In this document: positions 1 through 64,000 of the stretch, one piece after another
Numbering within the stretch: position 1 is the stretch's first letter
How the letters are laid out: each line of letters starts with the position of its first letter
Assembly: GCA_051886195.1 (NCBI GenBank)
Contig: JBJEXW010000003.1
Coordinates: forward strand, 23,844 to 87,843
DNA length: 64,000 nucleotides
From: Clostridia bacterium
Lineage (GTDB): Bacteria; Bacillota; Clostridia; TANB77; CAG-465
Reading direction: 5' to 3'
Position numbers and translations under genes: made by a program
Notes under the pieces: generated by a model
The model's input: only the letters and a program-made list of their open reading frames with translations
Told to the model about the DNA's origin: nothing
Databases searched by the model: none

Positions 1-1
1 A

Positions 2-355
2 ATCTATGAAAAACTAGCAGAGTTAGGTCAAGAAGTAGTATTAAATACTCCTACAACAGAAAGTATATATCCATGTCGCGTTATACAGACTCCTCTAGTA
101 AGTATAAAGAATAAAGAAAATACAAATCCAGTATATAAGAGATTTCAAATTACTATAGAAAACTGGACAGATACACAACGAGGTTGTATGGATATGATAA
201 ATAAAACAGATGAGAAACTGAAAGAATTAAATATCTTAAGAATAAACTCAAATAGTATTATATTATTTGATGAAATAACTAAAAAATATAGAATGATAGG
301 TACATATGAAGTTAATTATAATGCTTTATATGATGCCTTTTTTTGTATAAAAATA
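2..355 (+). CDS. Phage structural (tail/head-tail) protein, C-terminal fragment; the 5' end lies outside the window
   Basis: Open frame from the window edge to a TAA at 353; sits directly upstream of the tail tube gene. Confidence 0.35.
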
Positions 356-371
356 TAAGGAGGAATTTAAA

Positions 372-857
372 ATGGAAGAAGAAGTAACTATACAAGAAGG
401 AAATCCAGATATTGCAATGAAAGCAACTTTGGAATATGCTAAAACATTAATAGGAAATAAAACTAAAATAGCGTGGGTACAAAATATTGGACAGTTAGTT
501 CAATTACCAGATGGAGTTCCATATAGTGCTATAGACAAAGATGAGGAATATATGGCTAAAGGAAAGAAAAAAGCAGAAGCTATAGACGTAGAGATATTAT
601 TTACACATAAAGAACATAATACTTTAAAGAAAATATCTGATAATGATGAAGAAAACTATTTCTTTATAAAATATCCAGAAGTTACTGCAGAAATTAAAGA
701 CAAGCCATTAGTATTTTCATTTAAAGGTAATATTGCATTAGCAGCAAATGCAATTGAAGATGGAGAATTGTTAAAAGATACAATTAGAATATTTAAAAAA
801 AGTAAAGTTGTAGAAACAGATGGATATCCAGTTGAATCTGATTCAACTAAATATTAA
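372..857 (+). CDS. Phage major tail / tail tube protein (putative)
   Basis: 161 aa with an RBS (AGGAGG); first in the gene order tube, chaperones, tape measure. Confidence 0.4.
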   Translation: MEEEVTIQEGNPDIAMKATLEYAKTLIGNKTKIAWVQNIGQLVQLPDGVPYSAIDKDEEYMAKGKKKAEAIDVEILFTHKEHNTLKKISDNDEENYFFIKYPEVTAEIKDKPLVFSFKGNIALAANAIEDGELLKDTIRIFKKSKVVETDGYPVESDSTKY

Positions 858-871
858 TGTGGAGGTAAAAA

Positions 872-1336
872 ATGCAATTAGTAACAAAAAACAAAACTGT
901 AAATTTAGTGATTAGAACAAGAAAACTAGTAGATGTAGCTAATAATTTAAAAGGAGAAAACTTTGAGACAGTCTATTTTAGAGCTTTAAATAAGGTAAAT
1001 CTAGAAGATTTATCTAAAATAATATATTTACTAGCAGAAAATGAAGATAAAACTAATCCATTTAATAGTTCAACAGAAGTATATGATTTTATAGATGATT
1101 ATAAAGCTGAAACAGGAAAAACATATATAGATATATTTAAAGAAATCGCAGAGGTAATCAATGAAGAGGGTTTTTTCAACAGCAAAATGAGCAAGAAGGA
1201 TCTAAAAACAAAGATGGAAAATCCTTTTGGACAAGTCAATTTAGAAGATGTTGTGAAGAGTTCAGCAGAAAAAGCAATAACAAGCGTAGCACAAGAACAA
1301 TTTCAAGGATTTATGGTACAAGGCTTCAAAAATTAG
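872..1336 (+). CDS. Phage tail assembly chaperone-like protein
   Basis: 154 aa acidic protein placed after the tail tube gene and before the tape-measure gene. Confidence 0.3.
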   Translation: MQLVTKNKTVNLVIRTRKLVDVANNLKGENFETVYFRALNKVNLEDLSKIIYLLAENEDKTNPFNSSTEVYDFIDDYKAETGKTYIDIFKEIAEVINEEGFFNSKMSKKDLKTKMENPFGQVNLEDVVKSSAEKAITSVAQEQFQGFMVQGFKN

Positions 1337-1392
1337 ATGATATATTAGATAATTTACAAGAATCTAAGAATATAAAAGAATTTATATATTCT

Positions 1393-1677
1393 ATGGAAGC
1401 ATTAGCATATTATTTTGGAATGAAACCAGAAGAGTATTGGAATGCAAGATATAGAGAAGTAACTTTATATTGTAATGTTAATTTATTTAAAATAACGGAT
1501 AATATCAAGCGAAATATAGAATTATATGAGGCAGTAACAGATAAAATTATTACTGCTAATGCCATGTGTGTAAAGAAACCTAAATTCTTAAAATTAAAAG
1601 AAATGTTTGGAAACTTATTTAAGAAAAAGGAGCAAACAGTAGAAGAACAGATAAAGATGTTAAGAAGAATGAAATAG
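1393..1677 (+). CDS. Phage protein (second tail chaperone-like / XkdN-like)
   Basis: 94 aa; separated from the previous ORF by 56 nt with no overlap. Confidence 0.25.
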   Translation: MEALAYYFGMKPEEYWNARYREVTLYCNVNLFKITDNIKRNIELYEAVTDKIITANAMCVKKPKFLKLKEMFGNLFKKKEQTVEEQIKMLRRMK

Positions 1678-1692
1678 TGGGAGGTAAAACCA

Positions 1693-2076
1693 ATGAAAAA
1701 AGCAAATATTGGAGATATATGGGTAGTCTTAAATCCTAAAATAAAAGCTAATAATGGTAATAATATAAGTGTTGAACTAGAAAAAAGACCGTGTTTAATC
1801 ATTGATGATGGACACGGTTTTATTATTGAAAAAAGTAATGATTATTTAGGAATGAAAATAACTACACAAAAAAGCTCAATTAGAAGAAAAGAAATAAAAA
1901 ATTGGGATGAAGTAGGACTAAAATATAAATCTTATTTAAGGATCGAACCTCCTATTAAAATAGAAAAAGAACAACTAATAAGAAAGCTAGGACAAGTAAA
2001 TAAATATGACTTATATCTGTATCTTAATGAGTTGTCAGATTATTTTAATGTAGACGTTCTAGCTAATTTCAAGTGA
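1693..2076 (+). CDS. PemK/MazF-like toxin-fold protein (orphan)
   Basis: Motifs GDIWVV, EKRPCLII and ITTQKS align with MazF/PemK GD(I/L)W, RPxvV and TTQ; RBS GGGAGG. Confidence 0.45.
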   Translation: MKKANIGDIWVVLNPKIKANNGNNISVELEKRPCLIIDDGHGFIIEKSNDYLGMKITTQKSSIRRKEIKNWDEVGLKYKSYLRIEPPIKIEKEQLIRKLGQVNKYDLYLYLNELSDYFNVDVLANFK

Positions 2077-2174
2077 AATAGCCTTAAATAAAGAGGCAAA
2101 CTGTACTTTGAAAACATAAAAAATAAAACTAGACAGGCAGGAAAAAAATTTTTAACTTTTTTTAGAAAAACTCT

Positions 2175-2202
2175 TGACTTTTGTATGTTGATACAATATA
2201 AT
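2175..2202 (+). promoter_or_regulatory. Sigma-A-type promoter (TTGACT, 16 nt, TATAAT) with TGTAT..ATACA operator repeats
   Basis: Near-consensus -35 and -10 boxes; two TGTATG-N2-GATACA-like repeats overlap the -10 and +1. Confidence 0.5.
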
Positions 2203-2224
2203 GTATGTAGATACAGGAGGAGGG

Positions 2225-2404
2225 ATTAAAATAGAAAAGAAAAGTAGGGCTGAATATTTTAGAAAAAGAAGAGAATTTTTAAGTGGATTTAATGTATTAA
2301 TTCCAAAAGAAAAATATGAAGCTATAAACGAAGAGTTAAAACGTCAAAATAAAACTAAAACCAAATGGCTTTTAGAAAAAATTGATGAAGAAACAAAAAA
2401 ATAG
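2225..2404 (+). CDS. Small ribbon-helix-helix-like regulator (cassette A)
   Basis: The ATG at 2201 lies inside the -10 box. RBS AGGAGG at 2215; the likely start is a non-canonical ATT/ATA in the same frame (uncertain). Motif FNVLIPKEKYEAI..WLLEKI is RHH-like. Confidence 0.35.
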   Translation: MKIEKKSRAEYFRKRREFLSGFNVLIPKEKYEAINEELKRQNKTKTKWLLEKIDEETKK

Positions 2405-2436
2405 AGTATTGTGACACTCGCCAAAGTAAACCACAA

Positions 2437-2530
2437 TACTCAACTCAATAAGAACTTTAGTCCTTATAAATCTATTGTATCACAGTAAGGGCTGAAGTTC
2501 AAGAGAAATTTTGAATGGAGGTCATTTTTT
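2437..2530 (+). ncRNA. Conserved ~90-nt leader element (copy A), candidate regulatory RNA
   Basis: About 95% identical to 8268..8356 while the flanking coding sequence has diverged; ends in the RBS GGAGG for the next ORF. Confidence 0.35.
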
Positions 2531-2794
2531 ATGGAAAGAAAGGTAAATATAGACAAAATAGAAGATGCAAATGTAAAGATAAGTAAGATTGAGAATTTAT
2601 TAGGATATTTAATAGAAAAGGATTATAGTGCTATAAATGCAGTTAACGAAGAACTAAGTGGAACTACATTAGAATATGTATTTAATATTAAATATCATGA
2701 TACACAAAACGTATTAGATATAATACAAGATTATGTGATTTCAATGAAGAAAGATATAGAAGATGCAATTAATTCTTCTATAAAGGAGAACTAA
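2531..2794 (+). CDS. Small hypothetical protein (MERKV family, cassette A)
   Basis: 87 aa; N- and C-termini shared with the 8357..8521 product. Confidence 0.4.
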   Translation: MERKVNIDKIEDANVKISKIENLLGYLIEKDYSAINAVNEELSGTTLEYVFNIKYHDTQNVLDIIQDYVISMKKDIEDAINSSIKEN

Positions 2795-2796
2795 TT

Positions 2797-2964
2797 ATGG
2801 GAATAATAGAAACTATGATCTTAATAATAATGTGTATTTTAAAAATAGCAATAATGAATTTACCTACGTTATTAATAATAATAGGTATACAAGCTGTTAC
2901 ATATTGGATAACAGGAATAAGTATATATAACAATATAATGAAATTTGTTTTAAGGAGGATATAA
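2797..2964 (+). CDS. 55-aa hydrophobic membrane peptide (cassette A)
   Basis: MGIIETMILIIMCIL...; about 80% identical to the peptide at 8524..8691; absent from the ORF track because it is shorter than 60 aa. Confidence 0.45.
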   Translation: MGIIETMILIIMCILKIAIMNLPTLLIIIGIQAVTYWITGISIYNNIMKFVLRRI

Positions 2965-2967
2965 ATT

Positions 2968-3741
2968 ATGAATGAAATAATAAAAATAAATAATGTAAGA
3001 GGATGTCAAACTGCAAATGGAATGGCACAATTAAATTTAGAGGATGTGGCAAGAGGATTGGGATTTACAAACGTAGCCACAAGTGGTCACGAAGTAGTTA
3101 GATGGGCAAGAGTAAGAAAATATTTAAATGATATAGGTTTTAATATAAAAAATGAAAAATTACCAGAATATATACCAGAGAATATATTTTATAAATTGTG
3201 CTTTAAAGCTAAAAATGAAGTGGCAAGAAGATTTCAAGACATGGTAACAGATGAGGTATTACCAAGTATAAGAAAACATGGAGCATATTTAACACCAGAT
3301 AAAGTAGAAGAAGTATTATTAAATCCAGATACAATAATAAATCTTGCAACAGAGTTGAAGAAAGAACGTTTATTAAACGAGCAAAACCAAAAACTAATAG
3401 GAGAATTAAAGCCAAAGGCAGATTATACAGATATGGTATTACAAAGTAAAGGAACAGTTACAATAAACGCAATAGCAAATGACTATGGTATGACAGCAAT
3501 AGCAATGAATAGGTTATTATATAGTTTAGGAGTGCAATATAAACAGGGAGAACAATGGTTATTATATGGTAAATATAGAAATTTTGGATATACACATAAT
3601 AAAACAATTCATTATCATCATAAGAACGGAACTCCTGCAACTAAATTAAATATGGAATGGACACAAAAGGGTAGACTATTTTTATATAGACTATTAAAAG
3701 AGCATGATATATTACCACTAATTGAAGAATTGAGTGCATAA
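2968..3741 (+). CDS. Phage antirepressor-like protein (Bro-N + KilA-C/ANT domains)
   Basis: N-terminus has a Bro-N pattern (..EVARRFQDMVTDEVLPSIRKHGAY); C-terminus is KilAC-like. Confidence 0.6.
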   Translation: MNEIIKINNVRGCQTANGMAQLNLEDVARGLGFTNVATSGHEVVRWARVRKYLNDIGFNIKNEKLPEYIPENIFYKLCFKAKNEVARRFQDMVTDEVLPSIRKHGAYLTPDKVEEVLLNPDTIINLATELKKERLLNEQNQKLIGELKPKADYTDMVLQSKGTVTINAIANDYGMTAIAMNRLLYSLGVQYKQGEQWLLYGKYRNFGYTHNKTIHYHHKNGTPATKLNMEWTQKGRLFLYRLLKEHDILPLIEELSA

Positions 3742-3803
3742 ATTGATATAAGAAAATTAAGGGGAATAGAGAAATCTATTCTCTTTTTATATGGAGGTAA
3801 AAG

Positions 3804-4091
3804 ATGAGTAACAATTATTTAGTAAAAGATATTCAAAGAATAGTAGTTGAAAGGGAAGATACAAAAGAAATATTGGCAGTAATAACAAATGATGATATTG
3901 AACCTGCCAATAATATTCAAGTTAGAATCAAACCTGTATATAAAAGAGAGATAGACAAATTTAATCAAATAGCTAAGCCAATAAGTGAATTTTTAAGGAA
4001 AAATTATAATATGCATGCAACAGCTATAATTACAGATAGTAATGCTAAAATTGTTATAGATGATATAGGAACACCAACTATAAAAGACTAA
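3804..4091 (+). CDS. Hypothetical phage protein
   Basis: 95-aa ORF with an RBS. Confidence 0.35.
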   Translation: MSNNYLVKDIQRIVVEREDTKEILAVITNDDIEPANNIQVRIKPVYKREIDKFNQIAKPISEFLRKNYNMHATAIITDSNAKIVIDDIGTPTIKD

Positions 4092-4108
4092 CTAAAAAGT
4101 TAGTCTTA
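4084..4108. terminator. Bidirectional hairpin terminator
   Basis: agactaact-aaaa-agttagtct lies between convergent genes. Confidence 0.4.
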
Positions 4109-4110
4109 AA

Positions 4111-4314
4111 TTAGTATATACGATGGTAGTTATGTGTTTTATCAATATATGATAGAGCACTACCTAATGATGAAGCATTTATAAAGTTAGAATATTCTGA
4201 ATAACTAACATTATAATATTGATAAATTGCTCCATCTTTGAATTGAACTTCTAATGTATTATTATCCCAACCTACACTAGAAATTCTACTTGAATATACA
4301 GGTGTTCTGTTCAT
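4111..4314 (-). CDS. KTSC domain protein
   Basis: Motif SSRISSVGWDNNTLEVQFKDGAIYQYYNVSYSEYSNF matches the KTSC consensus (S..I.SVGYD...L.V.F..G..Y.Y..VP..Y..F). Confidence 0.55.
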   Translation of the reverse strand: MNRTPVYSSRISSVGWDNNTLEVQFKDGAIYQYYNVSYSEYSNFINASSLGSALSYIDKTHNYHRIY

Positions 4315-4364
4315 TATATCACCTCCCTATAATTGACATTATAATACTAAAAATTGGTAAAAAC

Positions 4365-4455
4365 AACTATGCCCTGAGTAAGGCATTAAACTGCTCTTAT
4401 ATCCCTTAAAATTAAATTTATTCTAAAAGAGTTAAACTTAATAGTTTAGCTCTTT
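4365..4455 (+). repeat. ~90-nt two-hairpin boundary element, copy 1
   Basis: atgccctgagtaaggcat..aaactgctcttatatccctt..aagagttaaact-taat-agtttagctcttt; repeated at 9447..9527. Confidence 0.5.
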
Positions 4456-4471
4456 AATTATTTATTAGGAG

Positions 4472-7400
4472 GTGAAAAAGATGACAATTGAAGAAATAGA
4501 AATAATAGTAACTGCTAAAGTTGAAGAAGCATTACGAGAATTTAATAAGATGAAACCTCAACTAATGAAAGTAATGGAAGAAGTATCAAAAGAGATAAGC
4601 AAAGTAGATTTTAAGCAATTAAATAATACAGTAAAAGAAGGAACAAATGAAGTAAAGAAACAATTAAAATCTACATTTAATCCAGAAACTTTAGATCCTG
4701 GTTTTCTTAAAGCAACAGAAAAATTATATGCAGAAAGCATCAAAAAAACCCAAAAATATGTTAAAGACGTGCAAAATGAAATGTCAAAAGGAGACATGCA
4801 AGAAATAGGAAGACAAGTAGCACAAGCAACAGAGCAAGTTAATCAGGCTTTAAATAGTGAAAGTGTGCAAAAAGTAGTAAAAGACTCAGTAAAAGCTATA
4901 GAACAAATTAAGGATAAATTAGAAGAAGTAAAAGAAACAAACAAAGAGAATGAAATTAAATTAGATGTAAGTAATGAAGAAGCACTAGAGCAGATTACAC
5001 AATTAGAAAAAGAAATTGATTCGTTACAAAAGAAAATTACATCTAGGGAGATGAAATTGAGTGTAACAACGGATGCAATAGATAAAATACGATATGGAAA
5101 GCAAGATGAAATAAGAAAACAAAATCCTAGTTTAAGGGATATGCAAGTATCTAATAGAGCTGATTTTCAATTAAGTTCAGATACAGGATATACATCATTA
5201 GTAAATCAAGCGGATAAATTAAATACGGAAGTAACAAAGTATAATAGCTTACTTGAAAGTGCAAAAAGTAAATTAAGTGGATTAAAACAAAATACATCAC
5301 AAGTAGCGACAGAACAAGAAAAAACAAATACAAAAACAAGTAAATTACAAACAATATTCAATTCAGTAGGGGCTGGAATAAAATCTATGTTATCTGGACT
5401 AGGCAAGATGTTCCAAACAGGTGGTAAGGTAGTAAATATATTTAAAAAGTTTACTCCACATCTAGGCAATGGAATGAAAAGCTTATTAAAATATGCAGCT
5501 ACATTATTTAGCTTAAAGAGTGTATATAATACATTAAATTCAGCAGGTCAAGCTTGGTTATCTAGTCAAGATAGTGGTGCTAAACAATTAAGTGCAAATA
5601 TAGATTATATGAAATATGCACTAGGTAGTGCAGTGGCACCAGTAATACAATATGTAACTAATTTATTTTATCAACTATTAAAAGCTGTTCAAAGTGTAAT
5701 ATATGCCTTATTTAAGGTAAATATATTTGCTAAAGCGGGAGCAAGTGCTTATAATTCTATGGCAAATAATGCTAGTAAAGCAAGTAAAGCTAATAAAAGT
5801 TTAGCAAGTATACATAGTGAAATAAATAATGTATCATCAAGTTCTGGAGATAGTGGCAATAATGCATTAGTTCCAAGTATGGACTTTTCTAGTTTAGATA
5901 CACAACTTACACCATTAAAAAAAAGATTAGCTGATTTCTTTAGACCATTAGTTGAAAGTTGGAATACATATAGTCCACAATTAATATCAAAAGTACAAGA
6001 AACATTTAGTCAAATAGGATCATTATTAGAAAGCATAGGACAGAGCTTTATAAATATATTTGCAAATGGTACAGTATATACTATTTTAGAAAATATATTA
6101 AGTATTATAGGTAATATAGCAGAAGCTTTTGCAAATGCATGGAATTACAATGGTAATGGAGATATAATTGTACAAAATCTAGCAACAGCCTTAAATAATT
6201 TATTAATAGCAATAAATAATGTAGTACAAAGCTCAGGTTTTCAAGAATGGTTAAATAATTGTTCTGATAAATTTAGAGAGATAACAGAAAAAATTGCCGA
6301 AATAGATTGGCAACCATTAATTGATGCTTTAAGTAAAATAGGAGCATCAATAGGTACATTAGCTTTAGATATATTAAGTGGATTAGTAGATGTATTTAAA
6401 TGGTTTATTGAAAATCCAGATATATCAGGAATAATATTATCAATTGCAGCAGCATTATTACTTGTAGGTAGCGCAATAAATGCTTTTTCTGGTATTGCAG
6501 CAGTAATATCTTCTCTATCAAATTTAGCATCAGTAATTGGAACAACAATTTCAACTATTATGTCAGTTATAGGAGGAATATCTCTAATCATAGTTGGAAT
6601 AGTAACAGCTATTTCAAGTTTTGTAAGTATGCTTTCAGAAGGATTTAGCTGGCTTAAAGAGGTTATTATGCTAGTAGGAATTGCAATAGCAGCAGTAGGA
6701 GCAATTATTTTAGGAGCACCTGCACTAGTTGCAGGTGTTATAGCAGCAGTAGTTGCAGTTGTGGCTACATTAGTTGTTGCGGTTAAAGAACATTGGAATG
6801 AGATTAAGGAATTTATATCAAATGGCGTAGAAAAAGTTAAAGAAATATTTAATACAGTAATAGAATGGGTAAAAGAAAATTGGCAAGGATTATTATTACT
6901 AATAGTAAATCCATTTGTTGGAGCTTTTAAACTACTATATGATAATTGTGAAGGATTTAGAAATTTCATAGATAGTTTTGTAGAGAAAATTAAAAATTTC
7001 TTTAAAGATTTATGGAATAATATACAAAACATATTGTCGAATATAGGCAGTTTCTTTTCAAATATATTTAATAGTATAGGAAATGTAGTTTCGAATGTAT
7101 TTAATGGAATGTGGAATACAATAAGAAATGTAATTAATGCTATTTTAGGTGGAATAGAGTCTATGGCAAATGGTATAGTATGGGGAGTAAATAAAGTAAT
7201 AGACGTATTAAATAACCTTAATGTTCATATACCAGACTGGATACCAGTATTTGGCGGAAAAGACATAGGATTTCATATTAATCAAATGAGTACTGTTTCG
7301 TTACCACGACTTGCTAAAGGAAATGTAGCATGGAAGGAAACAGTAGGCATTTTTGGAGAGTATTCGGGAGCACAAAATGATCCTGAAATAACATCTCCAA

Positions 7401-7582
7401 GAAGTATAATGTATGAAACATTTGTAAAAGCTTTAAAAGAAAATAATAGCAATAATGATACTCCAATAAGTTTTAATTTGACGGCAATATTTGGAAATAA
7501 GAGAATAGGTCAAATTGCAATAGAAGATATTAAAGATATTAAGAGAGCAACAGGAGAAGATTTAGAGATTATATTTAGCTAA
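4472..7582 (+). CDS. Phage tail tape-measure protein
   Basis: 1036 aa; N-terminal coiled coil, central multi-TM Gly/Ala-rich segment, size and position typical of a TMP. Confidence 0.8.
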   Translation: MKKMTIEEIEIIVTAKVEEALREFNKMKPQLMKVMEEVSKEISKVDFKQLNNTVKEGTNEVKKQLKSTFNPETLDPGFLKATEKLYAESIKKTQKYVKDVQNEMSKGDMQEIGRQVAQATEQVNQALNSESVQKVVKDSVKAIEQIKDKLEEVKETNKENEIKLDVSNEEALEQITQLEKEIDSLQKKITSREMKLSVTTDAIDKIRYGKQDEIRKQNPSLRDMQVSNRADFQLSSDTGYTSLVNQADKLNTEVTKYNSLLESAKSKLSGLKQNTSQVATEQEKTNTKTSKLQTIFNSVGAGIKSMLSGLGKMFQTGGKVVNIFKKFTPHLGNGMKSLLKYAATLFSLKSVYNTLNSAGQAWLSSQDSGAKQLSANIDYMKYALGSAVAPVIQYVTNLFYQLLKAVQSVIYALFKVNIFAKAGASAYNSMANNASKASKANKSLASIHSEINNVSSSSGDSGNNALVPSMDFSSLDTQLTPLKKRLADFFRPLVESWNTYSPQLISKVQETFSQIGSLLESIGQSFINIFANGTVYTILENILSIIGNIAEAFANAWNYNGNGDIIVQNLATALNNLLIAINNVVQSSGFQEWLNNCSDKFREITEKIAEIDWQPLIDALSKIGASIGTLALDILSGLVDVFKWFIENPDISGIILSIAAALLLVGSAINAFSGIAAVISSLSNLASVIGTTISTIMSVIGGISLIIVGIVTAISSFVSMLSEGFSWLKEVIMLVGIAIAAVGAIILGAPALVAGVIAAVVAVVATLVVAVKEHWNEIKEFISNGVEKVKEIFNTVIEWVKENWQGLLLLIVNPFVGAFKLLYDNCEGFRNFIDSFVEKIKNFFKDLWNNIQNILSNIGSFFSNIFNSIGNVVSNVFNGMWNTIRNVINAILGGIESMANGIVWGVNKVIDVLNNLNVHIPDWIPVFGGKDIGFHINQMSTVSLPRLAKGNVAWKETVGIFGEYSGAQNDPEITSPRSIMYETFVKALKENNSNNDTPISFNLTAIFGNKRIGQIAIEDIKDIKRATGEDLEIIFS

Positions 7583-7652
7583 AAATAACAATATTATTGA
7601 AAAGTTGTAAAAAAACATATATAATATGTTATATATAAAAGGAGATAACAAT

Positions 7653-7892
7653 ATGTTTGGAAATAACAACAATAATACTGAAATAAGTTTAGAGCCTAAA
7701 AATGGTAATAAACATATATTATTGGTATGCCCATCAACTCCAAATGGAACTAAACCAGAAGTTTCATATACATCAAAGGTAAATGAAATACTTGAAGAGA
7801 TACAAAATAAGGGATATGAAGTATTAGATGTAAAATTGGAAATAGGCAGGAGAAATGGATTATCATATGAAGCACTAATAATATATAAATAA
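7653..7892 (+). CDS. Small hypothetical phage protein
   Basis: RBS AAGGAG upstream of MFGNNNN. Confidence 0.35.
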   Translation: MFGNNNNNTEISLEPKNGNKHILLVCPSTPNGTKPEVSYTSKVNEILEEIQNKGYEVLDVKLEIGRRNGLSYEALIIYK

Positions 7893-7896
7893 AAAA

Positions 7897-7925
7897 TAAG
7901 AAGAGTTAACAGAGGTTAGCTCTTT
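7897..7925 (+). terminator. Rho-independent terminator (aagagttaac..gttagctctt + T-run)
   Basis: Hairpin plus TTTTTT; the same hairpin sequence ends both cassettes. Confidence 0.5.
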
Positions 7926-7988
7926 TTTGTACCTTAAAAACATAAAAAACAGACAGAAAAATATTTTTAACTTTTTTATAAAAAACTC

Positions 7989-8031
7989 TTGATATATGTA
8001 TCCACAAATGATAATATATATGTGGATACAG
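7989..8031 (+). promoter_or_regulatory. Promoter (TTGATA, 17 nt, TAATAT) inside the palindromic operator TGTATCCACA-N13-TGTGGATACA
   Basis: 10/11 inverted repeat centred on the -10 box. Confidence 0.5.
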
Positions 8032-8037
8032 AAAGAG

Positions 8038-8223
8038 GTGAGTAAAATAGAAGTAAAAAAAATGGGTAGACCTACTAATGATCCTAAAAAATTAAATACT
8101 AGAATTAGATTATCAGAAAAAGATGTAGAAAAATTAAATTTTTGTTGCAGTAAGACAGGAAAATTAAAATCGGAAATAATAAGAGAAGGAATAGATAAGG
8201 TTTACACCGAATTAAATAAATAA
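8038..8223 (+). CDS. Ribbon-helix-helix regulator (cassette B)
   Basis: GTG start after the RBS GAAAGAGG; motif MGRPTNDPKKLNTRIRLSEKDVEKL is RHH-like. Confidence 0.45.
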   Translation: MSKIEVKKMGRPTNDPKKLNTRIRLSEKDVEKLNFCCSKTGKLKSEIIREGIDKVYTELNK

Positions 8224-8267
8224 AAAGAAGAAACCCGTTACATATCTTGGCGGATACACGAGTTTCT

Positions 8268-8356
8268 TACAAGTAAGAATTTTAGTCCTTACAAATCTAA
8301 TTGTATCACAGTAAGGGCTGAAGTTCAAGAGAAATTTTGAATGGAGGTCATTTTTT
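8268..8356 (+). ncRNA. Conserved leader element (copy B)
   Basis: About 95% identical to 2437..2530. Confidence 0.35.
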
Positions 8357-8521
8357 ATGGAAAGAAAGGTAGATAAAAATTGGAAATTAGAGGAACAAAA
8401 TTATGAATTATTAAGAAAATATGAAGATACACAAACAGTTACAGATATATTATTTGATTATTTACTTTCGATAAGAAAGGAATTAAAAAATGTAATTGAT
8501 ACCTCTGTGAAGGAGGATTAA
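8357..8521 (+). CDS. Small hypothetical protein (MERKV family, cassette B)
   Basis: 54 aa; paralogous to 2531..2794. Confidence 0.4.
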   Translation: MERKVDKNWKLEEQNYELLRKYEDTQTVTDILFDYLLSIRKELKNVIDTSVKED

Positions 8522-8523
8522 TT

Positions 8524-8691
8524 ATGGGAATAATTGAAGTAATGATTTTAATGATAATGTGTATCTTAAGAATGATAATAATAAACTTACCTACATTATT
8601 AATAATGATAGGTATACAAGCTGTTACATATTGGATAACAGGAATAAGTATATATAATAAAATAAAAGATTTTATGATAAGGGGGATGTAA
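8524..8691 (+). CDS. 55-aa hydrophobic membrane peptide (cassette B)
   Basis: MGIIEVMILMIMCILRMIIINLPTLLIMIGIQAVTYWITGISIYN.. Confidence 0.45.
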   Translation: MGIIEVMILMIMCILRMIIINLPTLLIMIGIQAVTYWITGISIYNKIKDFMIRGM

Positions 8692-8693
8692 TT

Positions 8694-9437
8694 ATGAATA
8701 ATAAATTAGAAATAGTAAAAAGTGAGAACTTCAATGGAATAGAATGTGATTTTTATAGTGATAAAAAAGATGTTTTTATGACAATAAATCAATTGGCTAA
8801 TTGTTTAAAATATAAAAATGGAAGAAAAGGAATTGAAAATCTAATTAGTAGAAATGAATATTTAAAAAATAGAGAATTTTCAGTTACCCTCGATATGAGG
8901 GCTACTGATGGTAAGCAATATAATACAAGGGTATTTACAGAAGATGGTATATATGAAGTAACAATGTTGGCAAGAACAGAAAAAGCAAGAGAGTTCAGAG
9001 ATTTTGTAAGGAAGGTCTTAAAATCTTTGAGAAAAGGAGAATCTAAATTAATAAAGACACCAGAACTACAAAGATTACAAATTGAAGCTAAATTAAATAA
9101 TTCAAGAGCTAGAGTGGCAAATGTATTATTAAAATTAGCAGATAAAACAAATATACCAGAATATAAACAAGTAATATTATCAAATGTAAGTGCTATATTA
9201 TCTAGAAATCAATTAATACCATTACCTAGTGCAGAAAAGAAAACATATAGCGCAAATGAAATAGGCGATATATTAGGAATAACAGGGAATATGGTAGGAA
9301 GACTTGCAAACGCAAATAATTTAAAAACAGATAAATATGGAAAGTTATTTTATGATAAATCTAAATATAGTAGCAAACAAGTCGAAACATTTAGATATTA
9401 TGAAAATATAATTCCAGAATTAAGAAAAATATTATAA
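8694..9437 (+). CDS. Phage antirepressor-like protein (Bro-N domain)
   Basis: FNGIECDFYSDKKDVFMTINQLANCL is a Bro-N signature. Confidence 0.6.
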   Translation: MNNKLEIVKSENFNGIECDFYSDKKDVFMTINQLANCLKYKNGRKGIENLISRNEYLKNREFSVTLDMRATDGKQYNTRVFTEDGIYEVTMLARTEKAREFRDFVRKVLKSLRKGESKLIKTPELQRLQIEAKLNNSRARVANVLLKLADKTNIPEYKQVILSNVSAILSRNQLIPLPSAEKKTYSANEIGDILGITGNMVGRLANANNLKTDKYGKLFYDKSKYSSKQVETFRYYENIIPELRKIL

Positions 9438-9446
9438 AAATAAAGG

Positions 9447-9527
9447 GACTATGTCCTGAGTAAGACATTAAACTGCTCTTATATCCCTTTAAAATAAAAT
9501 TTATAAGAAGAGTTAACGAAAGTTAGC
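9447..9527 (+). repeat. Two-hairpin boundary element, copy 2 (includes a terminator)
   Basis: About 90% identical to 4365..4455. Confidence 0.5.
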
Positions 9528-9623
9528 TCTTTTTGTATTATAAATACTAGTTATGTCATTGATGTTGAAAAAATTAAATAATAATATTATTATTTTGGAT
9601 ATATATTATTACTATATACTTAG

Positions 9624-9670
9624 TTGAAAATGTAAAAAAAATATGTTATAATTTGTCAACGAGGTTGACA
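9624..9670 (+). promoter_or_regulatory. Promoter (TTGAAA, 17 nt, TATAAT) followed by the palindrome TGTCAAC-gag-GTTGACA at +1
   Basis: Consensus boxes; a perfect 7-bp inverted repeat overlaps the transcription start and the RBS. Confidence 0.55.
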
Positions 9671-9674
9671 GCTA

Positions 9675-10982
9675 ATGAGTATTAGAAAATTAAAAATAAG
9701 TTCTAGGGCAAAGAAAATCATTCGTATTAAGAACCAAAGTAAAGAAAAGTTAAGAAAGGTTCTTAAGTATAGGAATAAAAAGAATAAAAAAATGTATGTA
9801 AAGTATTTTACTAAATATAAAAAAAGAAAACAAACAGAGTTAAGTAAAATATTTAGATTATTAGATGATAAAAAATTTTATAAAAAGCCAAGTATCCTTG
9901 TAAGTGGAACAGCTATTATACAAATACCTAGAGTTTTTTGTTTTTCTAAAAATGCTTATGAAACTATTGACATAATAAAAGAGGTAGCATATGCATGTAA
10001 GAATAATCTTGATATAATAATAGATCATTCTGAATGCCAGTATTTAGATTTGGGAGCATCTACAGTTATGGATGTTCTTATAATGGAATATAAAGCAAAA
10101 ATAAAGGCATTGCGTATGCATAAAGGTATAAGAGGTAAACTATCTAAAAGTCAAAAAGTAAATGATTTATTAAAGTTTAGCGGGATAGTAAAACATTTAG
10201 GATTAAATAATGAAATGTCGAATGAATTAGAATTGTTTCCATTAAAAAAGAATAAAGCTCCTGGTGTTTTAGGCGCTGATATAATTGAATATTATAAAAG
10301 GTGTTTAGCAACAAAAGGATTTGAATTAACTGAACAAGGAGAATTATATTTCGGAAATATACTAGGGGAAGTATTAACAAATTGTAAGGATCATGGCGGA
10401 GAAAATTCACAATGGTATGCAATGGGACATTATATTACTAAAGAAGGAAATATAAGCTTAATAATTTTTAATTTTGGACAAACAATTTTTGAGGGCTTAA
10501 ATAGTAAGGAAACATCGAAAGAAACCATAAAAGATTTAGATAATATTACTAATAGACATATAAAATTATTCAATTCAAAGTGGGACAAAGAAACGTTATG
10601 GACTTTATATGCATTACAAAGTGGTGTAAGCAGATTAAAATCAAAGGAAGATCCAACCAGAGGTACTGGGACAATAAAAATGATTGATGGATTCCAGACT
10701 CTTGGCAAGAAAATAGCAGAGGATGGCAAGAAATTAAATCCAATAATGAGTATTACATCTGGTAATGTTAATATAGTTTTTGATGGAACATATAATTTAA
10801 AAGAGGAACATGTAGATGGTGGAATTAGAAAAATAATTGCATTTAACAAGGAAAATGATTTGTATAAATTACCAGATCAGAATTATGTAAAAAATATAAA
10901 AAATTACTTTCCAGGAACAATAATAACTATGAATTTTTATATTGATAATAAGTATATAGATTTAATGAAAAAAGGAGAATAA
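9675..10982 (+). CDS. GHKL (HATPase_c_2, SpoIIAB/RsbW-type) kinase-ATPase with a Lys-rich N-terminus and a sensor-like middle region
   Basis: N-box LGEVLTNCKDHGG, G1-like IIFNFGQTI and G2-like TRGTGTIKMI resemble SpoIIAB EAVTNAIIHG / DEGVGI / ERSGMGFTIM. Confidence 0.5.
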   Translation: MSIRKLKISSRAKKIIRIKNQSKEKLRKVLKYRNKKNKKMYVKYFTKYKKRKQTELSKIFRLLDDKKFYKKPSILVSGTAIIQIPRVFCFSKNAYETIDIIKEVAYACKNNLDIIIDHSECQYLDLGASTVMDVLIMEYKAKIKALRMHKGIRGKLSKSQKVNDLLKFSGIVKHLGLNNEMSNELELFPLKKNKAPGVLGADIIEYYKRCLATKGFELTEQGELYFGNILGEVLTNCKDHGGENSQWYAMGHYITKEGNISLIIFNFGQTIFEGLNSKETSKETIKDLDNITNRHIKLFNSKWDKETLWTLYALQSGVSRLKSKEDPTRGTGTIKMIDGFQTLGKKIAEDGKKLNPIMSITSGNVNIVFDGTYNLKEEHVDGGIRKIIAFNKENDLYKLPDQNYVKNIKNYFPGTIITMNFYIDNKYIDLMKKGE

Positions 10983-10984
10983 TA

Positions 10985-11320
10985 ATGAAAGAAATGATAA
11001 TTAGTTTGCAAAAATATAGAGCAAATGGAGAAAAAATACTTACAGGAAGAGACGAAGGAAAAAGAATAAGGGAAACCTTAAAATTAGATAAGATAGATAA
11101 GGAAGATATAACAGTAACTATAGATATACCAGGCGATATTTTATCATTAAATTCATCATATTTTCTAGGATTATTTCAAAAAAGTATAATACTATTAGGT
11201 GAAGAAAAATTTAGAAAAAAGTATATTTTTAAATGTGAAAGAAAATCAATAGTTGACATTAATGTTGAAGATGGAATACAAGAAGCATTAAATAATGCGA
11301 ATGCTTTAGGAGGAAAATAG
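10985..11320 (+). CDS. STAS-like (DUF4325-type) partner protein
   Basis: 111 aa; ILSLNSSYFLGLFQ..FRKKYIFKC..DGIQEAL fits the DUF4325/STAS pattern; translationally coupled to the GHKL gene. Confidence 0.45.
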   Translation: MKEMIISLQKYRANGEKILTGRDEGKRIRETLKLDKIDKEDITVTIDIPGDILSLNSSYFLGLFQKSIILLGEEKFRKKYIFKCERKSIVDINVEDGIQEALNNANALGGK

Positions 11321-11922
11321 TGAAAAAGGGTTATGTGTATATAGCATTATTTGTATTAATAATTGTCATAAATGTACTAGCGTTTACTATATTCAAAGAA
11401 ACAACATTTGAAAATAAAATAGCCTTTGTAAATATAGTATATCTTATTATAGTATATTTTGTTGATAGGATAGTTGAAAGCTTTGATAAAAAAGATGATA
11501 ATAAAAAATATTGGTTTAAAAATTTTATATTAGAAAAATATATATATGATTATTGTGAGTTTTTTGATTCAGGAGCTGATATTTTAAGAGAGGCAAGTGA
11601 TAGAAAAAATAAATATGTTGAAAGTAATATAGGTGCAAAAGATTTAAAAGAAATGTCTGAAAAATTTCAACAAGAATTATTTGACAAATTTTCACTAATA
11701 AAAAGAAAAATTACATCTATAAATGCATTTATACAAATTTATGATAATGATATTTATTTTAAAGTTCAAGAAGTTATTGAAGAGTATCAAAATAAATTTA
11801 CAGAAATGCTTGAAAATCAACTCAACAATGTAAATGACAATATTGAAAAGGATATAATTGAAATATATGAATTTCGAAGAAAATTATTAGAAATTTTTTA
11901 TAAACATTCTATAGATTTATAA
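11320..11922 (+). CDS. 2-TM membrane protein with a cytoplasmic helical domain (candidate effector)
   Basis: GTG start overlaps the upstream stop codon; two N-terminal TM helices. Confidence 0.45.
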   Translation: MKKGYVYIALFVLIIVINVLAFTIFKETTFENKIAFVNIVYLIIVYFVDRIVESFDKKDDNKKYWFKNFILEKYIYDYCEFFDSGADILREASDRKNKYVESNIGAKDLKEMSEKFQQELFDKFSLIKRKITSINAFIQIYDNDIYFKVQEVIEEYQNKFTEMLENQLNNVNDNIEKDIIEIYEFRRKLLEIFYKHSIDL

Positions 11923-11981
11923 AATTATGAAGGACGGAGATATCTGTTCTTTTTTTATGCTCTAAAAAAGGAGATGATAAT

Positions 11982-12374
11982 ATGGTATGGAAAAGTGATG
12001 GAGTTTTGATGAAAAGTCCTTCAACATATAAGGATAGTATAGAAGATACAGATAATGATAGTTATACAAGCGCAGAAGATGGCTCTTTAATAGATAATAC
12101 TATAGCTGTAGGAATGGTAAAGGCAGATTTTAGTTATGATTATCTTACAGAGAAAGAAGCAGAAGACATATTACAAGAAACATATAAAAATCCTATGAAT
12201 ATAACCTTAAAATGTCCATCTGTAAAAGGTGGAATTTTAACAGCTCCTTTTAGATGTTCAAAGAGAAGTTCTGAAATGATAGACACAAAAGAAAATGAAG
12301 ATCCTAATAATAGTCATTGGAAAATATCATTTAGCATTATGCAAAAAGAATTGGTGGATTCACAGAAAGGATAA
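11982..12374 (+). CDS. Phage tail protein (distal tail protein-like)
   Basis: Placed immediately upstream of the Tal-like gene. Confidence 0.3.
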   Translation: MVWKSDGVLMKSPSTYKDSIEDTDNDSYTSAEDGSLIDNTIAVGMVKADFSYDYLTEKEAEDILQETYKNPMNITLKCPSVKGGILTAPFRCSKRSSEMIDTKENEDPNNSHWKISFSIMQKELVDSQKG

Positions 12375-12379
12375 TAAAT

Positions 12380-14917
12380 ATGTACCCAGTAAGTGAAAAA
12401 TGGAAAGAAAGAATATATAGCGATGGTATTAAATCAAAAATAAAATTGTATATAAATGAAGAACTTATACAAGCTAAAATACTTAACTTAAAAATATCTC
12501 ATATTTTATATAATAATGATAGTAGTATATCATTAGGTACAACGACGTCACAATCATTAGAATTAAAGCTATTTAAAAAAGATTTACCAACAAATATTAA
12601 TACTATAAAAATAGAATATGGTATTTTAATAGATGATGAATACGATATGATACCATTAGGTGTTTATAATGTTGATAGTATAGACGATACTAATAATGAA
12701 ACAATTACTATAAAAGCCTCAGATAATATGATTAAATTTGAAGTTAACTATGACGGTAGTAATTTAAATTATCCGGCAACTATAAAAACCGTTTTATTAG
12801 ATATTTGTAACAAAGTAGGAGTAAAACTTGGTACTTCTACTTTTTTAAATGAAAATACAGAAATAGCTGTATGGGACAATACCGTAAGTGCTAGAAAGTA
12901 TTTGAGTTATATTGCAGAAAAAGCAGGATGTATAGCAGTAATAGGAAGAGATGGAAAATTATATTTAAAAAATTTATATGAGAGCAGTGAAATAATTCCA
13001 TTAAGATTATTTAAAAAGTATGAATGGGGAGAAAAGCATACTATAACAGGTGTAAAATTTCAAGATGGAATAAGAGCATATAATTTAGGAAATTCATCAG
13101 GAAATACATTATGGATTAGTTCAGAGAATATGTTTATTACATCATCAGCGGAAATAGAAGATATTTATGAAAAAATAAATGGTTTAGTAGCATATAGTTT
13201 CAATTCTGGCACCACAAGAATTAATCCAGCATTAGATGTAGGAGATAAAGTTGTTATAGATGGAAAAGAAGTAATATATCAATATGAAATGGAGTTAAAA
13301 GGTAGATTTTTAGGAACTGTTAATTCTAAATTATCAGATAAATCTAAAGAAGATACTACAGTAAAGAAAATTAGTAATGATACAAAAATTAGAAGAGTAC
13401 AAAGTGAAATTAATCAAATAGATGGTAAAATTACTCAATTAGTACAAGAAACAGAGGAAAACTCTGAAAAGATTTCCAAAAATGAGCAAGATATAGATAG
13501 TATAAATCAAACAGTGTCAAGTTTTACAAATTTTACTAAGACAATTGAAGGAAAAACAAAAATATTATTAGAAGATGCTTTAGAGACTAATATTTTAAAA
13601 TTGGTATTGTATGCAGAAAATACAGAAAATGGAATATATCCAAGCGAAGATTTATATCCATCTGAAGACTTATATCCTGAAAATGCTGGAAATGAATTTA
13701 CTATATTAGTTGAAAATGAGGATAAGACAGAAACAAAAGAGTTCTATTATAATTCTACATATCCTTTAGAAGAATATGATGGGACACGTGATCAACTTGT
13801 TATAGAATTTGATAAGGAAAAAGGATGCTGTAGTGTAAAAGTTTTAGCATATATTGAAGAAATAGCAGAAAATGTGTTCACAGTACTTGAAACACCAAAA
13901 GAGATAATATTAGAAGATAATTTACAATTTACTTTATTTAAAGGGAACAATTATATATCTGTAAAAGAATATCAAGATTGGAAAATTGAAGCTACATATA
14001 TATTCAATAACGAATTAAATGATTTGTATGCAACACAAGTATATATGAGTTCTGTTATAAAACAATTATCAGATGAGATATTACTTGAGGTTAGCAAAAA
14101 GGTCGGCGACGATGAGCTAATTGCTAAAATAAATCTTACACCAGAAACAATAAAAATTATCGCTTCTAAACTAGCCTTGGAAGGCTATACTACAATAAAT
14201 GGTGGTTTTTCAATAGATGAAGAAGGCAATGCGTCGATTGCAAATGGTGCTGTAATAATAAATAAAGATGGTATACGAATGGCCGATGGAACAAGTATTT
14301 TGGGTGGAAAAGGTTTATTATCTAATTTAACATTTGAAGGCATTGGAATTGTAAAGACTGCATCAGTAGGTTCATATTATCAAGTTGGATTTATGAGAAA
14401 TTCTAATAATGGAACAAATTTTAAATCACGAATAGATATTGATGCATATATTCCAGAAGGATTTGAAATTGAAAAAGCAGTAGTAACTATTTCACATTTT
14501 CCTATGGAAATAAATTATAATGGTACAAATTATGGAAAAGGATTTGCTAGAGGACTTAATATTTTTTATTCAAATACGCAAAGTAGAATGTTACAATTTA
14601 ATATTGGAAGTGAATACCAGGGAATAAATGATACAAGTTTAACTCAAATAGCAAATGGTTTAGAAAAAAATTGGACACCAAATATAGAAGAAAATAAAGT
14701 GGATAATATTGTAACTAAAGACATAAAAAGTAGTTTACAAAAGGGTATAAATAGAATAACAATACAAAGTGCAGATGATATACCATTCTATGATACTAGT
14801 TTAAATGAACAATATTTAGAAAAAGGATCAATAGAATATCTTTTAAAAACTGGTATGGTAAGTGCGTTTCTTGATATTTATGGTTTCATGAAACCAATAA
14901 ACGAGGAGGAAAAATAA
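12380..14917 (+). CDS. Phage tail-associated (Tal / tail endopeptidase-like) structural protein
   Basis: 845 aa; coiled-coil middle; YPSEDL tandem repeat; position after the Dit-like gene. Confidence 0.45.
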   Translation: MYPVSEKWKERIYSDGIKSKIKLYINEELIQAKILNLKISHILYNNDSSISLGTTTSQSLELKLFKKDLPTNINTIKIEYGILIDDEYDMIPLGVYNVDSIDDTNNETITIKASDNMIKFEVNYDGSNLNYPATIKTVLLDICNKVGVKLGTSTFLNENTEIAVWDNTVSARKYLSYIAEKAGCIAVIGRDGKLYLKNLYESSEIIPLRLFKKYEWGEKHTITGVKFQDGIRAYNLGNSSGNTLWISSENMFITSSAEIEDIYEKINGLVAYSFNSGTTRINPALDVGDKVVIDGKEVIYQYEMELKGRFLGTVNSKLSDKSKEDTTVKKISNDTKIRRVQSEINQIDGKITQLVQETEENSEKISKNEQDIDSINQTVSSFTNFTKTIEGKTKILLEDALETNILKLVLYAENTENGIYPSEDLYPSEDLYPENAGNEFTILVENEDKTETKEFYYNSTYPLEEYDGTRDQLVIEFDKEKGCCSVKVLAYIEEIAENVFTVLETPKEIILEDNLQFTLFKGNNYISVKEYQDWKIEATYIFNNELNDLYATQVYMSSVIKQLSDEILLEVSKKVGDDELIAKINLTPETIKIIASKLALEGYTTINGGFSIDEEGNASIANGAVIINKDGIRMADGTSILGGKGLLSNLTFEGIGIVKTASVGSYYQVGFMRNSNNGTNFKSRIDIDAYIPEGFEIEKAVVTISHFPMEINYNGTNYGKGFARGLNIFYSNTQSRMLQFNIGSEYQGINDTSLTQIANGLEKNWTPNIEENKVDNIVTKDIKSSLQKGINRITIQSADDIPFYDTSLNEQYLEKGSIEYLLKTGMVSAFLDIYGFMKPINEEEK

Positions 14918-14919
14918 TA

Positions 14920-15639
14920 ATGAGTATTAGAGAACAAATTTCAAAAATTTTATTTAAAAATAAACCAGATAAAACAACTCCTGTATCAGCTGGTATTTTG
15001 AATCAATTACAATATAATATAGAAAAAGCATTAAAGGTTAAACTAGACTATTGTAACACAATAATAACTAATGCCAATGATGTTACAGATGCTGGAATAT
15101 ATCAGATTAGAAGTGATGCTACCAATTTACCATTTGATCCGACAGCAACTCAACATGATAGTAATGTTTGTTGGCTAATTGTATTCTTAGTAGACAATAT
15201 AGATCCAATAATTCAGATTGCATTAGATAGTAAAACTTTTCATATATGGATTAGAAAATCTAAGCCATATGAAGCAGGATGGAATGATTGGAAGTTGCTA
15301 AATCCAGATAAAATTGTTAGAGAAATTGTTGAAGGTGAAGAAAAATCAATTGGTATATTTATTGATGGCAAAGAAGTATTCGTAAAAAGAATAAATGGTG
15401 GGAAATTACCTAACGCAACTACAAAAATGATAGATGTAGGAATAGAAAATATTACCCCTTATAAAATAGAAGGAATGAGTTATAGTGATATTGGAGATAG
15501 AACTCCAATACCATATGCAAATCCCAAAAGTGCAATATATGCATATTATTTAAAGTCGTCTAGTAGTATATCGGTTGGAACAGTTAGTGATAGGTCTAAT
15601 CAAGATTTTTATATAGATGTTTATTATACACATAATTAA
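14920..15639 (+). CDS. Phage tail / baseplate protein
   Basis: Translationally coupled within the tail operon. Confidence 0.35.
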   Translation: MSIREQISKILFKNKPDKTTPVSAGILNQLQYNIEKALKVKLDYCNTIITNANDVTDAGIYQIRSDATNLPFDPTATQHDSNVCWLIVFLVDNIDPIIQIALDSKTFHIWIRKSKPYEAGWNDWKLLNPDKIVREIVEGEEKSIGIFIDGKEVFVKRINGGKLPNATTKMIDVGIENITPYKIEGMSYSDIGDRTPIPYANPKSAIYAYYLKSSSSISVGTVSDRSNQDFYIDVYYTHN

Positions 15640-15650
15640 AAGGTGATAAA

Positions 15651-16484
15651 ATGAAGATATTAATAGAAGATAAGTTTTTAAAAATCATAGATAAAGAAAA
15701 TTTAAGAACTGGAAATGTAAATAGTTATAAAATGAGTATAGAATATGATTCGTTTTATAATGATAGAGTTTTAATGATATATTTTAAGCAGGATGATATA
15801 AAGAAAATAGTTACTGTTGGACCTGATAATATAATAGATATACCTCACGAAGTACTTGAAAATGTAAGAGATATATACATTGGTTTTTATTCTCCTAGCC
15901 CTGATGGCGATAAACTAAAAGATAGATATTGTAGTAATTTTGACCGATTAACTGTAATTGAAGGAGCATATGATGAAGACGCTACACCTACAGAAGAATT
16001 AACACCAACTATTCTTGAAAAATACCTTCAAGAAATGAAAGATTTCTATAATGAAAGTTTAGAAGATTTTAACAATAATGCAGATGAAAGAATAAAAGAG
16101 TATAATGACAATGCTTTACGACTATTAACTGACTATAACACTAATGCTAAACTAAAAAAAGCAGAAATAGATGAAGTAGCAGAAGAAGTAGTAAATACCA
16201 AAACAGATATAGAAGAAATAGAAAAAAGAGTAAGCGTATCTGAACAAAATGCAAAAACAAGTGAAACTAACGCAAAGACTAGCGAGGAAAATGCACAATT
16301 TTGTGCTAAAAAATTAGAAGAATATCTTGATGAAGTAAAAAATATATCTAACGCTATAACATTTGCTAATTTTGAAGTAGATATCGAAACAGGAGAGTTA
16401 CAAGTTAATACGCCAGAAAAATTTCAAAATGCAGGTTTTTCTGTAAATGAAAATGGCGATTTGGAGGTGGAGATTAGTGGCTAA
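15651..16484 (+). CDS. Tail fibre protein (coiled coil)
   Basis: EYNDNA repeat motif shared with the next gene. Confidence 0.4.
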   Translation: MKILIEDKFLKIIDKENLRTGNVNSYKMSIEYDSFYNDRVLMIYFKQDDIKKIVTVGPDNIIDIPHEVLENVRDIYIGFYSPSPDGDKLKDRYCSNFDRLTVIEGAYDEDATPTEELTPTILEKYLQEMKDFYNESLEDFNNNADERIKEYNDNALRLLTDYNTNAKLKKAEIDEVAEEVVNTKTDIEEIEKRVSVSEQNAKTSETNAKTSEENAQFCAKKLEEYLDEVKNISNAITFANFEVDIETGELQVNTPEKFQNAGFSVNENGDLEVEISG

Positions 16485-18807
16485 AACTAATATAGGAAGA
16501 GTGAGTGTAGTACCTAAAGATGAGTATTCTAGTACAGAGAATTATAAAAGACTTGATGTGGTTAGTAGCGATGGTAGTATGTATATCAGCAAAAAAGACA
16601 ATAACATTAGAAACCCTCTTGCTGATAAAAATTGGTGGTTTAAAGCAGTAGAAAAAGGAGAAGTTGGACCTCAAGGAGAAAAGCCAGTTAATGGAGTGGA
16701 TTATAATACAGATGAAGAAAAAGAAGAGTTTAAAAATGATGTAATTAATAAAGCAACAGAAGAAGTAGAGAAGAATATAGCAAATATTGAAACTGAAGCA
16801 ATTGAAGATTATAATAAAAATGCTGATGAGAAAACAACTGAATACAATACTAATGCAGATAATAAATTGAAGACATATAATGATAACACTACTGAAAAAT
16901 TAAAAGAGTATAATGACAATGCTAGTAGTAAAGTAGAAGAATATAATACAAATGCTAATACAAAGACTACAGAGTTTGATACAAATGCAACAAGCAAAAC
17001 TAATGATTTTAATAGTAATGCTACAACAAAAACAAATGAATTTAATGCAGTAGTAGATGCAGAAAAAGAAGAATTTGCAGGACAAACAGAGGCAATAAAT
17101 CATCATATAGCAGTAGTAAGTGATGAACTTGAAAGAGTAAAAAATGATATTCTTGAAACAGGAGAAGAAAGTGGTTCATACATAACATTAAATGATAGTG
17201 CAATGGCTGAATATCAGGAATTAAGCGTTGATGGGGTATGTGAACAAGAAACTACACAAGGTTATAATATTTTACCATCTAAAATAACTTCTAAAACTAT
17301 TTACGGAGTAGAAATTAGTGTTAATGATGATAAATCATTTGTTTGCAATGGAACTTCTGAGGAAACAATAGTTATAAATCTATTAACTGATATTTCTGAT
17401 ACTTCTGATGTATCTGGAAATTTAGTTCTTCCTGATTCTGATACAGAATTTAATTTTTCAGGATGTACTGGCGGTGGTTCAAAAACATATAAACTTGATA
17501 TTTGGGTTAAATCAAATAAAAGTATTGCTGAAAATATAAATGGGAATTCGCTTATTAAAATTACTGATGAATCAGATAGAGAAATTAATCGAGTAAGACT
17601 TGTAATCTATAAGGGAATTACTTTAGATAACGTAATGTTTAAACCTATGATAAGAATAGCAAGTATAAGTGATAATAACTACGAACCATACACAGGAGGA
17701 CAACCAAGTCCAAATCCAGAATATCCTCAACCTATTTCAGTAATAGAAAATAGTTTAAAGATAACTAGTTGTAATAAGAATTTAGTAAAATTAAGTATGG
17801 GAGAAATATCGCCAAGTGATGGTCAAGACAAAGAATCAACTACAATTTGTAGAACTAACAAATATATCAAGATAGGAAATAATCAATCTATTATAGTAAG
17901 TGGTGCGTTAAATGGAAGTCCGAATTTAAGACTTTATGATATTAACAAGAATTATAAAGGTTATGGAGCTTTTAATTCTAATGGAATATACACTAATACT
18001 AATTTAGAAGTGGCTTATTTTAGAATAAGATATACAATGGGAGAATATACACTGGACCAATTAAATAATTCTCTAATGATAGAGTACGGAACACAAGCGA
18101 CACCATTTGAAGAACATATAGAAAGTGTTATAAATGCTAATATTCCAGAAGGAGAATTTATTGGTAAAATAAATGATACATATAAAGATACTTTAAAACT
18201 AGAATACCATGAAGAAGATATAGAATATCATTTGATGCTGTATAAGATGTTGAAAAAATATACTTTTACAGGTAATGAAAATATTGTTTTAAATACTACA
18301 AGTTCTGATTATATCGAATTTAAAATTAGTAATTTAAATTTAAATCCAAGTAACTTTTTACCAACTGTATCAAATTACTTTTTATATAATCTAAATAATA
18401 GAATAGCAATATCCAATAATGGTATTTACATTAGAGTTCCTGTTGAATGTGAGATAGATACAGTCGATAAATTTAAAACATTTTTATTATCAAATGAAGT
18501 ATATGTATATTATGTCCTTGCTACACCTTATATATTAGACCTAGGAATAGTAGATATGCCATTAACTTATAATGAAATAACAAATTTGTTTACCGATAGC
18601 AATTTAATGCCAACTATAAATGCAAAATATTATAGAAACTTCACAAAAACAATATCAGATTTACAAGTAAATAACAAATCATTACTTGTAGAATTAACTG
18701 ATTTAGAAAGTAAAATAACAACTCTTGAATCTAAAAATACAGATTTAGAAAGCAGGGTATTAGCTCTTGAATCTAAAGATATAACTGTAGAAAGTGGGGT
18801 TGAATAA
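16478..18807 (+). CDS. Tail fibre / receptor-binding protein
   Basis: GTGGCTAA start/stop overlap; repeated (E/D)YNxNA motifs; C-terminal LESK heptads. Confidence 0.5.
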
Positions 18808-18808
18808 T

Positions 18809-19006
18809 ATGATATATGAAAAAGATAATATATACTATTTAAAAACTGGAAATTTTTACGAAATAGCAAATATATCTATTAAATATAATAGAATAAAGAA
18901 AAAGAATGTTCTGGTGATTACAGGTAGTGACTCTTTTATATCAGAACTTGAAGAACCTTTTCAAGAATATACCTTTAAAGAGCTTAAAAAGAAAATTGTA
19001 GGATAA
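18809..19006 (+). CDS. Small phage protein
   Basis: ORF with an ATG at 18809. Confidence 0.3.
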   Translation: MIYEKDNIYYLKTGNFYEIANISIKYNRIKKKNVLVITGSDSFISELEEPFQEYTFKELKKKIVG

Positions 19007-19125
19007 TGACAGAAATAATATAAATGATATAATTGCTCTATGGTCTTTTATAGGAATTAATATATACATATAGGTTATTGAAGATTCAAAAATTAGAAAA
19101 TATAGAAGAATAGGAGGGATTTAGA

Positions 19126-19554
19126 ATGGAGAAGATTTTAACATTAATAGTAACAATGCTATTTAAAGTGATGATTGTTACAATAGTTCTTGATTGCATT
19201 TTAGGAGTTTTAAGAGCTATTAAGGAAAGAAAATTTAATTCATGTATAGGGATTGATGGATTAGTAAGAAAATTTGCTATGCTTGTTACTGCAATAGGTA
19301 CAAAAGTAATTGACAATATAGTTCAGTTTAATTTTATAGGATTTGTTCCACAAACAATACGAGACTTTATTCATTTAGACTATGCAGGGATATCTGATCT
19401 ATTTCTTTTATTATTTATAGCCTTTGAAGCGCTATCTATTTTAAAGAATTTGACTAGATTAAAATTACCATTTTTCAAAGGTGTACAAGCTAAATTAGAA
19501 GAGTTTTTAGAAAAATATACTGACGAAACAATAAAAGTGGATAAAGAGGTGTAG
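19126..19554 (+). CDS. Holin (phage_holin_4_1 / TcdE-like)
   Basis: 142 aa, three TM helices, RBS AGGAGGG, immediately upstream of the endolysin. Confidence 0.65.
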   Translation: MEKILTLIVTMLFKVMIVTIVLDCILGVLRAIKERKFNSCIGIDGLVRKFAMLVTAIGTKVIDNIVQFNFIGFVPQTIRDFIHLDYAGISDLFLLLFIAFEALSILKNLTRLKLPFFKGVQAKLEEFLEKYTDETIKVDKEV

Positions 19555-19663
19555 AGATACACCTCTATTTTTATATAAAGGAGGAAAATCATGGGAGACG
19601 AAGAAATAGTTCTAACAGAAGAACAAGAAAAAGAATTTTCAAATAATAAAGGAGATGATACTG

Positions 19664-20614
19664 ATGAGTAACTCAAGTTTAGTAAATACTACAGTTTGGT
19701 GCGCAGAAGGTAATTATACTCATGGCAGAAGTGGAAGAAATATAGAAATGGTAGCTCTTCATCATATGGCTGGTGTTTTATCAGCTGAACAATGTGGAAG
19801 GATTTTTCAACAATCTGGAAGAGGAGCAAGTGCTCACTATGGAATAGGTTATGATGGGAAAATAGGATTGTATGTTGACGAATACAATACAGCGTGGGCT
19901 AATTCTAATTGGGATAGCAATTGCAAATCTGTAAGTATTGAACTATCTAATAGTATGGCTAGTGGAGATTATCCAGTTTCTGATATAGTTTTAAATAAGG
20001 CAATAGATTTGATTGTTGATATATTTAAAAGAAATAATCTAGGTAAATGTGTAAAAGGTCAGAATCTTACATGGCATTCAATGTATTCTAACACTTATTG
20101 CCCAGGAAATTATGTTAGAAGTAAACTAGATTATATAGTTGATAAGGTTAATGAAAAATTAGGATTAAATTCTAATTCTGGTACAAGCTCTAATGATAAT
20201 CTATATAGAGTACAAGTTGGAGCTTTTAGTAAAAAAGAGAATGCTGAAAAATTAGCTGATGAAATTAAAAATAAAGGTGTTGATACTTGTATTATAACAG
20301 AAAATAGTTTATATAAAGTTCAATGTGGAGCATACAGTAATGTATCTAATGCTAGAAACATGGCACAAAAATTAAACAATATGGGATATAGTACGTATAT
20401 AGAAGGATTAAATGAAAGTACATCTTCGAATCAAGGTGTAGCTTATAGGGTAAATTGTGATTATCCAAACATTAGATCAAGTGCATCTTTAAATTCTAGT
20501 ATAGTAAGAAGACCTAAAAAAGGAGATATCATATATGTTGTTGGAATAGAAAATGGATTTTTAAAGTTATCTGATGGAACATATTTGAAAAAAGGGTTCG
20601 CAGATAAAGTATAA
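19664..20614 (+). CDS. Endolysin: N-acetylmuramoyl-L-alanine amidase (amidase_2/PGRP) + SPOR domain + SH3b
   Basis: HHMAG..YCPGN zinc-amidase motifs; SPOR repeats LYRVQVGAFSKKENAEKLA / LYKVQCGAYSNVSNARNMA; SH3-like C-terminus. Confidence 0.8.
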   Translation: MSNSSLVNTTVWCAEGNYTHGRSGRNIEMVALHHMAGVLSAEQCGRIFQQSGRGASAHYGIGYDGKIGLYVDEYNTAWANSNWDSNCKSVSIELSNSMASGDYPVSDIVLNKAIDLIVDIFKRNNLGKCVKGQNLTWHSMYSNTYCPGNYVRSKLDYIVDKVNEKLGLNSNSGTSSNDNLYRVQVGAFSKKENAEKLADEIKNKGVDTCIITENSLYKVQCGAYSNVSNARNMAQKLNNMGYSTYIEGLNESTSSNQGVAYRVNCDYPNIRSSASLNSSIVRRPKKGDIIYVVGIENGFLKLSDGTYLKKGFADKV

Positions 20615-20664
20615 TATAAATAGTATATAAATATGATATAAATGTGAAAAAAACATAAAAACTA

Positions 20665-20691
20665 TTGATTTTTGAAAAAATATGATATAAT
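20665..20691 (+). promoter_or_regulatory. Promoter (TTGATT, extended -10 TGaTATAAT)
   Basis: Drives only a 10-codon ORF before the terminator at 20781..20805. Confidence 0.4.
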
Positions 20692-20780
20692 ATAATTACA
20701 AATTCAATAGGAGGAGGTCGATATATATGAATATAGAATGGCCAGAAAATGAAAGTTAAATAGTAAAAGTTAGAAAAATA

Positions 20781-20805
20781 AGAGCCAATAAAAAGGCTCT
20801 TATCT
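20781..20805. terminator. Bidirectional terminator hairpin aagagcc-aataaaa-ggctctt
   Basis: Stem-loop with a T-run on both strands. Confidence 0.5.
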
Positions 20806-20806
20806 T

Positions 20807-21811
20807 TTAATTTATAGTTTCTATTCTTGGATTTAAAATTCTATTTGACTTTTTTATATTTTTTGCTTCTGTTTTCTTTGCTTTAGAATATCTATTTAAC
20901 CAATCATTGTATACATGTATTATATTTGTGTATACCTTATCAACAGAATTTGTATTATTACTGCTTATTTCTATGGCTAATAGTCTGATAAAATTTAAGA
21001 ATGTTTGATGCAAAGATTGATATATAAACTCTGAATTGGCAGCTCTACTCGAGATATACATACACAAATATTCTAATTCATTTAATGTATCACATACAAG
21101 TGCAGAAAATTTGTGTGGAAATTGCATATTACAGAGTATATATTTGTTATCTTCCAATTTTGCTCTTTCAAACTCTTTTTTCTTCTTTTTATAGTTGCTT
21201 TTATTAGTTTGCTTTAACTTTTTTATATCATTTAATTCTTTTTTTATATCGCTAACATAATATGAAGAATCTCCTGCTGCTTTTATAACTTTTGTATAAA
21301 TAGCTTGTAATTCTTTCTCTTTTTTTAATGAATCATATTTTTCATATATTTTTTCACCATAAATTCTTCTTATTTCATTTTTGTCAAAGTTTGTACATTC
21401 AAAAATAGAATAAGCTTCATTACAATTGCTTTCTTTTTTCTTTATGACATCTTCTAATTTTGATAAGCTAATTACATTAATAATAATACTGACTTTATTT
21501 ATTATTTCAGTAGCAAACATTTTTGCTATTTCTGCACCTTTTTCTTGCTGAGTTCTTTTTTTGTTGCTAGTATATTCTATATACGTTAGTGCTGTGCCTG
21601 TAATAATACCAATTATTGAAATAATAATTCCCCATTCACTTATAGGTTTATTAAATAGATAGGTTTCTTCATATATTACATATATTTCTTTATTAGATTC
21701 AGATATTATTTTTTCTATTTTTTCATATTTTTTAGGAGCAAATATAAAATATACTAATAGTCCTAAAGATATTATAGTTATTGCTATGTATGCTAGACCT
21801 CTTTTTTTCAT
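20807..21811 (-). CDS. Membrane protein (2 N-terminal TM helices + Lys-rich cytoplasmic domain), possible prophage-end cargo
   Basis: Own promoter on the minus strand (TTGACT, 17 nt, TATAAT). Confidence 0.4.
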   Translation of the reverse strand: MKKRGLAYIAITIISLGLLVYFIFAPKKYEKIEKIISESNKEIYVIYEETYLFNKPISEWGIIISIIGIITGTALTYIEYTSNKKRTQQEKGAEIAKMFATEIINKVSIIINVISLSKLEDVIKKKESNCNEAYSIFECTNFDKNEIRRIYGEKIYEKYDSLKKEKELQAIYTKVIKAAGDSSYYVSDIKKELNDIKKLKQTNKSNYKKKKKEFERAKLEDNKYILCNMQFPHKFSALVCDTLNELEYLCMYISSRAANSEFIYQSLHQTFLNFIRLLAIEISSNNTNSVDKVYTNIIHVYNDWLNRYSKAKKTEAKNIKKSNRILNPRIETIN

Positions 21812-21945
21812 TTATCTCACCTAGCACAATTATACTAATCTTATATTTTGAAGTCAAGAAAAATGTAAAAAAATGTCAATGATAAAATATAAAGTATAAC
21901 ACACTAGACTCTACATTATATTTTACTTAATTTTCATAAATCATA

Positions 21946-22044
21946 TTGACAACTTAACATAAAAATATTATAATGTGTGTGGAATAATTATAAATAAAAT
22001 TTTTGAATAAGTTGAGCGGGGAGTAATCCCCGCACTATTTTTTT
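21946..22044 (+). ncRNA. Candidate small RNA (consensus promoter to intrinsic terminator, ~64-nt transcript)
   Basis: TTGACA, 17 nt, TATAAT at 21946..21974; terminator gagcgggg-agtaa-tccccgc plus T7. Confidence 0.3.
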
Positions 22045-22206
22045 AAGTACTCTTTCGCATTTTCTGTAATCCACGCTGCAAGTGATTTATTTTCTTCTTT
22101 TAATTTTTCTTTTAATTGCATTCCTAATTCTTTATCAATTCTTGCATCAATTCTTGAATATTTTTCTTTAAGCCAGCTCTTCTCATTTTCATAATTTCTT
22201 GCCATT
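22035..22206 (-). CDS. Small RHH/Arc-like DNA-binding protein (putative)
   Basis: 55 aa MARNYENEKSWLKEKYSRID...SLAAWITENAKEYLKK; RBS AAGGAGAG. Confidence 0.3.
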
Positions 22207-22208
22207 AT

Positions 22209-22400
22209 TTACTCTCCTTTTTTACTGTTAAAATTGCTAATCATCCATAGATTAATTAGTATACATACGCTATTTAATAATGAAGTTATACTATTACAAT
22301 TAAAATTTGGATTAAATATGCTATAAGAAGTCAAAAAGATGTTAATAACACTTAATAGTATAACTAATATTGGAAATAATACTAATATTGACTTTTTCAT
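22209..22400 (-). CDS. Small membrane protein
   Basis: 63 aa with two hydrophobic helices. Confidence 0.3.
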   Translation of the reverse strand: MKKSILVLFPILVILLSVINIFLTSYSIFNPNFNCNSITSLLNSVCILINLWMISNFNSKKGE

Positions 22401-22820
22401 AAAATTATGGTAAACTAATGATATATAAGGGAGTGGAGGATTATCTCCTCCTTCTCCTTATAATAGTTTTTTTATTAGTAGGCTTAGCTTTTTTTATAGT
22501 TATTTTTAAAGTGATTATTCCAGTAATCAACGTAACTATATGAATTGCTAAGTCTATTATTTTTATCATTAGTTCCATTTTGCCCCCCTTCCTAACTACA
22601 TCTATATTATATCATACTAACGTTAGTATGTCAACAAAAATAATAAAAAATTTATAAATTTTTTAAAAGATTAATAAACTTAATTAAGTGAATATTGTTA
22701 ATGTCACTTGGACAAATTTTGGACAAATTTTTAGCAAAAATAAGTAATAATTATTAACTATATGCAATAATTAAAAAATAAAAAAAATCAAGCAAATAGC
22801 TTGATATACTTGATTTTAAT

Positions 22821-22896
22821 TGGTGCTCCTGAGACGAATCGAACGTCCGACCAACGACTTAGGAGGTCGCTGCTCTATCCACTGAGCTACAGAAGC
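22821..22896 (-). tRNA. tRNA-Arg (anticodon CCT)
   Basis: Cloverleaf GCTTCTGTAGCTCAGTGGATAGAGCAGCGACCTCCTAAGTCG...CACCA; anticodon loop CTCCTAA. Confidence 0.85.
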
Positions 22897-22979
22897 ATAT
22901 AATTATTATATCATTTTTACATATATTTTCAAGTAGTATAAATAACTTTATTTTTATATTAAAAGATAGTATAATGTAA

Positions 22980-23396
22980 ATGGTGAATAAAGTGAATAAA
23001 TATCTAAAAGAAGCGTATGAAGAAGCTATAAAGGCATATAAAAAGAAAGAAGTACCTGTTGGTGCTATTATTGTAAAAGATGGAAAAATAATAGCAAAAG
23101 CACATAATTTAAGGGAAATAAAGAAAAATTCTTTAGCGCATGCAGAAATTATCTGTATAAATAAGGCGTGTAAGAAATTAAGAAATTGGAGATTGGACAA
23201 TTGTGTAATGTATGTTACATTATATCCATGTGAAATGTGTATGGGTGCAATAAAGCAATCTAGAATTCAAAAAGTATATTATGGAGCAATGGATGACAAA
23301 TTATCTACATATAATAGTGAAATGTGTGAATATGTAGAAAATGATGAATGTAAAGAAATTTTAAAAGAGTTCTTTAAAGAACTAAGAAGAAAATAG
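22980..23396 (+). CDS. tadA: tRNA-specific adenosine deaminase
   Basis: HAE and PCEMC zinc-deaminase motifs. Confidence 0.85.
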   Translation: MVNKVNKYLKEAYEEAIKAYKKKEVPVGAIIVKDGKIIAKAHNLREIKKNSLAHAEIICINKACKKLRNWRLDNCVMYVTLYPCEMCMGAIKQSRIQKVYYGAMDDKLSTYNSEMCEYVENDECKEILKEFFKELRRK

Positions 23397-23438
23397 TTGA
23401 AATTTACATATAATTAGTGTATAATATAAATTGTTAAC

Positions 23439-23515
<77 letters not shown>

Positions 23516-23519
23516 AAAA

Positions 23520-23548
23520 AAGCTGTAGTAAGAATACTACAGCTTTTT
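23520..23548. terminator. Bidirectional terminator agctgtagta-agaa-tactacagct
   Basis: Perfect 10-bp stem flanked by A/T runs. Confidence 0.6.
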
Positions 23549-24883
23549 TTATAGTGTATTAATTTCATAATCTACATATTTTGAACGAATAGTTAAATAA
23601 TTAATAATTTGATCTATACCATAAGAAATACTTGGTATTGATTGCCACTTTTCATGCTCTCTATTCCATGCTTCTTTTGGGATAGAATTTGAAAAGTTTT
23701 CAAATTCATATATAATATTTTTATTTGAAAGCACAGTTTGTCTAAGTACATTATATCTGGTTTTAAATTCTTCAGAAAAGCATGCAAGGATTCTGTTCCA
23801 TAATAAGCTTTGTGCATCAGCATATTCCTCAGGAAATTTATTTGTTTCTTTATATAAAGTTATTCCATCGTATTTTAATCCCCAAGTAGAATCTAAATCA
23901 TACATACTTGGATACCAAACTTCACCGTCATAAGTTACTAGTAACATATTCTTTGTAACATTATCTGTGCAATTTCCTAGATATAAAAAGCATAGATAAT
24001 TTAAGCACGAGTCTAAATTTAAGTATTGATCAAAATTTTGTTTGAATTCTTCATCAGAAGAATCTTTAACAAATCTAATTACCCTATTTAATTTTTCAAA
24101 GGTTTCATTAATTTCTTCTTGCGTTTCATTTGGACCAACTTCAATTGACCAATCTTGTCCATCAATTGGTAAAGATTCATTATAAAAAGTTACAGATGAA
24201 CCAAAATTGTTATTTTCACCACACATTACAATATGATTTGGATTATTTGTATCCATATTAAACATCCAGTCACCTTTGGGAATATTACAAGTATATAATC
24301 CTTGATATATTCCATTGATATATATTTCTATAGGGTAACCATCTATTAAACCATTATTTGGGCAGTCTTCAAATAGACCATATCTAGCTTGCACTTTTCC
24401 CATGAGTCTAGCCGAAACAATATTTCTAGCATGTGTACTGTCTATCCAGTTAGCCTTTAAGCAATATTTATTTTGTTCTCCCCATCCAAAATTTAAATCT
24501 ATATTGTTTTTTTTAGAAAATGTATCATCTGTATAGAATGTTATTGTATAGTTTTTTTTAGTATAATTTAGGCTTGAAGTACCTTGTAGTTTTATAGTAG
24601 CATAAGACTCGAATATTTTTTCGTTATTTATTGTATATTCTATATTTATATATTCAGATTCTTGTTTTGTTTTTAAGTTTAATACATTTCCTAAAAAATT
24701 CATCCTAGGAATATTTGTGGCTTCTTGTTCTTCAATTCTAATCACTTGTTCGTCCTGTTCTTTAACGTTATTTGTAAGTTCATCTTTTTTTGTAATAAAT
24801 AAAAGAGATACTGATACTATAAGAATTAGTGTTGCAGCAATTATAACAGGTATGAAATATTTAAGTGTTTTTTTATTTTTCAT
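23549..24883 (-). CDS. CotH family protein (spore coat kinase-like)
   Basis: N-terminal TM helix; motifs KKNYTI, GWGEQNKYCLKANWIDSTHARN. Confidence 0.5.
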   Translation of the reverse strand: MKNKKTLKYFIPVIIAATLILIVSVSLLFITKKDELTNNVKEQDEQVIRIEEQEATNIPRMNFLGNVLNLKTKQESEYINIEYTINNEKIFESYATIKLQGTSSLNYTKKNYTITFYTDDTFSKKNNIDLNFGWGEQNKYCLKANWIDSTHARNIVSARLMGKVQARYGLFEDCPNNGLIDGYPIEIYINGIYQGLYTCNIPKGDWMFNMDTNNPNHIVMCGENNNFGSSVTFYNESLPIDGQDWSIEVGPNETQEEINETFEKLNRVIRFVKDSSDEEFKQNFDQYLNLDSCLNYLCFLYLGNCTDNVTKNMLLVTYDGEVWYPSMYDLDSTWGLKYDGITLYKETNKFPEEYADAQSLLWNRILACFSEEFKTRYNVLRQTVLSNKNIIYEFENFSNSIPKEAWNREHEKWQSIPSISYGIDQIINYLTIRSKYVDYEINTL

Positions 24884-25134
24884 AAAAATCACTACTTTCT
24901 AAAAGTAATCTATACTTAAATTATATATATAAAATTTTAAATTTTCAATAATAAAGTGATTTTTTATTAACAAAATATTACCTTATGTTACAATATTTAA
25001 TTATAAATTGAAATATAAATTTATTCATTATGAATTTAAATATATTGAATATTTTATTATCATATGATATAAGAAAAATATAGTTTGTATTTAATTAAAA
25101 AATGGTGAGATAATATAAAATAGGAAGTGATTAA

Positions 25135-25590
25135 ATGTATAGAAAAGCAAATAAATCAGATATTGATGATATAATGAAATTACCTAATCTCAACAAGTCT
25201 AAAGAAGAATTAGAGGATTATTTAAATAAAGGATATAAGTACTTATATGTATATGAAAGAGATAATAGTTCAATCATTGGAGCATCTTTTTTTGGAGCAG
25301 ATGGTGTTGAAGATGATGACTATGACTCAGAAGTATATGGCATATATACTAGAAATGTTAAAGATAAAGATACAATAAATGCAGAAATGTTATTTGATAC
25401 TAAAAAAGAACTATTTAATTTGGGATATCGTAATTTAATAATTTGGTGTGATGAAAGAAATGAAAAAAAGAAAAAATATTTACAGTCATCTGGTGGAATA
25501 GAGAGTAGAAAAAGAGAGAATAATGGACGTATAGAAGTGGCATATACATATAATTTGGTTGATTTATCTGAAATGGAAAAAGACATATAA
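25135..25590 (+). CDS. Hypothetical protein
   Basis: ORF only. Confidence 0.3.
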   Translation: MYRKANKSDIDDIMKLPNLNKSKEELEDYLNKGYKYLYVYERDNSSIIGASFFGADGVEDDDYDSEVYGIYTRNVKDKDTINAEMLFDTKKELFNLGYRNLIIWCDERNEKKKKYLQSSGGIESRKRENNGRIEVAYTYNLVDLSEMEKDI

Positions 25591-25742
25591 TTATTTTTTA
25601 ATTATATGTCTTTTTATATGTTTAAAGTTTTATGTATTTCTATAAAATCACCTATAAAGAGTTTAATATATAATTTATCTGAATTTCAATGTTATTTAGA
25701 ATAATAGAAGTAATTTAACAATATACTTTATTGAGGTGGAAA

Positions 25743-26318
25743 ATGTCGATTATCTGGTCAGCAATATTAATAATATGCATAATTTTTTCTTGTGTTACAA
25801 ATAGTCCTAGCTTAGTAATAGATTCAATAACAAATAGTTCTAAAAACGCTATAGAAAATATATGGGTAATAGCTAGTATGGTTATATTTTGGAGTGGAAT
25901 TTTTAATGTGTTGTCTAATACAAATATATTAAGTAAAATATCTAAAAAATTATATAATTTATTTTCTTTTTTATTTAATAAGGAAGAAGTTTCTGAAAAA
26001 GCAAAAGAGTACATAAGCTTAAACATTGCTTCTAATTTGTTAGGTGTAGGAAATGCTGCAACAGTAAATAGTTTAAATGGAATAGAAGAACTACAGAAAA
26101 GTAATAATAGCAAGGTAAAAATAAATAAGTCAATGGCTATTTTTATTGCATTAAATACAGCATCTATGCAAATAATACCGACATCTATGATTTCTCTTAG
26201 AACATTATATAATTCAGTATCTCCAGAAAAGATTATTATTCCTGTAATTATAATTTCTTTTACATCATTAATTGTATCTTTAATATCTGTGAATATATTA
26301 TGGAGATATTATGGTTAG
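25743..26318 (+). CDS. spmA: Spore maturation protein A (nucleoside-recognition membrane protein)
   Basis: Membrane protein paired with a spmB-like gene. Confidence 0.6.
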   Translation: MSIIWSAILIICIIFSCVTNSPSLVIDSITNSSKNAIENIWVIASMVIFWSGIFNVLSNTNILSKISKKLYNLFSFLFNKEEVSEKAKEYISLNIASNLLGVGNAATVNSLNGIEELQKSNNSKVKINKSMAIFIALNTASMQIIPTSMISLRTLYNSVSPEKIIIPVIIISFTSLIVSLISVNILWRYYG

Positions 26319-26796
26319 TTATATTGTACCAATTTTAATATTGCTTGTTATTATCATTGCATGGATTGAAAAGAAAAATGTATATGTATTATTTATAGAT
26401 GGAATAAAAAGTGGTGTAAAAACTGTATATAATATATTTCCATATATATTTGCTATTACAATTATTTCAGGATTAATTAGTGATACAGAAATATTAAAAA
26501 AAATAAAATTATTTAATATATCTGCAGAATTATTGCCATTGATACTTATGAAGCCATTATCTGGTGGAGCCTCAACAGCACTAGTTGTAGATGTATTTAA
26601 TAAGTTTGGACCAGATAGTTTTAATGGGATTTTTGCTTCTTTAATAATGGCTTCAACAGAAACAACTCTATATGTAATATCTATAATGTCAAGTAGAATA
26701 AAAATTAAAGATATGAAATTGCCAATTATATGTGGTTTAATAGGAGATATAACAGCTATAATTTTTGCGATTATAATTACAAAAATAATTATATAA
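26311..26796 (+). CDS. spmB: Spore maturation protein B
   Basis: Translationally overlaps spmA; typical SpmB length. Confidence 0.6.
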   Translation: MVSYIVPILILLVIIIAWIEKKNVYVLFIDGIKSGVKTVYNIFPYIFAITIISGLISDTEILKKIKLFNISAELLPLILMKPLSGGASTALVVDVFNKFGPDSFNGIFASLIMASTETTLYVISIMSSRIKIKDMKLPIICGLIGDITAIIFAIIITKIII

Positions 26797-26935
26797 TTCT
26801 ATTGAATTTTATATTAATATGATATATAATCTAAACATGTTAATTAGAAAGTTTTAAATGTCCTTTAAGAAACAATATTCTAAAGAAAATTTAAAAAAGT
26901 ATAATAACAAATTTCTTAAAGGAGGAAAATAAATC

Positions 26936-27096
26936 ATGGAAGATAAAACAATCGTATGCAAAGATTGCAATAACGAATTTGTTTTTACTGCTGGTGAACA
27001 AGAGTTTTTTGCTCAAAAAGGTTTTTCTGAACCTGTTAGATGTAAAGCTTGTAGAGATGCCAAAAAAGCAAGAAATAATGCAGCAAACAATCAATA
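26936..27096 (+). CDS. Small zinc-ribbon protein (CxxC..CxxC)
   Basis: 53 aa MEDKTIVCKDCNNEF...VRCKACRD; RBS AGGAGG; terminator at 27100..27135. Confidence 0.45.
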
Positions 27097-27222
27097 ATTG
27101 TAATTAATAACTGGAGAAATCCAGTTATTTTTTTAATATTTATCTTAATTTTTGTATATGACTTAAATGTTGCAAATTTCTGCTTTTTTTGATATAATAA
27201 ACCTGTTTAAGGAGGCAGAAAT

Positions 27223-29826
27223 ATGGCACAAGTTACGCCAATGATGCAGTGTTATTTAGATACAAAAGAAAAATATAAAGATTGTATTCTATTTTATAGA
27301 TTAGGTGATTTTTATGAAATGTTTTTTGACGATGCAATAACTGCTAGTAAGGAGCTAGAACTTACTTTAACAGGTAAAGATTGCGGCTTGGAAGAAAGAG
27401 CTCCAATGTGCGGTATACCACATCACGCAAAAGATACATATATAACCAAATTAGTAGAAAAAGGATATAAAGTTGCAATTTGTGAACAGCTTGAAGATCC
27501 AAGATATGCAAAAGGAATTGTTAAAAGAGATGTTGTAAAAATTGTGACTCCAGGTACTATTACAGATCTTACAATGCTTGATGAAAAGAAAAATAATTAT
27601 ATTGCAGGCTTATATATGAATAAAAAAGAAGGAGCTATTGCATTTTGTGATGTTTCTACAGGAGAATTTTTTATCTCAAGTATAAGTGGGGTAGATGTAA
27701 ATACAAAGATTCTAAATGAAATATCTAGAATATCTCCATCAGAGATTATTTTATCTGATGCTACAAAAGAGAATTCTATATTTCTTAAAGAGTTTAATAA
27801 GGTTTTTAACATTTATATTAGTACATATAATAATGATGATAATAATAAATTTTTAGAGAATATAGTTTCAAAACATGAAATTAACTTAAATAAATTAGAA
27901 AGTGAAGCTGCTACATTACTTTTAAATTATATTGAAGAAACTCAAAAAGGCTCAATTGAGCAAATTAATAATATAAATAAATATGAAATAGAAAGATATA
28001 TGCAGCTTGATACTAGCACTCGTAAAAATTTAGAAATACTTGAAGCAAATAGAGAGCATACAAAAAAAGGTAGTTTGCTTTGGGTATTAGATGAAACTGT
28101 AACTGCAATGGGAGGCAGAGCTTTAAGACATTGGCTAGAATCACCTTTACTAGATAAAGCAGAAATTACTAAAAGGCAAGATGCAGTTGGTGTACTTGTA
28201 GAAAATAATATATTTAGAGATGAACTACAAGAAATGTTAAAAACTGTATATGATATAGAAAGATTAATATCTAAAGTTGTAGGTGGAAGTGTTAATGCTA
28301 GAGAATTAACATCTTTAAAAAATTCTTTACAAAAGCTTCCTGAATTAAAAAAATTAATAAAAAAAGTATTAGATAAGACATCGGATATATATTTTACTGA
28401 ATTTTACAATTCTATTGATACTCTTGAAGATGTATATACTTTAATAGATAAAGCTATAATTGAGGATGCTGGCATTACTATTAAAGAAGGCGGAATAATT
28501 AAAGATGGATTTAGCTCACAAGTAGATGATTATAGAAATGCGTCAACTAAGGGACAAGAATGGTTAATGGAACTTGAGGCCAAAGAGAAAGAGCGCACTG
28601 GAATAAAAGGAAAATGGTTAAGAATAGGGTATAATAGAGTTTTTGGATACTATATTGAAGTAACCAATTCATATAAGTCACAAGTGCCAGAAGACAGATA
28701 TATTCGTAAACAAACATTAGCTGGGGCTGAAAGATATGTCACTGAAGAATTAAAAGAGATAGAAGAAAAAATACTTGGAGCAAAGGAAAAACTTATAGAT
28801 TTAGAATACGATTTATTTTGCAAAATAAGAGAAGAAGTTGCAATGCAAGTAATAAGAATACAAAAAACTGCTTCAATTATTTCTATACTTGATGTATTAT
28901 GTTCTTTCGCAACAGTTGCAGTAAATAACAACTATGTTAAACCAAATATTACAGAAGATGGAGTAATAGATATAAAAAATGGAAGACATGCTGTTGTTGA
29001 GAAAGCTTTAAAAAATGAGCAATTTATACCAAATGACTCATATTTAAATAGTACATCCGATAGGTTTTTAATAATAACTGGTCCTAATATGGCAGGTAAA
29101 TCTACATATATGAGACAGGTAGCAATAATTACTTATATGGCACAGCTTGGATCTTTTGTACCAGCTGATAGTGCATCGATTTCTATTGTGGATAGAATTT
29201 TTACTAGAATTGGTGCATCAGATGACTTAGCTATGGGACAATCTACATTTATGGTAGAGATGCAAGAATTGTCTAATATATTGGATAATGCAACAAAAAA
29301 TAGCTTAGTAATACTGGATGAAATAGGAAGAGGTACTTCAACTTATGATGGATTAGCTATAGCTTGGGCAACTGTTGAATATATGGCTGATTTAGAAAAA
29401 GTAGGAGCTAAGACTTTATTTGCAACACACTATCATGAATTAATTGAACTTGAAAAGAAAATTGAAGGTGTTAAAAATTATTCTGTAGATGTTAAAGAAA
29501 AGGGTGATGATGTTATATTCTTAAGAAAAATAACTCCAGGTGGAGCTGATGAATCATATGGAATATATGTTGCAAAGCTTGCTGGAATTAAGAAACCAGT
29601 TATATCTAGAGCTAAAGAAATTCTTAAATACCTTGAAAATGTTGACCTTGCAAAGAAAACAATAGATGAAAAGAAGAAGAAAATAACTACTGAAGAAGTT
29701 CAAGTGGATATGTTTAATTATAAGATGGCGGGAGTAGTAAGTGCATTAGAGAAAATAGATTTAGATGAACTTACACCAAAAGATGCTCTTGAAGTATTAT
29801 ATAAATTGAAAGAAAAATTAGATTAA
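27223..29826 (+). CDS. mutS: DNA mismatch repair protein MutS
   Basis: 867 aa; Walker A GPNMAGKST. Confidence 0.95.
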   Translation: MAQVTPMMQCYLDTKEKYKDCILFYRLGDFYEMFFDDAITASKELELTLTGKDCGLEERAPMCGIPHHAKDTYITKLVEKGYKVAICEQLEDPRYAKGIVKRDVVKIVTPGTITDLTMLDEKKNNYIAGLYMNKKEGAIAFCDVSTGEFFISSISGVDVNTKILNEISRISPSEIILSDATKENSIFLKEFNKVFNIYISTYNNDDNNKFLENIVSKHEINLNKLESEAATLLLNYIEETQKGSIEQINNINKYEIERYMQLDTSTRKNLEILEANREHTKKGSLLWVLDETVTAMGGRALRHWLESPLLDKAEITKRQDAVGVLVENNIFRDELQEMLKTVYDIERLISKVVGGSVNARELTSLKNSLQKLPELKKLIKKVLDKTSDIYFTEFYNSIDTLEDVYTLIDKAIIEDAGITIKEGGIIKDGFSSQVDDYRNASTKGQEWLMELEAKEKERTGIKGKWLRIGYNRVFGYYIEVTNSYKSQVPEDRYIRKQTLAGAERYVTEELKEIEEKILGAKEKLIDLEYDLFCKIREEVAMQVIRIQKTASIISILDVLCSFATVAVNNNYVKPNITEDGVIDIKNGRHAVVEKALKNEQFIPNDSYLNSTSDRFLIITGPNMAGKSTYMRQVAIITYMAQLGSFVPADSASISIVDRIFTRIGASDDLAMGQSTFMVEMQELSNILDNATKNSLVILDEIGRGTSTYDGLAIAWATVEYMADLEKVGAKTLFATHYHELIELEKKIEGVKNYSVDVKEKGDDVIFLRKITPGGADESYGIYVAKLAGIKKPVISRAKEILKYLENVDLAKKTIDEKKKKITTEEVQVDMFNYKMAGVVSALEKIDLDELTPKDALEVLYKLKEKLD

Positions 29827-29911
29827 AGCACATTTTATTATGTGCTTTTTTCTATCTTGTAAAATATATAAAAACATAGTATAATTATGTAGAATTAAAG
29901 GAGATATTTAA

Positions 29912-31852
29912 ATGGGAGATATTGTATTATTAGATGAACAAACAATTAATAAAATTGCAGCTGGAGAAGTTGTAGATAGACCAGCGTCTATCGTTAAAGA
30001 ACTAGTTGAAAATTCAATTGATGCTAAAGCAACTTCAGTCACTGTTGAAATTAGAAAAGGCGGAATAAATTATATAAAAATTATAGATAATGGTACAGGG
30101 TTTAAATCTGATGACATTGAACTTGCATTTGAAAGACATGCAACTAGTAAGATAAGAAAAGAAGAAGATTTACAAAGAATAACCTCAATGGGGTTTAGAG
30201 GTGAGGCCCTTGCCTCTGTTGCAGCAATAGCTAAAATATCGCTTACTACCAAAAATATTAACGAAGACATTGGAACTAAGGTAAGAGTTGAAGCAGGAAA
30301 TATTATTTCAAGACAAGAAGTGCCAGCAGTAACAGGAACAACAATTGAAATATTTGATGTTTTTTATAATGTACCAGCTAGATTTAAATTTTTGAAAAAA
30401 GATTATACTGAAGCTGGATACATTGAGGATGTAATGATAAGAATGGCTCTTTCTTATCCTCAAGTTAGTTTCAGATATATAAATAATGGAAAGACTATTA
30501 TACAAACATCTGGAACAGGAAACTTACATGATACAATATATGATGTATTTGGAAAAGAAATATATGATGCTGTATTACCTATAGACTATGAGACAAATGA
30601 TATGAAAGTATTTGGAATGATTGGAAAGCCTTCAGTTTCACGTTCAACAAGAATGCATCAATTTATATTTTTAAATAATAGATATATAAAAGATAAAACA
30701 GTATCTTCAGCAATAGATAGGGCATGTGAAGAAAAATTTGCTATTAGCAAGCATGCATTTATTGTATGTAATATATATATGAATCCAGCCCAAATTGATG
30801 TTAATGTCCATCCAGCAAAACTTGAAGTTAAGTTTGCAGATGAATCAAGGATTTTTGATGTTGTTTATCATGCAGTTAGAAGTGCAATAGAAAACGATAA
30901 CAAGAATAATAGTCCATTTACAATTGCTAGAGAAGAGATAAATGCTAAAGAAAATGAAAAAATAGAATTAGATAATAATAAGATTGAGCAAATATCTAAA
31001 GATTTAATAAATAATGGAGTTATTCCTAACAAAGAAGAAAAAAAATATAACTTTGAAATAGCAACTAAAAAATTATATCAACAACCTAAAATAGAACCTG
31101 TAGGAATAAATAGTTTAATTGAGTCTTTAAATGAAAAAATTGGCAATATAAATACAGATATAAGTGAATTAAAGCCTTCTGAAGAAAAACAGGAGAACGT
31201 GGAAGAAAAAACAGATGATTTTGAACAGGCAAAATTTGAAGTTGAATCTTATGAAGAAACTAAAATAGAAAAATTAGATAATGTATATAAGTATATTGGT
31301 AATCTTTTTGATACCTATATAATTATTCAAATGAAAGATAAAATGTATTTTGTCGATCAACATGCTGCTCATGAAAGGTATTTGTTTGAACAAATAAAAG
31401 AGGCATATTATGCAAAAGATAGACAAACTCAGATGCTTTTAATTCCACTTTTAGTAGGACTTTCAACTAAAGAGATGAATATTGTAAGAGAAAATATAGA
31501 GATGTTTGAAAACGCAGGATTTATTTTAGAAGAGTTTGGAGAAAATACTTTTAAAATATCTGGAGTGCCAAATGTTGGATATAATATAGATCATAAATCT
31601 ATGTTTAAGGATATGATAACTGAGTTATCAACAACAGAAAAAACAGAAAGACAAGAAAAAGAACATAGATTTTTAGCTACTTTAGCTTGTAAAGCTGCAG
31701 TTAAAGGTGGAATGAAATTAGATGTTGAAGAGCAAAAAAGATTGGTAGATAATATGATAGGTTTAGATAATCCATTTACTTGTCCACATGGTAGACCAAC
31801 AGCAGTCCCTATGACAAGATATGAAATTGAAAGAAAGTTTATGAGAAAATAA
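29912..31852 (+). CDS. mutL: DNA mismatch repair protein MutL
   Basis: GHKL N-terminus (ELVENSIDA); C-terminal dimerization domain. Confidence 0.95.
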   Translation: MGDIVLLDEQTINKIAAGEVVDRPASIVKELVENSIDAKATSVTVEIRKGGINYIKIIDNGTGFKSDDIELAFERHATSKIRKEEDLQRITSMGFRGEALASVAAIAKISLTTKNINEDIGTKVRVEAGNIISRQEVPAVTGTTIEIFDVFYNVPARFKFLKKDYTEAGYIEDVMIRMALSYPQVSFRYINNGKTIIQTSGTGNLHDTIYDVFGKEIYDAVLPIDYETNDMKVFGMIGKPSVSRSTRMHQFIFLNNRYIKDKTVSSAIDRACEEKFAISKHAFIVCNIYMNPAQIDVNVHPAKLEVKFADESRIFDVVYHAVRSAIENDNKNNSPFTIAREEINAKENEKIELDNNKIEQISKDLINNGVIPNKEEKKYNFEIATKKLYQQPKIEPVGINSLIESLNEKIGNINTDISELKPSEEKQENVEEKTDDFEQAKFEVESYEETKIEKLDNVYKYIGNLFDTYIIIQMKDKMYFVDQHAAHERYLFEQIKEAYYAKDRQTQMLLIPLLVGLSTKEMNIVRENIEMFENAGFILEEFGENTFKISGVPNVGYNIDHKSMFKDMITELSTTEKTERQEKEHRFLATLACKAAVKGGMKLDVEEQKRLVDNMIGLDNPFTCPHGRPTAVPMTRYEIERKFMRK

Positions 31853-31864
31853 AGGAGTGTAACA

Positions 31865-32794
31865 TTGGAAAAAGTAATTTGTATAGTTGGACCTACTGCA
31901 TCTGGAAAAACAGGACTTGCAATAGAACTAGCTAAAAGAGTTAATGCAGAAATAATATCAGCAGATTCAATGCAAATATATAGAGGTCTTGATGTTGGAA
32001 CTGCTAAAGTTACAAAAGAAGAAGCACAAGGGATACCACATCATATGATAGATATTTGTGATGTTGAAGAAAAATTCAGCGTTGCAGATTTTAAGCATAT
32101 GTGTTATGATAAAATTGAAGAAATCTTAAAGAAAAATAAGAATGTTATAATTGCAGGTGGTACGGGATTATATATAAATGCAGTTGTATATAATATGAAT
32201 TTTGAAAATGAGGAAACTGATACAGAGTATAGAAAAGAACTAGAAAATATAGCCAAAGAAAAAGGAAATGAATATTTATATTCTATTTTAGAAAGTATTG
32301 ATCCTGAATCTGCAAAGAAAATTCATATGAATAATGTTAAACGTGTTATTAGGGCAATAGAAATGTCTAAAAATGTAAAGCTAAAATCTATTCATATGAA
32401 AGAAGAAAAAGAAAGAATTGAAAAAGAAAAGAGTAAATATGAGTTTTTTGTATTTTGTATTGAGCAAGATAGAGAGTACTTATATAATAGAATAAATCTT
32501 AGAGTAGATTTAATGGTAAAAGATGGAATAGTAGAAGAGGCAAAAAAAGTTTATGATATGAAACTTCCTAAAGATAATACTTGCATGCAAGCAATAGGAT
32601 ATAAAGAATTTTTTCCTTATTTTGAAGGAAAATTGACACTAGATGAGGCAATTGAAAGTTTAAAAAAGGAAACAAGACATTATGCTAAAAGACAAATGAC
32701 ATGGTTTAATAATAAATTGAAGTGTATTAAATTGGATGGAAGTAAGTCAAAAGATGAATTAGTAAATGAAATTCTAAGATATACAAATGGTTAA
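31865..32794 (+). CDS. miaA: tRNA dimethylallyltransferase
   Basis: GPTASGKT P-loop; TTG start. Confidence 0.9.
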   Translation: MEKVICIVGPTASGKTGLAIELAKRVNAEIISADSMQIYRGLDVGTAKVTKEEAQGIPHHMIDICDVEEKFSVADFKHMCYDKIEEILKKNKNVIIAGGTGLYINAVVYNMNFENEETDTEYRKELENIAKEKGNEYLYSILESIDPESAKKIHMNNVKRVIRAIEMSKNVKLKSIHMKEEKERIEKEKSKYEFFVFCIEQDREYLYNRINLRVDLMVKDGIVEEAKKVYDMKLPKDNTCMQAIGYKEFFPYFEGKLTLDEAIESLKKETRHYAKRQMTWFNNKLKCIKLDGSKSKDELVNEILRYTNG

Positions 32795-32807
32795 TTAGGA
32801 GAAGTTT

Positions 32808-34022
32808 ATGAATAAAATGATTGACTTTTTAAAATCAAATATTAGAGTTATTATAGTTTTAACTATTATACTTATATTTATTGTTTTTTATATTTCTAAA
32901 AAAGAATTTAGTAAAAAAACAATTTATACTGTTATTAATGGAAATATTGAAAGCTCTGAGGAAACTAATCTATATTTGTTAAAAAAAGAAACTATTGTTG
33001 ATTATGATAAAAACCAATCAGTGACAGCTATAATAGATCAGGGTAAAAGAGCATCTAGGTATGAAGCCGTTGCTACATATAAAAACGATAGCTATGATGA
33101 CTATCAAAGACAAATTGAAGATATAGATAAACAAATTCAAACTTTAGTCAAGGATTTACCATTAACTTATTCTGCAGATATATCTAATATTGACGATAAA
33201 ATTCTTAAATATTCAAACGAAGTTCAAGGAACAACTTCATACTTGAAAATTCAAGAGTATAAAACAAAATTAGATGAGTTAGCATATAAAAAAATTACAA
33301 TACTTGCAAATTCATCTCCTGATAGTTCTGCAATAAGAGATTTAGTTGCTAAAAGGGAGAATTTAGTTAATTTAAGTAAGACTTCTGATCACAATATTGT
33401 TTCTCCAGTATCAGGAATTGTTACATATAAGATAGACGGATTAGAAGAATTAATTTCTTATGATAAAATTCTAAATTATAGTGCTTCAGAACTTGAAAAA
33501 TTTATTTCTATGTATGATAGTAATACTAATAGTGAATTTGGAATAAAAATAATAGATAACTTTGGAGCGTATTTTTTAGTAAAAACACCAAGTGGAAAAT
33601 ATGATGAATATATAAGAGAAGGAAAAAACTATAAGATTAGAGTTTCTGATTTTGAAAACTTAGTTTTAACTGCAACTTTAATAAAAAATATTAATGATTC
33701 AGGATATAATTATTCATTATTTGAAATTCATAATGAAATAGATAGTTTGGTAGACTATAGAAAGCTATCATGTGAAATTGTATGGAATACCATAGAGGGA
33801 ATGGCAGTTCCACTAAATGCAATATATACTGATGAGATAAGCAATTATCAATATGTTTTAATGGTGTATGGGACAGATTATGTAAAAGTACCAATAAATA
33901 TAGTTTCAAAAAGTGATAGCATAGCATTAGTGGAAAATGTGGATAAAGAAGTATATGAAAAATATAATTTAGATACAACATTTATACTTGAGTTATATGA
34001 TGAATTAGTAATTGAAAAGTAA
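32808..34022 (+). CDS. Membrane-anchored hypothetical protein
   Basis: N-terminal TM helix; the position after miaA where hfq is often found. Confidence 0.35.
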   Translation: MNKMIDFLKSNIRVIIVLTIILIFIVFYISKKEFSKKTIYTVINGNIESSEETNLYLLKKETIVDYDKNQSVTAIIDQGKRASRYEAVATYKNDSYDDYQRQIEDIDKQIQTLVKDLPLTYSADISNIDDKILKYSNEVQGTTSYLKIQEYKTKLDELAYKKITILANSSPDSSAIRDLVAKRENLVNLSKTSDHNIVSPVSGIVTYKIDGLEELISYDKILNYSASELEKFISMYDSNTNSEFGIKIIDNFGAYFLVKTPSGKYDEYIREGKNYKIRVSDFENLVLTATLIKNINDSGYNYSLFEIHNEIDSLVDYRKLSCEIVWNTIEGMAVPLNAIYTDEISNYQYVLMVYGTDYVKVPINIVSKSDSIALVENVDKEVYEKYNLDTTFILELYDELVIEK

Positions 34023-34035
34023 AAAAGAAGTAGTG

Positions 34036-34623
34036 TTAGCTACTTCTTTTTGTGTATCTTTTATTGCTAATTGGGTCTGTATAAACTTTTACAGACTGAT
34101 ACTTTTCAACATTTAATACTTTTTTCTGATCACCTAGTATTAATAATGTTTGATATAATTCATACTTAGTAAACATATCTGTTTCAAGTATTTCATTTAT
34201 ACATTTTTCATAATAAAACTCTCTTGAATTTTGAACTAGTAATGGTTTATCTAATATTTTATTATATGGAAATAAATTATCTGGTAATATAGATGAACAT
34301 ATAATAGCTTCTGGTAGTTCATAATCACCAATATTATAATTTTCAATGTCAACAACAAAATTATCAATTAATTCTGTTCCTTCACAAATTTTATTAAAAA
34401 CTATGGCTGTTAAACCTTTAGTTAATACTCTAATACATTCAAATTCTTCATTTAGATATAATGGTGAATCTTTAGGTGATAGATATGCTTGGATACCTCT
34501 TTTAGTTGAACTATTTAACTCTATCACTCTATTTTCCTGCTCGGATAATTTGATCCCATATTTTAAGCAATCACTAGCAATATTCTTATCTACATATATG
34601 TATAGATCTTGCACAATTATCAC
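34036..34623 (-). CDS. Hypothetical protein
   Basis: ORF only. Confidence 0.35.
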   Translation of the reverse strand: MIIVQDLYIYVDKNIASDCLKYGIKLSEQENRVIELNSSTKRGIQAYLSPKDSPLYLNEEFECIRVLTKGLTAIVFNKICEGTELIDNFVVDIENYNIGDYELPEAIICSSILPDNLFPYNKILDKPLLVQNSREFYYEKCINEILETDMFTKYELYQTLLILGDQKKVLNVEKYQSVKVYTDPISNKRYTKRSS

Positions 34624-34720
34624 TCCTAAGTGTTTATATTATAACACACTATATACTAAAAGTTAAGAAAATTATTAAATGTAAGAAAAAAAGCTACTTT
34701 AAAAGTAGCTTTTTTAATAT

Positions 34721-35176
34721 TTATTTATCTGTTGAACCAAATCCGCCAACTCTTTTTCCTGTTGCTTCATCATTATCTACAGTTAAATATTTTTGGAATA
34801 CAACTTGTCCAATTACATCACCTTTTTTTACTTCTATGTCATGATCTGAACAATTGAAATAAGCAAAATAGAAGTGACCATCGTTGTCAGGATTTCCGTA
34901 ATAATCTGAATCAATTAATCCTACACTATTTGCCATTAAAAAGCCTTTTTTTGGACCACTACTACGATTTAGTAATAAGTAACACTCGTCTTCCATGCAA
35001 TATGCTTTAAGTCCTGTTGGAATAAGTGTTGGTTTAATTCCTGGATAATATTTTGGAATTATAATATCTTCTGCAGCTTCTACATCATATCCTGCAGAGT
35101 GAGCTGTTTTTCTTACAGGTATATGAATATCTTTATCTTCATATCCCTTTGCAACTTCAAATCCTCTCTGTCTCAT
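34721..35176 (-). CDS. dut: dUTP diphosphatase
   Basis: Motifs SAGYD, GLIDSDYYG, RVGGFGSTD. Confidence 0.8.
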   Translation of the reverse strand: MRQRGFEVAKGYEDKDIHIPVRKTAHSAGYDVEAAEDIIIPKYYPGIKPTLIPTGLKAYCMEDECYLLLNRSSGPKKGFLMANSVGLIDSDYYGNPDNDGHFYFAYFNCSDHDIEVKKGDVIGQVVFQKYLTVDNDEATGKRVGGFGSTDK

Positions 35177-35276
35177 TTTTACCCTCCTAAATACAATGTA
35201 GATTATATCATAACATATAATTATTTTAAATATTAATTATTAATTAAATAAAAAAATTAGTCTCCTTTTTATGAGA

Positions 35277-36161
35277 CTAATTTATATTTTCAAGTCTTGC
35301 TATACGTTCTGAAATTGGTGGGTGGGTAGAAAATATATCAGTTTTTTCTCTTTTCTTTTTTAAAGGTTCACTAATATACATATGTGCTGTAGCATTACTT
35401 ACATTTTTCATACTAGAATCATCATTTTGTAATTTCTTAAGTGCAGAAATTAGACCATTTGGATTTCTAGTAAATTCTATTGCTGTAGCATCGGCAAGAT
35501 ATTCTCTTTTTCTTGAAACAGCAAGTTGAATTAATTTAGTAAATATTGGAGATAGAATGATAAATATTAGTCCAACTATTAGTAATATTCCTTCAAGTGG
35601 ACTTTTATCATCAGAATCTCTCCTTCTTCTAAACCCATATCTTAAAACAAAATCAGAAATCATTACAACAAAACCTGCAAATACAGATATAACTGTAGAT
35701 AACAATATATCATAATTTTTTATATGAGATAACTCATGTGCTAATACTCCTTCAAGTTCATATTTATCCATTCTTTCAAGAAGCCCAGTAGTTACGCATA
35801 TAACTGCATTTTCTGGATTTCTTCCTGTAGCAAAAGCATTAGGAGATGGATCATTTACTACATATAGCTTTGGCTTTGGTAAACCAGAAGCAATGCAAAG
35901 ACCATCAAGTAGAGTAGATAACAATTGATCTTGCTCAGGAGTTGCTTTTCTTGCACCATTCATTGCTAGAACCAATTTATCACAATTGTAATAAGATAAA
36001 AAGCTAGATATTGTTGAAAATGCTAGCGCTATTACAATTGAATATGGTCCTAAATCCATTAAATAACAGACAAAGTATATAAAAAGTGTTACTATTATTA
36101 AAAAACCTAAAATAATACCAAATGATTGAATCTTATTATCCCTAACAGATTTTAAAATCAT
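35277..36161 (-). CDS. htpX: Zinc metalloprotease HtpX (M48)
   Basis: HELSH motif; TM helices. Confidence 0.85.
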   Translation of the reverse strand: MILKSVRDNKIQSFGIILGFLIIVTLFIYFVCYLMDLGPYSIVIALAFSTISSFLSYYNCDKLVLAMNGARKATPEQDQLLSTLLDGLCIASGLPKPKLYVVNDPSPNAFATGRNPENAVICVTTGLLERMDKYELEGVLAHELSHIKNYDILLSTVISVFAGFVVMISDFVLRYGFRRRRDSDDKSPLEGILLIVGLIFIILSPIFTKLIQLAVSRKREYLADATAIEFTRNPNGLISALKKLQNDDSSMKNVSNATAHMYISEPLKKKREKTDIFSTHPPISERIARLENIN

Positions 36162-36174
36162 AATATCACCTTAA

Positions 36175-36723
36175 TTAGAATTGAACTTTAACTGGTTCTT
36201 TTTCTGCTTCGTCTATTTTGAAGAATGGCTCTTCTTTGTAACCAAACATTCCTGCAATTATATTTGCTGGGAATTTCATTATAGCAGTATTGTACATTTG
36301 AACTGTATCATTATAAAATTGTCTTGAATATGCAATTTTATCTTCTGTTCCAGTTAGTTCTGTTTGTAATGCCATAAAGTTTTGATTTGCTTTTAAATCA
36401 GGATAAGATTCAGATAGTGCAAATATACTTTTTAAAGTTTGAGTTAATTCATTGTTAGCAGCAGCTTTATCTTCAACTGTTGTTGCAGAAGCATAGCTAT
36501 TTCTTGCAGCTATAACTTTTTCTAAAGTTGCTTGTTCATGAGCTGCATATCCTTTAACTGTTTCAACTAAGTTTGGAATTAAATCAAATCTTCTCTTTAA
36601 TTGTGTATCAATTTGTGCCCATGCATTCTTTACTCTCATTTTTAAGCTTACTAAGTTATTGTACATTCCAATTACAGCAAGAATAATTAAAAGTAGAACA
36701 ACTAGTACTATTATAATCCACAT
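36175..36723 (-). CDS. lemA: LemA family protein
   Basis: N-terminal TM helix; lemA-htpX gene pair. Confidence 0.8.
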   Translation of the reverse strand: MWIIIVLVVLLLIILAVIGMYNNLVSLKMRVKNAWAQIDTQLKRRFDLIPNLVETVKGYAAHEQATLEKVIAARNSYASATTVEDKAAANNELTQTLKSIFALSESYPDLKANQNFMALQTELTGTEDKIAYSRQFYNDTVQMYNTAIMKFPANIIAGMFGYKEEPFFKIDEAEKEPVKVQF

Positions 36724-36962
36724 AAAACATACCTCCCTTTTTTGTGTGATGTTAATATTTTATCATTAAATATTAATATTTGCAATATGATTATTATTAA
36801 TGATATTCATTAATAAATTCTAATTTAAATATATGACAAAGTATTACAAATACTACATTTATAGTGTAATTAGTTATTTATCTAATTAAGTCATTACAGA
36901 TTTGACAAAGAATATAATATATAGTATAATGAAATTGTTAAATATTCTTAGGAGGAATTTTT

Positions 36963-38021
36963 GTGAAAGAAGATAAGGCATTTATAGTTAGAAAGATTCT
37001 TACTGTTGTAAGTTTAATTCTTATATTTGCTACAGCTGGATTATTAGCAATAACAACTCAACTTAAGACAATAACGTTTAATTACTATGGTAATGTAAAA
37101 TCAATTAAAACATTAGCAAGTTCTGTAGATGCATTTTTACTACAAAATAATATATGCTTAAATGATACTGCTATTATAGAGCCTGCTCAAAAATCAAGAT
37201 TAACTAATGGGATGACAATAACAGTATATAGTGATGAAGCTGAATCTTTTGATATTGAAAGTGTAAGAGAATCATATTCTCCAGTAGTTGCTAGTGTTAA
37301 ACAAGAGATTGAATCAATACCATTTGAAGAAGAAACAGTAAATAATGAAGAAAGAGATTCTGGCGAAACTGAAGTAATACAAGAAGGAGTAGAAGGATCA
37401 AAATCTATAAGTTATATAGTAAAATCAACTAATGATAAAGTAATACAAAAAGATGAAATAAGAAGTGAAATACTTGCTGAAGCGCAAAATAGAGTAGTAG
37501 AAGTTGGAACAAAAGTTACAGTGTCTAGAAGTAATGTTGTAACATCAATAATGACAGAAGTGGTTGATGGTGGGTTTGTTCAATATAATATTTCGCTACC
37601 AGTTGAGTATCAACAGTATGCATATAATTTGTGTAAAAGATATGGAATAGATTATGCATTGTTCTTAGCTATGATGTATCAGGAAAGTACATATAATGTA
37701 AATGCTGGTGCTAATAGTGCATATAAAGGACTATGTCAAGTAGGCGTAGGAAACTTACCAATTGTTGGCATTGAAACAGAAGCTCAATTGTTAGATCCAT
37801 ATAATAATATGGCGGCTGGAGCATATATGCTATATAATAATTTAAACACAGCTAGAAATTATGCATCTGATACTAAAACACAATGGGTATTTGCTTTAAA
37901 TTCGTATAATATGGGACTTGGAGGATATTTATCTGTATTTAACTCTGGAACAATAGATAGAGCATACAGCACAAATATCTTACAAATTAGAGATAGATTA
38001 ATTGCAAATGGTGGATTATAG
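36963..38021 (+). CDS. Lytic transglycosylase (SLT) protein with DUF348/G5-like N-terminal domains
   Basis: ES-motif AMMYQESTYN...KGLCQVG. Confidence 0.55.
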   Translation: MKEDKAFIVRKILTVVSLILIFATAGLLAITTQLKTITFNYYGNVKSIKTLASSVDAFLLQNNICLNDTAIIEPAQKSRLTNGMTITVYSDEAESFDIESVRESYSPVVASVKQEIESIPFEEETVNNEERDSGETEVIQEGVEGSKSISYIVKSTNDKVIQKDEIRSEILAEAQNRVVEVGTKVTVSRSNVVTSIMTEVVDGGFVQYNISLPVEYQQYAYNLCKRYGIDYALFLAMMYQESTYNVNAGANSAYKGLCQVGVGNLPIVGIETEAQLLDPYNNMAAGAYMLYNNLNTARNYASDTKTQWVFALNSYNMGLGGYLSVFNSGTIDRAYSTNILQIRDRLIANGGL

Positions 38022-38078
38022 TAAAATAAAAGAATAGCGTTTGCTATTCTTTTATTTTTAGAAGGAGAAAAAAATAGA

Positions 38079-38936
38079 ATGAATACATTAGCTAAAACTA
38101 GAAGTATAATGAACAAATTTAATATAGTTGCTAACAAGAGATATGGACAAAATTTTCTAATAGATGATAATATACTAGAAAAAATTGTCGGCTCTGCAAA
38201 TATTTCAAAACAAGATTTAGTAATTGAGATTGGCCCAGGACTTGGAAATTTAACAGAATATCTTTTAGATAGAGCAAAACATGTCTTGTTAGTTGAAATA
38301 GATACCAAAATGATTACGGTATTAGAAGATAGATTTAAAAATAATAGTAATTATACATTATTAAATAATGATATATTAAAAGTTAATATAGATGAAATTG
38401 TAAAAAAAATTGAAATTGAGAAAAATACTAAATTTGAAAATATTAAAGTTGTAGCAAATTTACCATATTATATTACAACACCAATTATTTTTAAGTTACT
38501 TGAGGATGAAAACTCTATTTCAGATATAACAGTAATGGTTCAAAAGGAAGTTGCTGAAAGAATGGTTGCAGAGCCAAAAAGTAAAGACTTTGGTATTCTT
38601 ACTATTATGGTAGATTATTTTTCAAATGCAAATATAGAACTGATTGTACTAAATTCAAGTTTCATACCAGAGCCGGGAGTTGTGTCAGCCGTAATTAATT
38701 TAAAAAAGACTAGAAAGTATATCGTAAAAAATGAAAAATTGTTTTTTGAATTAATACATAAGGCGTTTGCTCAAAGAAGAAAAAAAATGGTTAATTCTCT
38801 TACTTCAACTAATTTTAATAATATGAGTAAACAAGAAATAGAAGAGCTATTGACAAAATGTAAATTGAGTCTAAATACAAGAGCAGAGGAATTAAACATT
38901 AAGGAATTTATTGATATAGTAAATAATATAGATTAA
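38079..38936 (+). CDS. rsmA: 16S rRNA (adenine1518/1519-N6)-dimethyltransferase
   Basis: GQNFLID; SAM-binding motif EIGPGLG. Confidence 0.9.
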   Translation: MNTLAKTRSIMNKFNIVANKRYGQNFLIDDNILEKIVGSANISKQDLVIEIGPGLGNLTEYLLDRAKHVLLVEIDTKMITVLEDRFKNNSNYTLLNNDILKVNIDEIVKKIEIEKNTKFENIKVVANLPYYITTPIIFKLLEDENSISDITVMVQKEVAERMVAEPKSKDFGILTIMVDYFSNANIELIVLNSSFIPEPGVVSAVINLKKTRKYIVKNEKLFFELIHKAFAQRRKKMVNSLTSTNFNNMSKQEIEELLTKCKLSLNTRAEELNIKEFIDIVNNID

Positions 38937-38952
38937 TATAAGAGAGGGATAT

Positions 38953-39678
38953 ATGATGAATTTAGAAAGCTATAGATATATTGCACATCGAGGCCTATAT
39001 GATAAACTAGACATTCCAGAAAATTCCATGAAGGCTTTTGAAAATGCAATTTTAAAAGGATATGCAATAGAACTAGATGTGAATATGACATTAGATGGAT
39101 ATTTAGTTGTATTTCATGATGAAAGTCTTAAAAGAATGACTGGCATAAAAAATAATATTACCAATTTAAATTTAAATGAAATAAAAAAATTAAAGCTATT
39201 AGGCTCAGATAATACTATACCTACATTTGAAGACGTTTTGATGCTAGTAAATGGAAAAGTACCTTTAATGATAGAAGTAAAGAAAAATGAGAAGTATAAA
39301 GAATTGATGCCCAAACTCATTAATTTGCTACAAAAATATAATGGTGAATATGTTATTGAATCTTTTGATCCAAGGATTATTTATTGGCTTAAGAAAAATT
39401 CACCAGATATTATAAGAGGACAATTAGCATCAAAGAAAATAAGAGAGGTAAAGAATAGATTTTTAAAATTTCTTCTTGGAAAAATGTTTTTTAATTTCAT
39501 TACAAAACCACAATTTGTTTCATATCTGTTTACTGAGGTAGACACAAAGTTTTATAAAAAACAAAAAAGAAAAAATAGAGATGTTGCAGTTTGGACTATA
39601 AAAAACAAAGAAGATTATAACAAAGTAAAAAATAGTTCAGATATGTTTATTTTTGAAAATGAGGAGACAATAAAATAA
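38953..39678 (+). CDS. Glycerophosphodiester phosphodiesterase family protein
   Basis: HRG..ENS..AF; E-D motifs. Confidence 0.65.
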   Translation: MMNLESYRYIAHRGLYDKLDIPENSMKAFENAILKGYAIELDVNMTLDGYLVVFHDESLKRMTGIKNNITNLNLNEIKKLKLLGSDNTIPTFEDVLMLVNGKVPLMIEVKKNEKYKELMPKLINLLQKYNGEYVIESFDPRIIYWLKKNSPDIIRGQLASKKIREVKNRFLKFLLGKMFFNFITKPQFVSYLFTEVDTKFYKKQKRKNRDVAVWTIKNKEDYNKVKNSSDMFIFENEETIK

Positions 39679-39691
39679 AGTCTCCTCATTA

Positions 39692-40273
39692 TTATATTCC
39701 TGCTACATGATGTGTAAGTTTTTTATAGCATTTTCTACATACTGCCTTATACGAGTCATTACCACCAATTAATATATCTGGACCTGTTGTTACAGGAACT
39801 CCACTAATCATACGCATATTTACTGTTGCCTTTCTTCCACAATCACAAATGGTTTTTATTTCTTCAATTTTATCTGCCATTTCCATTAGCGGTTCTGAAC
39901 CTTCAAAAAATCTCATTTTAAAATTTGTTCTAAGTCCATAACAAATAACTGGAATTTCTAAAATATCTACAATATCTGTTAATTGCATTACTTGTTTTCT
40001 ATTTAAAAATTGTGCTTCATCAATTAGTATACAATCTGGCTTTTCATCAAGCTGTTTGATTTGCCTATAAATATTTGTATCACTATCGAATGTTAAAGCA
40101 TCAGATTGAATACCAATTCTTGTTGTTATTTTTCCTACTTCATACCTATCATCAATTCTAGCAGTATAAATTATAACTTTCTGACCTCTTTCTTTATAGT
40201 TATATGCTACTTTTAATAAATCTATAGTTTTTCCACTTCCCATTGCTCCATATCTAAAGTATAATTTTGCCAT
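39692..40273 (-). CDS. tdk: Thymidine kinase
   Basis: GAMGSGKT; C-terminal Zn motif. Confidence 0.9.
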   Translation of the reverse strand: MAKLYFRYGAMGSGKTIDLLKVAYNYKERGQKVIIYTARIDDRYEVGKITTRIGIQSDALTFDSDTNIYRQIKQLDEKPDCILIDEAQFLNRKQVMQLTDIVDILEIPVICYGLRTNFKMRFFEGSEPLMEMADKIEEIKTICDCGRKATVNMRMISGVPVTTGPDILIGGNDSYKAVCRKCYKKLTHHVAGI

Positions 40274-40470
40274 ATTTTCCTCCTAAATTTAAAAAAATTA
40301 TAACATATAGTTTGTACAATGTTAATATAAAAATGACAATAAAAATTATTTTTTTTTATATATTGACATGATAATTTTTTTCATATATAATGGGGTCAGT
40401 TGTAATACATGATGAGCTAAATAATTATTTACTTGGCATCCTGAAAAATTATTATTAAGGAGGGATATAT

Positions 40471-41427
40471 ATGAGAAATTATAGCCAAATAGTAGAGAAA
40501 ATGAAAAAAGATCAGCTCACGTTAAAGCAACTAAGATTATCTATGGAGGATATTAATTATCTAAGAGATATAGGTTACATTATAAAAGAACAATATGATC
40601 CTAGAAAAGGAGAAGATGTTTATTATATTGTAGACTCAGGAGATACTGCTTATATAAAAATTTCTGATTCACCTAAGAAGGGACAAAGTGTAGTGCTAAA
40701 ACTACTTGAAATATCTGATTTGCATGTTGGATGCAGAAATTTTGATAAAAAAGGCTTAGATAAGACACTCCAAGAAGCAAAAAATAGAGGCGTTGAGTTT
40801 GTTCATATTTCAGGAGACTTGATTGATGGCTTTGGTGTATATAAAGGTCAAGAAAATAACCTTAAACATAACAGAGCTATTGAACAAGTAAACGAGCTAA
40901 TGTCAATACTTGAAAAGTATGATTTTTGGTATATTGCTAGTATGGGAAACCATGACCAATCTTTCTGTATGAAAGGTGGAGTAGATCCAATTAAATACTT
41001 GGAAAGTAAAATGGCAAAAAAAGGTAAGAGATTTACCTATTTAAATTCTTATGAAGGAAATATTATTCATGCAGGAATTGTATTTAGACTAATTCATTTA
41101 CAAGGAAGTGCAGCAAGAGCAGCATCATATAAGGTTCAAGTATATCTTTCAAGAGTTTTTGAAAGTAACTTAAATGATGTATGTATTGGTGGAAAAGTAT
41201 ATAACTTAAGAAGTATTCAAGCGGGACATTTTCATACTTTTTATTCACTATCAATGAGTGGTATTAGAATCATAATGCCTGGAAATTTTCAGCGTGATGG
41301 AGACCTTGAAAAGAGAATGGGAATCTCAGGAAAAACTGGAGGCATATTTAGTGAGCTCACAATAGTTGGAGATAAAATTGCAAGGGAAAAAATTGAATTT
41401 TTTAATCCTTGGAAAGAGGAGGGATAG
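40471..41427 (+). CDS. Metallophosphoesterase (calcineurin-like), catalytic motifs intact
   Basis: Motifs DLH, GDLID, GNHD, GHFH. Confidence 0.5.
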   Translation: MRNYSQIVEKMKKDQLTLKQLRLSMEDINYLRDIGYIIKEQYDPRKGEDVYYIVDSGDTAYIKISDSPKKGQSVVLKLLEISDLHVGCRNFDKKGLDKTLQEAKNRGVEFVHISGDLIDGFGVYKGQENNLKHNRAIEQVNELMSILEKYDFWYIASMGNHDQSFCMKGGVDPIKYLESKMAKKGKRFTYLNSYEGNIIHAGIVFRLIHLQGSAARAASYKVQVYLSRVFESNLNDVCIGGKVYNLRSIQAGHFHTFYSLSMSGIRIIMPGNFQRDGDLEKRMGISGKTGGIFSELTIVGDKIAREKIEFFNPWKEEG

Positions 41428-42392
41428 ATATGAATGAAGATTTTTTAACCTCACAAAAAGCAACTAATGCGCTTTCAAAAATGCGTTCTAAAGCTTGTAC
41501 ACTCGAAGAATTGGAACTATCTAAGGAAGAAATCGAGGAACTAATTTCAGCCACAGGTAATATAAATTACAATAGTACAAATGAAACATACTATATAACT
41601 AAATTTAACGAGAATAACTATGAAATAATTTCCTTTTTAAACAAAGAATCAGTAACAGAAAAATGGCTTGAGTTAAGCGATATATACTTAGGAAGTAAAT
41701 TTTGTGACTTTGATACATTAGTATATATGCTAGATTATGCAAAAGAAAAAGGTGTTGTCAATGTTCATATTGCTGGAGATTTATGTGCTGGACATCCTGC
41801 ATATAAAAAACAAGATTTATATCTTACTGCTAAAACTGCTCAAGAGCAAGCGGATATTGCTATTGAACTTTTCTCTAAGTATCCAGAGTTTAAATATTAT
41901 TGCATTAATGGAGAAAGGGACTTATCTTTTGAAAAAGGCGATTCTATTAATCCAATAATCTTAGTTCAAAGAGGATTAAGTGAAAGAGGAATAGAATTTC
42001 ATCATATTAATGAGGTTGTAGCAAATTTAGTAATACAAGGAGTAGTAAAAAAAATTCAGCATGGAACCGGACGACTTGCTTATACTAAGTCATATAAAAT
42101 AGAAAAGGAAATGTGGCAACAGTTTGAAAATATGAGTGATAATGTGTTAATAAAGAATAGAAATTATAATATATGTTTTGTTCAGTTTGGACATTATCAT
42201 GTAAATAGCTATCAAGTATTGGGAGGAATACATATTACTTCAACAGCAGGAATGGTTTTTGATGATAAAGGAGTATTAAACGAAAATACATCTTATCCAT
42301 CAGCAAAGATTTCTACAGCGGTTATAAAAAATGGTAAGGTGAAAAAATTTGAAACAGAAACCGTTATGAATCCCAAAAATGTTATAGTGTAA
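41409..42392 (+). CDS. Metallophosphoesterase paralog with degenerate metal ligands
   Basis: Corresponding motifs are DIY, GDLCAG, GERD, GHYH. Confidence 0.45.
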   Translation: MERGGIDMNEDFLTSQKATNALSKMRSKACTLEELELSKEEIEELISATGNINYNSTNETYYITKFNENNYEIISFLNKESVTEKWLELSDIYLGSKFCDFDTLVYMLDYAKEKGVVNVHIAGDLCAGHPAYKKQDLYLTAKTAQEQADIAIELFSKYPEFKYYCINGERDLSFEKGDSINPIILVQRGLSERGIEFHHINEVVANLVIQGVVKKIQHGTGRLAYTKSYKIEKEMWQQFENMSDNVLIKNRNYNICFVQFGHYHVNSYQVLGGIHITSTAGMVFDDKGVLNENTSYPSAKISTAVIKNGKVKKFETETVMNPKNVIV

Positions 42393-42483
42393 AAGTACTT
42401 CAATTTGAAGTGCTTTTTTATTATATTAGAGATAATTTCTATTATAAAAAATTTAATCAAGATTTAGTATAAATATTGAAATG

Positions 42484-42603
42484 TTGGAAAATCATGTGAA
42501 ATATGGTATAATTATATTAGCATATAAGATGGGCGATATTTTTTCTTATATGTTGTGTTATAAACATGGGAGATATATTAAGTCATATCTCCTTATTTTT
42601 TTA
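42484..42603 (+). ncRNA. Candidate small RNA / leader (promoter TTGGAA, 17 nt, TGgTATAAT to an intrinsic terminator)
   Basis: ~85-nt transcript ending gggagatat-attaagtc-atatctcc plus T-run; contains a 33-codon ORF with no RBS. Confidence 0.25.
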
Positions 42604-42648
42604 TATTCCATAATATTGACAAAGAAATAATAATTATTTATTATTAAA

Positions 42649-43131
42649 ATGGGAGGGAGTAATATGAAAAAATATATAATTATTGCTTTATGTATAGTTA
42701 TTATTTTGATTGGATGCATAGTAGCAGTAAATATTTATAATGTTGAAAAAATTAAAATATTAAGTGATGATAATAAGCAAGTTGAAGCTTTAAAATATAT
42801 TTATGAAGATTTTGTAGATGGATTTAATTTAAATAATAAAAATTTATATCTAGATGATAGTTGTTTAAAAAATTTTATAACAGGAAATGAATTTGACGAA
42901 AGTAATAAATCTATACTAAAGTCTATTGAAATTGAAAATGAAGAATTTGAATTTTTATATAAAATTACTACAAAGTATAATAATGAAACTTCAACTTTGA
43001 CACTTCTATTAGAAAGAGAAGATGGAGGAGAAACTAGTAGACAAAATTACAAGATATATGTTAAAAATAATAGTATAAAGTATGAAAAGGATAAATTAGG
43101 AAGTACAACTTTTATTGATTTTGCACAATAA
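42649..43131 (+). CDS. Lipoprotein / membrane-anchored hypothetical protein
   Basis: Signal-anchor sequence with an LIGC lipobox. Confidence 0.4.
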   Translation: MGGSNMKKYIIIALCIVIILIGCIVAVNIYNVEKIKILSDDNKQVEALKYIYEDFVDGFNLNNKNLYLDDSCLKNFITGNEFDESNKSILKSIEIENEEFEFLYKITTKYNNETSTLTLLLEREDGGETSRQNYKIYVKNNSIKYEKDKLGSTTFIDFAQ

Positions 43132-43284
43132 CTTTATAATTTATATATAAAGAGATATGTTAGTTCATATCTCTTTAATTTATATACATTGTATATAAAT
43201 CTTTTTTTCATTCAAATAATTAAATATAAAAAAATATCAAGCTTCTGAATATACAGAAAACTTGATATTTTACCATTGTTTAGA

Positions 43285-43360
43285 TGGAGCTGAAACTCAG
43301 ATTCGAACTGAGGACCTACGGTTTACAAGACCGTTGCTCTACCAACTGAGCTATTCCAGC
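43285..43360 (-). tRNA. tRNA-Thr (anticodon TGT)
   Basis: GCTGGAATAGCTCAGTTGGTAGAGCAACGGTCTTGTAAACCG... Confidence 0.85.
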
Positions 43361-43375
43361 AAATATACTTTTTAA

Positions 43376-43451
43376 TGGTGACCCGTAGGAGAGTCGAACT
43401 CCTCACTCCGCCGTGAAAGGGCGATGTCTTAACCGATTGACCAACGGGCCC
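43376..43451 (-). tRNA. tRNA-Glu (anticodon TTC)
   Basis: GGGCCCGTTGGTCAATCGGTTAAGACATCGCCCTTTCACGGCG... Confidence 0.85.
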
Positions 43452-43457
43452 CATTTG

Positions 43458-43533
43458 TGGTGAGCCATCGCAGATTCGAACTGCGGACAACTTGATTAAA
43501 AGTCAAGTGCTCTGCCAACTGAGCTAATGGCCC
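43458..43533 (-). tRNA. tRNA-Lys (anticodon TTT)
   Basis: GGGCCATTAGCTCAGTTGGCAGAGCACTTGACTTTTAATCAAG... Confidence 0.85.
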
Positions 43534-43973
43534 ATCAAAGTATATTACAATCAGTTTCACAACTGACTGCGCATATATAATACTACAAATTTGAGACCTT
43601 GTCAATAGATTTTTTATAAAAAAAGTAAAAAAGTGTAAATTTTTATAAAAAAATAACATATTTCAACAAACTAACATTTGGCAAATAGTCTAGTTTTATA
43701 ATATGAGGTAAAAACTATTGAAACCACATTAATGCCATGCTAGTATATTTGTGTGATTCAAATATTTTTTTCTTAATATTATTTTTTCTTATTTTTTTAT
43801 TCTTATACGTTTCTTCATATATTATTATATTCTAAATGTATTAGTTTGTGATTTTGATTTTTTTATTTGGAAGAGGAAAATAATCAATTTTAAAGGATAC
43901 ATTTGCAACTTTGGTTTAAACTAGAAAAAATTATAATATTTGAATCACAATTATATTTTGAAAGGGTGATTCT

Positions 43974-44297
43974 ATGAAATTAAAATTATTTTTGTGTATT
44001 GTGTGTATAATACTTGTTTCAATTTGGATTACAAGTGTATATGCCGCAACTACTACGCCTAGTTTAGTTACTAAAATTAATTCAGCTTTTACAAAAATTC
44101 AATCATATCTTAAAAAAATATCAACTCCAATTGCTGGAGTATGCATTACAAGTGGAATACTAATTAGAAAATTAAGTTTTGGCGATGAAAAAAAGATGGT
44201 GATTGGAAAAAGAATAATAACAAATAGTATTGTAGGTTATGCGTCTATTCAGCTTTTGGATCTTATAATTAAGTTTATAGAAACTATAGTAAAATAA
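43974..44297 (+). CDS. Secreted/membrane protein, VirB2/TrbC-like topology (putative)
   Basis: Signal peptide followed by two hydrophobic helices. Confidence 0.25.
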   Translation: MKLKLFLCIVCIILVSIWITSVYAATTTPSLVTKINSAFTKIQSYLKKISTPIAGVCITSGILIRKLSFGDEKKMVIGKRIITNSIVGYASIQLLDLIIKFIETIVK

Positions 44298-45106
44298 TGA
44301 ATGATATAATAAGTAATTTTAATACAATTATTAATAAATTATATTTTTCTATTAAAAATGAAGGATATCAAATGCTAGATAAAATTTCAAATATTGATAC
44401 AAGTATTTTTGAAAAAGAACCACTAAAAACTTTATATTCAAAAGATAATATAGATAATTTAATGTTAATAATAAGTTGTTTTATTATAGCAATTATAATA
44501 TACTATGCTATTAAATGTTTGATAAATTTATATAGTGATACTAGTATTGAAAATATATATTTTTTTATAATAAAAATAATAGTAATATCTATATTGAGTT
44601 TAAATAGCTTTACTATTTGTAAGCAAATTATAAATATAAATTACTTATTTAGTGATACTATTAGTTGCTTTTTAGAAGAAATATCAGGTAAAAAATTAGA
44701 TTATAAATTTCTAGATGAAAACATTTCAAATCTTGAAGAATTTTTTAAATCAGTTGACAAAGTAAGTATAAATGGAATAAAAGATTCTATTATATGTACT
44801 TATATTATATCTTTGATTATATTTTTTTCAATAAGATACGTTACTATACTATTATGTATTATTTTTTCTCCTGTTGCGTTTTTTAGCTTGATTTTATCTA
44901 GTAAAAAATTTTTATTTTATACTTGGGAAAAAATCTTTTTAGTTAATCTAATTATACAATTTGTTAATAAGATTATAATATTTATTCCAGTTGTAAGTAA
45001 AAGTGAAAAAGAAATTTATTCTTCAATTTTAATCGGAAGTGCTTTTATTATGTTTAAATTGAATAAATTAGTAGGTGACATTAAATTTTATGGACAGAAT
45101 AAATAA
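44297..45106 (+). CDS. Polytopic membrane protein
   Basis: About 6 TM helices; very AT-rich. Confidence 0.3.
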   Translation: MNDIISNFNTIINKLYFSIKNEGYQMLDKISNIDTSIFEKEPLKTLYSKDNIDNLMLIISCFIIAIIIYYAIKCLINLYSDTSIENIYFFIIKIIVISILSLNSFTICKQIININYLFSDTISCFLEEISGKKLDYKFLDENISNLEEFFKSVDKVSINGIKDSIICTYIISLIIFFSIRYVTILLCIIFSPVAFFSLILSSKKFLFYTWEKIFLVNLIIQFVNKIIIFIPVVSKSEKEIYSSILIGSAFIMFKLNKLVGDIKFYGQNK

Positions 45107-45419
45107 ACAAAGAGTTTTTAATTTTTATAATAGAACAAATAAATGGCTAGGAATAATAGACTATAAAACATTATCTTTTTGTATAATATATTTATTAATT
45201 ATTATTAAATTTGTATCTAAGTTTAATATTTCTTTATTTATTAAATTATATATATGTTTAATATGTATATTGCCTTTATTTATATTTATCATTTTAAATG
45301 TCCAAGAAGAAAGTATAATAGATAAGCTTATAATTATTATACTATTTTTTATTACTAGAAGAAAATTTGTAAATATGAAATTTTTTTCAAAGGAAAAGAC
45401 TATATATAAAAAAATGTAG
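45075..45419 (+). CDS. PrgI/VirB3-like small membrane protein (putative)
   Basis: 2 TM helices plus the C-terminus FFITRRKF, as in the PrgI/TcpE family. Confidence 0.25.
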   Translation: MTLNFMDRINKQRVFNFYNRTNKWLGIIDYKTLSFCIIYLLIIIKFVSKFNISLFIKLYICLICILPLFIFIILNVQEESIIDKLIIIILFFITRRKFVNMKFFSKEKTIYKKM

Positions 45420-45488
45420 AAAAATAGCATATTGAAAAATAAAGGTAAAAGTGATATAATGAACCCCAGTTGAGTAGGAGATTTATTT

Positions 45489-46460
45489 ATGAAGTTTATA
45501 CAGAAAAACAAACTGGAACTAGGAGATACTTTGGTGCCAGATTTATTTATTTTAAATAACATGAAATCATTAAGTGGAAATGATTTAAAAGTGTATATGT
45601 ATATTTTATACTTATTTAAAAAAGGGGCAGATGTTGATTCAGATATAATAACTAAAGATTTAGAATTAACACCTGATGAGTTTAAAACAAGCATTGAAGT
45701 ATTACAAGCGGAAGAATTACTACAAAAAACTACTAGAGGACTACTAGTTGTAGATTTAAAAGAAGCTGAAATAAATAAATCTTATATACCTAAATTTGAA
45801 AATAAACCTAAAAAGTATGAAAATGTAATAGATGAAAAAAGAAAAGCAGCTGTGGAAGCTATTTGTGAGAGCTTTTTTGGCGGAATAATGTCATATAATT
45901 GGAGTATAGATATAGGAAATTTATTTAACATGTATTCTTTTTCAGAAGAAGTAATGATTGCTCTTTTTCAATATTGTAAAGAGAGAAATGCTTTAAACAG
46001 AAAATACGTTTTTGCTGTTGCAGAAACATGGCATAATGGTGGAGTTAAAACTTTTGAAGAGTTAGAAAGCTTTTTGGATAATTATGATAAATTTAGTAAA
46101 ATTAAACAAAAAATTTCTAAGGCTCTTAACTTAGGAAGAAGTTTGTCTAAATATGAAGAAGTTTATGTAAAAAAATGGATAGAAGAATACGATTATGATT
46201 TTACAATAATAGAAGAGGGATTAAAAAGAAGTACTTCAACAACTAATCCATCAATAAAATATATAGATGCAATAATATCTAGCTGGTACAAAAAAGGATT
46301 TAGAACTGTTGATGAAATACTTGAAAGTGAAAATCCAAAACCTGTTGTAGAAAAAAAAGTTGAGGTAAAAAGAATCTCTTCTGAACCTAAGAAAAAAAGT
46401 TATCAAAGTTATTCTCAAAGAGAATATGATAGTTCAGATGATTTTTATGATGAAATATAG
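45489..46460 (+). CDS. DnaD-domain replication initiation/membrane attachment protein
   Basis: N-terminal wHTH; DnaD-like C-terminal domain (YVFAVAETWHNGGVKTFEEL). Confidence 0.65.
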   Translation: MKFIQKNKLELGDTLVPDLFILNNMKSLSGNDLKVYMYILYLFKKGADVDSDIITKDLELTPDEFKTSIEVLQAEELLQKTTRGLLVVDLKEAEINKSYIPKFENKPKKYENVIDEKRKAAVEAICESFFGGIMSYNWSIDIGNLFNMYSFSEEVMIALFQYCKERNALNRKYVFAVAETWHNGGVKTFEELESFLDNYDKFSKIKQKISKALNLGRSLSKYEEVYVKKWIEEYDYDFTIIEEGLKRSTSTTNPSIKYIDAIISSWYKKGFRTVDEILESENPKPVVEKKVEVKRISSEPKKKSYQSYSQREYDSSDDFYDEI

Positions 46461-46469
46461 TAGAAAGGA

Positions 46470-47483
46470 GTGAGTCATATGCAAAGTAGTGTTTATAGAA
46501 AAGTTGAAGGAGATTTTAGCATAAAGAGGCAACATGCTCAAAGCGATGCACGACATTTTAAAAAGAATGTATATGACGAAAATCCAAAGCTAGCAGAGAT
46601 AGAAGACAAAATAAATAAACTCTCTTTAAAGTCAATAAAATCAAGAATATTTTCAGATGATTTAAGTAGACAGATTGAACAAGATAAACTTACATTGCAA
46701 TTAGATAGATTAGATAGAGAATATATAGAACAATTAACAAGAATTGGTCTTACTAAAAAAGACTTTGAACCAAAGTATGAATGCACTAAATGTAATGACA
46801 CTGGATATGTTGGAAATAAGATGTGTAGTTGTTTTAATCAAGCATTAATCAATGAATCTTTTAAACAATCTAATATATGTAAGTTAAAAGATGAAAATTT
46901 TGAAACTTTTGACTTTGGGTATTATTCTTCTAATAATGATAAAGAAAAATATGGTATAGAAAAGTCTCCTTTAGAAAATATTGATGCTATAAGAAAATTA
47001 GCATATAATTTTTCTCATAATTTAGATGAACCTAGCCAAAAAAATCTATTATTTACTGGAAGTACAGGACTTGGAAAAACATTTCTTGCAAATTGCGTTG
47101 CCGCAGAGACAATAAAACAAGGAAAATCAGTTATTTATCAAACTGCTCCGATATTATTAGATAAAATGGTAGATTTTAAGTTTAAGCTAAACAAAACAGA
47201 AGCTGAAAGAGAAGAATATGATAAAATTTTTACTGTTGACTTATTAATATTAGATGATTTGGGAACAGAAGCTATGAATAATGCAAAATTTAGTGAATTA
47301 TTTAATATTTTAAACACAAGATTATTAAAAGATAAAAAAATACTTATTTCAACTAATTTAACACCACAAGATATAAAGAGAGAATATGAAGAAAGAATAT
47401 TTTCAAGATTTGTTGGTGATTTTATAATTTGTAGATTTGTTGGAGAAGATATAAGATTATTAAAAAAGAAATTGGCAAAATAG
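46470..47483 (+). CDS. DnaI/DnaC-like helicase loader (IstB-type AAA+)
   Basis: Zn-finger CTKCNDTG..CSC; Walker A GSTGLGKT; Walker B LLILDDLG. Confidence 0.7.
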   Translation: MSHMQSSVYRKVEGDFSIKRQHAQSDARHFKKNVYDENPKLAEIEDKINKLSLKSIKSRIFSDDLSRQIEQDKLTLQLDRLDREYIEQLTRIGLTKKDFEPKYECTKCNDTGYVGNKMCSCFNQALINESFKQSNICKLKDENFETFDFGYYSSNNDKEKYGIEKSPLENIDAIRKLAYNFSHNLDEPSQKNLLFTGSTGLGKTFLANCVAAETIKQGKSVIYQTAPILLDKMVDFKFKLNKTEAEREEYDKIFTVDLLILDDLGTEAMNNAKFSELFNILNTRLLKDKKILISTNLTPQDIKREYEERIFSRFVGDFIICRFVGEDIRLLKKKLAK

Positions 47484-47585
47484 AAATGTTTTGTCATTTT
47501 TTTTGCTTATTTGACAAAAATGATATAATGAAAGCGCAGATTTTTATAAAATGCTTAAATAATAATTTGTGGGAAGTGATGAATA

Positions 47586-48374
47586 ATGAATAATTTCAGT
47601 TTTTATGTATTAGGAAATTTTTCTCCTAATATTAATACTTTCGGAAAACGAAAGAGTACATGCTATTTGTTAAAAGGATTTAGTAAGTATATTTTTCTAG
47701 ACTTTGGCGCTGGAGTTTTTTCTAAGTTTTTAAATATGGTTAAAGACAATAAGATATCTTTAGATAATATTTGTATAATAATATCACACAATCATGTGGA
47801 TCATAATTTATCATTGCTATCTTTGGGTGTATATTTGTTAAAATACAACAAGAAAAATAATAAAAAAATAAAAGTGGATGTCGTTTTACCTAAAAGAAGT
47901 ATAGTTTTTAATATAATAAGTAAATTTAAAGATGTATATGATATTCATATATTAGATGAAAATACTATAATACATATAGATAATGCAATCTTTTCTTTTT
48001 GTGAAACTATACATAAAGGAAAATCTTATGCAACTAAAATACAAGTAGGAAATAGAGCTTTTGTTTATACATCAGATATAGCAAGATATTCAAGTAAACT
48101 TAGAAAATTTGTTGATGGAAGTGATTCAGTATTAATTGATGCTGGATATCCTAGAAAGAGACTTAAGTTGTTTAGAAATTATCATGGAATTACAAAAGAA
48201 ATATTAAATGAAACAGCAAAGTTAGAGGTTAGAAAAATATATGCTACTCATATTAGATTTTTTTCTAATGTAAAAGATTACTATAGTAGTTTTCCAAAAA
48301 ACATAGATACAGAACTTGTAGCAATTGATAAGGACTATAGAATGTTTAAATCTAAAAAAAAGAATACATTTTAG
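47586..48374 (+). CDS. MBL-fold metallo-hydrolase
   Basis: HNHVDH motif. Confidence 0.55.
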   Translation: MNNFSFYVLGNFSPNINTFGKRKSTCYLLKGFSKYIFLDFGAGVFSKFLNMVKDNKISLDNICIIISHNHVDHNLSLLSLGVYLLKYNKKNNKKIKVDVVLPKRSIVFNIISKFKDVYDIHILDENTIIHIDNAIFSFCETIHKGKSYATKIQVGNRAFVYTSDIARYSSKLRKFVDGSDSVLIDAGYPRKRLKLFRNYHGITKEILNETAKLEVRKIYATHIRFFSNVKDYYSSFPKNIDTELVAIDKDYRMFKSKKKNTF

Positions 48375-48402
48375 GTATAACCAAAAATGTATTCTTTTTT
48401 CT

Positions 48403-49332
48403 TTAATAATTAAATTCTTCACGTTTTCTTTCAATTTTTAATAGTTGCTCATAAAGTTTTTCTTCTCTTTCAGATATGTCCTCAGGTAAGTCTATATGTA
48501 CTTTTAGATTAAGATCTCCTCTTGAACCATCTTCAGAAATGTATCCTTTGTTTGGTACGGTAACAACTTCACCATCTCTTAAACGTTTAGGAAGTGATAC
48601 AAATAATTTTTCATCCATTACTTGCAATTTATATTTTCCACCAAGAGCAGCAACAGCAGGAGTTATATTTATTTCTTTAATAAAGTCAGAACCAGAAATT
48701 TTTAATTCATCGTCTTCAAGTAATTTTACGTGAATTATTAAATCTCCATTTTTTCCTCCATTTTTCCCAGGATTGCCAAGAGCTGCTAACCTAATTTTAT
48801 CTCCATTTTTTATACCGACAGGTACTTTTACTGAAAATGTTTTCATGCCTGTTTTGTATGCTTTAATTGCAATTTTCTTCTCTGCACCAAAAAAACCTTC
48901 TTCAAGAGTTACGTCCAAGTGTGTCACTATATCTGTTCCTTTTATTGGCTTTTGTTTTCTATCTAGAGAGTCTATATCATCACTTGAGTTTTGAGACGTA
49001 TTGTCTTTTCTAAATCCAAGTATTTGATTTAATATGTCATTAAATACATTAGCTCCAGATTTAAATTCATATTTAACGTCTTGAAGCCCAGACTCAATAT
49101 TAGCAAAACCGTAACCATATTTCGCCACTTGTCTATCATATTTTCTTCTTTTTTCTGCGTCCATCAAAACTGCGTATGCTTCATTAATATCTTTAAACTT
49201 TTCTTCTGCTCCAGGTGCTTTATTTTTATCTGGATGATATTCTTTAGCAAGTCTTCTAAAATTTAATTTTATATCTTGATCAGAACTTTTTCTGTTTACT
49301 TCTAATATTGCATAATAGTTTTTGTATTTCAT
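48403..49332 (-). CDS. DnaJ-domain protein (CbpA-like; J domain + DnaJ C-terminal domains, no Zn finger)
   Basis: YYAILEV..HPDKN. Confidence 0.7.
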   Translation of the reverse strand: MKYKNYYAILEVNRKSSDQDIKLNFRRLAKEYHPDKNKAPGAEEKFKDINEAYAVLMDAEKRRKYDRQVAKYGYGFANIESGLQDVKYEFKSGANVFNDILNQILGFRKDNTSQNSSDDIDSLDRKQKPIKGTDIVTHLDVTLEEGFFGAEKKIAIKAYKTGMKTFSVKVPVGIKNGDKIRLAALGNPGKNGGKNGDLIIHVKLLEDDELKISGSDFIKEINITPAVAALGGKYKLQVMDEKLFVSLPKRLRDGEVVTVPNKGYISEDGSRGDLNLKVHIDLPEDISEREEKLYEQLLKIERKREEFNY

Positions 49333-49472
49333 ATAGTACCCCTTTAAAAACTAATAGTTTATCGATTTTTATTATATCATATTTAATGCAAAATTCAAGG
49401 ATATTAACTTGCTTTTTTATTTTTTTTTTAGTATAATATGGGAGTAAAAACACAGATGGAGGTATGAATATA

Positions 49473-51950
49473 ATGGACATTAATGATGAAAACTTTTTAT
49501 CGGCGCAAAAAATTGTACCTGTAAAAATAGAAGAGGAAATGAAAAAATCATACATAGATTATGCCATGAGCGTTATTGTTTCCCGTGCCTTACCAGATGT
49601 TAGAGATGGTTTAAAACCTGTTCATAGAAGAATCTTATACACAATGTATGAAGATAGTTTATGGCCAGAAAAACCATATAGAAAATGTGCTAATATTGTA
49701 GGTAGTGCTATGGGTAGATATCATCCACATGGTGATGCTGCTATATATGATGCTTTGGTTCGTCTATCTCAAAACTTTTCACTTAGGTATCCCCTAGTAG
49801 ATGGTCATGGTAACTTTGGATCTATGGATAATGATCCACCAGCTGCAATGAGATACACAGAAGCAAAACTTGAAAAGATTGCATTAGAAATGCTTGGAGA
49901 TTTAGATAAAGAAACAGTAGATTTTATACCAAACTATGATGATAGATTAAAAGAACCTACTGTATTACCAGCTAAATTACCATATTTGCTAATTAATGGA
50001 GCTTATGGTATTGCTGTTGGTATGGCTTCTAATATTCCACCACATAATTTATCTGAAGTTGTTGATGGAACAATAGCTCAAATTGAAAATCCAGATATTA
50101 CTAACGAAGAATTAATGCAATATATTAAAGGACCGGATTTTCCTACCGCTGGAATAATAGTTGGAAAAGAAGGTATAAAAGAAGCATACACAACTGGTAG
50201 AGGAAAAGTTTGCTTAAGAGCAAAAGCTGAGATTGAAGAAGACAATAGAGGAAGATTTAAAATAATTGTTACTGAAATACCATATCAAGTAAATAAAGCT
50301 GCATTAGTTGAAAATATTGCAAAATTAGTACAAGCTAAGACAATTGAGGGGATTTCAGATTTAAGAGATGAGACTGATAGAGAATCAGGAATGAATTGTT
50401 CGGTTCGTATTGTAATTGAGTTAAAAAGAGATGCAAATCCAAATGTAGTTTTAAATCAATTATATAAACATACTCAGTTACAAAACACTCAAAGTATGTT
50501 AATGCTTGCCATTGTAAATGGTGTACCAAGAGTTTTAACTTTAAGAGAAATTCTTGATGAATACATTAAGCATAGAGAACAAGTAGTAATTAGAAGAACT
50601 AAATTTGATTTAGCAAAAGCTGAAGCAAGAATTCACATTCTTGAAGGATTAAGAATCGCTATAGATAATATTGATGAAGTTATTCATGTAATAAGAAATT
50701 CTTATGATAATGCACTAGAAAACTTAATGCAAAGATTTGGACTTACTGAAATACAGGCACAAGCTATTTTGGATATGAAGCTTTCTAGACTTCAAGGACT
50801 ACAAAGAGATAAAATTGAAGAAGAATATAATGAGCTTTTAGCACTTGCTAAGCATTTGAGAGAAATTCTTGCATCTGAAGAGCTAGTTAAAGATATAATT
50901 AAGCAAGAATTAATTGAATTAAAAGAGAAGTTTGGAGACGAAAGAAAGACTGCAATTACACATGGAGCAGGAGATATAGACATAGAATCTTTAATAAAAG
51001 AGGAAAATAATGTTGTTACTCTTACTCATTTTGGATATATAAAGAGAGTAGCTGCGGACACTTATAGAAGTCAAAAACGTGGAGGAAAAGGCCTTACTGC
51101 TATGAATACTCGTGAGGAAGATTTTGTTGAACACATTTTTGTTACTTCAACTCACAATAGTTTAATGTTCTTTACTAATACAGGTAAAGTATTTAGACTT
51201 AAAACTTATGAGTTACCTGAAGCTAGCAGAACAGCAAAAGGAACTGCTATTGTTAATCTATTACAGCTTTCTCAAGGCGAAAAAGTTACAGCAGTTATGC
51301 CTGTTGCAGACTTTAATGATGAATCATTATATGTATTAATGGCAACAAGTAATGGATTAATTAAAAAGACTAAGTTATCTGAATATTCAAATATTAGAAA
51401 AACTGGTATTCAAGCAATTACTTTAAAAGAAGATGATGAACTAATAGATGTAAGATTAACTGATGGAAATAATGATATTATCATGGTTACAAGAGAGGGA
51501 TTATCTATTAGATTTAAGGAAGAAGAAGTTAGAGCTGTTGGAAGAACATCTATGGGTGTTAAGGGAATAGCTTTAGGAAAAGAAGATAAAGTTGTTGGAA
51601 TGGAACCAATTAAAGAAGATAATGGATATGTTCTTGCTATAACAGAAAATGGCTTTGGAAAGAGAACAGAGCTTGAAGAATATAGATGTCAAGGAAGAGC
51701 TGGAAAAGGAGTTCTTACATATAAAATAACTTCTAAAACAGGAAATATTGTTGGAGTTAAATTAGTTAACGACCACGATGAGGTAATGTTAATTACAGAT
51801 ACAGGAATAATAATTAGACTTAATGTTGATGATATTAGTATTCTTGGAAGAAATACACAAGGTGTAACATTAATGAGAACATCAGATGGTGGAAAAGTTA
51901 TAAATATTGCTAAAGTTCCAAAAGAAGATGAGGAAGAAGAGCAAGAGTAG
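49473..51950 (+). CDS. gyrA: DNA gyrase subunit A
   Basis: Active-site region AAMRYTE; GyrA-box QKRGGKG; acidic C-terminal tail. Confidence 0.85.
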   Translation: MDINDENFLSAQKIVPVKIEEEMKKSYIDYAMSVIVSRALPDVRDGLKPVHRRILYTMYEDSLWPEKPYRKCANIVGSAMGRYHPHGDAAIYDALVRLSQNFSLRYPLVDGHGNFGSMDNDPPAAMRYTEAKLEKIALEMLGDLDKETVDFIPNYDDRLKEPTVLPAKLPYLLINGAYGIAVGMASNIPPHNLSEVVDGTIAQIENPDITNEELMQYIKGPDFPTAGIIVGKEGIKEAYTTGRGKVCLRAKAEIEEDNRGRFKIIVTEIPYQVNKAALVENIAKLVQAKTIEGISDLRDETDRESGMNCSVRIVIELKRDANPNVVLNQLYKHTQLQNTQSMLMLAIVNGVPRVLTLREILDEYIKHREQVVIRRTKFDLAKAEARIHILEGLRIAIDNIDEVIHVIRNSYDNALENLMQRFGLTEIQAQAILDMKLSRLQGLQRDKIEEEYNELLALAKHLREILASEELVKDIIKQELIELKEKFGDERKTAITHGAGDIDIESLIKEENNVVTLTHFGYIKRVAADTYRSQKRGGKGLTAMNTREEDFVEHIFVTSTHNSLMFFTNTGKVFRLKTYELPEASRTAKGTAIVNLLQLSQGEKVTAVMPVADFNDESLYVLMATSNGLIKKTKLSEYSNIRKTGIQAITLKEDDELIDVRLTDGNNDIIMVTREGLSIRFKEEEVRAVGRTSMGVKGIALGKEDKVVGMEPIKEDNGYVLAITENGFGKRTELEEYRCQGRAGKGVLTYKITSKTGNIVGVKLVNDHDEVMLITDTGIIIRLNVDDISILGRNTQGVTLMRTSDGGKVINIAKVPKEDEEEEQE

Positions 51951-52139
51951 TAAACTAAAAAAGAGTATAAGGTGATACTTATACTCTTTTTTCTTGTTTT
52001 TTTACTTTATTGTGGTATAATTTATTATGTAACTTTAATGTTGTATTTATTTGCTTAATAGAAATAAAACTTTAGCTAAAATAGTATGAAAATACAATTA
52101 TTTATGTTATAATATAAAAATGGAAAAGGAGGAATCTAT

Positions 52140-53324
52140 ATGTTTGAACTAAATTCTAAAAACATAAAAAAGATTCTAGTCATAATAACGTATACAATAC
52201 TTTTATGTTTTGCTTGCATAAAGTTCGATATAGTACTTAAAGCTTTGAGCTATATTTTGAACTTATTAAAACCATTTATTTTTGGCTTTTGTATAGCGTT
52301 TATCTTAAATATACCTTTAAGTAAAATAGAAGGTATGTTAACAAGAAAAAATAAAAAAGGAAAAATAAAGAAGAATAGTGATAAAAGAGAAAAGATGGTA
52401 GAATCTGAAAACAAAAAAACAAATGGAAAGCTTAGATTGTTATCTATAGTACTTTCACTTTTAATATTTATTGGAATTATTTTTCTTACATTATTTTTAG
52501 TAATACCAGAATTTATTAATACAATAAGTATATTTAAAGATAGTATACCAACTGCCTTTAATACTTGTAAAGAATGGCTTGAAAACGTTATGAGTAATAA
52601 CCCACAAGTGATTGAAAAGATTAATGAATTTAAACCAGATTGGCAACAATTAGATGAAAATGTTACTACTTGGATAAAGAGTACAGCAACTGGAATAATT
52701 GGTGTATCTATAGACTTTGTTATATCTTTTTTCTCTGGAGTTATTAATTTCTTTATGGGTGTAATATTTGCTGTATATATGTTAATGCAAAAAGAGAAAT
52801 TAGTTTATCAATTTAAGAAATTATTCAGAGCATACATTCCAGAAGAAAAGTGCAATAGTCTATTTCATATTGGTCAGATAACTAATGATACATTTAAAAA
52901 GTTCTTTGGAGGTCAATTTATTGAAGCAATACTTTTAGGAATTCTTTGTTTTATTGGAATGACTATATTTAGAATGCCATATGCATTAACTATTTCTGTA
53001 CTTGTTGGAGTAACAGCATTAATACCAGTATTTGGAGCATTTTTTGGAACTGCAATTGGTGCAATATTAATATTAGCAGTAGATCCAATGCAAGCTGTTT
53101 GGTTTGTTGTATATATAATTGTTTTACAACAAATTGATGGAAACTTTATTTATCCAAAAGTAGTAGGCGATTCTGTAGGATTACCAGGAATTTGGGTTAT
53201 GCTTGCAGTACTTGTTGGTGGAAATAGTATGGGAATAATTGGAATGCTTATTGGAGTACCTATAGCTTCAGTTATATATAAACTAGTAAAAGAGTACGTT
53301 AATAGCAAAAAAATTAAAGAATAA
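52140..53324 (+). CDS. AI-2E family transporter (putative)
   Basis: 8-TM protein of about 390 aa. Confidence 0.45.
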   Translation: MFELNSKNIKKILVIITYTILLCFACIKFDIVLKALSYILNLLKPFIFGFCIAFILNIPLSKIEGMLTRKNKKGKIKKNSDKREKMVESENKKTNGKLRLLSIVLSLLIFIGIIFLTLFLVIPEFINTISIFKDSIPTAFNTCKEWLENVMSNNPQVIEKINEFKPDWQQLDENVTTWIKSTATGIIGVSIDFVISFFSGVINFFMGVIFAVYMLMQKEKLVYQFKKLFRAYIPEEKCNSLFHIGQITNDTFKKFFGGQFIEAILLGILCFIGMTIFRMPYALTISVLVGVTALIPVFGAFFGTAIGAILILAVDPMQAVWFVVYIIVLQQIDGNFIYPKVVGDSVGLPGIWVMLAVLVGGNSMGIIGMLIGVPIASVIYKLVKEYVNSKKIKE

Positions 53325-53381
53325 AGGTAAATTAAAGCCTTTGTTCTTTATTTTTACCAAAAAATGTGGTATAATAATATT

Positions 53382-53710
53382 GTTTTAGTATCTCAGATGA
53401 TTGCTTGTTTATGCAAGAGGAAAGTCCGGACACTATAGAGCAGGGTGCTAGATAACGTCTAGTGGGAGTGATCCTAAGGAAAGTGCAACAGAAAATAACC
53501 GCTATATATAGTAAGGGTGAAAACGTGAGGTAAGAGCTCACGAATAATTATGGAGACATAATTATGGTGTAAACCCCACCTAGTGCAACACCAGAACTAA
53601 ACATTAAGGTTGCTCGCCAAGTTTTAAGTTGGTGGCTTGAAATGTGTAGCAATATACATTCTAGATAAATGATCATCTAATACAGAATCCGGCTTACGAG
53701 ATGCTAAAAC
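53382..53710 (+). ncRNA. rnpB: RNase P RNA, type B
   Basis: GAGGAAAGTCCGGAC; GGGTGAAAACGTGAGGTAAGAGCTCACG; ACAGAATCCGGCTTA; P1 stem GTTTTAGTATCTC/GAGATGCTAAAAC; promoter TGgTATAAT at 53367; terminator at 53716..53745. Confidence 0.85.
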
Positions 53711-53883
53711 ATATTAAAAAAGCTCTTTTTTGAGCTTTTTTTTATTCTTTATTTGACATAGTAAAACAAAAATGATAATATATTACACAACATAATATAT
53801 TTAACTTTATTTTTATTAAAAAGGAGGGGTATTTATGAGTAAAGATAATTATGAATTAAAATGTTGCATTTGCAAAAAGCCTA

Positions 53884-55128
53884 TTGCTCGGGAATACTAA
53901 AGTTTTAATACTTAAAAATGGACTTATTTGTCCAGAATGTCAACAGGAGCTAAATACGTATTATTTAAATTCAATAATGAATATATCAGATTTAATTTAT
54001 GAGCTTTCAGAAGATTATTCAGATAATTTTACAGAAGAATATTTTAACCAATTTCCTAGTAACGAAAATATGATTAAGAATGAGATTTCGACTCGCTCTA
54101 ATAAGCCATTACAAACAAAAAATGTAAAGAAAATAGATTCGTATAAAATATATAATAGAATAACTAAAAAAATAATTGGACAAGATGAACAAATTAAGAC
54201 TATTATTTCTGTATTAATTAGAAACAATATGACGACTAATCCGTATTTTAAAAGTAATATTTTTCTAATAGGTGGCACAGGAAATGGTAAATCTGAAACG
54301 ATTAAACAAATAGCAAAAGAGTTGGGTATACCATACGTTTTAGAAGACGCAACAGTTTATACTCAAGAAGGATATGTAGGAGATAGTGTTAAAAATGCAG
54401 TAACCAAATTAATTGATGAAGCTAATGGAGATATACGAAAAGCTGAACATGGGATAGTTATTTTTGATGAAATAGACAAAAAAACAGATAATGGTGATAA
54501 AAGTGGAGTCTCTACTACAAGTGTCCAAGATAGTTTGTTAAAAATGCTTGAAGGAACAAAAGTACAGACTATTAGAGGAGAAATTAACACGGAACTAATA
54601 ACATTTGTACTAATCGGAGCTTGTGAAAATGTTTATGAAGAACGAAGAAAAAGACTTAGTGGAAAAGGAAAAATTGGATTTAATAAAGAGTCTAAAGAAA
54701 ATGATGAATTGAAAAATCCTAATTTTATTCCTCAAGATTTAATTAATTCTGGTTTTAAAAGTGAATTTGTAGGTAGGGAAGACTTGATAATAGAATTTAA
54801 TCCTATGAATGAAGATATGGCTGCTGAAATAATAAATAAATCTTCAATTTCAATTTTTAATATTTATATTCAAGAATTGAAAAAAATAAATGTTGAAGTT
54901 GTTATGAACAGAAAAGAAATTGTATCAGAGATTGCTAAAAGAGCTATTAACTTAAAAACAGGTGCAAGAGGAATAAGACAAATCGTTGTTGATATGTTTA
55001 GTAAGATCTATTCAGAGATTACTGTTAGCGAGATTCAAGTATTAGATGGCTATGAATGTCATATAACAAAAGAAACTGTTTACGATAACTCAAAATTTGA
55101 TTTATGTAAAAAGAAACGACAAAATTAA
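53884..55128 (+). CDS. ClpX-like AAA+ ATPase paralog (N-terminal zinc-finger region apparently frameshifted)
   Basis: Walker A GGTGNGKSE; IVIFDEIDK; IGF-like loop KIGFN; the first half of the zinc finger (MSKDNYELKCCICKKPIAREY*) sits in another frame at 53835..53900. Confidence 0.6.
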   Translation: MLGNTKVLILKNGLICPECQQELNTYYLNSIMNISDLIYELSEDYSDNFTEEYFNQFPSNENMIKNEISTRSNKPLQTKNVKKIDSYKIYNRITKKIIGQDEQIKTIISVLIRNNMTTNPYFKSNIFLIGGTGNGKSETIKQIAKELGIPYVLEDATVYTQEGYVGDSVKNAVTKLIDEANGDIRKAEHGIVIFDEIDKKTDNGDKSGVSTTSVQDSLLKMLEGTKVQTIRGEINTELITFVLIGACENVYEERRKRLSGKGKIGFNKESKENDELKNPNFIPQDLINSGFKSEFVGREDLIIEFNPMNEDMAAEIINKSSISIFNIYIQELKKINVEVVMNRKEIVSEIAKRAINLKTGARGIRQIVVDMFSKIYSEITVSEIQVLDGYECHITKETVYDNSKFDLCKKKRQN

Positions 55129-55229
55129 TTGCTATCTATATATAAATAAATGTCAATTATATTGACATTTATTTTTTTTTATAATAAAATCATAAGTAGT
55201 ATAAATTTTAAAGGATAGGAGGTCTTTTT

Positions 55230-55928
55230 ATGGAATTTAAAGCATTAGAAGGAAAAAACGTAGAAATAAAAGTAGGAGACAACACATACTTAAGACACGC
55301 AATTGAAACACATTATGTTCAACTTGGTGAAAGTTATGTAGATTTAATTAAAAAATATGTTGTACCTATATATGAAGAAGGTGACATAGTTTCCATTAGT
55401 GAAAAGGTAATAAGTCTTTGTCAAAGAAGAATTGTATATAAAAAGGATGTAAAAGTTTCAGGACTTGCAAAATTCTTATCTAAATTTGCAATGAGAAGTG
55501 ATGCGGGTGTTGGAGTAGATAATCCATATAAAATGCAATTTGCAATTAACCTTTGTGGACCTATAAAAGTTTTATGGGCTGCAATTGCAGGTGGAGTATG
55601 TAAATTATTTGGTAAAAAAGGAGTTTTCTATGAAATTGTTGGTCAAGAAGTTAGTGGACTTGACGGATTTTATGGTAATGTCTTTTCAGATTATGCAGAG
55701 TTTGGTATTAGAATACCTGAAAATTCAACAGGAGTATGTAATGAAATATTTGAAGCAACAGGTGTAAAATGCATGATTGTTGATGCAAATGACTTCAATG
55801 TTGAAATTTTAGGAAAGTCAGATGCTATTGAAGAAGACGATGCAGAATTAAAAGGAATGATTAAGGACAATCCATGTGGTCAAGCTAAAACTTTAACACC
55901 AATGGTTTTAATAAGAAAACAAAAATAA
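55230..55928 (+). CDS. F420-0:gamma-glutamyl ligase (CofE)-like family protein
   Basis: EEGDIVSISEKVISLCQRRIV pattern. Confidence 0.35.
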   Translation: MEFKALEGKNVEIKVGDNTYLRHAIETHYVQLGESYVDLIKKYVVPIYEEGDIVSISEKVISLCQRRIVYKKDVKVSGLAKFLSKFAMRSDAGVGVDNPYKMQFAINLCGPIKVLWAAIAGGVCKLFGKKGVFYEIVGQEVSGLDGFYGNVFSDYAEFGIRIPENSTGVCNEIFEATGVKCMIVDANDFNVEILGKSDAIEEDDAELKGMIKDNPCGQAKTLTPMVLIRKQK

Positions 55929-55948
55929 TTTGGAAGAGAGGTTGAAAT

Positions 55949-56521
55949 ATGGATAGTTTATTGCAGATGAATAAATTTGAGGTTGTAGATTTGCCTGGAA
56001 TGAACACGCTAGCTTTTTTAGTTGAAAAAGATTATGATGCATATAATCAAGGATATGCTTTTCTTTCTCTTGAAAAACTAAGAAGTGTTGAGGTACGTGA
56101 AGATGGACAAATTAAGAAGATCTTTAATGTACTTATTGAAAATCCTGAAGATGAAGATGATATTGTACTTTTAACTTTAACAGACAATAAAGCTTTTTTA
56201 AGTACTGGTATATTAGATAATTCAGGATTTAGGACAGAAAATAAAAACATTCCACTAAGCTACGGCTCAATATATAATTCAGAAGGAATAGAATATAGAG
56301 ATGTCGCTTATACACCAGATATGAAAAGAAACTTTTCAATAATAGATTCACAAACTGGCGAAGAAGTAAAGCCATCTTTATACAGAGATGAAAATGGTAA
56401 TATTAGAGGTAGATGTAAAATCATGCCTGGTAGACCATACATTGTTTTGGAAGTTACAATTAGTGAAGAAGACATGGCAAAACATTTATTAGCTGAGCAA
56501 TCAGAAGAAAGTATAGTATAA
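55949..56521 (+). CDS. Hypothetical protein
   Basis: ORF only. Confidence 0.35.
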   Translation: MDSLLQMNKFEVVDLPGMNTLAFLVEKDYDAYNQGYAFLSLEKLRSVEVREDGQIKKIFNVLIENPEDEDDIVLLTLTDNKAFLSTGILDNSGFRTENKNIPLSYGSIYNSEGIEYRDVAYTPDMKRNFSIIDSQTGEEVKPSLYRDENGNIRGRCKIMPGRPYIVLEVTISEEDMAKHLLAEQSEESIV

Positions 56522-56533
56522 GGAGGAATTAAA

Positions 56534-56716
56534 ATGTCACATATTAAAGGAATTGAAACTAAAGCCTTAATTGCAGAATTAGATAAAGAAAGAGTTGTAA
56601 TAAAAGGAGGAGTAAAAATAAAAAATGGTCAATCAAAAAAATTGACACATGATGAAATTGATAGAGTTAATAATCAAAAAGAGCAATCAAGAGAAGACAA
56701 ACAAATAGGAGAGTAG
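56534..56716 (+). CDS. Small hypothetical protein
   Basis: ORF with an RBS. Confidence 0.3.
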   Translation: MSHIKGIETKALIAELDKERVVIKGGVKIKNGQSKKLTHDEIDRVNNQKEQSREDKQIGE

Positions 56717-56741
56717 TTATAAAATAAGCGAGGTATAGATA

Positions 56742-58877
56742 ATGAAAGGTTTTTTTGATGAATTTAAGCAAAAAGCACCAATACTTATTGTTATTGCACT
56801 AGTTTTAGCAGTTGTTTTTGGTGGCGCGCTTACTAAGTCTATAACAGATGCAAAAGTAGCTGGAAGTGATTCTTTACTTTTTGAAGTGTTGACTACATTG
56901 TTTGGAAATATCACTAATATGTCTTTCTTTTCAGGAATAGTTGCAGATATTGGATTATTCTTACAAATTACATTATGGATTTTTGTTGTAGTATTTGGAA
57001 TTTACATATATGCATATTCTAAGAATTCAAATAAAAGTGAATATGAAGGAAAAGAAAATGGCTCAAGCCAATGGAGTAATGGTTCAGAAGATTATAAACA
57101 TGATTCAAATGGAAAAGAAATATTAAATAAAAAAGAAGGATTCATTTTAAGTACTAAGCATTATTTAGGAACAGATTTAAAAAAAGTTGGTATAAATAAA
57201 AATATACTAGTTGTCGGTGGTTCTGGTGCTGGTAAAACAGCATGTTACATTAAACCAAATATAATGCAATGTTTGGGTTCTTATATAGTTACTGACCCTA
57301 AAGGCGAATTATATAAAGAAACATCTAAATTTTTGAAAAATGAAGGTTATGATGTAAAAACATTTAATCTAGTTAATCCAACATATAGTGATTTTTATAA
57401 TCCAATTTCTAATATTTGCTCAGACCAAGATGTTGATACTTTAGCACATATACTTGTAACTGGAGCAAATAAAGAAGGTGGCGGTGGAGATGATCCATTC
57501 TGGGATAATACTGCTAAAATGTTAATAAGTGCAACAATTTATTATGTTTTATCTGTATTACCACTTGAACAACAAAATATAGGAAGCTGTTTAAATATTA
57601 TCCGTCAGGGTGGTGCAGATTCTAGCATATTTGAAAAGTTGTTTATTGATGACTTAAAACCAGAGCATCCAGGAAGAATTCAGTACGAGTCATTTAAGAC
57701 TGCAGCAGATAAAACAATGCAAAGTATCGTTATTTCATCTATTTCTAAAATGCGTGTATTTGATATGCCAGCAATTCAAAGAATTACTTCTTCAAATAGT
57801 ATAGATTTTAGAAACGTTGCAAAAAAGAAAACAGTTATTTATGTAATAACATCAGCAGCAGAGAGTACATATGATTTCGTTTCAACAATGTTCTTTAGCC
57901 AGATGTTCTCAATATTATATAAACAAGCAGATGATTATGGATCAAGACTTCCAAATCAGGTATATTTCTTGTTAGATGAATTTGCAAATATTGGTCAAAT
58001 ACCAGATTTCCAAAAGAAATTAAGTACAACAAGAAGTTTAGGTATAAGTATTTCAATAATTGTTCAGTCTTTAGATCAATTAGAATCTTTATATAAAGAT
58101 TCCTATGAAAATATTCTGGGTAACTGTGATACACAATTATTACTTGGTACAAACTCACAAAAGACAGCAGAATATTTTTCAAAGAGTCTTGGACAGACAA
58201 CTATTAAAATTGAACAGAAGTCTATAAGTAAAGATAAAGATGAAGCTAAAAAACAAGGCGTATCTATCAGTACACAAAGACAAGCAAGAGATTTAATGAC
58301 AGTAGACGAAATTAGAAGACTAGACAATAATAAAGAAATAATAATGGTAAGAGGATTAAAGCCAATAATGGCAAATAAAGCATGGTATTATAAGTATCAT
58401 CCAAAACGTGAAATTATTGAGTCAATGAAAATTGGAAGCATTAAAGAAATGCCTATTCCTGAACCAGTACCATATTCATATTTTGATGTACAACAATATC
58501 TAGCAGATAGAAAAAGAAGAGCTCAAGAAATTCTTAAATCTAGACAAAAAGAAGTTGAAGTTGATACTTCTTCTTTGAGTTCAAATACATCTAGTAGTCA
58601 AGCTACTAGTGCAACAAATTCAACACCAAAGAATTATTCAACTTACACAGCGGAGAAAAATAGAGATGCTGAAATTGATACTAGACCACTTGCAGATGGA
58701 ATGGATAGTTCTTCATATAATGATTTATATGAAAATAGTGATTATAACCCTATTTCTAATGTAAAAACAAGTAGTAAAAAAGCTCAAAATGACGAATTTG
58801 ATTTACAAAATGAACTTGAATCTAAGTTTGATAAATTATTTGGTAGTAGCTCAAATAAAAATAATGATGATTATTAA
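56742..58877 (+). CDS. Type IV secretion coupling protein (VirD4/TraG/TraD family)
   Basis: 2 N-terminal TM helices; Walker A VVGGSGAGKT; Walker B VYFLLDEFANIG. Confidence 0.65.
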   Translation: MKGFFDEFKQKAPILIVIALVLAVVFGGALTKSITDAKVAGSDSLLFEVLTTLFGNITNMSFFSGIVADIGLFLQITLWIFVVVFGIYIYAYSKNSNKSEYEGKENGSSQWSNGSEDYKHDSNGKEILNKKEGFILSTKHYLGTDLKKVGINKNILVVGGSGAGKTACYIKPNIMQCLGSYIVTDPKGELYKETSKFLKNEGYDVKTFNLVNPTYSDFYNPISNICSDQDVDTLAHILVTGANKEGGGGDDPFWDNTAKMLISATIYYVLSVLPLEQQNIGSCLNIIRQGGADSSIFEKLFIDDLKPEHPGRIQYESFKTAADKTMQSIVISSISKMRVFDMPAIQRITSSNSIDFRNVAKKKTVIYVITSAAESTYDFVSTMFFSQMFSILYKQADDYGSRLPNQVYFLLDEFANIGQIPDFQKKLSTTRSLGISISIIVQSLDQLESLYKDSYENILGNCDTQLLLGTNSQKTAEYFSKSLGQTTIKIEQKSISKDKDEAKKQGVSISTQRQARDLMTVDEIRRLDNNKEIIMVRGLKPIMANKAWYYKYHPKREIIESMKIGSIKEMPIPEPVPYSYFDVQQYLADRKRRAQEILKSRQKEVEVDTSSLSSNTSSSQATSATNSTPKNYSTYTAEKNRDAEIDTRPLADGMDSSSYNDLYENSDYNPISNVKTSSKKAQNDEFDLQNELESKFDKLFGSSSNKNNDDY

Positions 58878-58980
58878 AAAAATTGGACTTTTGGAATATT
58901 CCTTAAGTCCTTTTTTCATTATTTTTTTCTTGTAAAATATAACTATATATAGTATAATTGAGTTGTAAGTGGAGGAATAT

Positions 58981-59673
58981 ATGGATAAAGTAAAGGGTAT
59001 ATCAATAATAATTATTGCTGTTGTATCTGTAATAGTAACTGTTTTAGTTGCAAATATACTTCTTGATACAACTGGAAAAGTAAATCAAGGAAATTTTAGA
59101 ATTAGTGATGTTATAATAGAATCTAGTGCTACATTGAAAGAAGTTCAAGATAAAAATGTAAAAATAGAAAAATTATCTGGTTTAGTTTTTGATGTTTCAC
59201 AAACAAATACTGTTTCAATATTAATTGAATCTAATGTTAATGCAAGTAAAATTAGTATTGAAAATCTTGTTGTAACAGACCCGGCTTTAAAAGGAAATAT
59301 AAATATATGTCAGAAAGATTATGAAAAATATGACATTACACCTGAGTTAAATTCCATACCTATATATTTAGAACAAGAAGAGGGAAAATATATAATTACA
59401 TTGCTTATAGATAATGATAATGTTATAACAGATAAAAGTGTAAGTGATGAATTTCAAGAAATAAAATATGATGCAACAATATTTAATCTATTTGGTATTG
59501 ATGTTTCACAATTGCAGTTTAATGTCTCATTTGATCTTGTTATTACTGATGAATCTGGCCAAACTGTAAAAACAACAATGTACTTAAAAATGCCTACAGA
59601 TGAAACTTTAACAGAAGGAATGTCTATATTAAGGCAAGATGCTACTAAGTTTTTATTTACTGTAGAAGATTAA
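58981..59673 (+). CDS. Membrane-anchored hypothetical protein
   Basis: N-terminal TM helix. Confidence 0.35.
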   Translation: MDKVKGISIIIIAVVSVIVTVLVANILLDTTGKVNQGNFRISDVIIESSATLKEVQDKNVKIEKLSGLVFDVSQTNTVSILIESNVNASKISIENLVVTDPALKGNINICQKDYEKYDITPELNSIPIYLEQEEGKYIITLLIDNDNVITDKSVSDEFQEIKYDATIFNLFGIDVSQLQFNVSFDLVITDESGQTVKTTMYLKMPTDETLTEGMSILRQDATKFLFTVED

Positions 59674-59731
59674 TAAATATTTATATATAAAACTATTGAA
59701 AATAAAAAGATTATATTGTATAATATTTCTA

Positions 59732-59812
59732 TGCCAAGCGATAGAGTACTGTGAACCTTGTCAGATCCGGAAGGAAGCAGCAATAAGCAATATACTCTAT
59801 GTGCTTGGTTTT
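59732..59812 (+). ncRNA. ffs: Signal recognition particle RNA (small, 4.5S-like)
   Basis: Conserved domain IV GTCAGATCCGGAAGGAAGCAGC; closing helix GCCAAGC/GCTTGG; promoter TGTATAAT at 59717; position upstream of dnaX as in Bacillus. Confidence 0.7.
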
Positions 59813-59830
59813 TTTATTAGGAGGTTTAAA

Positions 59831-61360
59831 GTGGGATATATAGCATTATATAGAAAATATAGACCAAATACATTTGAAAATATAATTGGTCAAGAAAATG
59901 TAACAAAAATACTTAGAAATCAGATAAAAAACGGAAAAATATCTCATGCATACTTATTTAGTGGTACTAGAGGTACTGGAAAAACTAGTGCTGCAAAGGT
60001 ATTTGCTAGGGCGATTAACTGTCTTAATCCTAAAGATGGAGAACCTTGTAATGAATGTGAAGTTTGCAAAGGAATATTAAATGGAACTATAACTGATGTT
60101 ATAGAAATGGATGCAGCTTCAAATAACAGTGTAGAAAATATTCGTCAAATTAGGCAAGAAGTTGTGTATGCAACTGTAGATGTAAAATATAGAGTATATA
60201 TAATAGATGAAGTTCATATGCTAACAACTAGTGCATTTAATGCATTATTAAAAACATTAGAAGAGCCTCCAGAAAATGTAGTATTTATATTAGCTACAAC
60301 TGAGCAACATAAAATACCAGTTACAATATTATCTAGATGCCTTAAATTTGATTTTAACAGGCTTACAGAAGATGATTTATATAATAGAATTAAATATGTA
60401 TTAGAATGTGAAAATGTAAAATATGAAGATGAAGCATGTAGATACATTGCAACATTAGCCGATGGTGCAGCAAGAGATGCTCTAAGTATATTAGATAGAT
60501 GTATTTCTGAAACAGAAGATGTGTTAAAATATGAAGACGTCCAAAATATAGTTGGCGCAATAGATAAAAAAATAATTGATCAAGTAGTTGAAAACATTTT
60601 AAATTATGATTCATTAAATGCTATTTCAGCAATTGATGAAGTTATTAAAAAAGGAAAAGACTTGCGACAATTTACATTTGAACTTACTAGTGAATTTTTA
60701 AATAGACTAGTAAAGTCCAACGAAAATATACAAAGATATGTTAGTATTATAGACAGATTATCTAGTTTGGACAATGATTTAAAATCTACAACTAGAAAAG
60801 AAATAGTATTAAAATCATGTATAGTTCAATTATGTAATATACAGGAAACGGTAAAGCAAGAAGGAAATAATAGTATAGATCAAGCTTATTTAAAAAAGAT
60901 TGAAAACTTAGAAAACGAGATAAAAAACTTGAAAGAATATATTAATAGTAATAAAATATCTGTTCCAGAGGAAAGTAAAGCTTCTGAACCTGTTAAAGTA
61001 AATATTTCTTCTAAAAAAGTTACTCAAACAACATCTGAAGAAGAAAAATTAACAGAGTTTCCAAATACAGAAGAAGTGAAAAAAGCTGTAATAGAGAAAG
61101 GAAAAATTAAACTATACTCAGCTCTAGCAAGTGCAAAAATTTATGTTGATGAAGCAGTGAGAATAATTACTACAAATTCTTTTGGATATAAATTATTAAC
61201 GCTAGATGAAAATGCTGAAATTATGGCTCAAATATTATATGAAAAATATAATATAAATAAGAATATAATATTAGAGTTAAAAACTGAATCTGGAGAATCA
61301 ATATCTAAAATTGAGAAGATTTTAAAAGATAATAATATAGAATATACAAACCTAGATTAA
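59831..61360 (+). CDS. dnaX: DNA polymerase III subunits gamma/tau
   Basis: GTG start after GGAGG; YRKYRP; GTRGTGKTS. Confidence 0.9.
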   Translation: MGYIALYRKYRPNTFENIIGQENVTKILRNQIKNGKISHAYLFSGTRGTGKTSAAKVFARAINCLNPKDGEPCNECEVCKGILNGTITDVIEMDAASNNSVENIRQIRQEVVYATVDVKYRVYIIDEVHMLTTSAFNALLKTLEEPPENVVFILATTEQHKIPVTILSRCLKFDFNRLTEDDLYNRIKYVLECENVKYEDEACRYIATLADGAARDALSILDRCISETEDVLKYEDVQNIVGAIDKKIIDQVVENILNYDSLNAISAIDEVIKKGKDLRQFTFELTSEFLNRLVKSNENIQRYVSIIDRLSSLDNDLKSTTRKEIVLKSCIVQLCNIQETVKQEGNNSIDQAYLKKIENLENEIKNLKEYINSNKISVPEESKASEPVKVNISSKKVTQTTSEEEKLTEFPNTEEVKKAVIEKGKIKLYSALASAKIYVDEAVRIITTNSFGYKLLTLDENAEIMAQILYEKYNINKNIILELKTESGESISKIEKILKDNNIEYTNLD

Positions 61361-61417
61361 ACTTGAAAATTAGAATGAAGTATATTATAATAGTTTCTAT
61401 GAAAGGATGGATATAAA

Positions 61418-61753
61418 ATGGGAAACAAATATGGTGGATTTCCAGGCGGAGGCATGGGAAATATGCAAAATTTATTAAAACAAGCACAAAAAATGCAAGC
61501 AGATATGCAGAAAAAACAAGAAGCTGTTGCTTCAAAAGAAATAGAGACATCTGCTGGTGGTGGTGCAGTAATAGTTAAAGCTACAGGAGATAAGGTAATA
61601 AAAGAAATTATAATAAAAAAAGATGTTGTTGATCCAGATGATGTTGAAATGTTACAAGATTTAGTATTAACAGCAGTAAATGAAGCATTAAAAAAAGCTG
61701 ATTCAATGATGGAACAAGAAATGGGCTCTTTTAATATACCAGGATTGTTTTAG
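61418..61753 (+). CDS. ybaB: Nucleoid-associated protein YbaB/EbfC
   Basis: dnaX-ybaB-recR gene order; 111 aa. Confidence 0.9.
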
Positions 61754-61761
61754 GTGATAAT

Positions 61762-62355
61762 ATGTATTCAGATACAGTTAACAAATTAATTAACCAGTTT
61801 GAGAGGCTTCCTGGAATTGGACATAAGAGTGCAGTAAGACTTGCTTTTTATGTTTTAGAATCGCCCAAAGAAGTAGCTGAGGAAATGTCTAAAACTTTAA
61901 TTGAAGCAAAAGAAAATGTGAAATTTTGTTCTGTATGTTTTAATTTAACTGAGAAAGATCCTTGTGATATCTGTTCAGATAAAAAAAGAGATGATTCAAT
62001 AATATGTGTCGTTGAAAATGTAAAAGATGTTGTTGCAATGGAAAAGACTCATGAATACAGAGGACTATATCATGTATTACATGGCTCCATTTCTCCTATG
62101 AATAATATATCAGCTGGAGATATAAAAATAAAGGAATTACTTCAAAGATTAAGTGATGATAAAATAAAGGAAGTAATACTTGCTACAAATCCAACTGTTG
62201 AGGGAGAGGCAACAGCTATGTATATATCTAGATTAATTAAACCACTTGGAATTACGGTAACAAGAATTGCACATGGTATACCTGTTGGAGGAGATCTTGA
62301 ATATACTGATGAGATTACACTAATTAAAGCGCTAGAAGGAAGAAGAGAAATGTAA
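61762..62355 (+). CDS. recR: Recombination protein RecR
   Basis: C4 zinc finger CSVC..CDIC; Toprim domain. Confidence 0.9.
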
Positions 62356-62395
62356 AAATAGGTGCTTGCACCTATTTTTCTATGAGGAGAGACTT

Positions 62396-63211
62396 ATGAA
62401 AGTTGGATTTTTTGATTCAGGGTTAGGAGGACTAACTGTTTTAAAAGAAGCAATTCAAAATGAAGGATTGAGTGAAGATATATATTATTTAGGAGATACA
62501 AAAAATACTCCATATGGTGTCAAAGATAAGGACTTTGTTATTAATATAATAAATGAGAACATAGATTATTTAGTAAGTATTGGCTGTAACCCAATAGTAA
62601 TAGCATGCAATACAGCTACAAGTCTTTGTGTAAATTCTTTAAGAGAAAAATACAAAGATATTGTATTTATTGGAACAGAACCAGCTGTCAAAGTAGCTGC
62701 TGATTCTAAGAAAAATAAAAAAATACTTGTACTAGCAACTAGTATTACAGTTAAACAGGAAAAATTACATAATTTAATAAATAAATTAAATATAGAAGAT
62801 GAAGTAGAACTTGTGCCTGCAGATAGACTTGTAACTTTTGCTGAAAATATAAATTGTAATAATATGAAAGAAGATATTAATGAGTATATAAATTCTATAC
62901 TCGAAGTATATAATTTAAATGAATTTAGTCATATTGTTTTAGGATGTACACATTTTCCTTTATTTAGAGATAATTTTGAATGTGTAATAAAAGAAATTAA
63001 TCCATTATTAGATATAAAAGTAATTGATGGAGCAAAAGGAATATCTAATAATTTAATTAAACATATAAATAAAATTAAAAATAGAAATGATTATATTGCA
63101 GATAAAAAAAATATTACAATTATTACAACTAGTGAGAGTAAAGATTTTATTCAAAGAGCAAAACAAATTTTAAATAATGAAAATATAGAATTTAAATATA
63201 AATTACAATAA
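62396..63211 (+). CDS. murI: Glutamate racemase
   Basis: FDSGLGGLTV; IACNTAT. Confidence 0.8.
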   Translation: MKVGFFDSGLGGLTVLKEAIQNEGLSEDIYYLGDTKNTPYGVKDKDFVINIINENIDYLVSIGCNPIVIACNTATSLCVNSLREKYKDIVFIGTEPAVKVAADSKKNKKILVLATSITVKQEKLHNLINKLNIEDEVELVPADRLVTFAENINCNNMKEDINEYINSILEVYNLNEFSHIVLGCTHFPLFRDNFECVIKEINPLLDIKVIDGAKGISNNLIKHINKIKNRNDYIADKKNITIITTSESKDFIQRAKQILNNENIEFKYKLQ

Positions 63212-63303
63212 AATTACAGAAAAATTTCAATAAATAGTAGCAATATTTTTTTTTACGTGATATAATTAATTCAGTTTTATAAGAGTTGATGAGGTGTATA
63301 TAT

Positions 63304-64000
63304 ATGAATGATAAAAAAATCTTAATAGTTGATGATGAGAAAGCAATAGTAGATATCTTAAAATTTAACTTAGAAAAAGAAGGTTTTACTACTACTGTAG
63401 CTTACGATGGAGAAGAAGCTATTAAAATAGCATTATCTGTAAATCCAGATTTAATATTACTTGATTTAATGTTACCTAAAATTGATGGATTTAATGTATG
63501 TAAAAAATTAAGAAAAAGCTTAGTTTGCCCAATAATAATGCTAACTGCAAAAGAAGAAGTTGTGGACAAGATTATAGGACTTGAACTAGGTGCAGACGAT
63601 TATATGACAAAACCATTCAGCATTAGGGAAGTAATTGCTAGAGTTAAAGCAAATTTAAGAAAACACACTTTACCTGAAGTTGAAGAAGATAAAAACTCTT
63701 CAAAAAATAAAATTAAAGTTAAGGATATGATTATTGATCCTGAAAGATATATAGCAATTGTTGGTGGTAAAACAATTGATTTAACAATAAAAGAATTTGA
63801 ACTATTAAAATTATTGGCTACAAATCCAAATCAAGTATTTACTAGAGAGCAAATCTTAAGAGGGGTTTGGGGATATGATTTTTATGGTGATGCTAGAACT
63901 GTTGATGTTACTGTAAGAAGATTAAGAGAGAAAATAGAGAAAAATTCAGCAGAGCCTCAATATGTTCAAACAAAAAGAGGAATGGGATATTACGTTTCAT
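63304..64000 (+). CDS. OmpR-family response regulator (WalR/YycF-like), truncated at the 3' window edge
   Basis: ILIVDDEK..D-LILLDLMLP..IIMLTAK receiver motifs; winged helix begins. Confidence 0.8.
   Translation, partial: MNDKKILIVDDEKAIVDILKFNLEKEGFTTTVAYDGEEAIKIALSVNPDLILLDLMLPKIDGFNVCKKLRKSLVCPIIMLTAKEEVVDKIIGLELGADDYMTKPFSIREVIARVKANLRKHTLPEVEEDKNSSKNKIKVKDMIIDPERYIAIVGGKTIDLTIKEFELLKLLATNPNQVFTREQILRGVWGYDFYGDARTVDVTVRRLREKIEKNSAEPQYVQTKRGMGYYVS

What the first reader, a model, noticed from the sequence alone, without database searches (positions are those of the whole stretch)
9624..11922. Three-gene cassette in the phage tail module: anti-sigma-like GHKL kinase-ATPase + STAS-like DUF4325 + 2-TM protein
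A self-contained operon sits between the tape-measure gene and the distal tail genes, where siphophage genomes normally have none. It has a consensus promoter and a perfect TGTCAAC-N3-GTTGACA operator at +1. It encodes a 435-aa protein with SpoIIAB/RsbW-type Bergerat-fold motifs (N-box EVLTNCKDHGG, G-boxes) and a very Lys/Arg-rich N-terminus. A 111-aa STAS-like partner and a membrane protein with two N-terminal TM helices follow, with translational coupling. A kinase/STAS pairing is the hallmark of partner-switching, and no characterised phage defence or superinfection-exclusion system with this composition is known to me. The membrane protein is a plausible abortive effector.
Basis: partly seen in the sequence, partly recalled or inferred. 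Interest (0 to 1): 0.85.

Follow-up and report, generated by a model that had tools for sequence, protein, structure and literature searches.

The report
Prophage kinase–STAS–membrane protein defence-like cassette
A prophage carries, as independent cargo inside its tail-gene block, a three-gene switch (a serine-kinase-like sensor, its small STAS-type substrate and a membrane protein) that is a previously undescribed membrane-protein version of the VapKSC/CapKS anti-phage kinase systems reported in 2026.

Summary
Three tightly coupled + strand genes (A 9675-10982, B 10985-11320, C 11320-11922) lie between the tape-measure gene and the distal tail genes. They have their own promoter-like site and are flanked by terminator-like hairpins.

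- **A:** Pfam gives no hit.
- **B:** a divergent DUF4325 STAS-like protein with an invariant Ser58 at the start of helix α2.
- **C:** a membrane-anchored helical protein with no recognisable family.

A-B-C co-occur in 113 of 116 loci from many phyla, in prophages, ICE-like elements and chromosomal islets. No sigma factor or other conserved fourth gene accompanies them.

The closest known systems are CapK/CapS and the VapK-VapS-VapC toxin-antitoxin defence operon (Chambers et al., EMBO J 2026). A, VapK and CapK all hit phrog_3364, and B and VapS both hit DUF4325. The difference is that a membrane protein replaces the PIN toxin.

Most likely mechanism, by inference: A phosphorylates B on Ser58, which releases C to act on the membrane. 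No step of this was tested. I rate it a new variant of a known kind, of moderate interest.

The parts
9502..9537 (+). Terminator-like hairpin (16-bp stem, GAAA loop, U-run) after the upstream Bro-N/anti-repressor gene. It insulates the cassette from upstream transcription.
   Evidence: RNA fold of 9440-9540: -31.1 kcal/mol, z -5.46; sequence.
9624..9652 (+). Sigma-70-type promoter-like site: TTGAAA, 17 nt spacer, TGnTATAAT (extended -10).
   Evidence: 11 of 12 matches with TG. This is pattern evidence only. Such sites are common in this AT-rich region (58 found against 41.8 expected).
9654..9670 (.). Perfect inverted repeat TGTCAAC-GAG-GTTGACA. It overlaps the predicted transcription start and contains the GAGG ribosome-binding site of gene A. 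It may be an operator, or an RBS-sequestering hairpin in read-through transcripts.
   Evidence: RNA hairpin -8.5 kcal/mol, z -3.05. It is conserved only in L009 and L013, which are close relatives.
9675..10982 (+). Gene A (435 aa): a CapK/VapK-like STAS-GHKL kinase-like protein.
9675..9881 (+). A residues 1-69: Lys/Arg-rich helical N-terminal tail (28 K+R of 69). It is conserved in composition but not in sequence.
   Evidence: 24-46% K+R across the homologues that have this tail. AF2 helices 10-34, 38-54 and 58-65 with pLDDT 62-86.
9882..10244 (+). A residues about 70-190: internal STAS domain. F88 is invariant. Ala128-Ser129 are nearly invariant at the start of helix 126-145.
10260..10979 (+). 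A residues about 196-435: GHKL (Bergerat) domain. N-box E232/N236/H240; atypical G1 box N266-F-G268-Q-T270; G2/lid R329-G330-T-G332-T333.
10985..11320 (+). Gene B (111 aa): DUF4325 STAS-like protein. R22, G25, R29 and Ser58 are invariant. It has a C-terminal helix at 87-109.
11320..11922 (+). Gene C (200 aa, GTG start overlapping B's stop): membrane protein with two predicted TM helices (about residues 6-24 and 33-50) and an all-helical cytoplasmic domain of about 150 aa. No known family.
   Evidence: Hydropathy scan. No Pfam, PADLOC, PHROG or NCBIfam hit. Family alignment A5 shows one conserved TM plus a W-F/Y-K motif. Only compositional matches to helical-bundle proteins in PDB.
11929..11952 (+). 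Intrinsic-terminator-like hairpin followed by a T-run, ending the cassette.
   Evidence: (-10.8 kcal/mol, z -3.2).

Best explanation
The cassette is prophage cargo (a 'moron'): a three-gene kinase / STAS-substrate / membrane-protein module. It is a membrane-protein relative of the VapK-VapS-VapC toxin-antitoxin-type anti-phage system and of the CapK-CapS regulators.

**Proposed mechanism.**
1. In the lysogen the operon is transcribed from its own promoter.
2. B (STAS-like) holds the cytoplasmic helical domain of the membrane protein C in an inactive state.
3. A (basic tail + STAS + GHKL) is switched on by an infection or stress cue. The cue is probably a nucleic acid, by analogy with ssDNA activation of CapK and suggested by A's conserved polybasic tail.
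4. Activated A phosphorylates B on the invariant Ser58 at the N-terminus of helix α2.
5. Phospho-B dissociates, and C then perturbs the membrane. This stops growth of the infected cell or blocks the superinfecting phage.

**Shown here.**
- The gene anatomy and domain folds.
- Homology of A to VapK/CapK and of B to the VapS family.
- Strict A-B-C linkage across phyla.
- Location on mobile elements.

**Inferred, not shown.** Kinase activity, Ser58 as the acceptor, B-C binding, the trigger, and C as the effector.
For: **Homology of A.**
- A, VapK and CapK all hit phrog_3364, at E 1.2e-18, 4.9e-33 and 1.3e-11 respectively.
- The Mg-binding Asn236 is invariant. It aligns with CapK N218, whose mutation abolishes CapS phosphorylation.

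**Homology of B.**
- VapS hits Pfam DUF4325 at 62.7 bits. 34 of 51 B-family members hit the same model.
- The B model is STAS-like.
- Ser58 is invariant in 51 sequences. It sits at the start of helix α2, where CapS S54 and VapS S48 are phosphorylated.
- B keeps a C-terminal helix, as VapS does.

**Linkage and distribution.**
- A+B+C homologues co-occur, adjacent and co-oriented, in 113 of 116 loci. Two of the three exceptions (L017, L104) end just after A or B; in L067 a 175-aa TM ORF in C's position was not matched by the profile.
- The loci come from Firmicutes, Bacteroidota, Acidobacteriota, Verrucomicrobiota, Gemmatimonadota, Actinomycetota and others.

**Mobile, defence-like context.**
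- 25 IMG/VR viral contigs carry the module.
- It lies next to an integrase, DNA methyltransferase, DNA polymerase or tail genes in different phages.
- It lies next to a HinfI restriction-modification system and an LXG toxin in B. halotolerans. It lies beside an integrase and conjugation genes in another locus, and next to IS elements, SocA/Panacea and PIN genes in gut contigs.
- Immediate neighbours are heterogeneous: 126 Pfam families among 150 proteins. They include integrases, type I specificity subunits, DpnII, RmuC and mad5.

**Moron anatomy in the window.**
- The cassette has its own promoter and flanking terminators.
- The related phage Bajarodcaudo virus 4 has different genes in the same slot between the tape-measure and distal tail genes.
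Against: **No function was tested.**

**The link to VapK/CapK is remote.**
- Direct hhalign of the A family gives only E 7e-4 to CapK and E 0.013 to VapK, at low probability.
- The B profile does not find VapS by sequence.
- The link rests on shared PHROG and Pfam families, domain architecture and motifs.

**A's G1 box is not canonical.**
- It reads N266-F-G-Q-T, with Asp in only 5 of 47 homologues.
- ATP binding or kinase activity could therefore be altered or lost.

**The ssDNA-contact residues of CapK and VapK are not recognisably conserved in A.**
- Y123, which aligns with VapK F54, is variable.
- The residues at the positions of the CapK/VapK lysines are also variable.

**C is poorly characterised.**
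- It has no similarity to any known toxin or pore-former.
- Only one TM helix is conserved family-wide.
- Nothing shows that it is toxic or that it binds B.

**Other limits.**
- PADLOC has no model for A or B.
- Defence genes are present near the module, but their enrichment was not quantified against a background.
Confidence: 0.55

Rival explanations
1. The kinase-STAS switch is as proposed, but C is not a killing effector. It would be a membrane anchor, sensor or non-lethal superinfection-exclusion factor, for example one that blocks DNA entry at the membrane. The K-S pair would either report on C or tune it.
For: - C has only one family-wide TM helix plus a soluble helical domain, and no toxin or pore signature.
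- Prophage-encoded membrane proteins commonly act in superinfection exclusion (established knowledge).
- The same slot in the related phage Bajarodcaudo virus 4 carries other TM proteins.
Against: - In the homologous VapKSC operon the third gene is the toxin and the STAS protein is its antitoxin.
- The module is also common outside prophages. A phage-specific entry block is less expected there.
Confidence: 0.2
2. A is a pseudokinase or a nucleotide-dependent binder. It would act by sequestering B or C, in the manner of an anti-sigma factor, without phosphorylating B. It might use a nucleotide other than ATP.
For: - The G1-box Asp is replaced by Asn in 36 of 47 homologues, and the second Gly by Thr or Ser.
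- No Pfam HATPase model matches A.
- SpoIIAB itself acts both by binding and by phosphorylation (established knowledge).
Against: - E232, N236, H240, R329, G330 and G332 are invariant, which indicates a maintained nucleotide site.
- Ser58 of B is invariant, as expected for a phospho-acceptor.
Confidence: 0.1
3. The module serves the phage's own life cycle. It would sense DNA damage to influence induction, lysis timing or holin-like function, together with the adjacent anti-repressor and RHH genes. It would not be a defence system.
For: - In the window it lies directly downstream of a Bro-N/Ant anti-repressor (8694-9437) and an RHH repressor-like gene (7996-8223).
- CapK is activated by ssDNA produced on DNA damage.
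- C is a small membrane protein.
Against: - The A-B-C unit is found with entirely different neighbours, including non-phage chromosomal islets and ICE-like regions.
- The prophage has its own holin and endolysin.
- The cassette is transcriptionally insulated from the anti-repressor gene.
Confidence: 0.08
4. It is a CapKS-type transcriptional regulator pair, or a classic SpoIIAB/SpoIIAA-type partner switch that controls a sigma factor.
For: - The structural best hits are SpoIIAB, RsbW and RsbV.
- CapK/CapS regulate adjacent operons through palindromic operators, and a palindrome overlaps this promoter.
Against: - B is 111 aa and lacks the wHTH DNA-binding domain of CapS.
- No sigma factor, PP2C phosphatase or conserved downstream operon accompanies the module.
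- The module is abundant in non-sporulating phyla.
- C is always present.
- The palindrome is not conserved beyond close relatives.
Confidence: 0.05

Closest known systems
VapKSC (VapK-VapS-VapC) toxin-antitoxin-type anti-phage operon, Chambers et al., EMBO J 2026 (PMC13373217)
   Same: - Three co-oriented genes in the order kinase, small STAS protein, third protein.
- The kinase has a STAS + GHKL architecture and hits the same PHROG, phrog_3364.
- The STAS protein is about 110-116 aa, of the DUF4325 type, with a conserved Ser at the start of helix α2 and a C-terminal helix.
- The module is found on mobile elements and near defence genes.
   Different: - The third gene is a TM-anchored helical protein, not a PIN/VapC nuclease.
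- A is about 140 aa longer than VapK. It has a conserved polybasic N-terminal tail and extra insertions.
- A's G1 box has Asn instead of Asp.
- B is too divergent from VapS to be found by direct sequence or profile search.
- Function is untested.
CapK-CapS, a DNA-damage-activated kinase and STAS-wHTH repressor controlling CBASS, Bub and other immune operons (same paper)
   Same: - The kinase has an N-terminal extra region, then STAS, then GHKL.
- The N-box signature E..N...HS and the RG.G lid motif align.
- The substrate is a STAS protein with a conserved 'SF' serine.
   Different: - CapK's N-terminal region is an HTH, whereas A's is a polybasic helical tail.
- CapS carries a wHTH and represses transcription, whereas B has no DNA-binding domain.
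- CapKS sits upstream of variable immune operons, whereas here the partner gene C is fixed.
SpoIIAB-SpoIIAA and RsbW-RsbV anti-sigma partner-switching modules
   Same: - They are the best structural matches for both the GHKL domain and the STAS domains.
- The logic of serine phosphorylation at the start of helix α2 is the same.
   Different: - No sigma factor or phosphatase is linked.
- The kinase carries its own fused STAS domain.
- No Pfam HATPase_c or STAS model reaches threshold.
- The module lies on mobile elements in many non-sporulating phyla.
Abortive-infection systems with small transmembrane effectors (for example CBASS and Pycsar TM effectors, RexAB)
   Same: A sensor plus a small membrane protein, carried by prophages or defence islands. 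These systems usually act by membrane perturbation (established knowledge).
   Different: C has no sequence or profile similarity to any of them. Activation here would be by a phospho-switch on a STAS protein, not by a nucleotide signal.

Membership tests
CapK/VapK-type STAS-GHKL kinases | STAS domain immediately N-terminal to a GHKL (Bergerat) domain in one polypeptide | tested here: met
CapK/VapK-type STAS-GHKL kinases | Sequence-profile relationship to VapK and CapK | tested here: met
   All three hit phrog_3364: A at E 1.2e-18, VapK at 4.9e-33 and CapK at 1.3e-11. Direct hhalign is weak: E 7e-4 and 0.013.
CapK/VapK-type STAS-GHKL kinases | Catalytic N-box Asn (CapK N218, VapK N160) | tested here: met
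   E232, N236 and H240 are invariant in 47 homologues. N236 aligns with CapK N218.
CapK/VapK-type STAS-GHKL kinases | Canonical G1 box DxGxG (adenine-binding Asp) | tested here: not met
   The window protein has N266-F-G268-Q-T270. Across the family this position is Asn in 36 of 47 and Asp in 5 of 47. CapK has DSGLG and VapK has DFGVG.
CapK/VapK-type STAS-GHKL kinases | ssDNA-contact aromatic (CapK W68, VapK F54) and Lys pair | tested here: inconclusive
   Y123, which aligns with VapK F54, is not conserved. Positions 255 and 256 are variable. F88 is invariant but its equivalence is unproven.
CapK/VapK-type STAS-GHKL kinases | Ser kinase activity on the partner STAS protein | not testable with these tools
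   This needs biochemistry, or at least a complex prediction. Only monomer prediction was available.
VapS/CapS-type STAS proteins (Pfam DUF4325) | Match to Pfam PF14213 (DUF4325) | tested here: inconclusive
   Window B scores 16.7 bits, below the cut-off of 23. 34 of 51 family members match at E<=0.01, best 1.9e-8. VapS scores 62.7 bits.
VapS/CapS-type STAS proteins (Pfam DUF4325) | STAS fold | tested here: met
VapS/CapS-type STAS proteins (Pfam DUF4325) | Absolutely conserved Ser/Thr at the N-terminus of helix α2 (the phospho-acceptor) | tested here: met
   Ser58 is invariant in 51 sequences. Helix 57-79 starts at S57/S58. Exact residue equivalence to VapS S48 and CapS S54 is within about 1 residue by alignment.
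CapS-type repressors | C-terminal winged-HTH DNA-binding domain | tested here: not met
   B is 111 aa and ends after one helix (87-109). It has no HTH hit.
VapKSC operon | Third gene encodes a PIN/VapC nuclease toxin | tested here: not met
   C has no PIN or other Pfam hit. It is a TM protein in all 113 complete loci.
SpoIIAB/RsbW partner-switching module | Linked sigma factor and/or PP2C phosphatase; Pfam HATPase_c_2 and STAS matches | tested here: not met
   No such genes appear in the annotated neighbourhoods or among the 25 most frequent Pfam families of 150 immediate neighbours. There is no HATPase hit.
Known defence systems in PADLOC-DB v2.0.0 | HMM match of any component | tested here: not met
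   A and B have no hits. C has only a 0.064 E-value noise hit.
Phage moron (independently transcribed accessory cassette) | Own promoter and terminator; variable content at the same slot in related phages | tested here: met
   Promoter-like site and flanking terminator-like hairpins. Bajarodcaudo virus 4 carries different genes between homologous tape-measure and Dit-like genes. Expression itself was not tested.

The most novel reading that the evidence does not exclude
The A-B-C module is a distinct, widespread, uncharacterised anti-phage or abortive-infection system. At least about 840 protein clusters at 50% identity match the kinase at E<=1e-30, across many phyla. In this reading, a nucleic-acid-sensing STAS-GHKL kinase with a polybasic tail and an atypical Asn-type nucleotide pocket phosphorylates a DUF4325 STAS 'antitoxin' and so unleashes a new kind of membrane effector. 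This would extend the CapK/VapK phospho-switch from nucleases and transcription to membrane targets.
Probability: 0.45. Interest if true: 0.65.

Novelty: new variant of a known kind. Interest (0 to 1): 0.55.

Why it matters
- It would show that the recently discovered CapK/VapK kinase-STAS phospho-switch is a general, modular trigger.
- It would add a widespread, currently unannotated three-gene system to the defence and toxin-antitoxin catalogue. All its members are labelled 'hypothetical protein', with no Pfam or PADLOC model.
- It is common in Clostridia, Bacilli (including C. perfringens and Bacillus) and Bacteroidota, in prophages and ICE-like elements. It could therefore affect phage susceptibility in gut and soil bacteria.
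- The conserved polybasic tail and the Asp-to-Asn change in the nucleotide pocket are specific, testable differences in how the kinase senses and signals.

Tried and rejected
**Searches on A, B and C that found nothing.**
- Pfam, NCBIfam and PADLOC scans gave no significant hit.
- phmmer of A against PDB sequences found nothing.
- blastn and tblastn of the cassette and of A against GenBank phages found no match.

**Attempts to link B and C to solved structures.**
- The B-family profile against PDB found only noise and did not find VapS 9z7o.
- hhalign of the B family against single VapS and CapS sequences was not significant.
- The C-family profile against PDB gave only compositional helical-bundle matches to apolipoproteins and syntaxin. 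I did not interpret these.
- C's structure was not predicted. Only two prediction jobs were allowed, and only 8 close homologues were usable.

**Searches for cassette-less relatives of the prophage.**
- IMG/VR returned no relatives of the tail protein.
- An exact-sequence look-up found only the same arrangement.

**Ideas considered and rejected.**
- A conserved operator upstream of A homologues: the TGTCAAC palindrome occurs only in near-identical loci. Upstream palindromes in general are only mildly enriched, at 23 of 86 loci against 13.3 expected.
- A sigma-factor partner switch and a CapS-like repressor function (see rival explanations).
- Any known RNA family in the cassette: Rfam shows none.
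Full report
**1. The observation**

The three + strand ORFs are as described.
- A is 9675-10982 (435 aa), B is 10985-11320 (111 aa), and C is 11320-11922 (200 aa, GTG start).
- The A stop and the B start are 2 nt apart. B's TAG overlaps C's GTG. GGAGA and GGAGG ribosome-binding sites precede B and C.

The regulatory signals are also present.
- A promoter-like site, TTGAAA-17-TGnTATAAT, lies at 9624-9652 (11 of 12 matches).
- The perfect palindrome TGTCAAC-GAG-GTTGACA lies at 9654-9670. About 0.14 near-matches are expected by chance in the window.
- The palindrome carries A's GAGG ribosome-binding site.
- A terminator-like hairpin follows C at 11929-11952. A strong hairpin plus U-run at about 9502-9537 follows the preceding gene.
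- The cassette is therefore transcriptionally insulated on both sides.

The phage context is confirmed.
- 4472-7582 is a tape-measure protein (phrog_1535, E 8e-81).
- 12380-14917 is a tail protein.
- A holin is at 19126 and an endolysin at 19655.

The cassette is not directly next to the tape-measure gene. Five small ORFs lie between them. These include an RHH repressor-like gene (7996-8223) and a Bro-N/Ant anti-repressor (8694-9437).

**2. What the proteins are**

*Protein A.*
- It has no Pfam, NCBIfam, PADLOC or PDB-sequence hit. It does match phrog_3364, a family of unknown function (E 1.2e-18).
- Its homologues are all annotated as hypothetical and have no precomputed Pfam domain.
- An AlphaFold2 model built on 47 homologues is confident (pLDDT 88.5, pTM 0.84).
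- A is therefore built as follows: polybasic helical tail (1 to about 69), STAS domain (about 70-190), GHKL domain (about 196-435).
- The N-box residues E232, N236 and H240 and the lid motif R329-G330-x-G332-T333 are invariant or nearly so.
- The G1 box is atypical: N266-F-G268-x-T/S. The Asp that contacts adenine in canonical GHKL enzymes is Asn in 36 of 47 homologues and Asp in 5 of 47.
- The N-terminal tail is conserved in composition (24-46% K+R in nearly all homologues) but not in sequence.

*Protein B.*
- It matches phrog_37359. It matches Pfam DUF4325, a 'STAS-like' family, only weakly: 16.7 bits against a cut-off of 23.
- Across 51 family members taken from related loci, 34 hit DUF4325, the best at E 1.9e-8.
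- R22, G25, R29 and S58 are invariant.
- The AF2 model (pLDDT 86.7) has STAS-type β-β-α-β-α-β-α order, and helix α2 begins at S57/S58.

*Protein C.*
- It has no family hit.
- It has two hydrophobic N-terminal segments.
- The family alignment shows one conserved TM helix, a basic stretch with a W-(F/Y)-K motif, and a poorly conserved all-helical cytoplasmic domain of about 130-150 residues. Firmicute members carry an extra N-terminal TM helix.
- A profile search of PDB gave only compositional helical-bundle matches.

**3. The three genes form a conserved unit**

- Scans with the A alignment returned 80 loci from species-representative genomes and 25 IMG/VR viral contigs.
- Iterative profile searches over all ORFs of the 117 loci then held found A in 116 loci, A+B in 115, and A+B+C in 113. 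The genes are always adjacent, co-oriented and usually overlapping or a few nt apart.
- Two of the three exceptions (L017, L104) end just after A or B. In L067 a 175-aa TM ORF in C's position was not matched by the profile.
- The hosts span Clostridia, Bacilli, Bacteroidota, Acidobacteriota, Verrucomicrobiota, Gemmatimonadota, Actinomycetota, Deinococcota and Alphaproteobacteria.
- A profile search of 1.84 billion representatives at 50% identity found 2227 clusters at E<=1e-3 and 842 at E<=1e-30.

**4. Genomic context**

Annotated neighbourhoods differ completely from one locus to the next.
- In C. perfringens the module sits in a small islet between housekeeping genes.
- In gut metagenome contigs it sits next to IS66 and IS110 elements, SocA/Panacea, PIN and HTH genes.
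- In one locus it sits beside an integrase and TrwB/TrwC-type conjugation genes.
- In B. halotolerans it sits beside a HinfI restriction-modification system, a RapH-like gene and an LXG toxin.

Among 150 immediate neighbours from 87 non-redundant loci, 126 different Pfam families appear, and none occurs more than three times.
- The recurrent ones include tyrosine, serine and DDE recombinases, HTH proteins, type I restriction-modification specificity subunits, DpnII, RmuC and mad5.
- There is no conserved fourth gene. No sigma factor or PP2C phosphatase appears in the annotated neighbourhoods or among the most frequent families.

In phage contigs the module lies at different positions: next to a DNA methyltransferase and DNA polymerase, next to tail proteins, or next to the integrase.

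In the window's phage lineage, the junction between the tape-measure and Dit-like genes is a variable cargo slot.
- L013 (A 88% identical) has the cassette in the same place but with different upstream ORFs.
- Bajarodcaudo virus 4 has homologous tape-measure and Dit-like genes, with three unrelated ORFs between them.
- Together with the insulating signals, this is the anatomy of a phage moron.

**5. Comparison with what is known**

A full-text search led to Chambers et al., EMBO J 2026 (PMC13373217). The paper reports the following.
- CapK (HTH-STAS-GHKL) is activated by ssDNA. It phosphorylates the STAS-wHTH repressor CapS on Ser54 at helix α2, which de-represses adjacent immune operons.
- A related three-gene operon, vapKSC, encodes VapK (STAS-GHKL), VapS (a STAS domain plus a short C-terminal helix, 116 aa, Ser48) and the PIN toxin VapC.
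- VapS neutralises VapC. A phosphomimetic S48E mutant abolishes this.
- The operon gives about 2 logs of protection against phage Bas42.

I tested the relationship using the published sequences.
- VapK hits phrog_3364 at E 4.9e-33 and CapK at 1.3e-11. This is the PHROG that A hits.
- VapS hits Pfam DUF4325 at 62.7 bits, the family that most B homologues hit.
- hhalign of the A family against CapK (E 7e-4) and VapK (E 0.013) aligns the N-box, so that N236 matches CapK N218. It also aligns the G1 strand and the S...RGxG lid.
- Direct sequence or profile searches do not connect B with VapS. The relationship is remote.
- The paper does not mention membrane proteins as partners. No other paper in the library combines these terms.

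Similar kinase-STAS pairs sit next to integrases in other temperate phages.
- Marinitoga phage MPV1 and Burkholderia phage vB_E188 carry such pairs.
- The Francisella prophage KIRK table lists a 293-aa hypothetical protein, a 112-aa DUF4325 protein and a 125-aa TM protein next to cI.
- An older survey noted PIN.4 genes coupled to DUF4325 genes.

**6. Mechanism**

My best-supported model is by analogy with VapKSC.
- B binds and silences C.
- A trigger activates A. The trigger is probably a nucleic acid, given CapK's activation by ssDNA and A's conserved polybasic tail.
- A phosphorylates B on Ser58. Phospho-B releases C, which acts at the membrane to stop the infected cell or the incoming phage.

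What is shown: the anatomy, the folds, the homology links, the strict linkage, and the mobile-element context.

What is inferred: kinase activity, the acceptor residue, B-C binding, the trigger, and the effector role of C.

Caveats:
- The G1-box Asp is replaced by Asn.
- The ssDNA-contact residues of CapK and VapK are not recognisably conserved in A.
- C has no toxin signature.

The palindrome could be an operator. Alternatively, in read-through transcripts it could be a hairpin that hides A's ribosome-binding site. It is specific to close relatives.

**7. Verdict**

The finding is real and more than chance. Its claim of no known relatives is superseded by the 2026 work, and the sigma-type partner-switching framing is not supported.

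I classify the cassette as a new variant of a known kind: a CapK/VapK-CapS/VapS-type phospho-switch joined to a membrane protein. It is widespread and unannotated. Interest is moderate (0.55).

Noticed in passing
window 10056-10061 (A residues 128-129): A's own internal STAS domain has a nearly invariant Ala128-Ser129 at the start of helix 126-145. Ser occurs in 43 of 47 homologues and Glu in 2 of 47. This is the position analogous to the phospho-acceptor of SpoIIAA-type STAS proteins. VapK and CapK have no Ser there. It may be an autophosphorylation or pseudo-substrate site.
   Followed up: partly
window 10470-10484 (A residues 266-270): The G1 box of the GHKL domain reads N-F-G-Q-T instead of D-x-G-x-G. 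Asn replaces the adenine-contacting Asp in 36 of 47 homologues. This raises the question of altered nucleotide specificity or loss of catalysis.
   Followed up: partly
window 7626-9437: Five further accessory ORFs sit between the tape-measure gene and the cassette. They are an 88-aa protein (phrog_17572), an RHH repressor-like protein (7996-8223, phrog_876), two tiny ORFs (one hydrophobic), and a Bro-N/Ant anti-repressor (8694-9437). The anti-repressor also hits PADLOC candidate family PDC-S05.
   Followed up: partly
window 2968-3741: A second Ant-type anti-repressor gene (phrog_130, E 2.5e-63) lies upstream of the tape-measure gene, again inside the late/tail region.
   Followed up: no
L120 5100-8600 (Bajarodcaudo virus 4, PQ006095.1): A related phage has homologous tape-measure and Dit-like genes. 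Between them it carries three different ORFs: 190 aa, 313 aa with TM segments, and 228 aa with TM segments. The record annotates this stretch only sparsely. The junction is a variable cargo slot.
   Followed up: partly
window 55151-55167: A second perfect palindrome of the same type, TGTCAAT-TAT-ATTGACA, lies about 60 nt upstream of ORF 55230-55928 in the host part of the window. Both palindromes contain TTGACA-like half-sites.
   Followed up: no
L121 3423-5094 (Marinitoga phage MPV1); L122 3474-4681 (Burkholderia phage vB_E188): VapK-like 'histidine kinase' genes followed by small 'putative anti-sigma factor'/hypothetical genes sit next to the integrase in unrelated temperate phages. The Francisella prophage KIRK has a 293-aa hypothetical protein, a DUF4325 protein and a TM protein next to cI. 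Kinase-STAS modules appear to be recurrent prophage cargo.
   Followed up: partly
window 22824-22896, 23439-23512, 43288-43533, 53385-53711, 59730-59815: Host RNA genes: tRNAs just beyond the prophage's lysis end (22.8 and 23.4 kb), a cluster of three tRNAs at 43.3-43.5 kb, RNase P RNA, and SRP RNA. The tRNAs near 22.8-23.5 kb may mark the prophage attachment region.
   Followed up: no
window 9440-9537: An unusually stable two-hairpin structure (-31.1 kcal/mol, z -5.5) lies between the anti-repressor gene and the cassette promoter. The second hairpin looks like a terminator. The first (9441-9491) is unexplained.
   Followed up: no
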